DNA of 64,000 bases from Massalongia carnosa. Taxonomy: Eukaryota. Position numbers and translations under genes: made by a program. The notes under the pieces were generated by a model. The model was not told the DNA's origin. It saw only the letters and a program-made list of their open reading frames with translations, and searched no databases. Each line of letters opens with the position of its first letter. Position 1 is the stretch's first letter. Shown one piece after another: positions 1 through 64,000 of the stretch. The stretch covers positions 1,178,001 to 1,242,000 of the forward strand of contig OZ287084.1 of the NCBI GenBank assembly GCA_965645245.1, given 5' to 3'.

Positions 1-605
1 GGCCGTTGCAACCAGTGCATTGAGCTCCGCTCGAAGGGCCTCCGCGACCCAAGTTCAACCCTGTTTATGAAGAATGATTGCCGCTCGATCCTAGCTTTGC
101 CGTATAAAGTCTAGCTATAGAGATAACAAATTAATTATGAATCAATAACCGCTTGCAGCTGTCATTCTCTTACCATTTTCGAGACTCAACTAGATGTCCA
201 TTGTAGACTGAGATCCGGGCCTTTTGTCTAACTTGCAACGAGGTTAAAAAGTGCACTCATTGTTCCTTGATGGCGTTCTACAGCGCGAATAGTCTGTCGT
301 GAACACATAAATAACATATATAGAAAACGATTTTATGGTATAACACATTCGAGTTGTTATTTTACGCTTAATCGGGTAAGGCGGCTTGGTATTTTAACAT
401 TTTCTCATTTATAAGGCAAACCTGCCTGTGAACTTAGTAAGTAAAGCCTAACTATAAAAAGTTAGACTTGTAGGCTAAATAAGTAGCGCCGAGTTAACCG
501 GAAAAGGTTAATAAAGGCGAAGGCTAAGCCACAGCACGTGAGGTACTGAGGCAATCGGTCGCAAATATTCAGGTATCTCGGCAAATTCCAATACAATTGA
601 GCCTT

Positions 606-846
606 TGTCAGGGTCTCGACACGGGGACGAGGATCCTCGCCTCGATCGGGGACAGAACGTCTAGACCCTGACAACGCGTCATCGGAGTTATCAGGATAGG
701 AATTTCTTAGGAGTAGGACATCAGAGAGGGGTATATATTAGTCGTTTCGGTTCTTATAGATAGCTAGTTGTCAGTTTATCCATTCTATCCTCGCATGCCA
801 TAGCCCTATAGGGCTCCCTCCCATCGCCTGTCACAATAACCTTACA
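606..846. mobile_element. Probable solo LTR (241 bp)
   Basis: Starts TGTCAGGG at 606 and ends TTACA at 846. Flanks GCCTT (601-605) and ACCTT (847-851) match 4/5 as a TSD. Internal TATATA box. A 15-bp inverted repeat lies at 606-620/659-673. Confidence 0.55.
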
Positions 847-1619
847 ACCTTCGCCAGTCCACCTGAACTATCCCCAGGATCGTCGGTCCTTCGGTTAGCA
901 GATATCGGCCTCCACCTCGGAAGAGGTGAAACTACTAGCCAGCATCACGTAGAGGTTTCTGCTCGTTGCTAGCCGCTGACGATTCCTCTGCGTACATCCC
1001 TCGAATCTCTTACGAGTCCATTACTGCTATGTGGTGCGGTGGCCGATGGACTCATGGCGACTTTTGGAGAAACAGGTAGCGATTCTAGACATATTGTATG
1101 AATCGCATCGGCCTTTTCTACCCCGTGTTTCCTTTATCATTCCTTCATACTCTTTTGTAATGTTGTCGATGTGATCAAGACAGCCGAGGTAGACGATGAC
1201 ACCGACGGCGCGAGCAGACAGAAGGATGAGGATGATTTCTTGTCGCTTTCTTGGCGGATGACTTCCATGTTCCTTATGCAGAACTGCGGTTGTTGACGAA
1301 GGTGGACTAGTAGCGGAGTCGGAGGTGGAAGAGGCTGAAACGAAGGCTGAAATGGAGGCTCTGCTAGTAAACACGTCACGGTCTCCATAAAGAGACGAGA
1401 ATGACTAGCCAGTCCCCGGAATAGACGCCTGGCTGTCTGTAGCATGGTGGCGGTAGCGGAGATGGTCATTAAACACGCCGAAAGGTTGAATGGGGGCCAA
1501 CTAGCTGGCGAGATGAAGCGAAGCAAGATATGAAATTGTCAAGTGTGTGCGCTGGCACTTCTCGGATCCTTAGGGGGTGGTCATTTGAGGTTAGATTTCA
1601 TCTGATCATGAGAGTACTT

Positions 1620-1790
1620 TGTGACGAAGCGAGATAGTGAATAGCTTTCTACCATTGCGCCACCTGTCCTTCCCGACCAAAAGGCACAATACTTAGTCCG
1701 CAGACCAAGCTCTATTCTACTATAACTGGGTCTCCTGCTATGTTTGCTGTAGGTCCTGCCGTCCGCACCACGCTTGGTCGAACCGTTACA
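1620..1790 (-). mobile_element. Solo LTR (171 bp), family A
   Basis: TGT...ACA termini with a perfect 5-bp TSD TACTT (1615-1619, 1791-1795). About 125 bp match the reverse complement of 15102-15208 joined to 15736-15760. Orientation is tentative. Confidence 0.85.
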
Positions 1791-1944
1791 TACTTCTTCA
1801 TCTCTTCACATTATTTATATCAGAGTGCTTTGTACACAGTCATGCATCGCTAGAAGGGATTCAGTGTTACTGTTTTTTTAAAGGTTTATGGTATCAGTAT
1901 TTCTTTTCAGTAAAACGTCTACTCTTTTCATCCGCTCTATTCAT

Positions 1945-3792
1945 CTATTCGACTCGTTGATGATACTCATTCAAGGAGATACCAAACACTCCGTCCAACG
2001 ATGGACGCTGACGTTTCACTGGTGAACGACTGCGAAGTCGCCTCCTCGTGCTTTTGGCGATCGTCCCCATCATAACTCGTAAATTTCCTGCTTCCCAGAA
2101 TCGGAGAATTTGCATCGTTTGATGATACTTGCTGGTTTTGCCTACAGAGAAAACACGAGATTAGCGTCATGTAAATGTAGCCGAATAGCGGAGCACGAGC
2201 TTACAGTGCAACCTCTCCAGCTCTATCAATTCTTCCTCGATTCTTTCGGTTGTCCATCCAGATGTGGTGAGAACGATGGCCAGATAATTGTAGCCCTTCG
2301 CATACGGCCAACCTTCGTGACTTCCGGGAATGTCAAAAAGGGATTTGGATACGACCATGTGATAGATTTTAGAGTATCGAGATTTCCCCTCCGCTTTGAT
2401 GATACGTGCTTTATGTTTGTCAGTGTCGCAAGCACTACAGGCAAGGAATTCGATTCCGAGACGGTTCTTGTACCGAGTGGCTTGGTTCATAATGGATATC
2501 ATGCGATATCCCAGGGCTCCGGCAAGGTCTTCAAGCTCAAGGGCTGGCAAATGTTTTCCCTGTAGGATTTTCCTACAGTCTCCGTGAACTCGATGATTCT
2601 TGGCCACACAGTCTTCACCGGGATTGCTGTTGAGATATTCCACGGCTAATCGTTTCAGACGATGATTGGCCTCGGAGGTTGATAAGATGAGGGAATCTGA
2701 AAATCTAACAGAACCATGATGACCCAGGTTGGTGGAAGATCCACCTTTTCCAGTCATTCTCAGGTTATCCCACTTCTGCTGATAAGCCGTTAGGGGAAAC
2801 CCAGTTCGAGCTCTCCATTCAACGCCCCACATATCGTCCTTGGCGGCGAATGAAATCTCATTGTTTTCCCGTACATCAATTTCCTCGACCAATGTGTCAT
2901 GGATTGCCGCGACCAGTGCTGCAAACGTCGGTGAGGCTAAGGCTTCATTGCCTTCGTTCGTGAGTAAATCAAGCCCCTGGATTTCTGTTTTGATTAAGGC
3001 CTGCGCAACCCCTGTCGCATAACGTGAACCGCAGCATCTGCCCATCGAATCACTCACTGGCCATGATAGCAATTGCGTCTCTTCATCGACCCCTGCAAGT
3101 GCGGTGATGTTGAGACATGGGCTTTGTACCCAGCCGCCTCCATAGCAAGCAGTGGTCATTAAGGTAACATTGGGATTCGAGTTATGCCGCAGCAATGCTT
3201 CTTGAAACTTCTCTATGGTCAATATATCGCACTTTTCGGCTTTTCCCGTCCCTCCAATTGTTATCGAGTAGCTAAGGACTGTGCCGTGGCCGAAGATCAT
3301 GATTAGCATGGGCCTGTTGGTACCTTTAACTTCTTTGCTGGCGTCTGCGACGTAAGCAAGAAATCTTTCTAAAAGATCCTTTTCTTGGAAGACCAGTACG
3401 TCTTCGACGTCTTTTCTCATCGTTTCGTCCAGGACCACCCTTCTATTGTTAGTTCTCGGATCTCCGTGCGAGAATTCTTTGTACTTTTCGATAAGCTGCC
3501 TTGGATCCACGCAGGTCATCCAATACTGTTCTTTGGCAGTTCCTTGCAACATATGATGAAATAAGTAAAAATCTGAGAAAAACCAGCCGTCAGATTCTGG
3601 ACTTGCGTTGTTCCGGTAATCATTGGGCCCACAAACCCCAATGACTATGGTGTCTACGGTGACGATAGGAGGACACTTAGAGTCAAAAACACGGCCTTGC
3701 AGGCCCCCAAACGGTTCACCAGTGTTCTTTCCTATGCCGCCGTACTTGGCGGGCTCAACCAACACATTTGATGCTGTGCCTAGGTACGCCAT
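1945..3792 (-). CDS. Putative clan CD (caspase/legumain-fold) cysteine protease, ~594 aa, 2 exons
   Basis: Long ORF 2167-3822 with first ATG at 3792. A GTAAGC...GCTAAT...TAG intron at 2142-2204 extends the frame to TAG at 1945-1947. Motifs LIMIFGHG and TLMTTACYGGG place His and Cys 47 aa apart, each after a hydrophobic strand. Confidence 0.7.
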
Positions 3793-4611
3793 TGTTTGGA
3801 GCCGGCGATGAAGAAGGATCACAAGCTGGCGTCGTAAGAGATTGAAGGATGAAATTGGGCACGATTCAAATGATTTGGTAGAGTGGGACTCTTAACGATG
3901 GTGAGAAAAGGTATGGGCACAGGCTTGATGAATGGAAGGGTGCGATCGTTGAAGCAGGTATGAGAATAATCTTTTACTAGAGAAGGGTTGGTTGAGCAGG
4001 TGAATCAAGGATGAGTATGAATCTTGCTGTTCCTAACGGTGAGCCTCTTGCATGTAAGGAGTTTACTCTCACTTGAAGTTGGAAACTGGAATTCGCGCTC
4101 ATATAACGAGGTGCGAAATCTAACATGTGAATGCCGTTGTGAATCCTTCCCGATCAAGCCGGTTGGGAAGGAACCTCTTATTGTCCCGAACTATTGGGCT
4201 TAGAACCCCATCTTGATTTAAGAGAACTTTTGGATTTCAAGAGATATGTGAAAGAATCAGCACATGAGTATACAATAGCCATCCACTCCCACAAGGTAAC
4301 ATGTTAGTGTCCATGTATCGATATCGTCTTGTCATCAAAGTCTGTACAAATGCTGGTGGCATGAGATAGTTCATTCTTCTGCAAGAGGAATGATTAGTAG
4401 CATATGAGATGAAGACTGTCGAGGACCTAACAGAACGATTACCGCACCGAAAAGTCCTTGGAAGGTACACAATAGAGAGATGTCCATTTTTATCATCGCT
4501 TTCGCTCAGTTTGATCAAAAGATCGACAGCAGCATTCGTTCTTTCGTTTTTATTGATCATTTAATATTTTTAAAACGAGCTTGTTTGCAATAAACATGTT
4601 CGATATATTTA

Positions 4612-7253
4612 GAGTACGGATACGTGGACACCCCTTTGGTTACCTGGACACCCCCCAGTGATACACGGACACCCCCTTCCTAGAATAGGTAAGAATCAAG
4701 GGTTCAGGCCCCTCACTTACCCACTTCGGGGTAAGCTCCCGGGCGCATATCGGGGAAATTTTTTCCTTCACCTTTTGAAAGTGGTCGGGAATTTCTGAAA
4801 CGAAGTCGATTGGCACTGTCTTTGCAAATCAGACTCTGATTCTAGAAACTAAGCCTCATTTGGTCTAATTAATGATGATAACCTCCTCATCTCCGCTTGC
4901 TGTCGCTGTCCCCCCCCCCCCCTGTCGCCGTCCCCGCCTCCGAGTCATTTGTAGTCAGCTTATCTGCCAATCCCCTTGTTATAACCCCTCCTCTAGCCCT
5001 ACCTCCCCGTCCCCGTCCCCATCCCGATCCCCGTCCCCGTCTGCCTCGTCCACGACCAGGTGCCGGGTCCGCTCGATGAACGGCTGATTGATCTGCATCC
5101 GGGTCCACCCGCTCGAAAAGGGAAGGATCACGATTAGTAGATGCCTCGAATGCTTGCTGTCTTCTATTCAAATTCTCCGCACCTGGAGGTCTGCCCCTTG
5201 GTCTAGCAACTTCGGGTGCCTGAACCCGAAGATAAGGATTATCAATAGCCACACGGGCTGTCCTATCAAACCTCCAATGAGGATGAATATCTTCCAATAG
5301 CAACTTTCCCCCCCCATCCCCATACAATCGTTCCTGAATCTTATGACTGCACGGAAGACCCATGGTTAAACTGAACGTTCCAGTACAGGCCGGAATAGCT
5401 GTTGGTTGACCAACCAAACGTTCGTATTGAGGCATTATCTTTCTCAAAGCATAGGAAGTGACGTATGGACTGATTTCCTGAAAGATAGGTTTGCGAATAT
5501 CCATAGGTAGTCGCACCTTCGCTTCATCAAGACGAATCAGATGATTGTGAAGTTCATTGATCAATAGAAGATTGATTCCGTCCACCACCGTCTTAAGATC
5601 TCCAGATGATGACCCTAGCTGTCGCTTAAGTACTGCATGCCCACCTTCACCTCGAGAGGTAGTGGTGGTTTCGAAATGAGTAATCATACTGGTATAGCAC
5701 TTGACAAAACGATGTCGGAAGGGTATGTAGATGTCGTTTAGATATTCCACACATTGATCCTGACCCTGATACTGAATCCTGAATCGCTCCCATGACTCCA
5801 AAAACTCTGGTTCTGACGAGGCATAAACGACCGTTTTCCAGTCAGCGAAGAAGGAGTCCCACGCCTCTTTGGTATCGAAGCTCTTCTTGCAATTGGTCAG
5901 GACGTTATTATTGATGTGCCATAAGCAAAGCAGATGATTGGTTGCGGGGAAAACATCCTCAATTCCAGCTATCAGACTCTTTTCCATGTCCGTGACTATG
6001 ACGATCGGGTTAGGAAGCATCATCCCATCATACATACCTCGCAATTGCTGCAACATCCAGGTATAATCAGACGTGGCTTCCTTGGCCATGAAGCAAAATG
6101 CCACATAGAAGTTGGTATGTAGGGCGGTTTGACCACTGATGATCAATAAGGGCATCTTATATCTGTTGGTTTTGTAAGTGGCGTCCATCACCAACACCTC
6201 GTAATTCGTCTTCAATAGTCGTTGAGAACAGCCCTTAATAAAGAATAAATGAGTTATTCTATCTAGATCATCCTTTTGCATCTGATACGTCCAATCTCCT
6301 TGATCCAGCTCTCGGATTAATGCCTGAACCGGAGTCAATGGGCCGAGTGTCTCGCGACGAAGCTGTGCTTTGACGTTGTAGATATCCCGAGGTTTGAATA
6401 AGGGATTGATGATGTAGGGATTTTCTGGATCGTCAAAATTGATTCCCGTCGTCGGATCAGCAACACGAAGACTAGATAAAATCTTGAAAGGGGCTGTTTG
6501 CACGATCAGAGCTCGGGAAATCTCACTTTTAACCTCTTTCGTCATCGCCAATTTCCTCAACGCTGGATGAGCACCAGCGAGGGTAGAAGCATGATTATGA
6601 GTCGATTTGACCACCTCCAAAAACCAGATACCACTGTCGTTTTCTCGTGTGGCCACACAAGAGAAAGGGCATTCAATTCGTCGGCTACCCGTATGTCGCC
6701 GATCCTGACCTCTTGGTCCGTCGGTTTTTCTTCCTCGATCACATATCAGCCATGCCTTTCTTGTTACCTTAAGTTTCGACTTCTTGGTTCGACCCAAAAC
6801 GACTGCGTATCCTTGACGACCAGCATGCTCATTGACTCGTAGAACCAGGTCTTCCAGACTTTCAAAACTTTGTCCATCCTCGGGGGGTGCAAGTCCGCCA
6901 GGGGGTAGAGGGCCAGGTGGTCGGGGTGGAGTAGCTGGTTCATCTTCGAGGGGTGCAAGTCCGTCAGGAGGTGGGGCAGGAGGTGGGGGGTCAGGAGGTG
7001 GTGCAGACATGATAAAGTGTCAAAATGTTGGTGATGATGATGTTTACGAAGTGCCAAAATGTTGGTGTTTACGGTTGAAAAAAAATTCCCGAGGTGCACC
7101 CTCGGGAGCTTACCCCGAAGTGGGTAAGTGAGGGGGCTGAACCCTTGATTCTTACCTATTCTAGGAAGGGGGTGTCCGTGTATCACTGGGGGGTGTCCAG
7201 GTAACCTCAGGGGGTGTCCAGGTAGCCAAAGGGGTGTCCACGTATCCGTACTC
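4612..7253 (-). mobile_element. Mutator-like (MULE) DNA transposon, apparently intact
   Basis: ~130-150 bp TIRs (GAGTACGGATACGTGGACACCCC... / ...GGGGTGTCCACGTATCCGTACTC). 8-bp TSD TATATTTA at 4604-4611 and 7254-7261. Single transposase ORF. Confidence 0.95.
4887..7010 (-). CDS. MULE transposase (FAR1/WRKY-like Zn domain, DDE domain, SWIM-like motif), 707 aa
   Basis: Motifs CPF...HNH, MDATYKTNRY, IVTD, CLWH and GLPCSH. C-terminal AT-hook RPRGRP and an RG-rich tail. Confidence 0.93.
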   Translation of the reverse strand: MSAPPPDPPPPAPPPDGLAPLEDEPATPPRPPGPLPPGGLAPPEDGQSFESLEDLVLRVNEHAGRQGYAVVLGRTKKSKLKVTRKAWLICDRGRKTDGPRGQDRRHTGSRRIECPFSCVATRENDSGIWFLEVVKSTHNHASTLAGAHPALRKLAMTKEVKSEISRALIVQTAPFKILSSLRVADPTTGINFDDPENPYIINPLFKPRDIYNVKAQLRRETLGPLTPVQALIRELDQGDWTYQMQKDDLDRITHLFFIKGCSQRLLKTNYEVLVMDATYKTNRYKMPLLIISGQTALHTNFYVAFCFMAKEATSDYTWMLQQLRGMYDGMMLPNPIVIVTDMEKSLIAGIEDVFPATNHLLCLWHINNNVLTNCKKSFDTKEAWDSFFADWKTVVYASSEPEFLESWERFRIQYQGQDQCVEYLNDIYIPFRHRFVKCYTSMITHFETTTTSRGEGGHAVLKRQLGSSSGDLKTVVDGINLLLINELHNHLIRLDEAKVRLPMDIRKPIFQEISPYVTSYALRKIMPQYERLVGQPTAIPACTGTFSLTMGLPCSHKIQERLYGDGGGKLLLEDIHPHWRFDRTARVAIDNPYLRVQAPEVARPRGRPPGAENLNRRQQAFEASTNRDPSLFERVDPDADQSAVHRADPAPGRGRGRRGRGSGWGRGRGGRARGGVITRGLADKLTTNDSEAGTATGGGGDSDSKRR

Positions 7254-7262
7254 TATATTTAT

Positions 7263-7475
7263 TGTCAGGACTCGGGTGTGGGAGCGCTAAATCCAACGGC
7301 TCTTTCCGACCGAAGCTTCGGAGATAAGCTTCTAGAGCCGGATGGAAACTTCGAGAAGAAGGGCAAACGGGCATATAGATTTCACATTCTTCTTTGTAGA
7401 TAGATTTCTCTTCTTCATGCTTAGTCTCTTAGGTAGCTGACTACTATTCGTCTTCCCTGGATAGTGGTTCTTACA
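7263..7475 (+). repeat. 5' LTR of the gypsy element
   Basis: Direct repeat of the split 3' LTR; runs TGTCAGG...CTTACA. Confidence 0.95.
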
Positions 7476-7741
7476 TTAGACTAAGCATCTTCTTTAACCC
7501 TGCTATCCTGAACACGATATTAAACCGTTCAACCAGGAAATTAGAAGAAGAACCCGGAACTTAGACTAGAACCAGATCATAGGACCTTAGAAGCAAGGAT
7601 TTCTAGGCCACCAGAATTACCAGAATCAAAAGAAGAACTCAGACCCAGAAGAACCAGAACCCAGGATCGTAGAAACCAGGATTTCTCGGCCATCGAATAG
7701 AAGATCACAAGATAAGAACACCCCCAAGAAAGAAAGAAGAA

Positions 7742-9037
7742 ATGCCCCGAGTAATCAGCGAGCCTCGAAGGAGTAGGCTCACTATGGACGAACCCATGGA
7801 GGGCCGACGTGAGTCCATTGTCCCTAATATTATTGATGATGACTCCCCATATAGCATCGATTCCGTGGATAGACTGAATGAATTTGTCCGCCAGGACCCC
7901 CAGCGGGTGGTGGAAATGATAACTGAGTTGAAGACGGAGTCCCGAACGAAGACCCACCTATTGAACAAGGTGGCCGAAAGATTCAATGAAACGTTAGAGA
8001 TAGCCCGGACCCTTCGCGATGAGCGGGACTCGGCCCAAGAGAAATTGGATAAAGCTAAGGTGATAATCCAATTTCTTCAAAACACCAACATATCGTCCGC
8101 AAGCACCGCATCGGCCGAGAATGTGCATACACACACGACCACTACCGCGTCAACACCTGCCCCCGAAGGAGTTGGCAAATCTTCCAAGCTTCCTGACCCA
8201 CCCATTCTCGAAAATAATAAAGACGACAACTTCGAGGACTGGCTATCTAGCATGCGAAATAAGCTAGAAGGCAATGCGGATTGGTACCCTACCGAGGCCA
8301 TGAAAAAGGCATACGTACGGACTCGGGTTGGTGGTGAGGCAGTCAAGCATATAGCCTCTAGATTTAGAAAGGAGTCTACCAAACCATTTACCACTGCTGA
8401 AGAAATTTTCGATGATTTAAACCGAGTATATGGTGACCCTCACAAGGAACAAACAGCACTGCGAGAATTCCGCGACCTTAAACAAGTGGGTAAATATCGA
8501 GAATTCCATGCCTTCTGGTCAGAATTCCAACGCTTAGCCAACGAACTTGAATATTCCGAAAAGACCCTACTAAATGAGCTCCGCAACAAGATGAACTTTG
8601 AGCTCCAGAAGATGCTAGCCGTCGAGGCCTACAAGGCCACCGATTTGTATGAATTCGCACGCCTATGCATGCATACTGATCAGACCATCCGCGAGGTTGA
8701 GACCAAGACGAAAGGCTATCGAAAGAACTCTGTTGGCCCCTCAGTACCTATCGCAAGCACGGCCGGTGGGACCACCTCCATCGTAAAGGCCTCCACCCCC
8801 GCATTAACCCGTACTCCCGCAATGCCTTCCGCCACCAGCAGCCGATCTTCAACGCCCTTTATGGCCCGAGCCCCCCATCCCGATCCAATCATGGAGAAAA
8901 GAATGAAGGAAGGAAGATGTTTTAACTGCGATCTGACCGGGCATATGGCCAAAGACTGCCCTCAGCCTAGAAAGGGACGGGTTAGCGAGATGAGCGCAGA
9001 AGCAGAAGATTCGGGAAAAGACGCACCTCCGTCATAG
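7742..9037 (+). CDS. gag: Gag protein, 431 aa
   Basis: KLPDPP, a retrotransposon gag core (LKQ...EFQRLA) and a CCHC knuckle CFNCDLTGHMAKDC. Confidence 0.93.
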   Translation: MPRVISEPRRSRLTMDEPMEGRRESIVPNIIDDDSPYSIDSVDRLNEFVRQDPQRVVEMITELKTESRTKTHLLNKVAERFNETLEIARTLRDERDSAQEKLDKAKVIIQFLQNTNISSASTASAENVHTHTTTTASTPAPEGVGKSSKLPDPPILENNKDDNFEDWLSSMRNKLEGNADWYPTEAMKKAYVRTRVGGEAVKHIASRFRKESTKPFTTAEEIFDDLNRVYGDPHKEQTALREFRDLKQVGKYREFHAFWSEFQRLANELEYSEKTLLNELRNKMNFELQKMLAVEAYKATDLYEFARLCMHTDQTIREVETKTKGYRKNSVGPSVPIASTAGGTTSIVKASTPALTRTPAMPSATSSRSSTPFMARAPHPDPIMEKRMKEGRCFNCDLTGHMAKDCPQPRKGRVSEMSAEAEDSGKDAPPS

Positions 9038-12000
9038 ACGCGGCGGGGGTAGATGAGTTGGTTATCACATCTTTCTTTATGGAGGATGATTTATTCGATG
9101 ACCATCCAGTAATGGAAGATTGTATCGTAGGAAATAAATTTAATACGAGAGCGATGATTGATACTGGATCTACTGGTTATTGTTTTGTTGATAGACTAAC
9201 TGCGCAGGAAATATGTGAAAAGGCTAATATCTCACCGGTGACGTTAAATAGACGGAAAGAGATAAAGGCATATGATGGAAGAAAAGGCAAGCCTATTACC
9301 CAGGCCATTTATCCATCTCTGAAAATTGGAAATCATACCGAGAGCTCAACACCAATGTTGATCACCGAGCTGGGCAACAAACGATTATTCTTGGCAAGCC
9401 TTGGATGCGAAAACATGGTGTTAGCTATCATGGGCATACGAATTCGATTTCTTTTCGTCCCGATCATTGCAATCATCTAGGTGCCCCCGAAAGGCCTTTC
9501 CCATCGTCGCCAATCAGGAGAGAAGAACCGGGCTCAACAAAGGACACCACGCCTATATTCCAACCAAAGAAGATATTGAAAAGAGACGAATCCGATGAAA
9601 AGAATCATAGCAACTCGAACCCGATTTCAGTTCGAAGATCAAGAAAGGAAGATATCTTGAAGCAAAAGTCTTGGAGAAAAGACGCCGAGAGCGAAGAAGC
9701 CCTGGATATAGCGATGATAGGTGCAGACCCATTTAATGTATTAACGAAACAAAAGGATGTCGAGATATTTGCAGTCTCGCTGAGAGATATCAACTTTGAA
9801 CTAGCCAAGGGAGAAAAGCCAATCACCGATCCTAAGACCATAGTCCCCCCCGAGTATCACGATTTTCTTGATGTTTTCTCTAAGGAAAAAGCTGATGAAC
9901 TGCCCCCTCATAGAAAGCATGACCATACCATCGAATTGCTAGAAGGTAAAGGACCCGGGCATGCCCCGCTATATAATATGTCAGAGGGAGAACTCCTACT
10001 GGTCAAGAGATATTTGGAAGAAAATCTGAAGAAAGGATTTATTGTAGCTAGCTCGGCCCCATTTGCCTCGCCGATACTATTCGCCAAGAAACCGAGTGGA
10101 GGACTTCGGTTCTGCGTCGATTATCGAAAGCTAAACGAAATCACCAAAAAAAATCGATATCCCCTACCTCTGATATCTGAGATAATGTCTCGATTGGCTA
10201 GGGCTAGATTTTTGACAAGAATAGATATTCGACATGCCTTTAACCGACTTAGGATGAAAACCGAAAAGGACGAAGATCTCACAACCTTCCGCACGCGATT
10301 TGGGTCATATAAATCTCTAGTATTACCCTTCGGACTGACCAACGGCCCTGCTACGTTTCAGAACTTCATCAACGATACCTTCTTAGAATATCTAGACGAA
10401 TTCCTAATAGCCTATCTGGACGATCTCTTGGTTTATAGTGAAACCATGACTGACCACCGAAAACATGTTCGAAAAGTTCTACAAAAGCTTCGAGAAGCTG
10501 GTATTCAGGCTGATGTGGATAAATGCGAATTCCATGTGACCGAAACAAAGTTCCTAGGAGTGGTAGTCGGACGGAATGGGATCAAGATGGACCCTACCAA
10601 AATTGAGGCAGTCGTCGAATGGGCCATCCCTAGGCATCTTAAACAGGTGCAGGCCTTTCTAGGATTTATCAACTTTATAGACGTTTTATCAAAGACTTCT
10701 CCAAAATAGCCAAACCCCTCGTACATCTAACTCGAAAAGACGAACCATTCAATTGGACCCCAGCCTGCCAAGCAGCTTTTTCCGAATTGAAAAGACGGGT
10801 GACCGAGGCCCCGGTCCTCGCGCATTTCAGCCCAAGCCGAGAAACGTTCGTGGAATCGGATTCATCTGATTATGTGTCAGCCGGAGTATTATCGCAAAGA
10901 GGTGAAGATGGACTTATCAGACCAGTAGCCTTCTTTTCAAAGAGCCTGTTGCCAGCCGAATGCAATTATGAAATATACGATAAAGAATTGCTTGCAATAA
11001 TCAAATGTTTCGAGCAATGGAGGCCTGAGCTGCAATCCACCGAGCTCCCAATCAAAGTGTTTACCGACCACAAAAGCTTGGAATATTTCATGACAACCAA
11101 AAAGCTAAATAAGCGACTGGCCAGATGGGCTGAATTTCTGGCCGATTTCAATTTTGTCATCACATACCAAGCTGGAAAATTCCATACAAAGGCAGATGCA
11201 CTAACTAGAAGACCAGGAGACAGGCCCGAATCAGAGGAAGATGACAGGCAAAGGCATCAACATCAGATAATCTTACCTCTCGAAAGCCTAGACCCTCAAA
11301 TCCAAAAGGAAATGGGGTTTGAAATGAACGAGATCAACGCGGAAAAGTCGAAAGATCCGCTCGAGAATAATGCCAAACTATTTGTCCCCGAAGAAAAGAG
11401 AATGAAGCTGATACAGGAAGTTCACGATCAACCAGCCGTTGGCCATCCGGGAATAAAGCGGACCTACGAGATGATGAAGAAATTCTTTTTTTGGCCAAAG
11501 ATGAAAGGGACCATAGAACAATACATTCGAAATTGTCATACATGCAAAAGAGCAAAAGCTCCAAGGGACGGTTATTCCGGACTATTAAATCCGCTACCTA
11601 TACCAGACCGGCCCTGGACAGATATATCAATGGATTTCGTAACTGGCCTACCTGAAAGCAAAGGTCATAATGCAATATTAATGGTAGTAGACCGATTTTC
11701 CAAGATGCATCATTACATTCCATGCACCACGGACGAAGAAGGGACAACTGCCGAAGAGACGGCCCGAATGCTAATAAAACATGTATGGAAATTGCATGGC
11801 CTACCGACCACGATAATCTCAGATAGGGGACCTCAATTCGTATCGCTAGTATGGAAATCGCTATGCGTAATGCTGGGAATAAAAGCCAAGTTATCAACCG
11901 CATTCCATCCCGAGACCGACGGTCAAAGCGAAATATCCAATCAAGAAATGGAGCGATATCTGAGAACCTATGTCAATTATCAGCAAGATGACTGGACAGA

Positions 12001-12715
12001 GTGGCTATCGATGGCCGAGTTCGCATCAAATGCCTGTGTCTCAGCTTCAAGTGGATTATCTCCATTTCAGGTCAACTATGGGTTTGAACCGAGGATGAGC
12101 TTCTATCCGATTGACGCATCTACTGGATCGGCCAGAGAAAGAATATTGAAAACTCGAGCAAAAAATATCGGCCAAGCAATGGAGAAAATCTGGGAATTCG
12201 GAAAAGAAAACCTAGTACGAAGCCAAGAAAGTCAGAAGAGATTCGCGGACAATCATCGGGAGGAGGCACCAACCTATAAAGAAGGAGATGAAGTTTGGCT
12301 ATCAACCAAAAATATCAAAACGGAAAGGCCTTCGAAAAAGCTAGATCATAAGATGATCGGACCGTACAAGATATTAAAAGCTTTGGGGAATAGCTATAAG
12401 TTAGATCTTCCAGCATCGATGAAAATACACGATGTTTTCCATTCATCATTACTCCGACCAGCAAGTAAAGACCCATTGCCCGGACAAATACCCCCGCCTC
12501 CACCACCGGTAATTATTGACAACGAGGAAGAATTTGAAATTGATGATATTTTGGATTCAAGAACTTTCAACAAGCTACAATACAAGGTAAAATGGAGCAA
12601 TTACCCACCGGATAACACATGGTATCCGGCCGAAGATTTTGCGAATTCAAAAGAAACTGTGGAAGAATATCATCGGAAATATCCAAAGAAGCCGCGACCG
12701 AAGCTAATCACATGA
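9019..12715 (+). pseudogene. pol: Pol (protease-RT-RNase H-integrase-chromodomain) with two 1-bp frameshifts
   Basis: Protease IDTGSTG, RT LRFCVDYR and YLDD, RNase H ESDSS and DHKSL, integrase HHCC and GPY, C-terminal chromodomain (EFEIDDILDSR...YKVKW). Frame breaks near 9383 and 10676. Confidence 0.92.
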
Positions 12716-12865
12716 CAGCGATCAGGAGCTCGCTAACCAAGAGGGGGGGTAGTGTCAGGACTCGGGTGTGGGAGCGCTAAATCCAACGGCTCTTTCCGAC
12801 CGAAGCTTCGGAGATAAGCTTCTAGAGCCGGATGGAAACTTCGAGAAGAAGGGCAAACGGGCATA

Positions 12866-14762
12866 ATCGTGCCAAAACACTAAACCCCAACCGAGTCAGG
12901 GTCTAGTGCCCGACGGTCTACTGACGCATACAGTCTACTGACGCACTTTTCCCATTTTCACTACCATTTCTGCTACAAATCGAGGACAACAACGGTTATG
13001 CAGAAACTGATTGATTATGACGCTGGTAAAATAGCTTCGCTTGTCTGGGCATCGATCTGGCGATTCTTTTATACCTTTTGTCCAGGGCAATCTGCTTCTT
13101 TTCAGCAGCTAGTGTGGCACGTTCATAGGCCAGTCTGGTCTTTTCCACCTCGTTCTGACAACGTTTCGAGGTTTTGGCCCGTACATCTCCTACAGTTATG
13201 ACCCCTCCCTTCTGGGCGACCTTACCATCCAATTTTCTACGGGCCGCCTTCGCGATGGACTGTTGTTGACTGGCTCGAAGGTCCCGCTCAATAATCTGAC
13301 GTGCATGCGCATTGGAAATAGAGCCCTTCACAAATCGATTCACATGACAATCCCATTCATTGTCCAGCACGTTGTATTTCTTCAAACTCATTCGAAGGTG
13401 TAAGCCATATTCAACCACCTCTTTAGTCGTGCGGGGCGTTCTGGCGAGCAGAGGGGCTGACAAAGGTGGGGGGGTAGCAAGTCTCCGAGTTTGAATTTCC
13501 TCCAGCTTTCGAATTACCACATTGGGGTTATAAGGCACCAGACCCATGTTTCTGAATGACGATAATATGGTAGATGAGGTGAATGTTTGATTTCGCATGC
13601 GCTGAAAAATGGACAAAAGTCCAGTTTGTCGAAATCTGCCCCTCCGAGTCGCACCATCTCGTCAATGCCTTCGGAATGATAATTTTTGAACGGCTGAAAA
13701 CATCCTACATCCAATGGCTGAGTGAGATGTGTTGAATGAGGAGGCAAACGAAACAATTCAATGTGATTTCGTTTGGCATATGTAAAAAACTCATATGTCA
13801 TATGAGATCCATACCCGTCCATGATCAACATACGCCAGGCCCCTACCTGACCCTTTCGACTGTGTTTATCGAAATGTTTCAACCAATCAATAGCCAAATC
13901 ATCATTGGAATAGCCGGTAGGACTAGTAGTCAACAAAACATCGTCATTCAGATCGTTTTGTTGTGTCCACTTTTCGAGAATCAAAACCCCCGCTATAATC
14001 ACCATGGGGGGAATGTTTCGCCCCCCAGCACTAATACACTCACACGAGGTGACATATTCTCTATTATCTGGATCTGTCAATAGCAAGGGCTTTCTGGAGT
14101 GAGTTGATATAACCCAATGAGCCCTGTCACAGCCAATTCGAAAGCCCATTTCATCCATGTTCCAAACGTCCTCGTCCGCTATTCCCCGCGTCTTTCGCGC
14201 AGTTCGATATGCTTCAAAATACTCGAGCCTGTCCTTTGCATTGTGCGCGTGTTTTCGCTCAGCGGCCAGAGGTTTGTGTTTTCGCTTGAAAAATTGAGGA
14301 TGACGATTGAGGAAACGTTTGGTCCAGGCCTCGCTGACGTGAGGGGGGGGGATGGAGGCGTCTAAATGAGCTTCTCTTAGTAGATAATTAGCAGCCCCCC
14401 GAACCATTGAAAACCTGGCTGATTGTTCGGCTTGATCGAGCATCACAATATATTCACAAAGGGCCAATTCTTGTTCATCAGATAAGGCCTTGTTGGGGCC
14501 AGATCGACCGATGCGCGAACCCCCTCCAGCAAGTCGTCTTTGAAGCGTACGAATGTCGACATCGAAATCAAATGGCTACTGCGCGTATACTTCGAAATTC
14601 ACCCGTGTTCCACGCGTTTATAGCATCGACAATTTGATCCTCCTTATTAGAATATGAGTTAGGCATGGTGGTAGTAGATGAACGACGTGGTGAACTGTAT
14701 GCGTCAGTTGACCGTTGGGCACTAGACCCTGACTCGGTTGGGGTTTAGTGTTTTGGCACGAT
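12866..14762 (-). mobile_element. pogo/Fot1-like (Tc1-mariner) DNA transposon
   Basis: 69-bp TIRs at 12866-12934 and 14694-14762 with 2 mismatches. TA TSD at 12864-12865 and 14763-14764. Confidence 0.96.
12996..14666 (-). pseudogene. Fot1-type DDE transposase with two frameshifts
   Basis: ATG at 14666, an HTH region, and motifs WNMDEMGF, LIMDGYGSH and LPPHSTHLTQPLDVGCF. Frame breaks near 14571 and 13617. Confidence 0.9.
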
Positions 14763-15101
14763 TATAGATTTCACATTCTTCTTTGTAGATAGATTTCTCT
14801 TCTTCATGCTTAGTCTCTTAGGTAGCTGACTACTATTCGTCTTCCCTGGATAGTAGTTCTTACATTTATTTACTTTTTTATAAGATTATTCGCTCAATAT
14901 GTGTTGAATCCAACTCCTATCAGTACAATGAACATAGCCACGCGCGTGACAGAAACAGGCGGACACCAAAATTTCCCCGCACTACCCGCGTGCTTTATAA
15001 ACATTCATTCGTCTTTATTAATAACGAGTTAGTTTAAAGCGATCTCATTTCAAGTGATAGTGTATATTTGGAGGTGACTGGGGCTAAGCGAGTATTCTAA
15101 C

Positions 15102-15760
15102 ACATAGCAGGAGTCCTAATTATGGTGTTATGGTAGAATAGAGTTTGGTCTGCGGACTAAGTATTGTGCCTTTTGATCGGAAGGGCAGGTGGCGCAATGG
15201 TAGAAATCTGTCACGATTCTACTCGGCACAACCTCGGCACCGCCTAGGGCAATCGTAGATGGAACACGCAGGCACTTTCGATTTCGTTCCCGCAGCTACT
15301 AGAAGATTCCATGACGACTATACCACATGGGTACTAGCGCATTAGAGGATATATAGGATGCAGGTTCTGGTTATCGATTGTCTTTTTCCTCTTCATCTTT
15401 ATTGTATTCGTTTCTAGTGTCCCTATGACTTGTGTTGAAATAGGTATATGACTATGGCTATATGGCTATGTAATAATAAAGGTATGTATGACCGTGATGT
15501 TAAGGATGAAGAGTTGCTAGGCAGCAATCTTTTCCTATTACTGGTCACCCCCTTCTAAGCGATGTGATCTTATCTTATCTTGGGACTAAGCCTAATGCGG
15601 CATCTACGGTTCCGTAGATGATCTGTCCATCTAGGACAGCCGTAGGTGCTATGTTCATCGTACTGATAGGTGTTCATTGTGCTGGTAGGAATTGGATATT
15701 CAACAACTTGTCTCTAGGTAGATGATAACAAAATCTTTTCACTATCTCGCCTTCGTCACA
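15102..15760 (+). mobile_element. LTR of family A (inverted relative to 1620-1790), interrupted by another solo LTR
   Basis: 15102-15208 joined to 15736-15760 is the reverse complement of ~1620-1743 and ends GTCACA. Its other end and TSD were not found. Confidence 0.75.
15209..15730. mobile_element. Solo LTR (522 bp)
   Basis: TGTCACG...ATAACA termini. Perfect TSD AAATC at 15204-15208 and 15731-15735. It cleanly splits the family A LTR. Confidence 0.88.
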
Positions 15761-16130
15761 AAAATGAATAAAATTGTTTGAAATCTAAAAAGTAAATGAT
15801 AAAAATACAGAACATGTTTCTCCGTTTGTAAAGAATTGTTTAGGCGAAACAAACGTGCAATTCATTGAAAGTCAAAAAAACTACGTAAATATGCATGTGA
15901 ATAACTTTATTTTATATAAGCATTAGGTAGCATTTTCGTTGGGAGATGTTGGAGAATTTTATCATCCGCCTCGTACTGTAACAATAATACTCGACTGACT
16001 AAGTTCAATTTTAGTATTTTCATCGGATCTATATCATTCTTGTATGTGCGAGTAGTCATGAAAAGATTTCTTTATTTAACTTCATGATGTTTTACCTTCT
16101 CATTTGAGATATGGTATTTTTCTATATATT

Positions 16131-18462
16131 ATGACGAAGAAGAAGAAGAAAAGCCTTTCCCCTGTTGCGCTTAATGGCACAGTTAACAGCAACTCTTCAT
16201 CATCCCCCACCACTCCTTCACCCGTTGACACCGAGTCTTCTTTTACTCCCAATGACAGCAAGCCTAGAAATACGAATCCCTTGAGCCCATCTTTGGTAAT
16301 ATGTCGCAACAAGTACGCAGATTTCCTTCTTGAATAGTCCATTTTCTATCCCTAATATCTTTATATTCAGACATTGGCGTTACATATCCTCCTTCCATGG
16401 TCCCTGGCTTCAATTGCCCCCCGAAGTGCTAGAGTCTCTCGCCTACAGCAACTTAGCCTCACCACGCCCTCGTCCCATTGATCCATCCGTATTCTTCGAT
16501 CTCGTTAGAGTTCGACGTCTTGTCGAGGATGCTACAGATCTTGCTGTCCGAGCAGCTAATGGTACTACGGCTTCCACCCTCAGCAACTCTCTGAACGCCG
16601 GCAATGGCATGTATGGAGGCGGCGGTTCAGCGGCATTGGGCTTGGGCATTGCGGGGATGGGAGGACCCAACGCAAAGCTGAGTAAAGAGAGGAAGCATAG
16701 GATGCGAGAGCTTGCCACGCAAAAGCTGTCGCGGGCCTACCAGTTGGATGAAATCGCTGCGAGTGTAGCTACGATGCAATCAGCCTCCTCCCTTGAGCAA
16801 GTCGCAAAGCTGGTATTGCTGCGTAGCAAGGATGATTCTCATGCCAAATATGTTCACTTTTTTCATGAAAAAATCCCTTCCCGGATGCTTGCACAATGCA
16901 CCAGCCTTGACCCGCTGGACGATATTATACACGACCGACCAACCGAAGGCGCCCCTTTACGGACTCGGGGTGTGACCAGAATACTGAAAGAAGACTTTGT
17001 TGGGGCAACTCGAGATTTGACTGATGGGCTTGCATTGTCACGTTACAAGAAAGCTCAGCATAATTCAGATAATGCTCGGCTTGGACTTTTTAATGCCTTT
17101 GGAGTTATAGAGCCGCAAATCAGCGAAAGGCACAGCGCTCCGTTTGTCTCCAAGAAAGACGGGGATGAGGAGCCAAGCAGCCTAGAATCTCAGCTACTTT
17201 TTCATCGCGCTGGGGTGTATTTAGCACTTGCTTGTCAATATGTGACTGCATCGCTTGAAGATTTAGGATCTATACCTACTATTTCTACAGTTCCACCTAC
17301 TACTAAACCTAAATCGGAGCTTGCTACTCATCCTACACCAAAAGGGGATTACGATAGGCGGCAGGCAGCACGTAAGATGGTGAAGACGAATGCTAAACGG
17401 GCTCTTCGAGACTATATAAGTTTTCTCTCAAATTTCGAATATACGCCCGGACTATCGGCTGAATCAGTTCATGAATACCTTAACAAGGTAAATATTGCAG
17501 CAGCTGGAGCCACTCAATCCAAACAGGTGGCAACGAACCGATTACTTCAGAAAACCGGAAACTCCGGCCACAAAAATGAACGCATGAACGATGCATTGAT
17601 TTGCAATGATTCGGCCCCAATCCATGACGGGGGTATAGCCATGGGCAGCGAGTTCCTATATCCAGCTCTTCCTCGGCCAGAGGTCTATCCAGTCTCTTCT
17701 TTATTCTCGGCTTGCCCTCCACCCAGTTTATCGCAATTTCTAACGTCACAAGCCCTAGTTGTAAAAAATTCATCTTTGAATCATGAATCCCAAAACCAAC
17801 TTGCCAACCAATTATGGGCGCAAGCAGATCATCACGAAGCGGTATCATATCACCCTCTCCTCACAGACGCACTTCATTCTTTATTGCTTTGCCATTGCCT
17901 CATCCAAACTTCATCAAAGGAACACCTTCGCCACGCCCACATGGCAGCCCGACTTGCTCGGGTCTGCGACGGTTACCCTGTTTTTTTAGCAGCCCGTTCA
18001 CCAAGTCGCGCAGATTGGATTGAAGTAGTACGGCGAACCAACAATTGGGTTGGCTTGCAGCAATCTTGGGAAAGCCTGTGTACCCCTGCCCAATTGCCAG
18101 GGCATGCCGGTTCAGCCAAGACAGAAGAGACCGATGGAGAAGCCCAAGAGCGCTGCAGGCAGGAAGCCATCATGGATGCGTTGGCCGACGAGAGAGTCCA
18201 CAACGAAGCGAGCTTCCATGCCGGTGTTGCTGCGAGGGTTTGCCGCGCCGAGGACCGGCAACATGAAGATATGGGCCAGAGCGCAAAGGTACGGGTCCAA
18301 GATAATGGGAAAGAGTATCCGATTAGTACCGAGAGAGCTAAAATCATTGCTAAATGGGTGAGGGAGGCACCACGGACGGTTGAAGGATCGGGAAGGGCCA
18401 AAGGCAACGCAAAGAAGGAAATACGGAAACAGCTTCGGCAAGATTTGCTCACAGCTCTGTGA
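16131..18462 (+). CDS. Conserved fungal protein of unknown function, 2 exons
   Basis: ATG at 16131. An intron at 16313-16370 joins ICRNK to HWRYISSFHGPWLQLPPE, followed by a long open exon. Confidence 0.8.
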
Positions 18463-18673
18463 ATAGAAAAAAATATATATGAAACGATAAAGGTATTGGT
18501 GGCACCTAATCTCCTCAGTCTTTGTGATTGAAGATTAGTTTCTTGTAGTCAAGCGTTATATATTCTATTTGATATAGACGAACCATTGCCTACGTGCGGT
18601 TTTCATATCTGCCTAGGAAACATCTTTCCTTGACAGATACTGCCTGTCCTGAACCAATACAGCCATATTCACC

Positions 18674-20619
18674 TCAACAGCTAGAGCTTGAGTTCTGCCC
18701 TGAATTCGGCGTCTTTTCGCATTGCGCATGCAGCATTTCTCTTACGTCCTTGGCCTTATCCCTGAACTCGGTCAGTTGTTCGTCTTGGCCGAATCTGATC
18801 CCGAGATACTCAAGGGTCTGATCTAGACATTCCAAGCAGCGTGCGGCTTTGCTCGCCACCGCCTCGGCATCCCATTGCGAAAATGCCGGGGGGAGGAGGG
18901 GGATCAAATTACTCGGCAGCGCGTCCGACGTGATACCGTGGGTGATTTGATTAGATTCATCTCGCAGAAGCGCGATGAGTCGGTCCGCGATATACGAAGC
19001 GCGCAGGATATCGTGGAAGGTGTAGAAGGCAAACTTTTCAAGGTCGCCGCCGATGGAGGACATGAGATCGGCATACTCGCAGGCGTAGCTGAAAAGGAGC
19101 GCGTTGACGCTCAGCTTAAACGTAGTGTTGTTCGAGACAGATGCAGTCAGCATGAGAATACTGCCGAACAACAATTCTGAGCGGAATAGCTTTTTTACGG
19201 GTTTTCTTATGACGGCGGGAATTTGTGCCATCCAGTGGTGCATGCTTCGCAGAGAATCGTATGTGATCTGCCAGCGCTCCTTAGGACTGTGGGGGCTCGA
19301 CTTGTAAAGCGTTTGGTAAACAGCCGATTGCAATCTACGTAAGTGAAGTAACTGAATTGCCGGGTCAAGGGTATGGAAGAAAACTTGTTCATTTTCCCGG
19401 GCAGAGGTTGATGTCAGGGAAAACGGTTTCTGGTTGCTTGGGAAAACGACGTTGCTAGAATCGTCGGTGAACGAGAAAGCTCGAAGGTGTGCCATGCTTA
19501 TGCTTCTATCAGCTGTTAGTTTAGCAAAGTAAAACCATCCCGCCTCTCCCTCCTTACCTATCCAGCGTGTATACCGAGTGATAAACCCGACGTCGCAAGT
19601 CGGCCTCCGTACTTAGCATTTGCACCTCGGTGCAATCCTGGTGCAATCCTAAATCCACCATGGCCCGAGAGGCAACACCAATCAAATACCAACTCTTGAA
19701 GTGATGTGGATCAAGCATGGCATAGAGCACTAGCAACAGGATTGCTTGAACACCCGCAATGGAGCCAGGCTGTATTACAACTTCTATGCTTTCTAGTGCC
19801 GCAACCGCGTGGTAAACCGAATCTTTATATTGAGCATCGCCCCTTCGACGCGATAGCGAAGCAAGTGCAACGGCGAGCACCAATCTCACAGTCCAACGAT
19901 CGGTGGGTTTGGCAGAACGTCCACCATCCTGGTAGAGTACATCCAGGGATGCGAAAAGCTTTGTCTCGGATAAAAAGGGGTAGAGAACATAAATATTTCC
20001 AAGGTAATGCTGAATTAGCGGGGTGATTGCATATCGGGGGGGGAGTTCGTTGATCGTGAACTGAGGCATTGGTTCGACAGACGAGGTGGAGAGAACTAAT
20101 CTTGCAAAAGACATTTGTTTGGTGAATCCATGAAAGTCCCTCGCTGTTGCATTGACCGATCTAGTGCCGTTCACAATTAGAAAGGTGTCGCCAAGACAGG
20201 AGCACCATTTTGAATACTAACAAGAAGCCAAAATCCGACACAAGCTCGTCCACCACAGATGCCTCTTTGCGTTCAAGGTTGCGACTGTTGAGAGTAATTG
20301 GTGATTCACGTGCAAGAGTCGGTCCAGAAGGTTCAACATCTAGCATACGAACGGAGCTTCGGCGCTCCTTGACCTGCGATAGTTGTTTCTCCAATCTTTC
20401 AATTCGGGCTTCGAGAGACGCCACGTAACTTCGCTCTTTTCCTTTTGCAAACTGATCATTTGCGCTCGAACACCCGGCGCTCTTACCAGACTTCTCGCAT
20501 GCTGTACATACGGGTAGTTTGCCGTCACATTTGATTTTTGCGGTCCGACACTTGGAGCATGCAGATACAGGTCGGCTGACTCGTAGTAAAGGGGGTTCGA
20601 ACCGACTAACGCTGGCCAT
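18674..20619 (-). CDS. Zn(II)2Cys6 transcription factor with fungal TF middle homology region (Stb5/Ppr1-like)
   Basis: CSKCRTAKIKCDGKLPVCTACEKSGKSAGC cluster, then LGLH and RRRVYHSVYTLDR. Three coding blocks are separated by short introns. Confidence 0.9.
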
Positions 20620-21005
20620 GACAAAGTCATCCCTTAAGGTGCCAGACTTTGCGGTAAGTACGCCGGTGGCGTAAAAACATGCAGCGTGAGGGTAAGGCCT
20701 ATATCAGTCTTTCACCTGAGGCTCTCCAGGCTCTTAGTTGAAGAGAATAAAGGTCGAGTAGCCTTAAAAAGCAAATTGAGGTGGTGGGGGCTAGTCGCCA
20801 GACTACAACATCTGTAAAATACGTCAAAGCTTCATCGGGGTCACTGCAGCATAGATAGGGTTGATAGTTCTCTATGTCCACATTGATACGATATAGTCAG
20901 CCAGCAGATACTTGGGCGTCACTCCTTGAGAGGTAAACCAAGCACTTCATAGAGTACTCCGTTGGCCCTAGCTAGACCGAGAGAGCGTGGACCATGAACT
21001 GTAGG

Positions 21006-21017
21006 CGGCTCGAGCCG
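21006..21017. promoter_or_regulatory. CGG-N6-CCG palindrome, candidate Zn2Cys6 binding site
   Basis: CGGCTCGAGCCG in the shared divergent promoter; the spacing matches the Ppr1/UaY site. Confidence 0.3.
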
Positions 21018-21598
21018 AGCCGGAGAGATCGACGGCCCTAAGATAGCAGTTTGCAGGTCCGGCACAGACAAGCGTAGTGTAAGAAACAATATTCTTTCCT
21101 ATGCTACACAAGTACTCCGTACAGAGTACTACTTAAACACGAGATTGTATGCACATCGGTAGATTAGACAGATTAGGCACCTTTACCAGCCACTCTGAAG
21201 AACCCTCCTTACAGGTACTGAACTAGCAATGGGAAACTGAGTTGATTACTCTGTACGGATTACAGGTACAGAGTACACTGTAGTCGACCAGAGGAGGACT
21301 CGTCACGATTTCAGCTACACAGAAACTCAACCGACAATTGCAGTACAGAGAGTATCAGTTTAGATATTCTAATTAAAATCGTCTTGAATCTTTCACTCTT
21401 TTCCTGCCAGGGTAAAATTTATCTTAGCTTTCCTTCAAACCTTCGTGCATGTACAGAAGAATACAATGACTCAATTAGATTGCGGGCGGCTTCCTTGCTG
21501 AGAAACTAGCATTCTAATCCACTCTGCGCTTGAACTCAGAATGCTAGTGCAGCCTCAAACATATGAGATCCTCAGGATAACATGAAACTGTTGACCTC

Positions 21599-24214
21599 AT
21601 GGACTCCTCGAGAAGGACCTTACGGCAACCGAACATCGGCGACTATCAAATACTCGAAACTAGCCATCGTCAAGGTGCCCACACCAGCAGGGTAGTCCAC
21701 ACATTAACGTAAGTCGAGGGGTACTCATGAGCAGGTAGCTTTAGATGTAGTAAACACGCTAACAACGAATATAGAGCTTGCGTTCGTTGTAGAAAGGTAA
21801 GCGCATACGCGCACCCCAATGTTCCTTTGACAGCAACGTTTCGTCTGGATTAAATGGTTCATACTGCTCATAAACGCTTAGCGGAAAACTAGGTGTGATG
21901 CTGGTCTGCCACGCTGCGGCCCGTGTGATCGTATCAAGGAAACATGTGAATACTTTGATGCTACCAAAGGCAAGCCAGTCAATAGAAAATATGTGATACA
22001 TTTGCAGAACAGAGTGCAGGAATTAGAAGAGGAGCTTGCCGGGATTCAAACAAATGGCTATTTTCCTACAAATACCGAGACTATGGTCCGCAGCGCGGGC
22101 TTGGTGAAATTCCAAGAAAACGATGAATCAAGGTACCTGGGTCCTTCGAGCGGCATCGCTATAACGCGCTTGGTCATGGAATTGGCAAAGCGGAACACGA
22201 ACAGTGAGAGCATCAAAAGCATAGTTCCAGACGTGAAAGCCCGACAGATCAAAGAACGCTTCACTGACGAGAGCTCCAAGCCGACATCCAAAGTGTACCC
22301 TCTCATCAGTGACGTGGCGGCCCCAGACTTGCCAAGTCGAGAGCTGACGGAAATGTTAATTGATAACTTCAATCAGAAAGGTATTGGGCTAGTTCCACTG
22401 ACCTAAGCCCTCACGGCTAATTGCATCTAGCTCAGTATATGTTGCCGACCCTTCACGAGCCTTCGTTTCGAGAAGCTGTCGAGGATGTTTATTGCAAATC
22501 TACCGATGCTTATAAAAATTTTACGCTTCGGATGGTTATAGCGATTAGTATGCAGAAGCTTGACGCTCAATACGCGGGCTTGGCGGATAGTTATTATCTC
22601 GCGGCTTTGCCATACCTCGAAAGCGCGATAAAACCCATGAATTTGGGTACCCTTCAATGCTTTGCTCTTATGGCCCAGTATTCTCTTGTCACGCCCACCC
22701 GAACGGCGTCATATTGGGTTGTCGGCCTTGCAACTAGGCTTTGCCAAGAGCTGGGGATTACTGAAGAGGCCAGTATCGCGCCTGTGGATAGGAAGCCGCA
22801 GTTCAATGCCCTCGAGATTGACATGCGCCGACGCTTGTTCTGGATCATCACCTCCATGGAATTTGGTCTTGCTCATAGTCTTGGTAGGCCAAGTAGTCTG
22901 GGTGCAAGTTCAGATCATATCAATGTTAGATTCTTCGAAGCAGTAGATGATCGCTATATCACTCCATCGGGCGTTCTGCTCGGAAGTCCCATGTCGAACA
23001 AGAAGCTAATAGCTATTCACTTTTTTAAAATGAGATTATTACAGGGAGAAATTCGATGGAAGCTTTATCTAAAGAGGAGGCTGGAACCTAGAGATGACAA
23101 CGATACTTGGTTCCAATCGATGGCTGCAAAGCTCAACGACTGGCGATCGGCTATCCCCAAAAATGATGAGGGGTCCGGATTAAGTGAAGTTTGGTTTGAA
23201 GTCCGATTGAACACAATTCTTGTGTTTCTTTACAGGCCGTCACCGCAGATTCCGAAGCCCTCCGTTAGAGCTGCGAGGATTTGCTTCAAGGCATCTGCGT
23301 CCAACATTAAGCTGCAAAGAGACCAACTAGCCACAAGGTCTACTGACCTGACTTGGATATTTACACAATCATTGTTCATGGCGCTCAACACTATCCTTTG
23401 GACTCTTTCCTATCCTGAAATCCGAGAAGAACACTCGCTAAATGAGGTGAGCATGTACCTTTCCATGGCCCGGGATGGTATCTGGTTAGCTTCTGAACGG
23501 TGGCCTGGGGTTGAATCAGCGCTTGAACTTTACGAATATTTAATAGATGCATGCCTCAAAGTATACGCAGGGCATAAGAGACCTTCTTACGTACTTAACG
23601 TACCATCCAATACCACTTCTCCTACGCCTTCACAAGAAATCACCTCACCGCCACCAATATCAAGTCCGTCTACGATCGTTAGCTCAATATCTTCGTCCCG
23701 CAATGGGTACAACCAAAATCACTCATCGCCTCCCAACTACGGCACCAGTCATGAGACACATCACGATAACCGATTGTCGACCTCGCCTGCTCTGTCGGCA
23801 CAAGCTGATTGCCATTCCCACAGATCTCTGTCATTTACAGACCTTTTAGCGCCGCCACCTAATTCACATTTGGCTGCTGGATATAAAGATCACAAGTTTG
23901 ACCCAGCATCTTGCTACAATCAGTTTCCCTCCTCGTCGCACGGTATGCAAGATTGGTCCGCACTAGATCCTAGCGCATCAGGAGCAGCTTATCCGTTGTC
24001 GCTTCACGATAATGAATACTACCTTGGATCGATTGGGGACCAATACTCCAGATATCTGCACGCTCCCTATGTTTCTCAACAGCCAGTTCAAAGCCTAAGT
24101 CAAGACCAACAAACCGAGCTCATGAGAACTCTTGAGTCGAATGGCTTATACAGCAATAAGTCGCTTCTAGACCAATCCGCCACCTTCTTCAGTAGCCATA
24201 TTTTCGAACAATAA
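21599..24214 (+). CDS. Zn(II)2Cys6 transcription factor (Ppr1/UaY-like), multi-exon
   Basis: Splicing small exons yields HTLTACVRCRKRKTRCDAGLPRCGPCDRIKETC. Further motifs YLGPSSG, RRRLFW and SLGRP. Confidence 0.88.
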
Positions 24215-25065
24215 AACGACTTTGGGCTAGAGCGGCTCTATGCATTTAAACTCAAATGTCAACGGGAGGATGGATTGTTTTTCTTGTAGAATCGAAGATC
24301 CTGCCATCGATCTGTCTAACTCTAGCAGTAAGACGCCTCAACGTACAAAACTGGTGTACCAAAAGGGCTCACATTTCTCAGGGACCGAACTACAGGTGTG
24401 GATGGGAGCATCACGGCTCGGTAGATCGTTGGTTTCTCGTTTGGTGCAACTTTCAAAAAGGGGGCAGGAATGGGGGGTTTAACGAGTGTACGCACTTAGG
24501 GGCGTTAACTTCTGAAATTTGGAGTAAAAAGTTCTGTGCGGAGTCAAAGCTTTTTATCTATACTGCTCTAGCATCTTCTTTTTCGGATATCTAGGAAAAT
24601 AGGGGTTTGGTCAAAGAATGCCAAAACGCACTTCGATCTCTAGAAATCCTTCATATTTTGTTCTGATTACAGAAACGAGACAATGTTTGTTCGGATAAGT
24701 TCAACGGTTGCATTGACGAAGATAAATCGTACCCTGCGAGGTAGACCTCAATTCTTGTACATAACGCAGCTCAGACTTGCCTTTAACCACATCATCGTTG
24801 TACTTTGATCATCCTGACAAAACGCCAACCCCCCCCCCCCACTTGGCTTTATGTATCCTGACCCGGCTATTTCCACCGAAAAGGTTTCAAAAACACGAGA
24901 TCAGCATCTCCAAGAAAAGAAGGGGGAAGGAGGTGGGCAGCAGTTGAAGAATCAGCTCAACTCAGCAGTATCTGAAGGATCGCATAGATCCATCATCATT
25001 GCCGCTCATCCCCGCTTCGTGCGGTGTACGCCGAAATGGGCCCTCTGGCGATTGCAGCCCGTTGG

Positions 25066-26940
25066 TCAGGAATTCTGCGATACCGCTTGGGTGCCTTTGG
25101 TTTTTCCGGCCTCCATCTTGGCCGTCCTGGCTCCGAACTGTATCGCCCTTTTTTTCTCCTGGGCTGCGCGCTCCATACCCAACTTCCACGCCAGCAATCT
25201 CAGGAGCTTCTTTCCTGGCTCCAGATTTAAACTCGGGCAGTAGAACCCCTCAGCTTCCACACGCTTGGTTTCTCCAAAGCCACATTTCTGCCATACTGGT
25301 AGTTGCAGCGCCCAAGTGACAAAATCCTCATCAAGAAAGGGGTAGCGTACTTCCTTGCCCCAATTGGATATTATTCGGTCATCACGTCCCAGATTACGTT
25401 TTCCCAGCCGATTGAAGTCGAGTTCGAGCTCAGCCACAAGTCCCTGGAACCCGCGACGGGTGAAAGCAGCGGCGTGGCGGGTGTAACCCGCAAACAGTTC
25501 ATCTGCTCCTAGGCCACTGATCAATACACGAGCAGGGGTAGTATAAGGAACAAGGGCACCAGTAGCATGGTGCCGGGCACTGCCACTTCCGCGGGCTGCA
25601 AAATAGAGAGCAGTCGCTATGGATAAGTCCATTTCTGTGTTATGGGGGTGCATCAGCGCAATTATCTGCGACCGATGCGCCATGGTCTCCGAGTATGGTA
25701 TGTCTATGGAAACGAAGCGCCACACGCGTCCAGGGCATACTCGAAGGAGTTCGGCGTGTGAAGACAGACCTGTCATACGATCAGGACAATTTGAATAAGC
25801 AACAGGAAAATAAGATTGTTGTGAAGAAACCAGTTTTGAAGCCCTGACCACCCTTGGATTCTCAAATGATACGTTCAGAAGATCTATATTGTGCTCTAGT
25901 GGAATCAAATCGTGCATGAGACGTGCTAGAAGCGTGCAATCAAGACCTCCTGAGAATAGAATAGCAATCTGGTGTGGACCGGTCATTGCTGGGGATGGAG
26001 GAGACACATTTTGGACTCGGAGATTTAAGGAGGCTCGTAGCTCTTGGGCAAGTGCGTCGACTGTTAGTGAATCAAGATTGAGAATAGACGAAGAGAGTTC
26101 TGAGACATCTTTGTTCAATGATGGGAATGGATTTCTCTATCAAAGTTAACGTGAGAATAGAGCAAAATCGTCGGGGGGGGGTTGCACCGAGGAATGTATT
26201 TCTTTGAGCGAGAGTGGTATAGCTGGAAAGTATATTTTATCTGAAAGGCTAAAGACTTCTTCTCTCTTAACATCGCCCTTGATCAGTTTCCAACGGTCAA
26301 CAGTTTTGCTACTGAGATCAAGCCTATACATGTAGCCAGCATCCACTTCGTACCAGTCGTCAGGGTTTGTAGAATTACAGACACTTGACAAGGAGAAACT
26401 TCTATCTGGTCCAATCTTCTGTAGTAAAGAACGCCGCCCTAGCGCGTCTCGGCCATAGAATATATGCTGGTGTTTGGGATCGTAGAAAAGAAAAGCACCA
26501 GGTCCAGAAATACGGCTCATGCTATCAAAGACTGCTTGGGGGAAATCCTTGTCCGAGAATTTGTCGGTGATTGTGCTTGCAGAACGAGGCTTTAACAGCG
26601 TTAGCAGCAAATCAAATATCACCGTACCATCATTGCTTTGAATTGGAGTATTATCAATCTTCCACGCTTCTCCGTTCCAGCAAAAGATGGAGCCTGATTG
26701 TACATCCTCGAGTGGCTGCTCAACAACCCCTTGCCCTCTGAGTGATAAAACACTCGCAGCAAACGTCAAATATGAAACATCCGAGTTTTTTCCAATAGCA
26801 CTTTCCGAGGAGTTTAAGTTCACTTGACGATGGATAGTCTTGAAGCTATCCGGACCCCGGCGTTTGATGAACTCACAAGTTCCGGCACAAGAATGTGTGT
26901 GTTGTTCTTGTTGGCAGCAAGTAAAGAATATACCGCACAT
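25066..26940 (-). CDS. Asparagine synthetase domain-containing protein (ASNSD1/YML096W-like)
   Basis: MCGIF Ntn N-terminus, WNGE, GRDALGRRSLL, LFSGGLDC, SGLGADELFAGY and KRAIQFGARTAK. Confidence 0.92.
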
Positions 26941-27398
26941 CACGAACCAACTAATATCTGAACCTCTAAAAAGTTGCATATAGAGAAAAGGGAAAAAATT
27001 ACGGAGTAGAGAGCAGCATTTCCCGAGTAGCAAATCGGTTCGTCTGTTGAATATCCATCAAAACCCCAATCAGCAGGTTTTACCATAACGATACAAATAC
27101 CAGAAAACGCTACCGAAAGCAGCTAGTAAAAACGTAAGTTATATTACATACCGCTGATGGGCCCTTTATGTAGGTTTCACGGAGTACTCCGTAAGTTTTT
27201 ATGCTTCCTTGCCCACGCAAAACGATTTATCGTAACAGGAAACTCTTTCCACAATTACACTTTGTACGGTGTCCAGAAATGTACAGATAAGCTCACAAAT
27301 CCAGGCCTTAGGTTCCTGTGCAGAGTACAAAGTACACTCGGACAATCTTTGATCTGTCTTTTGTGAGTTGAAGGCAGCACGGTCAATGCCGGCCACAT

Positions 27399-30059
27399 AT
27401 GTCTTCCCCAGAAAGTTCAGGCAAATTTGATGAAGACTTAGCTTCTCAACGAGATAGCCTTCAGGGAGCATTCAACTCAAGTAATGGTTTGGAGTCGGTG
27501 GTGTCCGCCTCAGAAGTGACTACAACCGGTAATGGAGCTTCCTATAACAGTGTAAAACATGAATTCCACACAGGTCACGGCAGAGAGAGCGCTGGCAATG
27601 GATCTATGGAAGTCCATTTATCGAAAGAGTCTACACCGCTATCTGAAACCTTGACGGTTGCCCCCATTACAGGTGCCCCTGGTATCTTAACGTCTACAGG
27701 ACGTGAAGATGGACGAAGAAGCCTCTCTGTGCGGGCGTCAAAAAAGGAACTTTATTTGGATCCAACCCCCAAGACGCCGGGGACCTCTTTTCCGCCTTCT
27801 CGAACCCCATCCAGTGCAGGTAATTCACCGCCCCATGAATTGACCGTGGATAGATCTGTGGGCTCCCAAGCAAAACATGCGCATGCCTCAAGGGATGCCG
27901 ATCGTAAGGAAACAAGAGCAGAAAATCTTGCGGGCGATACTGCTAGGGGCTCAAAGTCTGAAATACAAAGCATCATGGACCAGTTTGACAATGACTCAAA
28001 TGCTCAGAGCAAAGATATAAATATTTCTGGGCACTTGCTTGAAAGTTCCATGCAGCATCCCCCACGGACATCAAGTTTGGAGCCTATCAAGTCCTCTAGC
28101 GGGTTTTCTTCCTGCAACTCCCCCCCTACTGTATCATCATATACCGCCGATCTGGCTGAGCTTCAAGAGACTCAGGATATCAAATCTACACCTTTAGATT
28201 CCCCAAAGAATACAAGCTTGTCACAGCCCGCTCGTTTTGATAAACTTACCCCAAATACTCCGGCGTCACCGAGTTCATCAAGTTCCCTAGGTAAACCTCT
28301 CCCGCCAAAACCCGACCCAGAACCTGATCTCCCATTTGACTTTCATCGCTTTCTTGAGCAGCTCCGTCATCGAACAGCGGATCCGGTTGCCAAATTTTTG
28401 CGTTCGTTCCTTGTTGAATTTAGCAAAAAACAATGGATGGTCCATGAGCAAGAAAAGCTGATCAGTGACTTTCTTTCGTTCATTACCAATAAAATGGCTC
28501 AATGCGATGTCTGGCGGGGAGTTAGCGATGCTGAATTTGACAATGCCAAAGAAGGCATGGAGAAACTGGTAATGAATAGACTGTACTCGCAGACTTTCTC
28601 ACCCGCGATTCCATTACCAGTGTTCGTTCCGGGAAGCAAAGGTACACGAAAAAACCTTGAGAAGCCTGGCAGAAGAGGCCAACACCAAGAGGATATTGAA
28701 CGCGATGAGATTTTGGGTCAGAAAGTGCGTATTTATGGCTGGGTCGAAGAGGAGCACCTTGATATCACGCCTGTGGGTGACAGTGGAAGGCGGTTTTTAG
28801 CGTTGGCTCAACAAGGTCTGCGGATTTCCAACATAGCGAAGTTATGTGCTAAACTGTGGAACTAGAGCTACTGAAGATCAAGACTTACCGAGCTCCTCGA
28901 GATAAAGTTATTTGCGTTTTAAATTGCTGTAAAGTCATATTTGGTATGTTAGCTTGCATGGACATTGCACATCGCTGACAGGCAAGGGCTCTTACGTAAC
29001 TCGAAGGCTGCAGATACTTCCGCCGACTCATTTGTGCCTTTACTCATATACGTCGTGTTGCACGCTAATCCAGAACACCTAGTCTCAAATGTTCAATATA
29101 TTCTACGTTTTAGGAATCAAGAAAAGCTTGGGGGAGAGGCGGGGTATTACTTGTCGTCTTTGGTCGATTATCCCAGATAACTCTATTTGACGGGTAACTG
29201 ATACATGTATAGATGGGCGCGATACAGTTCATCGAGAATCTTGATCGGACGTCATTGACGATATCTGATGCAGATTTCGAAAGAAACGTTGAAGCAGCGG
29301 TTTTTGCCATTGCCGAGCGACACAAGGAAGAGACGCCACTGCCGCCGCAGCATCCGGTCTCGGAAAAGCCAGGACATAGCGAACCAGAGATAGTGCCTGC
29401 CAATTCTATAGAATCAGAATATACTGACCACGCTCCGGCCCCATCAAGTCGTAGTGGTCTTCATATAAGAGATGGGTCAGATGAGAGCACGGCTGCGAAT
29501 GGTCTTTTACGTACTATACAAAAAACACTATCAAGCATAGGTCGGATATTCTCTGAAGAGGCGTCACAAGCCCAGCCTGCCAATACCAGAAATCTACCAG
29601 TAGTACCACCCCCCCTTTCCCCCCCTCCACGACTCTCACCAGCAGTCTTTCAACCTCCCAGGAGTAGCGACGACATTGGAGCGTCCATTGAGGGCTCCCG
29701 AGGAAACGAGAAACTTAAACACAGCCAAGTAAACAGGCTTACCGTAGAAGAGTCGGCGGCACGCCAAGCAAGCGCTGAAGCAGCAGAAGCTCTGCGAATA
29801 CAAAGAGTTGAGCATGATGATGTGGTCGAGTCAGTCTCCCTTCAAGCTTAAATAGGCTGCGGGCTCATAACTACATTATAGAACTCTTGCTAGTATTTTT
29901 CCTGACTTGGACAAAGACATTATTGACGATGTCGTACGCATGAAACAAGGCAGGTAGGTTATTCGGGGACTAGATTCTTCGCTCCTTCGAGTTTGCTAAC
30001 ATATCTACTCCTATAGGGTCGGATCCGCAGTAGATGCTTGTCTTGCGCTAAGTTTATAA
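27399..30059 (+). CDS. VPS9: Rab5 GEF Vps9 with C-terminal CUE domain
   Basis: FDFHRFLEQLR, EGMEKLVMNRLY, APRDKVICVLNCCK, SADSFVPLLIY, GEAGYYLSSL and a CUE-like FPDLDKD...AVDACLAL. Confidence 0.93.
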
Positions 30060-30752
30060 ATTCAAGTCACGACACATTTATTCTAAGCTGCCTGACCGCT
30101 GACCACTCTTTTCCCCCAAAAATGGATTTTCAGCGAGCCTTGTCCAGTTATAAAGTCTTTGCTTTTTTCTTCTCAAGCGTTGATGGAGGGAACAAGCACC
30201 TACAAGCTAAATCTTACGCTTGCAGGTTTTCGTTGGGTTAGGAGCAAGCTCCTGGAGCTGCTATCATTTCTTCCGGCAAGGAGCTTAAAGAGTTGGACTA
30301 TTTGATAGGCATTTCATGCGTTCATAGAGAATCTAGGTCCTCGTTTCCTAGTGAAAACAATTAGCAATCGAGAATGCCGACATCGTCGACATTAATTAGC
30401 CCACGAAGTTGGAAGTTTCAACCAAGCTTACTTAGAGATAGAACAAGGCCGCCCACATGAGTTTAGCTTCGAGCATCTCCTTCACTAGTTGATTTGCTGA
30501 CGACAGATGTTGATGAGCTGGGCACTTGTCTTGGCACTTGTCTGGGAGGTATTTAGGCTTGGTGTGAGATACATTGCCGAGGAGAATTGTGACCCACGTG
30601 ATCGCTTCACGCCGAATCATTTGTCATTCTTTAAATTCATCCTCATAACATCCTAATCAGCCCTTGGGTCTAATGACACATTTCTGCAAGAAATAAAAGA
30701 AGAAAGCTAGATTTGTTTAAGCTGCTCTGTTCGTACGTGATTGACTATCACC

Positions 30753-33307
30753 ATGACAGAAGCATCGTTGCAGCAGTACTACGCGGATGCGCCGCCAACT
30801 ATTGTACAACTAGAAATCAAGCCACACTGGGATGCCTTGACAGACGAACAGAAACTTTACGCTCATTATATCTCGCGGTATGTAGTTACCGAAGCTATTT
30901 CTATATTTCTTTCTATCAAAGTATCAGCTATGTCTCTGATTTGAGGTTCATCCCGCATCATTCTAGATCCATTCCAGTCAGTTCGATGATAGACTGTGTT
31001 TGAGCATTGCTTCGTTGTTGCTTTGGGCATGTGTTCGTGTTAGGAGTCAGGATTGCTATCTAGTTATTATTAATAACGACTTTCATTGATAGTCTGCAAA
31101 TAGCGCGAGCTTTCAAGGAACCCGTATTATTCTCCGTCAAGTATCGCATGAATGCGAGGCCATCTACGATTTTATCTTGACGCTCTACCATCACTGCAAT
31201 GGCAACTGGGGCAAGCTTCAAATAGAATCTGGCACCAGCGATGACGATCTCAGCCATTTTCTAAATTACGCTGCTCAGTTTTTAGGCAACGTTGGAAACT
31301 ATAACGGTTTTGGCGACTCCAAATTTATCCCAAGATGCCGGCCAGAAGTACTGGACGCTCTCGCTCGAGGCAGTACAGGGGCGAAGAAACTACTAGGAGA
31401 GACGCAAGCCGGAGGCGGCGGTATTTATGCAGATCCTAGGAAAGAAGCACTACTCCATCTTGGATTTCCTGACCAGGGCCACCTATCAGCTTATTACCCA
31501 GATTCAGCAGACATCACAAAAGCAGAGATCGAGCTCATCGATAACTTTCTTGCCGAAAAAAATCTATTGCTAGAAAACACAAGAATTCGGAAGTTGGAGG
31601 ATGGCAATTTCGAACTTTTGGTGGCATCTGCACTTGTGAGCCCACCTCAGGAAGAAATCGATTCTGGTCCGGAGACCTCGTGGATACTCCCAGGTGTGTT
31701 GCATGGCAAGAGACTAGATCTTAAATTTGGCGATTATACCGAAGAGATGGCCAAAGTTGCAATCAACATGAAGAGGGCTGGGTTGCATGCAGCCAACAAT
31801 ACACAGAAAATGATGATTGACGAATACGTCAAATCGTTTAGTGTTGGTTCTTTGAATGCATTCAAGGAGAGTCAAAAGCATTGGGTAAAGGATCTTGGGC
31901 CTGCGGTGGAAGTGAACATTGGATTTATTGAATCTTATCGCGATCCTGCTGGGGTTCGCGCTGAGTGGGAAGGCATGGGTAAGCCACCCAACTACCGAGG
32001 AGAACAACGGTGGACTAATTAGCTTAAGTTGCTATGATCAACCAGGAGCGTACCAAAGCATTGTAAGCGGCTTCTTGCCCTCGGTTGTTTTTTTTTTTAT
32101 ACAACGGTCGTTACAAGCGGCTTCTGACGTCGAACCAGTCAGAAACTCGTAGACGCGGCTCCACAATTCATCCCCAAGTTACCATGGCCTCATGCCTTTG
32201 AAAAAGACAAATTCGCAGCCCCGGACTTTACGTCCTTAGAAGTACTGACCTTCTCTGGCTCAGGGTAAGTCGGATTTAACTGATTTAATTAACATCTATG
32301 TAGATGTTTGGATTGAGAAACAAACTGTTAACCTATGTAAAAGCATCCCCGCTGGTATCAATATCCCCAATTACGATGATGTACGCCAAGAAGTCGGATT
32401 CAAAAATGTTTCACTTGGAAATGTACTAAGTGCTAAAGCGCCAAATGAGAAAAGTCCGTTTATCCGACCAGAAGATTTATTGATTTATCAAGGCTATCGA
32501 GACCAGGCTTTTGAGGTGCAAGTTGGTATTCATGAACTCCTCGGCCATGGTACCGGGAAGTTGCTTCAAGAGACTTCACTCGACAAGTATAATTTCGACA
32601 TTGACAACCCCCCCGTGAGCCCTGTGACGAAAAAACCGTGTACAACTTGGTACAAACTATCTCAAACATGGAATAGCGTGTTCGGCTCGATAGCTTCGTC
32701 GTATGAGGAGTGTAGAGCCGAATGCGTGGCCATGGCCTTATGCTGCGATTTTGAAATCCTGAAAATCTTTGGCTTTGGGGACGGTACGGTCGACTTGGAT
32801 GGTAAAGCCGGTGACATCTTGTATACGTCTTATCTATCAATGGCCCGAGCTGGCGTCCTCGCTCTCGAGTTTTGGGACCCAAAGAGCAAAAAATGGGGCC
32901 AGGCTCATATGCAAGCACGGTTCAGCATTTTACAGACTTTCCTGGGAGTAGGGGAAGACTTTGTAAAGCTGGAGTACAATAAAGACGATCTTTCTCATAT
33001 GGCCATCAAGCTGGATAAGTATAAGATATTGAGCCATGGGCGACCAGCCGTGGAGCGTTACCTACAAAAGCTACATGTGTATAAATGTACGGCGGATTTG
33101 GAAGAAGGGAAGAAACTATATGAAAAGCTGACGCATGTCGATGAATTTTGGGGCACCACGGTGCGAGATCAAGTTCTGCGGAACAAGCAACCCCGCAAGG
33201 TGTTTGTGCAAGCAAATACGTTTGAGAAAGAGGGTAAGGTCATACTGAAGGAGTATGAAGCTACGCCTCAAGGCATAATTCAGAGTTATGCGGAGAGAAA
33301 TGTATGA
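30753..33307 (+). CDS. DPP3: Dipeptidyl peptidase III (M49)
   Basis: [22 protein letters not shown] and [12 protein letters not shown]; several canonical introns. Confidence 0.95.
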
Positions 33308-34666
33308 TGCTTGGCAACATACCGGCTCAAGGGGGAGGAGTCTTCAGCACCGTAATAGCTACAGTTGCTAGGCATACCTGGTCAAAAGCTCATTACTCAC
33401 AATATAAATGGCAATGTCGTGAACAGAGCAGGACTTACTGAACAAAAGTAATTTTGTGAGGCTAGAAGAAAGCAACTACTGTACTCTGTATCCAATTAAA
33501 AGTGAATGCGGAAGATGAATTAACCGAAGCGTGAGGATGATAACTACCTGTGATAGGTAAGCACCTAAGTATCCTGCCAATCACGCAGTGTGTATAGAGT
33601 GAGGACTTTTTACGCCTTTGTAGAGCCAGCGATGACCATGTCTGATGTTCAGTCTGCAGGACTGAGTGCCAGCTACGCGGCACGGATAGACTCTATACTC
33701 TATAGTGCGTTAGTCCATGTAGGATCCCTACTAATTATCAACATAACCCCCCCCCTTTACTGCTCGTACACTTTCCCCTTCTCGAGGAGCTCGGAGCTAC
33801 TGTAAGACCACGATCAATCAGAACTTCAGGAATCGTTTTCGCATTACATAAGAACCAAAGTTTGGTTTGCAGAAATGGTTGTTAAACGCTCAAAAATCGC
33901 CCTGTTCCTCTAGTTCCTTTTCCCGTACTTATGTATTCCCTCCGTCTCTTTCATTTCGTCCACCTATTCCCCCCTTTGCACCACCAGTTTACTTTCGTTC
34001 CGCTGAAAGTCTTCATATTTGAATTTACATAGGAAGAATTGATGACAAGGTAACGGATTTGAAAGTTTTACTATATAAGTTCTGATTTTACTCTAACTGA
34101 GGTTCTGTTTGATCAAGGTCTTGACTAGAGGCTTCTCGAGGGGAAAGAATGTACATCCTTTACAAAGAAGGGGGTGTACGAATAATGGAATCCCTAACCA
34201 TAAGATGTAGTGAAGTGAAAAGGAAGAACGAAGTTTTATCTTCGCTGGTTGTTTACATCTTGTTTTCTTTTCTTTTCTTCTTGTTGTGCCTATTAGGAAT
34301 TGCTGATGATAATAACACATCCAATTTATATTACATCTAATGCATTAGCCCTGACATTTTATTTCGCTCATGTAGTGCGTCCTACCACATTTATCTATAA
34401 TTAAACGACTTGTCAGCGTATATATATCTTATAATCATCTCATCTTGACCGTTTATATATATTGCTATGTTCGTTTTAGTTATAATTTTCAAGAAACCCT
34501 CAGTCATCCTTGACGTTATGAAAGCCTCTAATCACGGTACTTAAACTGCTCTCGTAGTTGCCACCGGATACAAAACGCCATGTGAGAACGGAGTATATTT
34601 CCGGGAAGACTGAGAGTTTAAATAAGAGTGGTAGGGGAGTCGAGGAAAGGTTACAAATGGTTTCAA

Positions 34667-34764
34667 AAACAATGATGAGGTTCGCTGGGGATGCTAAAAA
34701 TGTGTACAGAGAACCAGCGAGCCATGTTGGACTCTCGCAGGGCCGGAAGTCCACGCTGAGCTGT
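34667..34764 (+). ncRNA. Candidate intronic box C/D snoRNA
   Basis: Box C ATGATGA at 34672-34678 and box D CTGA at 34756-34759, with two internal stems. It lies ~50 nt upstream of a GCTAAT branch site and a TAG acceptor at 34825. Confidence 0.4.
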
Positions 34765-35619
34765 AGGATAAATTCGAGGCATAACGTGTTTTGAAGGTTT
34801 TTGGTTTTGCTAATTCATGTTTTAGGTCTGGAGGAGACGATCAGCTCTGGAGTTTTTTTGGTTGCACAATGAAGCGATAGAGGTGAGGTATTCTAGCATC
34901 CAATGAAAATAATAAATATTTTGCTGACTGCCGCGTAGGTGCATCTGCGTTGCGCCTATGGAGCTTGAGTCGTCCTTGCCTGTACTTCAGCCTACGGCGG
35001 ATAATACAACGGCTTCCTAGTATTCTTTATCCTGGAAGGCATCGCTAGACAGCATGAACCTTATCTCAGGGGGGATGGAAAGGGGAATTACGGATGTGTG
35101 GGGTTGGCGAATCTACTTACCGAGACAAATTTGGGCGACGATGTGGTGGATGATGTTCGAGAGGAAGTGGAGTAGAAGAGAGATGGAGAAGGGGTGAAAG
35201 GGAGGACTTGGGCGGCTGTTAGAAGCGCCAAGACAAAAATCTACCACATTCGTGAGATAATATCGATTTGGCGGTTGAATAATTCGTATCCTGAATTAAG
35301 GTTCACTCTTGGTTTTGCCATTCCGGCCAGGCGATAACATCTTCTTGCCTGTCAAGTAAGCAATTTCTGAATGCGGCACATGCTTGTCGCTCGGGAAGGC
35401 CCGGGAGTTGGTGAAGTGGCAGTTGAGGAAGCTGAATACATAAGAATGGGGCCATTAGAACATATCGTTCAGTCGCTGATTTTCTCCATAAAATCACCCA
35501 TAGAACCGAGCCGTTTAGCCTCTTCTCACAAGACCCCCACCCCCACCCCCACCTCCACCCCCATTTCATCACCATACCCTCAAAACCCCCCCTGCCTCTC
35601 CCTACATCCCTAACCCCAG

Positions 35620-36474
35620 TTACCACTTCATCTCGTGAGGTCTGTCGCCGCTACGGAGGCTGAATGTGCTGCGCAAGTATTCAAAGAGATGCGGTTCTTT
35701 CTTGATGTTGGTTAAAAGCGCCTTATCAACAGCTTTCTGGTCACTTGCACGAGCGCTTGCAACCTTCTTCTTCTGTGAATTACTAAAGTTAGCGGCAAAG
35801 CGTTTTCGGCTCAAAATAGCAAAAAAACACGAACCTCGGGCTTTTCTCCTTGCTTGAAGAAAGCCTCCTCCCCACTTTTATCCTGCTTTTTCTCTCGCGT
35901 GAAATACCCTTCCCCGCCGACCTTTTCGACTACCTTTTCGTCGATCCCCTTCAATTCAACCTTCGCCGAGGTTGCGATCACGTATCGTGCGTTGACTCTC
36001 CGCAGTGGAACGCCGTTCACTTTGAATGGGCCGGTGACCAAGAGAATGCCTTGTGATAGGTGTTTGAGTAGGATGACACGCTTGCCGCGGAAACGACCGG
36101 CGAGAAGGATAAGAACAGCTCCGGGCAGAAGAGTTGCTCGGGGTTTAGCAGGCTTGATAGATTTGCGGACCTATGAGAGTAAAAGATTAACTTGGCATTG
36201 GAATGACATGTCGCTTTATAGGTCGAAGTGCGACAGAAGCTCTGACACATCAACACGCAATCGGCAGATATCAAGGGTTTCTATGGGCCAGCTTCTCGAA
36301 TTCTAAGACTATCTGAAGAAATACTGTGACTCCACCTACCTTCTTTGGTCTGCTCTCATCTTCCGCAGGATAGTACTTCTTCGCTTTTTGCGTATGGTGA
36401 GGTATCTCGCGTTCGCCTTTGCCGAACTTCTTGGTCTGGCTGGTGGCCTGACTTGACTCTTGTTTCGAAGGCAT
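35620..36474 (-). CDS. RPL6: 60S ribosomal protein L6 (eL6)
   Basis: [41 protein letters not shown] and PHEMKW; 2 introns. Confidence 0.96.
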
Positions 36475-36733
36475 TGTGTATGAAGGGTTGAGGCGGTATG
36501 GCTGGCAGGATGGTGGTCGACAAGATAATGTAGCGAATTGTCGTGATGCGAAGGCAAGGTGTGCCCTAAAGCCTTTTGTGTGCGTCTCTCGCTTGAAATG
36601 GAGCTAATTAGGAGGTGGAAAATAGCTGCGTCGATTTACCAATTTTGCCCTAGCTGCCGTGCTGCCGTTGATCCGCCCTGTATTCTCAACCACGTACTTC
36701 ACACAAGCTTGCACTGTCGAACACACTCTCATC

Positions 36734-38256
36734 ATGTCAAATGCGCCTATAATTACCTTCAAGGCTGGAGCATGCACTTTTGATGTATGTTTTGTCCAAC
36801 GATTAAGAATGCAGCTTTACATTAAAGGTATCTTGCCTGGTATTGACAGCCATCGCAGACTTCCACATCACCTCCAAAAGTAATACCAAAGCCGACCCCA
36901 GGTTATCTTTACCTCTTTGAGGAAGATGAGCTTATACATTTTTGCTGGCGGCCTCGATCCGCTTCAATGTCTCAGCCTGAATTAGAACTCATAATGGTCC
37001 CGGCCGATGGCAGGTTTACACCCTACGAACCCCGCCACAATGTTACGACCGAAATGTTAGCAACACATGGCAGGATATTTGTTCTCAAGTTTCAATCAAG
37101 CACGCAAAGGCATTTCTTTTGGCTGCAGTCTAAGCCTCAGCATTCGGAAGGTCTGGTGGCTTGGTTCAGTCCTCGTGATCTGAAGCTGGGCCAGATAGTA
37201 GATCGGCTCCTCCAGGGTGATGAGGTTAATGTGGGGGAAGAGATGGCCGACCTTCCCAACATTCATGAGGATGATGGAGATGACGACGATGACTTCCGGT
37301 CGCGAATGGAAGACGTGAGATCGGAGGCGCAAAAGGGTCCGCCAGAAAACATCTCCGCTGGAGATCCTTTCATGGGCGATCCCGGTGACGAAGGACAGAA
37401 CTCCAGAGAAGGGGGAGCTGATGGAGGGCGAGCGTAGGTGCTATTCCTAATTAATTATGTACACATATGAAGGGTTGGGTGGATTGTATTCATCTTGAAG
37501 CTTGCAAACGGTTGTATTGGCTGGTTGAGATTGGATTGGCTGATGACTAGACCAAGCCTTGTCTTTGGTGCTGTTCACACGAGATAGAATCAAAGGCTAA
37601 GAGCATCCTCTCGAATACAAGAATAGCAAATTTGTGTCAATCTATTCACGCATAATATTTCCGAAATTACTGACAACTGCTTTATTAGTGCAGCAATGCC
37701 TTCCGATGATGCTGCTGCTGCTGCGGTGCAGAACTTTTTAAGATCCATACAGAGCGACCACGCCATAGGCCAGCAGCAAGCACCTACGCAAAGGTCTCCT
37801 TTTACTACTCTCCCTGATCTACTACCTCCGTCAACCACAATACCAATAATGGACAGCGCAGATGAAGCATTTGCCAACCATCTTCTTGAGTATCTCCCGC
37901 TAGACTTGGTACATTTAAATCAAGAAGCCGACAATCCTGGCTCTGCAGAATCGACCCCAGAGACCTGGAAAGCAGCTATCAAGACCTCAAGCTTAGATAC
38001 GAAGAAGGAAATTCTGCGGAAAGTGCTCCGATCGCCCCAGTTCTCACAAAGTCTGAGTAGCCTTACGGTTGCTTTGAGAGACGGGGGATTACCGAGTATT
38101 GGCGACGCTCTGGGAGTTTCTCTAGAGAACCGAGGGTTTGTTAGCGGCGGTGGAATTCCAATCGGAGGTGGCGACGCGGTCAAAGCGTTCCTGGATGGAG
38201 TCAAGGCGGCTATAGAGAGGGAAGAGGCGGAGAAATCTGAAATGGATACAAGTTGA
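36734..38256 (+). CDS. RPN13: Proteasome ubiquitin receptor Rpn13
   Basis: Pru domain (IITFKAG...LIHFCWRPR...RIFVLKFQSSTQRHFFWLQ) and a C-terminal LRSPQFSQSL DEUBAD-like region. Divergent from RPL6. Confidence 0.9.
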
Positions 38257-38730
38257 AAATGAAGACCCTTGATTCTACTCACTTTGGGCTTCAGTGTCAT
38301 AACATAGTTCACAAACCGTTACTCTGTACACTATGTAACTTTGGTAAGAATATTGATACCCACGGCTTGAATATTGCTAAATTTAGATACAAAAGACCGG
38401 GAGCTCTGATGTTTTGTTTTTCAGTAGGTACCTATACACATCACGTGCTGCCTTAGCTTAAGTTACCTTTCTATGATCGCCAAGTAAAGTTCCGTTCGCC
38501 TGCGACGCGACCAGAGAGCAATCTGTAGAGTTTTTGTTTGCGCCAAAAGCTTTCAGCATTCCTGCTGTAGTCGCATATTATCCTGCTTCACGAAATTTGT
38601 GAAAACTTTTGTGCTATATTTTGATTTCCCTGATTTGGGCCCTGCGCTCAGTGCTCCATAATTATTACCCTATCGAAGTCTTGGTTTGGCGATTGAACAA
38701 GACGTTCTTGGGGCTGATAATTTGCCCGCA

Positions 38731-40656
38731 ATGACTACGAACCCGCAGGCGTTCATCTCTAGCTATGCCCCACGGCTAAGAGCTTACCTTAATTCTCTAC
38801 TCACCCCCGTGATCCCGCCCACTACTGCCCAGAATGTTCCGTTGTCCCGAACAACTAAAAGAGGGACTATCGCTATTAACTACGCCGAAAACGAGTATGA
38901 TGATGATGACTTCGACGACAGCGAGGGCCCCCGGCGACCGACTGGGCTAAGAAGTCGGAGAGAAGATCCGAATCAGGCGAAGGAGGGAATTGCGGACAAG
39001 TTTGGGAAAGAGTTAACGCGACCTTTGGAAGTGCAAGGCATTTGGAGGGACTGGATGGGAAAGCCAAAGCTGGTGAAGTAAACTCCAAGCTGATAATTTC
39101 TTTCGGTAATGAAGGTACTCACGAACTTTCCAGGACCGATAAACAGCTTCATGGTCAGAACGCGCTTCCTCTAACCCTGATACCGATTCGAATAGATCTT
39201 GATATACCTTCATTTACGCCCCACCCCGCCCTTCCGCTTCCATCAGATGCTCAGCTCTTTGGCATAAACCCGTCCCTACCAGCCTACAAGACACCTGAGC
39301 CGACTACTCCTTACAGGCTAAAAGATGTTTTTCTTTGGAACTTACACGAGACGCTAATCACACCAGATCAATTTGCGACGATCTTAATTAATGATCTTGA
39401 TCTTCCTAATGCTGCAGGGCTGGCAATACAAGTGAGCAATCAGATTCGGACTCAGCTAGAAGAGTATGCTGGCGTGGCCTTACATCCTTTGTTTCACTCG
39501 ACAAACAATGCTACAAGTAATGGCCATGGAAGCAAAAGTCGGATGACTGCTACCTCGCGAGAAAACTCGATTACTCCTAGCTACGCCGGTTTCGGCACAG
39601 CTGCAGCTAACAGAGCCAATGGCATTATCCAAAATAATGGGCGTGCTTCCCCTGTCAATATATCTAAAAACGTTTCAGCCGTTGCCATGCCTATCTCAGC
39701 TCCTGCATTGAACGAGTTCAACCCTGATGATACCTATCGTTGCATTATCACGCTCAACATTAACCTTCAAAACAAGCTTTTCACAGACAAGTTCGAGTGG
39801 TCGCTACTCCATCCACCAGGAGTTGCTGAAAGATTCGCTAAGCAAACATGCGCGGATATTGGGCTCTCTGGTGAGTGGGTACCTGCCATGGCGCATGCTA
39901 TCTACGAAGCCGTCCTACGGTTAAAGAAGGAGGCATGCGAAAGTGGGGGTCTAGTGGGTGGTAACGGCCATGAAGGTGAGATCGACAACCTTGCCCTCGA
40001 GGGTCAAGAGGCTGGCTGGAGGTTTGATAACGAGCATCTTGCCGATGAGTGGGAACCAAAGGTTGAGAGACTATCCAAGGAAGAGATTGAAAAACGAGAA
40101 GGTGATCGAGAGAGGCAAATCAGAAGATTGCGCAGGGAAACCGCCAGGTTCTCATCGACAACCAACATGGCTGGGGGTGTGCCGACGCCAGGTGGGTACT
40201 TTGATCAAACAGAAAGTGCCGAGACGCCAATGGGCAGGGGGGAGCGGAGTAAAAAGAAGAGACGATTTAGAAGCTTGAGCCCATCCGGACGGAGCGGCAC
40301 TCCAGGTGGACGAGGAACGCCAGACGGGGGTACAGTGGGTTATGGGGGGGGCGGGGGCCTGAATGAGTGGTATATCCGTTTCACGCACTGGTAATGTAGC
40401 CTGAGCTAACCGTGCTCGTTAGGGAGAGGCAAACCTGGCGGTGTTCCCATTGCTTGGTTCATGGTTCGGCTGCTTGGGCGGTTCGAGATGGGCCAAATGG
40501 CCCGAGGGTAAGGACGCGCTCCAACATGTCGAGGATAACGCTGACGCGAGGCAGTCTTTGTGCAACAATTGTGGTCTGGTGTACGAACGGGACAAACGGC
40601 TTCCACCGTGGGCGAAAAACTTGCACATTCAAGATATACAGCTTGGGGCGCGTTGA
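38731..40656 (+). CDS. SFH1: RSC complex subunit Sfh1 (SNF5 domain, C-terminal GATA-like Zn finger)
   Basis: TTKRGTIAINYAE, LIPIRIDLD, DKFEWSL, RERQIRRLRRE and WRCSHC...LCNNCG. Confidence 0.9.
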
Positions 40657-41721
40657 ATCAATCTCGTGGTTGGTTTCATTCTCAAAAACGTTCCGGCGGC
40701 TCGATTGATATTGGGTTTGTACGATTCACCATATATGCACGGCGCTTGGTGGGGGATCATGAATCAATGATCTTGGTTGTATCAACGATTTGGGATGCAA
40801 GGCGAGGAAAGGCCACAGAGGCGACGGAGAGCTTGTTCGAAGAAAATGGGTTAAGTTATCCTGAGATTTCGACGGATTTCTAGGCCCGGTTGAACTGTTT
40901 CGCCAGTTGATATGCGCATGGAACTACGTATCTTCCCCGTTGTGGGCCCTAATTCCGATGTACTTTAAATAGCAATGATCGTCGGTACTTTGGAGTTCCA
41001 CGCAATGACAGAGTAATCAGAGAAGAACCAGGAGGGTCGTGGAAGAATCCCGACACCATTTAACTACATCTTGTCCAGTGATACCACGTAATTGGGCGGG
41101 CGGGTTCCCAACCCCTGGGCGGTACTCAGTACTCAGTACTCTGATATGTACAAGCCGTACCTGCAAATCGAAAAGGGGGAATCTGTGGCTTGATAGCTTT
41201 ACCGATTAGGCGGTCGTGGTTAATTAGCATGCGAGATTGTCACATGTCAGGTACGAGTACCGTGTACTTCGTAACTCTGTACCGTTTCACAGATTACCTG
41301 CAGAATCGATTAATCAATTAATCAATCAATCAATCTTAACCTCAGGCTAGATCAATACATAAGATGTACTTGACTAGTTTCACCCTGGCTCGGTACCCAG
41401 GAGACCTCCAGCTTTAGAGGAAACCGATCTTCCTCGCGTTGTTGCTGTCATGTACACATATTCGGCTTCAATTCCACTTCTACAACAGCGACTTCCAGCC
41501 GTGACGTTGACGGGACCTTTTACACTCCATTCTGTGCGAGTGTTGGGTGGTGTGCATGCTTTGGCCCCCCGCCGCCATCCCATGCCCAATCACCACCGCT
41601 CCTGTGGCTCTCAGCCGCGCCAAACCTTTAGTGAGCAGTGTCAGTGTCGAGGCCAGCCGTCGCATTCTGTGCCGCTGGTCCCGCTTTTCTGGGACCTGCA
41701 TTTGCACTGATCACCGCCACG

Positions 41722-44565
41722 ATGATCACTCATTCCGCGCCTCCGCATCCCGTACCACCCCGAACCTCCTTGCGCATCACAAACCGACGACGTTCGCTGC
41801 CTGCTTCTGCGGCGACTCCTCCTGCTCAGCGTTCTGCCAATCACGTCAACGTGAAACCGGCATCGCCAGCCGTCATATCGTCTCTGATTTCTACCCTTTC
41901 CGCTATTTCGCCTCCAATTGGAAGTCCGTGGGGCGATTTATCGGACAACTATTTATCGTACTCTACCCCATCGTCGCCACTCCCTAATCAGGCAGAGTAT
42001 CCTCACATAGTTGGGCCTGGAGGCTATGTCTATAAGTCGGACACGACCTCGCCCGCTAGGATGGGCTTCGGCATGGACTGTGAGGTACACCATAAGTCTG
42101 ATCTATTGAAGGAGAAATTTTATCTGGACCCAAACGATGCTGCGGGCGCCCCTACCATTCACAAGTCGCCGAGGCGGTACCCTTCGGATATTACAATGCG
42201 ATCAATGTTAAATGGAACCGAGATTGAACACAGTAATGCCTTGGACGAGACTTCCAGTATTGGGAACCTCAGCATTGAGCCGGGACCTATGGTCTCTTCT
42301 GCAAGCATAGCATCGATCGGAAGTGAGAGTCGTAAAAGTTATAGGAGTTTCAAGAGCTTGAGATTTAGAAACTCCAAGAGCGATCTACGCAAAGAGCCGC
42401 TAAATCCTCGATTGGACGAGGTATCTTCGCCCACCCAGGCTGAAGTTGATACCGAACATAAAACGAACGGTGTGGACGACTTTCTTCTCACCGCTTTTGA
42501 GTCACCAATGATGATTGGAAGTAATGCCGAGAAAGATTTGCCACCAGAGTCCCAGCGTTTCCCATCACGAGCGTCCTCTGTATGCATCACAACCTTCAAG
42601 GACGATCTGGATTCGCGTTCCGATGGGTCAAAGTGCGCCCCAGGCTCTGTTAGTAGTAGCAGAGTCATACCTACCAGGGATTCATCGTTAAGGCGGAGCT
42701 GCGGTGGAAGTTCTCCCCATCAGAAGCGAAGGTCCTATAGGTCTGATCGAAGCGGGCCTCAGGAACCGGAGAAACTATCGTTCGATTATAATCGTGGCTC
42801 CCCTATCCCCATATCCCAGAGTGTTTTTGAAGATATAGCCGAGGACGATGTATCTCGTCGGATCAGGGAGCTCAAAACCCAGAAAAAGCTAAGGGATAGC
42901 CCTCCACCCATCATCACACCAGAATCGCCGATAGCCTTGGAAACTCCTGGGCCGAGTCGCACTCCCTCTCCTTTGCCTCTAGTTGAAAGTGTTATCTCTC
43001 AAGCATCGTATGTGTTGCAAGCATCCCGAGCCCCTGAAGTTGAGGGGTATAGTGTTGATGAAGCAACCGAATCAAGCGCTCCATCCCCGTTAATCATGCA
43101 AAGAGCCACCCGAGATAAAAGTACACGAGTGACCTCGATGCCTTCTAAAGCTACCATAAATAGGCCCTTTCCGCTCATCAAGCACAACACCGAGCCGAAA
43201 CTAGGAACTGCATCTCTGCCTCAAAGATCCAATTCTCGTCTATTGAGGCGCCTTTCTCGGCCGGTAAGCCCAACGAATTTTGAGAAACACAAGAGGACAT
43301 TCTCAAACCCCTTGTTCGATGAACGGCCGAAAAGCACCGACTCCGTAGACCATGCGGTAGATGACTACATCTCGTCGTCGAGATTATCACAGAAAATCAC
43401 CCATTCCCAGACTGGACGGATAATATCCTTTTCAGAGGTTGGCGATCCTGATGGTTCGGTGATTTTCTGTTGCGTCGGAATGGGATTGACAAGATATATC
43501 ACCGCTTTTTACGATGAATTGGCCTCTACATTAAACCTTCGGTTGATCACCCCCGATCGTCCCGGCGTTGGTGGTAGTGAAGCTCACTTGGATGGATCGG
43601 ACACGCCCCTTGGGTGGCCAGGTAACCCATCGTTTGCGGCTTGTTGTTTAAAGCCAGGCTAATATCAATATCTAGACGACGTACTCGCCATTTGTCAGCA
43701 TCTTAAGCTTACAAAGTTCTCAATCTTAGCCCATTCTGCAGGTGCCATTTACGCTCTCGCAACGGCACTCCGGATGCCTCAACATATCCGCGGCCGTATC
43801 CACCTACTGGCTCCGTGGATTCCACCATCTCAAATGTCAGCCTTTGGCGCCCAACAAGACGCGTCGCCTGTGGGTGCTTTGCCATATTCGCAGCGCTTTT
43901 TGAGGTCTCTTCCCACCCCGTTTCTGCGCGCTGCCAATTCAAGCTTCTTGAATGCCACCAGCGCAAGAATTACCACTAGCCTGCCCAAATCTCCTCGGCG
44001 CTCTAAACGCAAAAGCATCAGTATTGACCAGTCCAGTGTCACGAATGGCAGCAAACGCGATCAGCCCGCTTCTCCAAACCTCCTTGAAAATGGAAACACT
44101 GAGGCCTCCATATCCAAAGAAGCTGCTCTTTCGGGCACCCGAACCAACACGGCTATAAACGATGGCCTGACGTTCCGCATCGCGGAAAAAGTGCGACAGT
44201 CGACTTATGATATTCGCCTCACCGAAGCCATCTGGAATTCTGCCACCACGGATGCGAACCCGGCGGTGGATTTGTTGATTTGTCTCGAAAGGTGTCAGCC
44301 CATTGGCTTTCGGTATGTTGACATTACCCGATCTGTAGTGATCCACCATGGGAGCAAAGATAATCGAGTGCCCGTGGAAAACGTGAAATGGCTCGCCAAA
44401 AGCATGAGGAGATGCGAGGTCCGCGTGTTGGAGGGGGAGGGCCACGGGCTAATGGCCTCGGCTGCGGTGATGGGAGGCGTGCTGATGGAGATGGCAAAGG
44501 AATGGGAGGACTGGATTCGGCTTGTGCGAGGGAAGAGTGGCACGGAGAGAAAAGCAACGAGATGA
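41722..44565 (+). CDS. Alpha/beta-hydrolase domain protein with long disordered N-terminus
   Basis: ISFSEVGDPDG, LITPDRPGVG, nucleophile elbow AHSAG, HGSKD and GEGHGL. The start codon is uncertain. Confidence 0.85.
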
Positions 44566-45402
44566 CATTAGAGGAGAACGACTGCGATAATGACGCGGAA
44601 AGAATCACGTGGGCGGCAAGGGACATTGCAAGGATTTTCTCCGGCAGGAACGGTGATACCAGGCTCGTTCACAGATTTTTAGCATTGCATCAGCTTGAGT
44701 TTTTTGGGGGGTGGGGAGGCAGCGTTTTGGGTTCGACGTGCTGGTTTCGTCGACAGGAAGGCCTCTCTCTCTCTCTCGCGGAGTGAAGAGGGAGAGACCT
44801 GGAGGCGTAGGGGGCATTTTAGAAAGATGCTCTGATCCTTTTATTCGTAGTGGCTAATGTAATCTCGCGAATCATCGCTCGTGGAAATCTCGATCGTGAC
44901 GTGGTGCTGCTGCTGAACGATGCTTGATGTCCGACATTGGTACTCTATACATATATATACGTGGGCACCATGCGGTGGTTGAGTGAGCTATGTATATGGA
45001 TGGGTATCTGTCAAACGTGCCCGTCTATCATTCGTCACGGCTTTCCACCCCACCCCCTCTATCGTAGTATTTTCTTTTTCTGGGTTTCTTTTCCTTTTCC
45101 TTTTCTTTTTTTCTTTCGCGTGGGTCTTCTTCATCTCCTTCCTTGTTCTACCACCATCTGTCCGCAACAACAATTCCACCCCTAATTAGTTAGTTAGTTA
45201 CTTTAGTAGTTGGTTTCAAAATACGTACGATCACCAGCTTTCTCTCTACTCATTTTATATCCATCCCATACATCCATCCATCCATCAGTTTTTTTTTACG
45301 TGTACTAATTGCAGCTAGCTAGCTGTAGTTATTTAAGTTTGTGTTAAATAGTTATAATAGAATCTATATGTACACATAAGATCGAGAAAATAACAAACAA
45401 CC

Positions 45403-45514
45403 AGCCTCGTGGCGCAGTGGTTAGCGCGCCGTTCTTATATCAAATCTTCTAGAATTGATATGGCTATTATCTTGGGTGATGCGGATGTCGCGAGTTCAAG
45501 TCTCGCCGAGGCTA
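45403..45514 (+). tRNA. tRNA-Ile(UAU) with intron
   Basis: Acceptor stem AGCCTCG/CGAGGCT, A-box TGGCGCAGTGG, anticodon TAT at 45436-45438, intron ~45440-45478, T-loop GTTCAAGTC and a downstream T-run. Confidence 0.92.
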
Positions 45515-46266
45515 ATGTTTCTTTTTTGGCTGTTCGTTGTATATTATATATATAATATACAAAGAAAGAGAGAGGGGAGAGAGAGAGAGAGAGAGATACA
45601 CTGTAAAAATGCGTTCGTTCTCAATTACCTTGCTGGATTGAATTGGTGGTTGGTTGTTGGAGGAGGAGGAGGATGATGATGATGAGAGAGAGGATGAGTG
45701 AGAGAGAGAGAGACGTAGATGATGGATAAATTAAGATCCTCCTCCTCCTGTACACACACATACTGAATGGAAATAGATAGAGGTACTTACTTTTTCGTAC
45801 TGCCAACTAATCCAATCAATCAATGTTCCCCGTTGTCGCTTCCTTCCTTCCCTTTTCCGTTTCCTAATTTATTGCCATTGCCATTTACTTTTTATAAACA
45901 ACTCGACTATTCGTTTCCCAATCGCCCTATTATCATCATCATCATCACCATCATTACGCTACATGATAAATCATTGCGAATTATTGTCAACCAACTATAT
46001 CCATAATCCTTCGGACTAGTTGGGTAGCCCCTATCTTAGTTAGATTCAACCCCCCCCCTTTCCGCGTCTGAAAGCGCAAGATCTACATATTTTCGATTTT
46101 ATACAAATATAGGTTTCTTCGAAGCAAGAAACGACAGCGCATTCAGTCAGCCCTCACCAGCGAGGGACCAAGTCAGAGGAAAGCTTCAGGTGTTCTAAAC
46201 TCCGCCGCTGTCAAAAACGCTAGAGCATTCGACGCTAGCCAGCGCATCCAAATAGCCACCAGGAAA

Positions 46267-47260
46267 ATGCCTTCTGCGCGCCGAGTCAAGCTTCTCGCCT
46301 TGTTTGTAGCCATTTCGGTCTTCGCGCTTCTCTATCTCACAGTATGTTGACTTCCAAACCCCATCCCTCCTCTCCCTCGAGCGGTGTTTGTTTCCACTCG
46401 TGGAATCCGAAAGAGAAAGAGGTTCTAAAGCGCGGCCCCCCCGCAATACAGAACAATGCCCGGCGAACCCAAGCGCAGGATTTCTACGCGTCCACCATCG
46501 CCGCCATGGACGCGGAAAATGGCAAACATGCCAAAGCCGTCCAAGAAGTCAACTACGCCTCAAATCCAGCCATGGCGCAAAAACTAATCGAGGTGCAGAA
46601 AGCGGCCGAGGCAGAGCCGATGATCATGTACCGGCCGAAATCCCCCTTGATCCCCGACGGGCCTGTCCCCGAAGCCGACGCTTCGGCGTTCGAACCGGGC
46701 GGGAAAAGCGTGGCGGGGAGGAAAAAGATGAAGGGTGGCGAGAAATGGGACGTGGCTACCGGGAAGGAGGCCGCCATGGTGGTGGACAAGGAGGGCGGGA
46801 GCAAGGAGCCGCCGAAGGAGGAGACGCAGGAGGAGCACGACATTGAGGTTGAGCTGACCAGTATCCTGAAAAGGGGGCCGAGTAAGTCCTTCTCCTCGCC
46901 CTCATGATGTATCGAATCACCCCGAGAAGCTGACATGCAGCCGCGCCCCGCTCTCTAGTTATCATCTTTTCCAAATCCTACTGCCCCTACTCGACCAAAG
47001 CCAAGCACATCCTGCTCGAGAAATACACCATCGTGCCCGCGCCCTTCGTGGTGGAACTCGACACGCACCCCCTGGGCCCCGGCCTGCAGGCCGCCCTGGC
47101 CAAAACCACCGGCCGAAGCACCGTGCCCAACGTGCTCATCAACGGCAAGAGCATCGGCGGCGGGGATGACGTCGAGGCCCTCGACGTGAGCGGCGAACTG
47201 ATCAACAAGGTCAAGAGCATGGGCGCCAAACGCATCATCGAGGCGAAACCGGCGTCCTAA
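46267..47260 (+). CDS. Membrane-anchored monothiol glutaredoxin (Grx6/7-like)
   Basis: N-terminal hydrophobic anchor, FSKSYCPYS and TGRSTVPNVLINGKSIGGGD; 2 introns. Confidence 0.88.
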
Positions 47261-47913
47261 TGGCTTTCCCCCCCCCGGGGGGCAAACTGTGGGGGCGAGG
47301 GGGGGGGACAGCATCCAATGTGTATGTATGTATATATGGGGGGCATGGGTGGGGTTGTTCCTATTTTTGGGCGAAAACTGGGGGCTCCAACGCGACTTCT
47401 TAAGGGGTTGCGATGGGCTAGGTTGGATTGGGCCCGGTTAGGTGGATTTTTTTGCTCTGGATACCCCTTCCCTTATGTGTGTGTGTAGTTTGTATAGAGT
47501 AGTATATTATTAACTACCTCGGTTTAGGTGAAATCTATTTTTTTTTGGAACTCAGGGCAGGCAGGACACGCAACAGGCTAGGTATTTATTTTGCTCTTTC
47601 TGCAAGCCGGGGGGGGGACACGTATATATACACACATGCAAGAGTTAATCATGTGAGTCCTTCTTTCTGCACTTTATTTTATTTACTCTATCTATCTATC
47701 CTGCTTTTATTCTATCCGTTTACTCTGTTTATTCTATTAATTCTGCTTTACTCTCTCTCTACTCTACTCTACTCTACTCTATATGTAAGGAAGGGGCCTT
47801 AAGGGGAGGTGTCGGCTCGAGTATTTATATAAGTACCTATGTCTTTTATGTATGTATGCATGTATATGATATGTATGTGTATGTCTAATTTTAGTTATCC
47901 GCCTTGCTAGCTT

Positions 47914-47952
47914 TTCTTCTTCTTCTTCTTCTTCTTCTTCTTCTTCTTCTTC
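47914..47952. repeat. (TTC)13 microsatellite
   Basis: Perfect trinucleotide run. The surrounding 44.7-48.1 kb has many other simple repeats (GA, ACTCT, GAT, TATG). Confidence 0.9.
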
Positions 47953-48815
47953 TCCCTCCTACCTAACCGATTAGGTTTATTTAAACATACCGCGCGCACG
48001 TACGTAGTAGCTAGCTAGCATCTTCCTCTCTTTCTTTTCTTTTCGATTTTATTCTTCGATTTATTTCTTCTTCATTCAATATATTTGAAAGACTTGAAAG
48101 AATTAGAAAAAGTAGACAGAAGATGGAAAATATGTGTATATGGATGGATGGGTATATCCATTGTGTTGGTTCAACACCAAATCAAATGTCTTGAGGTTTT
48201 GCAGTCGGCCTAGAATATCCTCTCAATCACTTCTCTCACTAAGTAAAGCGACAGAGGGAATACCATACATCATTCCAAACAGGTAACCGAAATATTTCTG
48301 TAGCGAGCCCATCATCAGGATTGAAGCAATGACCTCATCTGTTTGTGTCGTAGTCGTGAACGAGGGCATAATCCATTTTCTTAGCTCTGGATCGACAACC
48401 TTTGGTCAAGCAGATAGCCGAACGTCTGGGCCATAGAACCGAAATCTACTGTGTAACGGTTGCCGACTGCTTTTACTTCTAGTTCCTCCTTGTCCTTATG
48501 AGCAACACACTGCCCACGGAGTTCTTCTGCATACCTGTTGATGTAGTTACTTTAATTAGGCGAGTATTGCGAGCCAGACATCTCCGGGTCTCAACTTGAT
48601 GATGAATGAGGAAACAAGAGACGAAAGGTGAAATGGTAGGAAGAATGAGGATGACGGTTGATTTTTTGATTCTCCATAACTAAGTTGTTTTTGGTTTAGC
48701 GGAAACACTCCTCCCTAAGCGAGACCTGTGGCCACACAACCGGGCATTTCAATTTCGTATCGACCAAAGCACAGAAACTCATTTCTAAACGCCATTCGGC
48801 CCCCCAGCAACCAAG

Positions 48816-49666
48816 ATGAGGTACATTCATTCTCAAGAATCGTTGACAATTCCCGAAAATGGTAAGTCATACAGTCACGGCGCAAAATCGAGGCATCTTG
48901 CGGAAATTATTATGCTGACGCCGGTGCAGTCAAGGTCCATATCAAGTCGAGAATTGTCACGGTAGAAGGCCCAAGAGGTTTGTACCATATTCGAATGGCG
49001 CAAAACACAAGATGATTCTAATTGAAGCCCTGTGTCAGGCAAACTTGTCAAGAACATGGCCCATCTCTCAGTTTGCTTCTCCCATCCATCAAAGAACATT
49101 ATAAATATCGAGCTACATCACGGCGCACGGAAGAACGTTGCCACACTTCGGACTGTCAAAACCATCATTAACAACCTGATAATTGGCGTCACCAAGGGTT
49201 TCAAATACAAGATGCGCTACGTGTATGCCCACTTCCCCATCAACGTCAACCTCGAGAAGAATTCTGAAACCGGGCTTTACGAGGTGGATATCCGGTATGT
49301 TTAATATTTGCGCTTGCCGCAACGTTTGGAAACATCGTGGCAAACATCCTCTGAAATTATAATCCTAACAACCACAGGAATTTTATTGGGGAGAAGATTG
49401 TTCGGAGAGTTACCATGCAGCCAGGGGTAGATGTGGAAATCTCGAAAAACCAGAAAGATGAGATACAGCTTACTGGCAACTCTTTGGAGAACGTTTCGCA
49501 AAGCGCGGCCGACATTCAACAAATCTGCCGAGTTAGGAACAAAGATATCCGCAAGGTATGCAATACTCGAGAGATTTTTCAGGGTATTTAAATGCTAAGA
49601 TATTTATACATATAGTTCCTAGACGGTCTATATGTATCAGAAAGGGGCAACATTGAAGAGGCATAA
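48816..49666 (+). CDS. RPL9: 60S ribosomal protein L9 (uL6)
   Basis: [28 protein letters not shown] and [15 protein letters not shown]; 4 introns. Confidence 0.96.
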
Positions 49667-50619
49667 GCACCGAGACGGTAAAGGTTGATGGTGTTCACGC
49701 GGATTATGTTAAGCCCAGCTAGGCAAAGTACTTTTTTCACAGGACAAGTCTCGTGATTCCAAATACCTTGAGCATCTAAGATCATGAAAGCTTTTGATGG
49801 ATCACACGGAGCGTTTATGTGGATGACCTTGATCTATCAAGGCCCAGGAGCACCCCATCATCTGGTTGCAGCGCATGTTTCACTGGATCAGAACGACCTT
49901 CGCCCACATGGTTTAATTTATGGAAATCGCAGGCCTTGAATCCTACAAATCTCAACCTTGAGACTTTTTAGATTATAAAGAGCTCGTACCTAAAGTATTC
50001 TGTAAACTTACGACCAACCTTTTTATGACTCCCACAGCAAATACATAGATAATCTTCCATCCCCTTATACGAGGCTATCCCCCCCATAAGTACTTTACAG
50101 ATTTTATATTGTTGCATATACCCACTGCCAAAACTGGGCGATCGATCCCAACCCAATCAATGATCTCCATCGCCTACCTCATCCATCCACTTTATATCTG
50201 ACCAGTGGTAGTTAACGCCAGCGTTGAGGTTTCTAGATCTTCCCCGCATCGAGCGGGTAAAAGGTTAACCAAAGGTGACCCTGAAGCAGGAAGACGAATG
50301 AAAAGTTAGGCCCCACGTGGGCCCCTACCTAGCCTTCCTCCTAACCATCAATTACTAAAGTTTCGCTCCTGCATCGGTCTAAGAGCGTCGGTGATAAACA
50401 AGAGCAATAATTGGTGGAAGATAACCTCAACGTCATCAGGCGCAAGCGAACAAATTGTGTACCTACAGTACTTGCCGCCGTACTGTCCTACTACTTTCAA
50501 CTCAACACAGCAATGGCACTGCACATTGGACAGCAGAGGTAAACCCCACCACTTCTCAAAGCATATATACTTCCACTTTAACCTCATTCCTGTTCCTTTC
50601 TCCGTTTTCTCGTTCTATC

Positions 50620-52671
50620 ATGTTAACTTCAATTTCCTTGCGTCGCCTTAAACTGTCTCTACAACCGAAATACTCACTGCTTCCGAGTAAGGCATTACGG
50701 AACAATAGCTACTGATAAGGATGTTGATGTCGACGTGCTAGCCAAGTCACCCGAAAGCCGCCCTACCTATTTCGACGATGTACTGGAAGATCCCGAGATA
50801 GAAGGACTTTCCTTGTATGAGAAAAAAGCTCTTATCGTGAATCGTGAGCTTGACTCTTATGGGATGGGGACATATCAAGTACGTTATTTTGGTCATAATC
50901 GCTTACTTGGTGTCGCTGACCATCTCGAGTGGTACATATTCTTCTTATCTGGCTTTGGTTACCTTCTGGACCTTCTGTTTGCCCACGCGTTTGCCCTGGT
51001 GGCTCCAGCATTGCAGCAAGAGCTGGGCTTTTCAAGTGCGCATCATCAATCGCCTCTTCAATTCTTCGGACTGACGTTTTTCCAGCCCCTGAGCTAGGGA
51101 ATATTTTTTCCGCACTTGGGGCAGGGTTATGTGCTGGGGTAATTTCTGATCAGATGGGCTTTCATTGCTCGCACTGCTGAGAAGTCCAAACAGGCCTTCG
51201 TCTGGGGTGCTCTGGTAGACATAATAGGTCAGGGCTCCAGCTTCCTTAGCTCATCCATGCATAAAGAATATCGTGCTTATCTCACTTCACAGGCCGCCGA
51301 TATGCTTTCAATCTAACCGTATTGATCGCTGCGATATTTGGGTTATGCCTTGCATGGCCTTCCAATTATAATGGTATACTTGTCTTGACCGCCCTCACCG
51401 GCTTTGGGGTTGGGGGGAATATTCCTATTGACACAACAATCTGCTTGGAGTTTCTGCCGCATGTAGGTGGCGAATCTCGACGATAACACCTGAAGCTAAT
51501 TCTAGGACCTTGAAGAACCGACGTTTCTTACTTGCGCTTCTATCAGTATTCCAACCCGTTGGCGTAGTCATATCTTCGGGCCTCGCCTATATGTTTATTC
51601 CAAAATATTCTTGTGGGAATGGTGCAGATGGTAATCTGCTACCAGCCTGCAACAAAGTCGCTTCGGGGCAGCCTTGCTGTACTAAAGCTAGCAATATGGG
51701 GTGGAGATACCTTCTTCTTACCACAGGCGGCATTGGTTTAACCGTGTTCGTTTTACGTTTTGGTGCCTTTCGCTTCCAAGAATCGCCCAAATTCCTTCTG
51801 TCTCGGGGACAGGATAAGAAGGTGGTTGAGGTTCTTCACAATATAGCGCGATTTAATAACCGCGAGAGTATGGTCACCTTGGAAATGTTCGCTGCATTGA
51901 CCAATGAGGATTCCTCGACTGGCTCGAGCGAAACTAGCTTCCTAGTAGAGGGTTTGGGGGCAAAGAAAGCGACCAGCTCTTTCGGTCGCAAGGTCAAGAT
52001 AGAGCTCGCAAGGTACAAAGTCTTGTTCTCTACACCGGCCATGGCTCGTCTAACGATATTGATCTGGATCACATATATTTTTGACTATTGGGGGTTTAGC
52101 ATCGCAGGTGAGATAAGCTTATGGGTTGTGTTTACCTCCCTTCTAATTCCAATTGGCTCCAGGGTCATTATTGCCCAGGATCTTGCTAGAAAAGAACAGC
52201 TTCATCCATATTTCATTGAAAGAATCTTACCGAAACTTCATCATCATCTACTCGTGTGGCATTCCAGGTGTTCTTTTGGGGGCTTTGATGTACGGGGCAC
52301 CCATTGTCGGCCGCAAATGGGCCATGGTCGGATCTTCCGCCATGATGGGTACTTCGCTGTTCTTTTTCGCCGCTGTTAACACCGAATTCTCCAACGTCGG
52401 GCTGAATTCGATGGAATACTTCTTTCAGAGCATGTTCAACGCCGTGTTGTATGGATGGACGCCAGAGGCATTTCCGGCGTCAATCCGCGGTACTGCGGCA
52501 GGCATTGCGAGCTCTTGGGGTCGTCTTTTCGCTATCATTTCCCCGTTGATCGGGGCACATTTGCTGTCAATCAGCTTGAATGCACCACTGTTTTTAGCCG
52601 GAGCGGGGGTGTTCGTTAGCACCATCGCCATTATGTTGATCCCAACAAGTAGTATGGGATCTCAAAAATAA
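50620..52671 (+). CDS. MFS transporter (SV2/sugar-porter-like)
   Basis: YEKKALIVNRELD, DIIGRRYAFNLT, GGNIPID, ESPKFL and WTPEAFPASIRGTA. Multi-exon; the start is uncertain. Confidence 0.88.
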
Positions 52672-53206
52672 CCAATCTACCATGATGGAAGCTATTGGGA
52701 TACCTAGTGCATAGGGGCAGCATAGTGACGATATCGGCGCATCATTGACAATGGGATACCAAAGTCTCGGTTTTGAACGGTTCGGTTTGCGTTTTTGCAT
52801 TTATAGAGCCACTATTATCTCCGTGTATAGATATTTGGTTTCAAAAGTCTTCTTCGCCTCATGGTCTTCGAACGCTGTGCTAGGCGGTTGGTAGGAAGTT
52901 ACTTAGTTTAAGATACCATAACCCTTCCGCCATCGATAGCCTCTGCATAGGTGCTTATGTACATTTACGATGTGATCTGCGACCGGCCTATTAGTTCGCC
53001 CGTGGCCTGCACACCTTGCTGGCTTTAGGGAGATTTGTGATCTACCAATACCAATGATCATCCCGTCTTCGATAATTGATGAATCAGCCGGTAGTTATCG
53101 CATGGCCCGTCTTGGTAAGGTTGGCTGTTGAGTTAGGATGAACAACTGCTATTACCCCAGCTTAAGATCCTTGGCTATTAGTATCCACGACTGGATTTGC
53201 GTGTAT

Positions 53207-55348
53207 CCCTTCGTCTAGCAATTTGGCAGCCATTTAGGTAATATTCAATTTTACACGCGCCGTCTCCGGGTAATGACTAATAACTTTAATCTGGCCAATC
53301 AGATTTTCCCTTTTCAACGATAGTGGGTACAACACCTCAATCACCCCTCATGATCTATGTAAAATTTCCCAACATGCCTCCTTTTTGCAACATGGTCCAC
53401 AGCTCTTACATTGCCATCTGGTCTGACTTGCACGTCGTCTTTTGGTGCAATTTTCATCAATTTCCGCAAGTGGTCGGCGTCGTTTGAGTCTTGGCACTTG
53501 CCTTTTGCAGGCCAAACAATAGTCCTTCTTATTCAAATGCTCCCATTTGCAAGTTGACTCGACGTCTTTATTAACGTCTTGATTAGTAGTAACTATGACA
53601 TCTGTCGGACGTTTCCGTAGGGCACCGGCTTGATTGGATAGTAAGGCATTTACTATTTCTTTTTGAAAGTCCAAATGGCTGAGTGTTGAATTCGGATACA
53701 GAATTCTCCACAATTTGAAGGCATTTAGAACGGCTGCATTCAGAAGAAAGATGAAAATTGACCACCAGTAGCGACGATCAGATCTTTGAGGTGAATAATA
53801 TGCTCTTTGCTGAGCATTCCCATCTGACCCGCCCATGTGCTGGTTATATTCCACGATGGGCATGGGAAATGGAAGCTTTGCTTCTTCATCATCAACGATG
53901 ACTCTGGAATTTGCAGGAATTCCATGACGTCGACGGGAATTCTTGTAGAAAGAAGTCTTCAAATCCTCAATTGTATGAACCGTGGTCATGAATTGCACGG
54001 TGTTTAAATCCACCCATGCCATACACAGAATGTCCCCGTCATCAATGTTTGATTTTTTACTTTTATTTGCAGGTACCGTCATCAATGCCTTCTTTCCCCA
54101 GTCCTTATTCTTGGTGGCTGCAACCCTCAGACGTAGAAGATCAACAGGAAAACCGCATCCTGATTTAGCCGTCCCACAGGCACCAATTCCAATGGTTTTC
54201 AGAGCTTTGAATAGCTTCGTATTTGTGAAGAAGTTGTCCAGAAAGATGACGTATTTCAAGCCTTCATCAGACGGTAAACTTCGAGCCAGTTGAATGACGA
54301 CTAGGGAGGAAGGAGACAAATCCCATTTGGTTGTCGGAAATTTCAATTGTCCAGGCGTTTTTAACTCACTAATTTTGGACACCTGTCTTGCAATTAGTAC
54401 GATGCAAATTGAGGCCTTTTCTACTCACCTTGGAGGTAAATAAGAAGTCAAAAAGATAATTTTCCTGACATAAACTATAGATTTTGAAGCCTACACCAGC
54501 CGCCTTGGTGGCTATTTGCATAGTATGGCAGCTCCTACCCCTGAATAAAATCAATTGCTCGTCAACTGACACATGACTTCCAGGAACCCAGTATTTCTTT
54601 GATGCTTTTCGAAAGTCTGTGGCCAATGGTTCCAGCTTTTTCCACTAATCAGGGCCTCGAGTATCAATGATCTCATCTTCGTCGGGGTTGGATATCTTCA
54701 AAAATCGCTTGAGTTGCTCCCATCTTCGAAGACTCATGGCTTGAATCACCATGTCATGTATGGCAAATTTAGGAGACGTGTTCCAATAGTCAGTAAGACG
54801 TGGCATCAGTGTATACCCCATATATAACAGAATTCCCAGAAAAGCTCCTACTTCAGAAGAAGAGGTGTCATGCCATTGACGTCTCTTGATGTCGTTTAGG
54901 GCATACTTCTTTTTCGCTTTAAGATTGGTGTTTTTAGCTATGATTTCAAGCATTTCAAAGCTAAAGAAGAGGCAGAATAAACTGAAAGGAGTCTGATTTA
55001 TCAAGCGCAACGTCTCGTCCGGCTGTGGTTTTCGAAATGGGATCGAAATTGGACAATAATTTGATGACGGAGGGGGCATGGAGTCAATTATGCTTTGTAC
55101 GATGGGTTTATTCTTTTTGGCCTGTTCTTTCAGAATTGAGGGGGGCAAAGCGTCTGATTGGTCAGGAACTTCTATCTCAATGCCTCTCATGATTATTCTA
55201 AAGAAATTGTAGATGTTTTAATGATTTTCAACTGATGTTTACCTTCTTATTTACAAAAAAAGGGGAGAATGTTTTGAAGTTCGCGACTCAGCCCTACGGT
55301 ATCTCACTAAGCCTATTTAAGGTGGCTGCCAAATTGCCAGACGAAGGG
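53207..55348 (-). mobile_element. piggyBac-like DNA transposon with non-TTAA flanks
   Basis: 26-bp TIRs CCCTTCGTCT(A/G)GCAATTTGGCAGCCA at 53207-53232 and 55323-55348. Flanks are GTAT and ATAG. A transposase lies inside. Confidence 0.92.
53348..55190 (-). pseudogene. piggyBac transposase (~598 codons) with one intron and one premature stop
   Basis: Motifs SVDEQL, FLDNFFT and YNQHMGGSD, plus a C-terminal Cys-rich domain. Intron 54383-54428 (GTGAGT...CTAAT...CAG). In-frame TAG at 54645-54647. Confidence 0.88.
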
Positions 55349-55908
55349 ATAGGATCCCTATGGAGGTATGACGACGGGAATGACGAAAATGACGAGCGAC
55401 AGGTTTAGCGCCAAATAAGCGTAACTATCTCGCGAATCAAGATCCAAACTTCGAATACAGAGTCCTAATCGATGAGATAGATTTGAGCGCTGTGTCGTTT
55501 CCTCGGGTTCGAGTTGCACACAAACGTAGTCATGGCTATCTCTCAGCACGCAACCAAAGGCCCGTTCATAGTTGCTTCTACCTTTCCGTCCCTCGTATTG
55601 TCCTTTAACGCCTTAGCTTCTACGTCCACCAGGATACCTAAAGCTTATCGGATTCTTATAATATATATCTAGGTATAGATTATTATATCCTATAGTTTAA
55701 GCTCAAAGCTTCGGCCTATCCTTAGATTTCCATTTTTTTACGATCTTTTAGCTCCAGCTTGAGTGACACAACGGCGTAAGAATAATCAAATCAAATCAAA
55801 TCTCCAGCTTGAGAAAGACTTACTCAACCATTTTGTGTCCGTAGTAAATGGTGCAAGGAGAAAAGGGCGCCAACTCACCTTACCTATACGGGGCGTTCGA
55901 AGAATAGG

Positions 55909-57770
55909 ATGGTGTTTGGAAGGAAATCTCGCCGGGCCAACGTCAATACTCGTGATATCTCCGCCGGCGATGCCTTCAACCCTGAAGGAGTACATGGCTC
56001 GGGATATGATGCAGAAAATGCAGGGGGAAAGGGCAAAAGACTGAATAGGGTTGCCGATCCAGTCGTACTGGGTGACTCGGATGTCGACTCTGCCCATATT
56101 GTAACAAAGCAGCTGGAACTCGAGGCATCCAACTCAATCAAGTACCGGACATGCTCCTGGGAAAAGGTAAATTGAACATTCGTTGCAGAGCCTCGAGGTT
56201 GGGTCATCACATGCGAAACCAGAGGCTATAGTTCTAAAAGCTGTGTTTTCGGCGAAGCTTTCTTGCCTGAGAGAGAGTAGACATTCCTAAAATATGTCAG
56301 ATGCATTCTGACAAGCTCAATTAGACCGCCGCCCTTCTCTTCTCTGAGTACATCTGCTTGGCAATCATGTCATTTCCATATTCGTACTCGGTACTGGGCC
56401 TGGTTCCTGGTCTGATCGTGACTGTGGTCGTTGCGGCCTCTCTTTTGTATACGTCCCTAATCCTTTGGTGTGTCCATTCGATGGCTCATTGTGAACCCCT
56501 TTTTGACAATGGGTAGGGAGTTCTGCTTACGCTATCCCGAGGTTCGAGACGTCTGCGACCTTGGCCAGATGCTCTATTTCAATTGGAAGTGGGCCTGGTA
56601 TGTCACAGCAATCATGTTTTTGTTGAACAATACGTTTATTCAGGCAAGTCAATCGGTTCAATATGGAAGAGCGCAGCTCACAGGTTCAGGGTCTGCATGT
56701 CCTGATTGGAGCAAAGTATTTGAACACGATAACCAACGGCAGATTATGCACGGTTGGATTTTCTGCGATCGTGGCAGTCATCTCGTTCCTGTGCTCTTTA
56801 CCAAGGACATTCAGCAGTCTCTCGAAGCTCGCGACTTTCTCCGCTGTCTTTACATTCGTTTCTGTTGTCTTGGCTGCCATCTTTGCGGGCATCGAAGATC
56901 ATCCGGCAGGCTACACTTTAGACCCCACCGCAAAAGTTCATGGAGAGCCGGTCGTTCTCGCTGTCGCCGCCGCGGGCACTACCTTCGTGAGCGGCATGAA
57001 TGCGTTCCTAAATATCTCTTGTACGTTCATCGGCCAAATTACCCTACCAAGTTTCATCGCTGAAATGAGGAATCCGAAAGATTTCCCCAAGGCTCTCTGG
57101 GCCGTGACCATAGCTGAAGTCATCGTCTTTAGTTTGATCGGTGCCATTGTGTATGCGTACACTGGGACACAATATAACACGGCTCCTGCTTTTGGCTCGC
57201 TGGGAAATGAGCTTTATAAAAAGATTTCGTTCTCCTTCATGATCCCTACTTTGATATTTCTTGGGGTTCTGTACGCTTCGGTTTCCGCGCGATTCATATT
57301 CTTCCGGATCTTCGAGGGAACCCGTCATAAAGGGAGCCACACCATCGTGGGCTGGGCATCGTGGGCTGGCATCCTAGCCGTTACTTGGATTGTGGCTTTC
57401 ATCATTGCTGAAGTGATTCCTTTTTTCTCCGATTTGCTCTCGTTGATGAGTTCCCTGTTCGACTCGTTCTTTGGGTTTATCTTCTGGGGTACGGCATATA
57501 TGAGAATGCGTCGAGCAGACCACGGACCAGGTTGGATACAACGACGGGGTCTCCGTGGACTCTTGGGTTTCGTAATGAATGTTATCATTATTCTGATTGG
57601 TATGTCAGGTGGGATTTACGTCAAGCTCAGAGCACTTTACTAACTCTGTTATACGGACAGGAATTTTCATGCTTACGGGAGGCACCTACGCTACAGTGCA
57701 GAGCATCATTGACAACTACAAGGCGGGCGGCGTTGGAGGCGTGTTTTCCTGCAAGAGCAATGCGTTATGA
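55909..57770 (+). CDS. Neutral amino-acid permease (Mtr/Aa_trans family)
   Basis: IKYRTCSWEKTAALLFSEYICLA and FIAEMRNPKDFPKAL; multiple TM helices and several introns. Confidence 0.9.
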
Positions 57771-58251
57771 TCCGGATCGTGTTATATTAAGCATCATACC
57801 AGCGCATACATCATTTTTTTCAACTGTATATAATAAGCAGCGATCTAATCATTGCTGATTTGTTTCACCCATCTTCCAGGCACAGCCAAGAAGAAAGGAT
57901 CAAGGCCCTCACCTCAAACTGATACCGAGAGTCGAAACAAAATGCCGCGCTGAGTCCAAGTCAGCTTTACGTACGAGGCACTCGGGTAGGAGACAGGCAG
58001 TGAGATAGACGGGTAGATAAACGAGTAGGTGCAGAGCAACGAGATTATCCGTAGGTTGTACTCTTTCCCTACCGTAGACTAAATCCCTTGCCGCCGAACG
58101 TCGCTTCTGTACATGTACAATGACGGCGTTTCTAACTAGACGCCCTAAAAACACACAACTACAGGACCCATAAGAAGTTCCCCGCGAACTGTTTTCTGGC
58201 GTTGCGGATGCACCCAACATCGTGAAGACAAGCCAAACCCGCCATTGAGCC

Positions 58252-59760
58252 ATGAAGAGAACGAGAGAATTGGCGAAAATCGTCAGAAGAGACTGTGGGA
58301 ATACTTCCCAATCCGCAAGAAACCACCCACTTGCTTGTGGGTTCCGAAATGTTTCCACATTCAATCACTTCGTTTTCAACCCGCAGAGTATCCAGAAACC
58401 CGTTTGTCTAGATGCTCTTCGCAAACCGGCGCCCGCCAGTGTCATTATTCAGCGTCGCAACTTCTCCGACAACTCAAGCCCAGGCGGCCTTCACCATACC
58501 GATCTCTATGACCTCCATGTTTCCAAAGGTGGCAAGATGGTGCCCTTTGCCAACTACTCGATGCCAGTTCAATACTCGGATCTGAGTGTCGGGGAAAGCC
58601 ATAAATGGACCAGAGAAAAGGCGAGTCTGTTCGATGTAGGACACATGTATGCCCTATATTCCCTCAACCATCCATGCCTAAAAGGACCGCCAGTTAAATC
58701 GTAATTGCTCAGGGTTCAACATCACATCTCCGGCCCCGGTGCCACTGCTCTACTAGAGACAATCACCCCATCCTCCATCAGCGCTCTTCTGCCCTTTCAC
58801 TCCACGCTTTCCTGCCTTCTGCACCCCATCACCGGCGGAATCGTCGACGACACAGTAATCACCCGGATCGGACCGGAAGCGTTCTATGTTGTCACTAATG
58901 CTGCGTGTCGGGAGAAAGACTCTAAATACCTCGCTGAAGAAATTGCAGCCCAAAGAGGAAAGGGTAATGTGGCTTGGGAGGTTTTGGAGAATTGGGGCTT
59001 AATTGCCCTTCAAGGGCCGCTGAGCGCAGATCTCCTGGATACGGCTCTTGGCCGCCAAGAGCAAATCGATTTGAAAAGCCTCTATTTCGGCCAATGCAAG
59101 AAGGTCTCAATCTCCCTGTCAGAAGGTACCGCCCTCGTTGACCTCCTCATCAGCAGAGGAGGCTACACCGGCGAAGATGGCTTTGAGATTTCCGTCCCAC
59201 CGGGCCATGTTCAAAAGATAACCGAGCATCTCCTGCAATGCGCTGGCGCCGATCGGCTACGGCTGGCAGGGCTGGGGGCGAGGGACAGTTTGCGGCTGGA
59301 AGCAGGCATGTGTCTCTACGGACACGACCTGGACGAGACTACCACGCCTGTCGAGGCGGGATTAAGCTGGGTCGTGCACCAAAACCGCCGCACCGCCGGC
59401 GGCTTCCACGGCGACAAGGTCATTCTGCAACAATTGCTGCCGGCTAAAGAAGGGGGCGGGCCGCGGCGGCGGCGGGTGGGACTTGTGGTGGAAGGCGCAC
59501 CAGCGCGGGAAGGGGCCGAGATTATCGTGGCGGATAGGACGCAGCAGGGAGAGGCCGGGGGAGCGCAAGTGGTTGGGAAGGTGACGAGCGGGTGCCCGAG
59601 CCCGACGACGGGAAAGAACATCGCGATGGCCTACGTGGCGAGCGGGCACCACAAGGCGGGCACGGAGCTGGAGGTGCTGGTGCGCGGCAAGAGGCGGAAG
59701 TCGATGGTGGTGAAGATGCCATTTGTACCGAGTCGGTATTATAAGCCAGCGATGGGGTAA
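58252..59760 (+). CDS. GCV1: Glycine cleavage system T protein (aminomethyltransferase), mitochondrial
   Basis: [46 protein letters not shown] and [10 protein letters not shown]. Confidence 0.96.
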
Positions 59761-60173
59761 ACATTGGAAGGGAGTTTTCTTTTGGGGAGGATGTTGGGGG
59801 CGGGTGCTTGAAAAGGAGCACGGGGAGGGGGGGCGTTTTGCTTGGTTTATGGGATATCCGGGAGATTTTTGGTGGCATATAAAAAGAAGTCGTTCGTTCT
59901 TGGAAAATCCTCCACCCATCCATCCATCCAAGCAAGAGCACGTATTCCAGCACTGGATGTGTTCTGGAATGAGATACCTATAAATAGAGCAACACTAGTA
60001 GCAATCGATCAATCTTTATAAGTCTCTATAAGTCTATAGGTACATATGTAGTTGTAGTTGGTTAGTTACCCTTTCTTTCCTCCTCCCCCCCGGAGCTGAC
60101 CCAATAAACCTGCAGCTGTCCCATAGAAAGAAAAGAAACCATCCCCCCTCCCTCCCCTTGGGGACGGGAAATG

Positions 60174-61266
60174 TCACGCTTGCACCGTTAGCAGCTTCGG
60201 CATTGCCTGCATTGCAACACGTTAGCGGTTACTTAGCTTTTACCATAAACTTCACGCTTCCCCCCCCCTCTTTCTTTCCCCCCTAATAAAAAAAGAAGAA
60301 GAAGGAAAGAAGAAAACATACCTTTGCGTACTTCGGCTCGACGAAAAGCCCTTCACCTTCCACCAGCACCTTCCCCGGTTCCAGCCCGTCCCCCAACACC
60401 TCCATCCGCGCCTCCACCCATACTTTCCTCCCCTCCACCTTGACCACCTCGGCCCTCAGCACCACGTATCCCGGCGCCGGCGCGGGCGCGCGGTAGTTGA
60501 CCGTCAGCCGCGCCGTGACGCCGATCTGACTCGGCAGCGCCGCGAAGCAGCACCGCGCCATGCCCTCGTCCAGCAGCGTGGCCAGCAGGCCGCCGTGCAC
60601 GATGCCCGCGTGCCCGCACAGGTCGGGGCCCAGGTACGAGATCGACACGAGCTTCTTGCCCTCCTCCACGAACGCGAGCGGCGGCACGGGGATCCGCCCC
60701 GGCCCCAGGAGCGTGCCGGCCGTGAGGCTGCGCTTGCGGTGCGCTTCAGGCAGGCGCAGGTGCGGGCGCGACTCGTGGTAGGCTGGGTTGGCGCGCAGGC
60801 TCTGCGCGAGCGGGTGGTTGAGCATGGCCAAGTTGATTTCCGCGGCGAAGGCATCCGGCGCTTGGTAGAGGGAGAGCGTTTCGGCGTCGCTGGGCGCCGA
60901 CATGAGGGCGATTACGTTGGCGATGGCCGGAGAAGCGGCGATGAGGAAGCCGGCCGAGGTGAAGAAGATGGCGAGACCGGAAAATCTAAGGATGCGGCGG
61001 AGGGGGGAGTGGCGGGGGAGTGGTTGGTCGGGGGCTGAAGGAGGTGCGGATTGGGTCAGTAGGAGTTATGGGATGTGTAAGGGGGGTTCAATGCGGGATG
61101 CCGCACCGGACGTTGAGCTGTAGAATCGGCTGCGCAAGGGATGGCTAGGTGAAGAGCAAAAAGCTGATATTGCAGGGCGTGGAGGCCTTCTTAAAGGGGA
61201 GGAATTCTTCGGATATGCACAGGGACGGGACACCGAGGAGGCAGCAAGGCGCCGGAGAGAAAACAT
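60174..61266 (-). CDS. Mitochondrial PaaI/hotdog-fold thioesterase (Fmp10-like)
   Basis: LCGHAGIVHGGLLATLLDE and an Arg/Ser-rich presequence. A 72-nt intron at 61035-61106 removes an in-frame stop; short last exon. Confidence 0.88.
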
Positions 61267-61737
61267 TGGGAATGACGGGCAAGAAATTGTTGGGAAAGAA
61301 TCCGGGCTGCTCCTGGCAATCCCGTGACTATCGGGTGTGGGCTAGCTGGTGGTTGGTGAGCTGGTATGAAATAGAGATGAAAATAGAAAAGATTTCAGCG
61401 CGACGGCATGCGGGCGTCGTTTTACCTCGGTTCGGACTTAACATGTTTTGATGTGGATTTAACATTAGTCAGACGTTTAAGCGATGATGTGAGAGGAGAG
61501 AAAAGGGGAAAAGGAGAAGAGACCCAACCCGAGCATGAACACGACTCCTGTTCATGGATATCAAGCATAAATGCAATATCAACTCGAGAACTTATGGGCG
61601 GCTCAGTTGTGCTCCCAAGTTTGAACGCTCTCAGCGGTTTTGTTGGGGAAAGTAACCCGCATTGGATATGGAAACAGCTAAACTGCGAAAATGCTAACCC
61701 AACGGCACTCTTCAGGCCAAACCGTTGGACTATCAAA

Positions 61738-64000
61738 TCACTCATCATCATCATCCAACATGGCCGCGTAATCCTCCGCTGAAGCAAACGTCGGCAGATT
61801 CTTCAACTTCCGTCGTTTTTTGCCCCTTTTGCTCTCCTCGGGTGCTTCTGGAAAGTGCTTGACGCCGAATCGTTTCTGATCGTTGGCAAAAGCTGAGTCG
61901 AGATGACTTGGGATTTCTTCGTCACTACCGAGCAGTGCCTCGTCATCATCGTCGAACTCCATCGTCTCGCTGTCCGCTTCTGCATCTATATCTTTTGCGT
62001 CGTCCGATCCCGCATCGAGGGACCCGGCTTCGTCTTCCTCCCCATTTTCTGTAGCGGTGTCCAGTTCCTCTACATTGTCGCTTGCCTCGCTACCCTCCAA
62101 CTCAGGTCGGGAATCCACAAGGGCCTTCCATATCTCATCTTCATTGTCCTCTTCGCCATCACTCGCGATTTCACCCTTCAGCTCTGCTTTCCGCTTTTGG
62201 GCCTTCTCTTTACCCTTCCCCATGGTGCTGAAATATTTGTGGAAGAAAACCTCATCAGCTCCCACCTTGTCACTTTCCATCTTCCAAAAAGCCTCGGAAT
62301 TTACCGGTCCACTAATAGCCAACTTGGATTGAGCAGATACCAGAAGACCACTCGCGTCCCCCCCAGCCATTGGCTGCATGATCGATGCTCCCCGAGGGCC
62401 ACCTGCGAGCTTTGGGTTCTTATATACAAAGCGATCGAGAAAATGAATAAGGGTATGTAAAGAAAGATCCGGTTTCGGTGGCATCGCCTCGTGACTGGTA
62501 ATTTTTGAGGCAAACAAGACCACTGAAGGATGAAAATGTAGCAATAAAGGAGCCTGGCCATGCCTTGTTAGCTGCATAGCTATCAAAGATGATGAACGAT
62601 TGACTCACAAGTTCCCAGAGACAGCTTTTCTCGGCATTGCTATGTTCGGGATCTCGTTTCCGGCCATCATATACCTGAGAACGTGAAGCCCTTGCAGGAG
62701 ACGCAACACCAGATAACCTAGTGCCTTCGGAGAACGAGATTTGGCTGTTTTCATTATTCTCCACTACGTCCTGGAAGTTCTCCTCCTCGTCGCTATCATC
62801 TTCTTCAGGGTCGTCAATTAAGGCTCGAAGGCTCGCAAATACGTTTTCAAGCTCTCGTACAAGATACAAGGTCCCACATGCAAAAGAGGCCTGATGCATA
62901 GCAATAACTTGTAACAGTCGCTTTGAGAACGCCTTGATACGCTTCACATTAACATCCGACTTCAATGCTCGGAACAGAACGTTTAGATACAACGTCTGTT
63001 TTGATGAAGTCAGGAGCCTAGGATCAAGCAAAGACTCATACAATGTTCGATAAAATCTGTCGTTTGTGCTTGGGTGTAAAGCAATCAGCTGTTGGATCAG
63101 CATCAATGCCTGGATACTAGTATTGAAGTTTGAAGAGTGGGTTACCCTGAACAGTGTGTCCAAGTGCCTTTCGAACCTATGAAGCGTCAGCGAAGCTCCC
63201 TGAAACTAGCTCGGCCAGCCTACGATTCGTCATCTGTTGTGGTGTAAGGCATGGCGCGGTTCACTCCGGTGAGTACCGCGGAAAGCATCTTCTCACGCGT
63301 TTCTTCATCAGAGCCGGCGTTTTTCTGCTTGGTCTTGACTTTACGTTGAGCTTTCTTACCCGAAGCCCCACCGCCTCCCTGAACTTCACCTTTGCTATTT
63401 AGAATTTTTGTATTGACCTCTAAGTTGGACGGCTTCTCGGCCGAAGGCCGTTCCAAAAGCTCGACAAACAAGCTGAAATAGATATCAAGCAGTTTTCTTG
63501 CAACACCTTCTTCCTTCCCGCTCAATACTGTCTGATTCAGAGTAATTATAGCATAGTACTTTGCGTGTAAGCTTTGTCCAGGTCTAAATAGCAAGTCCGA
63601 CTCTATAGACGCAACGATTGTTGGCTTCATAAGGGGATGGAAGTTTTCAAGCTGTAACACGTTATATGATGTCTTAGATGCAACCTTCTTGTCTGTATCA
63701 CCAAGTTTATTGACAAGCAGGCGTAGCAGATTGGCTTCTTGCTCAGGCTTCTCTTTCAAGAGCTGGTAAACGTAATCGACGGCCTTGGACCTAGCAAAGA
63801 CAACTTCGTCATTGCACCATGTCTCGAGGATCTTAAGCACTTCGAAATATGTAGATTTTAACCAGTCCTCGTAAGCCCAAGAGACCAAATGAACTTCCTC
63901 AAGTGGTGCCGGTAACCTATCTTCTGATGTCCATGTATGACTCGAGTTGGAGACCCCGTATAGCCCTGGCTGGCTGGAGAAAGCCTTCAGCTTCCGATCT
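61738..64000 (-). CDS. MAK21: Ribosome biogenesis protein Mak21/Noc1 (CBF domain), 5' part outside the window
   Basis: KPEQEANLLRLLVNKLGD, LTGVNRA, YDGRKRDP, HFHPSV and LPTFASAEDY. Confidence 0.94.

Follow-up and report, generated by a model that had tools for sequence, protein, structure and literature searches.

The 64,000-nucleotide stretch of Massalongia carnosa DNA analysed here (the window) carries an intact gene for a His-Cys protease that almost certainly belongs to clan CD and that is predicted, with good confidence, to be catalytically active. Metacaspases, GPI8, separase and CHAT proteases are the groups usually listed for clan CD in fungi. The family represented by the window gene is new within the clan: it has a prolegumain-like build and falls outside legumain, GPI8, metacaspases and CHAT proteases by the membership tests described below. 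We tentatively read the window gene, at slightly less than an even chance, as encoding a self-blocked His-Cys precursor that would act inside the cell, switching on a response in non-self defence or genetic conflict. The gene is one member among hundreds, and the interest rests with the family. With its prolegumain architecture, absent secretion signal and changed S1 pocket, it is a candidate player in regulated cell death or genetic conflict in fungi, and it bears on the origin of the legumain prodomain.

Structure of the gene

The protease gene lies on the minus strand, with its ATG at 3792 and its end at 1945, and encodes 594 amino acids with no internal stops. Exon 1 (2205-3792) encodes residues 1-529, comprising an N-terminal arm, the catalytic domain, a linker and most of a helical domain. 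It is followed by a 63-nt GT-AG intron (2142-2204, GTAAG...TAG) and by exon 2 (1945-2141), which encodes residues 530-594, the stop codon and a basic tail. The minus-strand frame 2167-3891 is itself open over 574 codons. The spliced structure is a model that is supported by homologues and by a paralogue on contig C19: donor and acceptor are the same in the paralogue, the intron is more diverged than exon 2 between the two copies, and annotated homologues, including one from Lobaria, run on into the same tail. The query for most searches and for the structure model was P0001, the exon 1 read-through, in which residues 530-541 are intron-derived.

An initial sequence-only reading had described a two-exon gene without stops or frameshifts, motifs around His169 and Cys216, about 375 residues beyond the dyad, and a basic tail. 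All of these are found in the spliced translation, where GHG occupies residues 168-170 and TACYGG residues 214-219, 378 residues lie C-terminal to Cys216, and exon 2 encodes the tail sequence RRRLRSRSPVKR. The paired motif (IMIFGHG with His169; MTTACYGG with Cys216) occurs in 94 of 133 family members and arose in 1 of 20,000 shuffles of the protein.

Extent of the family

A word-seeded search scored 8,000 proteins, of which 83 reached E<=0.001. Among those with names, the best relatives (48-59% identity) are from lichen-forming fungi that we take to be Lecanoromycetes, followed at 29-36% identity by Geoglossum and by presumed Eurotiomycetes and Leotiomycetes. Alignment A1 comprised the query and 74 of these 83 proteins, one identical and eight partial sequences having been dropped. 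Its profile matched 1,832 clusters (50% identity) at E<=0.001, 1,221 at 1e-10 and 527 at 1e-30. Representatives were drawn from the best 150 of the 1,832 clusters; 98 of 140 new ones, those of 480-720 amino acids, were used, and the wider alignment A2 has 133 rows. Organism names were available for 11 of 20 representative clusters, ten of them filamentous ascomycetes (among which Alternaria, Grosmannia, Thelocarpon, Emmonsia and several Teloschistales) and one a Carpinus record that we take as fungal contamination. Matches in the ESM Atlas were Ascomycota clusters, one with C13 annotated on 14% of its members.

Existing classifications capture little of this family. The query matched no Pfam model, falling below the cut-off for Peptidase_C13 (PF01650), and Pfam holds no model for the family. 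Among 75 members, C13 was matched weakly by three (best E 2.4e-4), C14 weakly by two, and CHAT by none. Some UniRef names, which are assigned automatically, read "Peptidase C13 family protein" and one reads "CHAT domain-containing protein". We found no published description of the family among the titles and abstract openings of the literature searched. The initial description of an uncharacterised accessory protease agrees with the multicopy nature of the family and with the lack of a description in those titles and openings, while its proposed role in death or immunity remains a reading.

Predicted fold and catalytic dyad

Clan CD is defined by a His followed by a Cys at the C-terminal ends of neighbouring parallel strands, with a Gly after the His (PMC4357240). 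We observed this placement in the predicted structure of the window protease, whose catalytic domain (residues about 45-345; 2758-3660, minus strand) has the alpha/beta/alpha fold of caspases, metacaspases and legumain. The predicted catalytic His169 (3286-3288) ends strand 162-167 and has a Gly next to it, and the predicted nucleophile Cys216 (3145-3147) follows strand 209-213. The sequence-only reading had allowed in advance for a dyad that was not conserved in homologues; in A2, His169 is kept in 127 of 133 rows, Cys216 in 128, both in 124, and the Gly after His169 in 128. The corresponding counts in A1 are 71/75 for His169 and 69/75 for Cys216, and both residues are kept in 90 of the 98 new representatives. 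The dyad conservation and the predicted fold bear out the assignment of this His-Cys layout to clan CD. The fold comparison that had been suggested gave a caspase-hemoglobinase fold nearest to C13, with pLDDT below 50 at the substrate loops 223-235 and 242-261.

A Gly/Ser-rich variable linker (residues 345-371; 2680-2760, minus strand) lies at the place of the legumain activation peptide, with a length of 18-79 residues (median 31) across 133 members and low pLDDT at 351-359. It leads into an all-helical domain (residues 372-529; 2205-2679), seen in the structure model and in homologues, at the place of the legumain LSAM. The top 18 structure matches are zymogens aligned end-to-end at rmsd 5.4-6.2 A, although this was a full-length model and helical bundles can score by chance. 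Pfam Legum_prodom matched 0 of 75 members and 0 of 14 helical-domain queries, a profile of the helical domain had no match in the PDB under E 0.3, and the family-wide contrast in charge is weak (medians of -7 and -1). We consider it somewhat probable that the helical domain caps the active site.

The closest folds are C13 enzymes, several of which are ligases or a GPI transamidase subunit. Like GPI8 and plant asparaginyl ligases, the window protein might join peptides, as a transpeptidase or ligase, instead of hydrolysing them. However, its identity to the C13 enzymes is only 10-15%, it has neither signal peptide nor membrane helix, and no precursor-peptide or biosynthetic neighbour recurs at its loci, and we regard a ligase as very improbable.

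Comparison with known clan CD proteases

The zymogen of legumain (asparaginyl endopeptidase, C13; PDB 4fgu, 4nok and 5h0i) resembles the window protease in predicted fold, in the His-Gly and Cys positions, and in the predicted order of catalytic domain, linker and C-terminal helical domain, the last of which ends in register with the LSAM. The two differ in that identity is 10-13%, that the window protease has Thr214 at the second position before the Cys, just a single conserved Cys within its helical domain and an added basic tail, and that its family is multicopy and accessory. When the register is fixed by eye on the GPI8-type sequence of the genome, Arg44 and His45 of the legumain Asn/Asp S1 pocket correspond to Trp70 and Phe71, and in the same register the family lacks that pocket, having Trp in 121 of 133 and Phe in 110 of 133 members. 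We would not expect legumain Asn/Asp specificity of the window protease. By a crude hydropathy test, the query lacks the signal peptide that takes legumain along a lysosomal or vacuolar route to maturation triggered by acid (N-terminal maximum 1.11, with 1 of 129 members above 2.0) and has no membrane helix.

GPI8/PIG-K (C13) is a single-copy core protein with a signal peptide and a C-terminal membrane helix, both of which the window protease lacks. Metacaspase Yca1/MCA1 (C14B) has an acidic S1 with an Asp two residues before the Cys, where the family has Thr in 114 of 133 members; the window protease also lacks a long N-terminal prodomain and adds the C-terminal helical domain. The genome's other clan CD loci are separate, namely a C14 gene on C6, a GPI8-type C13 gene on C2 and three CHAT loci. 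The suggestion that the protein does not resemble a housekeeping metacaspase or GPI8 agrees with these differences. CHAT proteases of fungal gasdermin clusters and NLRs share the clan CD dyad and are likewise accessory genes of filamentous fungi, as described in the accessible part of PMC8851545. The family profile matched the genome's own CHAT stretch with a probability of 0.2%, and a weak search for fusions to sensor domains (TPR/NACHT) gave no match among proteins over 1,267 amino acids.

The basic tail and cellular location

By the familiar motif patterns for nuclear signals and proline-directed kinases, the conserved basic S/T-P-x-K/R motif in RRRLRSRSPVKR (2011-2046, minus strand) is a candidate nuclear localisation signal and kinase site. 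Motifs of this type are present in 51 of 72 tails of at least 45 residues, compared with a mean of 5.4 in shuffled tails, and 55 of the 72 have a net charge of at least +5. The SPxK tail may be a phospho-regulated nuclear signal, and the protease likely works in the cytosol or nucleus.

Copies in the Massalongia carnosa genome

We searched the genome (52 Mb in 25 contigs, the window lying on C18) and found five family loci: the window copy, the C19 paralogue, two on C7 and one on C2. The C19 paralogue is 86% identical in amino acids to the window copy (dN 0.065, dS 0.50, dN/dS 0.13), and the window gene is under purifying selection. Homology between the two begins about 400 bp upstream of the gene and goes no further than the stop codon. 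The C7 pair consists of copies near-identical to each other, 31% paralogues, within a large inverted duplication (413-481 kb vs 2,249-2,302 kb, and also 224-230 kb vs 2,504-2,510 kb) that may be real or an assembly effect. The C2 copy is a pseudogene, with stops, frameshifts and a repeat inserted in the active-site strand. All four intact copies sit in TE-rich stretches.

The arms of the C7 duplication (about 224-481 kb vs 2,249-2,510 kb) are 98-99.8% identical with differing TE insertions, and carry twin DUF3435 captains as well as genes for TPR proteins, patatin and the family protease. An Ngaro/DIRS-kind retroelement (C19:112991-117931) with split direct repeats of 364 bp and 150 bp is inserted immediately upstream of the C19 paralogue.

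Near the C19 copy there is a NACHT gene about 9 kb away, with TPR arrays 15 and 46 kb off on the other side, and at 25-35 kb from the C7 copies there are genes for a hydrolase-TPR protein and a patatin; these are raw distances, uncorrected for the background density of such genes where TEs abound. No NLR-type gene neighbours the window copy.

Loci in other genomes

A metagenome scan yielded 23 family loci. Neighbours were compared at 15 loci, 11 from the metagenomes and four from the M. carnosa genome, with the eight near-identical loci L025-L032 treated as one and with duplicates and three short loci excluded. No partner gene recurs in these 15; outside the family, what the loci had in common amounted to transposons, antisense frames and a single WD40 pair. 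Each independent locus has its own neighbours: some lie at AT-rich repeat borders (L024-L032, L034), others by core genes, several homologues lying amid TAF5/Med11, Sec1, MYST or Crb2. Across these loci the gene is multicopy with differing neighbours, not the single-copy syntenic core gene that had been considered.

The sequence-only reading had also proposed a gasdermin or NLR partner, and the protease could be an executioner of the HET-Q2/CHAT kind whose partner lies elsewhere in the genome. The clan CD fold accords with this, as does the presence of NLR-type genes at distances of 9-50 kb for the C19 copy and about 35 kb for the C7 copies, and clan CD proteases activate fungal gasdermins according to the accessible part of PMC8851545. 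However, no gasdermin recurs at the 15 loci or appears in 57 flanking frames scanned with Pfam, a scan that used no gasdermin-specific query or model, whereas the same part of PMC8851545 places about 80% of gasdermin genes in clusters with a protease within 10 kb. CHAT matches and TPR/NACHT fusions are likewise absent among the proteins searched. Gasdermin-linked proteases are S8 or CHAT enzymes, mostly clustered with a gasdermin, in the available portions of PMC8851545 and PMC12881547, which mention C13 and legumain, respectively, nowhere; this makes the proposed coupling less likely, and we consider it improbable.

One metagenome locus of the 23 has stand-alone helical-domain genes. At L039 (contig JGI24891J29808_1000002, 2172-11815), two intact proteases that share 39% identity are interleaved with three genes of 330-350 amino acids that have no protease domain. 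Each of the three starts with the helical domain, matched at E 1.3e-19 to 7.2e-27, before continuing into a weakly similar second unit. These genes are candidate decoys, antidotes or adaptors. Animal caspases have CARD-only and PYD-only regulators, in which, as at L039, a regulatory helical module is encoded alone beside the protease; this is an analogy only, and we found no sequence link between the helical domain and death-fold families. A related protein, P0113, has lost the dyad and has two helical domains. No cap-only gene was found in the M. carnosa genome.

In a quick tree, the M. carnosa C7 copy lies apart from the C18 and C19 copies, and Aspergillus and Teloschistales each fall in three places. 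In a 90% cluster (P0065; 15 of its 29 members listed), copies from A. alliaceus, A. tamarii, A. bombycis and A. caelatus, which we assign to section Flavi, group together with those of A. felis, A. fischeri and A. fumigatiaffinis, which we assign to section Fumigati. The A. felis copy is 98.1-98.4% identical to three of the four former copies and 92.8% identical to that of A. fischeri, and the A. bertholletiae copy is about 40% identical to all compared Aspergillus copies. Given these section assignments, the cross-section identity of about 98% points to a likely recent horizontal transfer, although contamination or mislabelling may lie behind it.

Such identity, together with helical-domain genes beside proteases, would also suit a selfish toxin-antidote gene on giant mobile elements, with the protease domain as poison and the helical domain as its antidote, supplied either in cis or by a separate gene. 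Patatin and TPR genes, which lie near the C7 copies, are kinds of Starship cargo. An Alternaria Starship carries a 1,631-bp cargo gene annotated Peptidase_C14, which does not imply family membership (available part of PMC11162782); none of the terms sought occurs in the accessible part of the PMC12256816 supplement. Against this, a first-look search with a DUF3435 model that may miss captains placed the nearest match about 400 kb from the window copy on C18 and more than 1.3 Mb from the C19 copy, no element ends are shared, the large inverted duplication explains the C7 pair, and the dS of 0.50 between window and C19 copies shows long residence. We find this reading distinctly unlikely. The survey of homologues that had been suggested revealed several copies, differing neighbours and splits in the tree, but no recurring gasdermin or NLR and no captain near the window or C19 copy.

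Proposed mechanism

Under our preferred reading, a self-blocked switch, the linker and helical domain would hold the dyad shut in the precursor, as in prolegumain. The cap would be displaced or cleaved by a partner or by self-processing, and the released protease would cut a host protein. Lacking a signal peptide, the precursor would not rely on vacuolar acid for its activation. The family has been duplicated, lost and likely swapped between species, which suggests a likely switch in fungal defence or conflict; this birth and death, the likely transfer, the TE-rich homes and the cap-only neighbours favour such a purpose, which is the weak step of the proposal.

An ordinary regulatory role would also account for the strong purifying selection, and the protease could be a nuclear or cell-cycle regulator acting by limited proteolysis of a chromatin or developmental protein, its extra copies being dispensable duplicates in TE-rich regions. 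The low dN/dS, the conserved SPxK tail, the occurrence in many classes of filamentous ascomycetes, the homologues amid core genes and the lack of a recurring immune neighbour are consistent with this. The variable neighbours and the location of all intact copies in TE-rich stretches speak against it, as do the deep paralogy, the pseudogene, a tree that splits genera, near-identical copies across Aspergillus sections, and the low identity of relatives (just 23-59%). We judge a regulator of this kind unlikely.

A broader form of the switch proposal, speculative and doubtful, is that the family constitutes a third, unrecognised caspase-like death or conflict system in filamentous ascomycetes. Its intracellular legumain-type zymogen would have a death-domain-like cap that serves at once as brake and as signalling module, cap-only genes would act in trans as decoys, antidotes or activators, and the family would spread by duplication and horizontal transfer.

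Surroundings of the window gene

The gene had been described as lying in a transposon nest, as the sole recognisable intact non-TE gene of the first 16 kb. We recognised no second such gene within 1-16000, and the nest is formed by a MULE DNA transposon that lies upstream of the gene and has long terminal inverted repeats (4603-7262, minus strand), an LTR retrotransposon (7260-14866, plus strand) interrupted in its right LTR by a Tc5/pogo element (12863-14765), several solo LTRs, and a Copia element upstream of the window. The 60 kb to the left of the window, downstream of the gene, contain transposon-like frames only; Pfam searches of four gave three retroelements and one without a match.

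The non-coding region upstream of the gene (3793-4429, minus strand) is likely its promoter, and 3793-4191 is common to the C19 paralogue. Part of it (3885-4429) recurs at 86% identity on C12:95821-96387 and C20:1566480-1567046 without an adjoining protease gene, and around these copies C12 and C20 have 12.3 kb in common at 99.5%.

Just downstream of the gene is a 171-bp solo LTR (1620-1790; TG...CA, TACTT target duplication), the bin of which has by far the highest read depth within 1-8000. Its copies on C21, C18, C13 and C1 are paired about 400 bp apart, like a miniature LTR element. Between two solo LTRs, 852-1613 is a single-copy stretch, possibly a gene remnant, with two short minus-strand frames that overlap; the one at 1027-1404 is rich in Ser/Thr and contains a hydrophobic run, and the one at 1137-1538 has no Pfam match. 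The first long non-TE frame past the nest (16300-18462) is open over 720 amino acids and has no Pfam match at E 1e-4. Inside the Copia upstream of the window is a 51-bp tandem array (C18:1171082-1172602) whose copy number differs in the C7 copies. Genome-wide, 69 DUF3435 matches (exon pieces) fall in about 20 places on at least 14 contigs, as in a Starship-rich genome.
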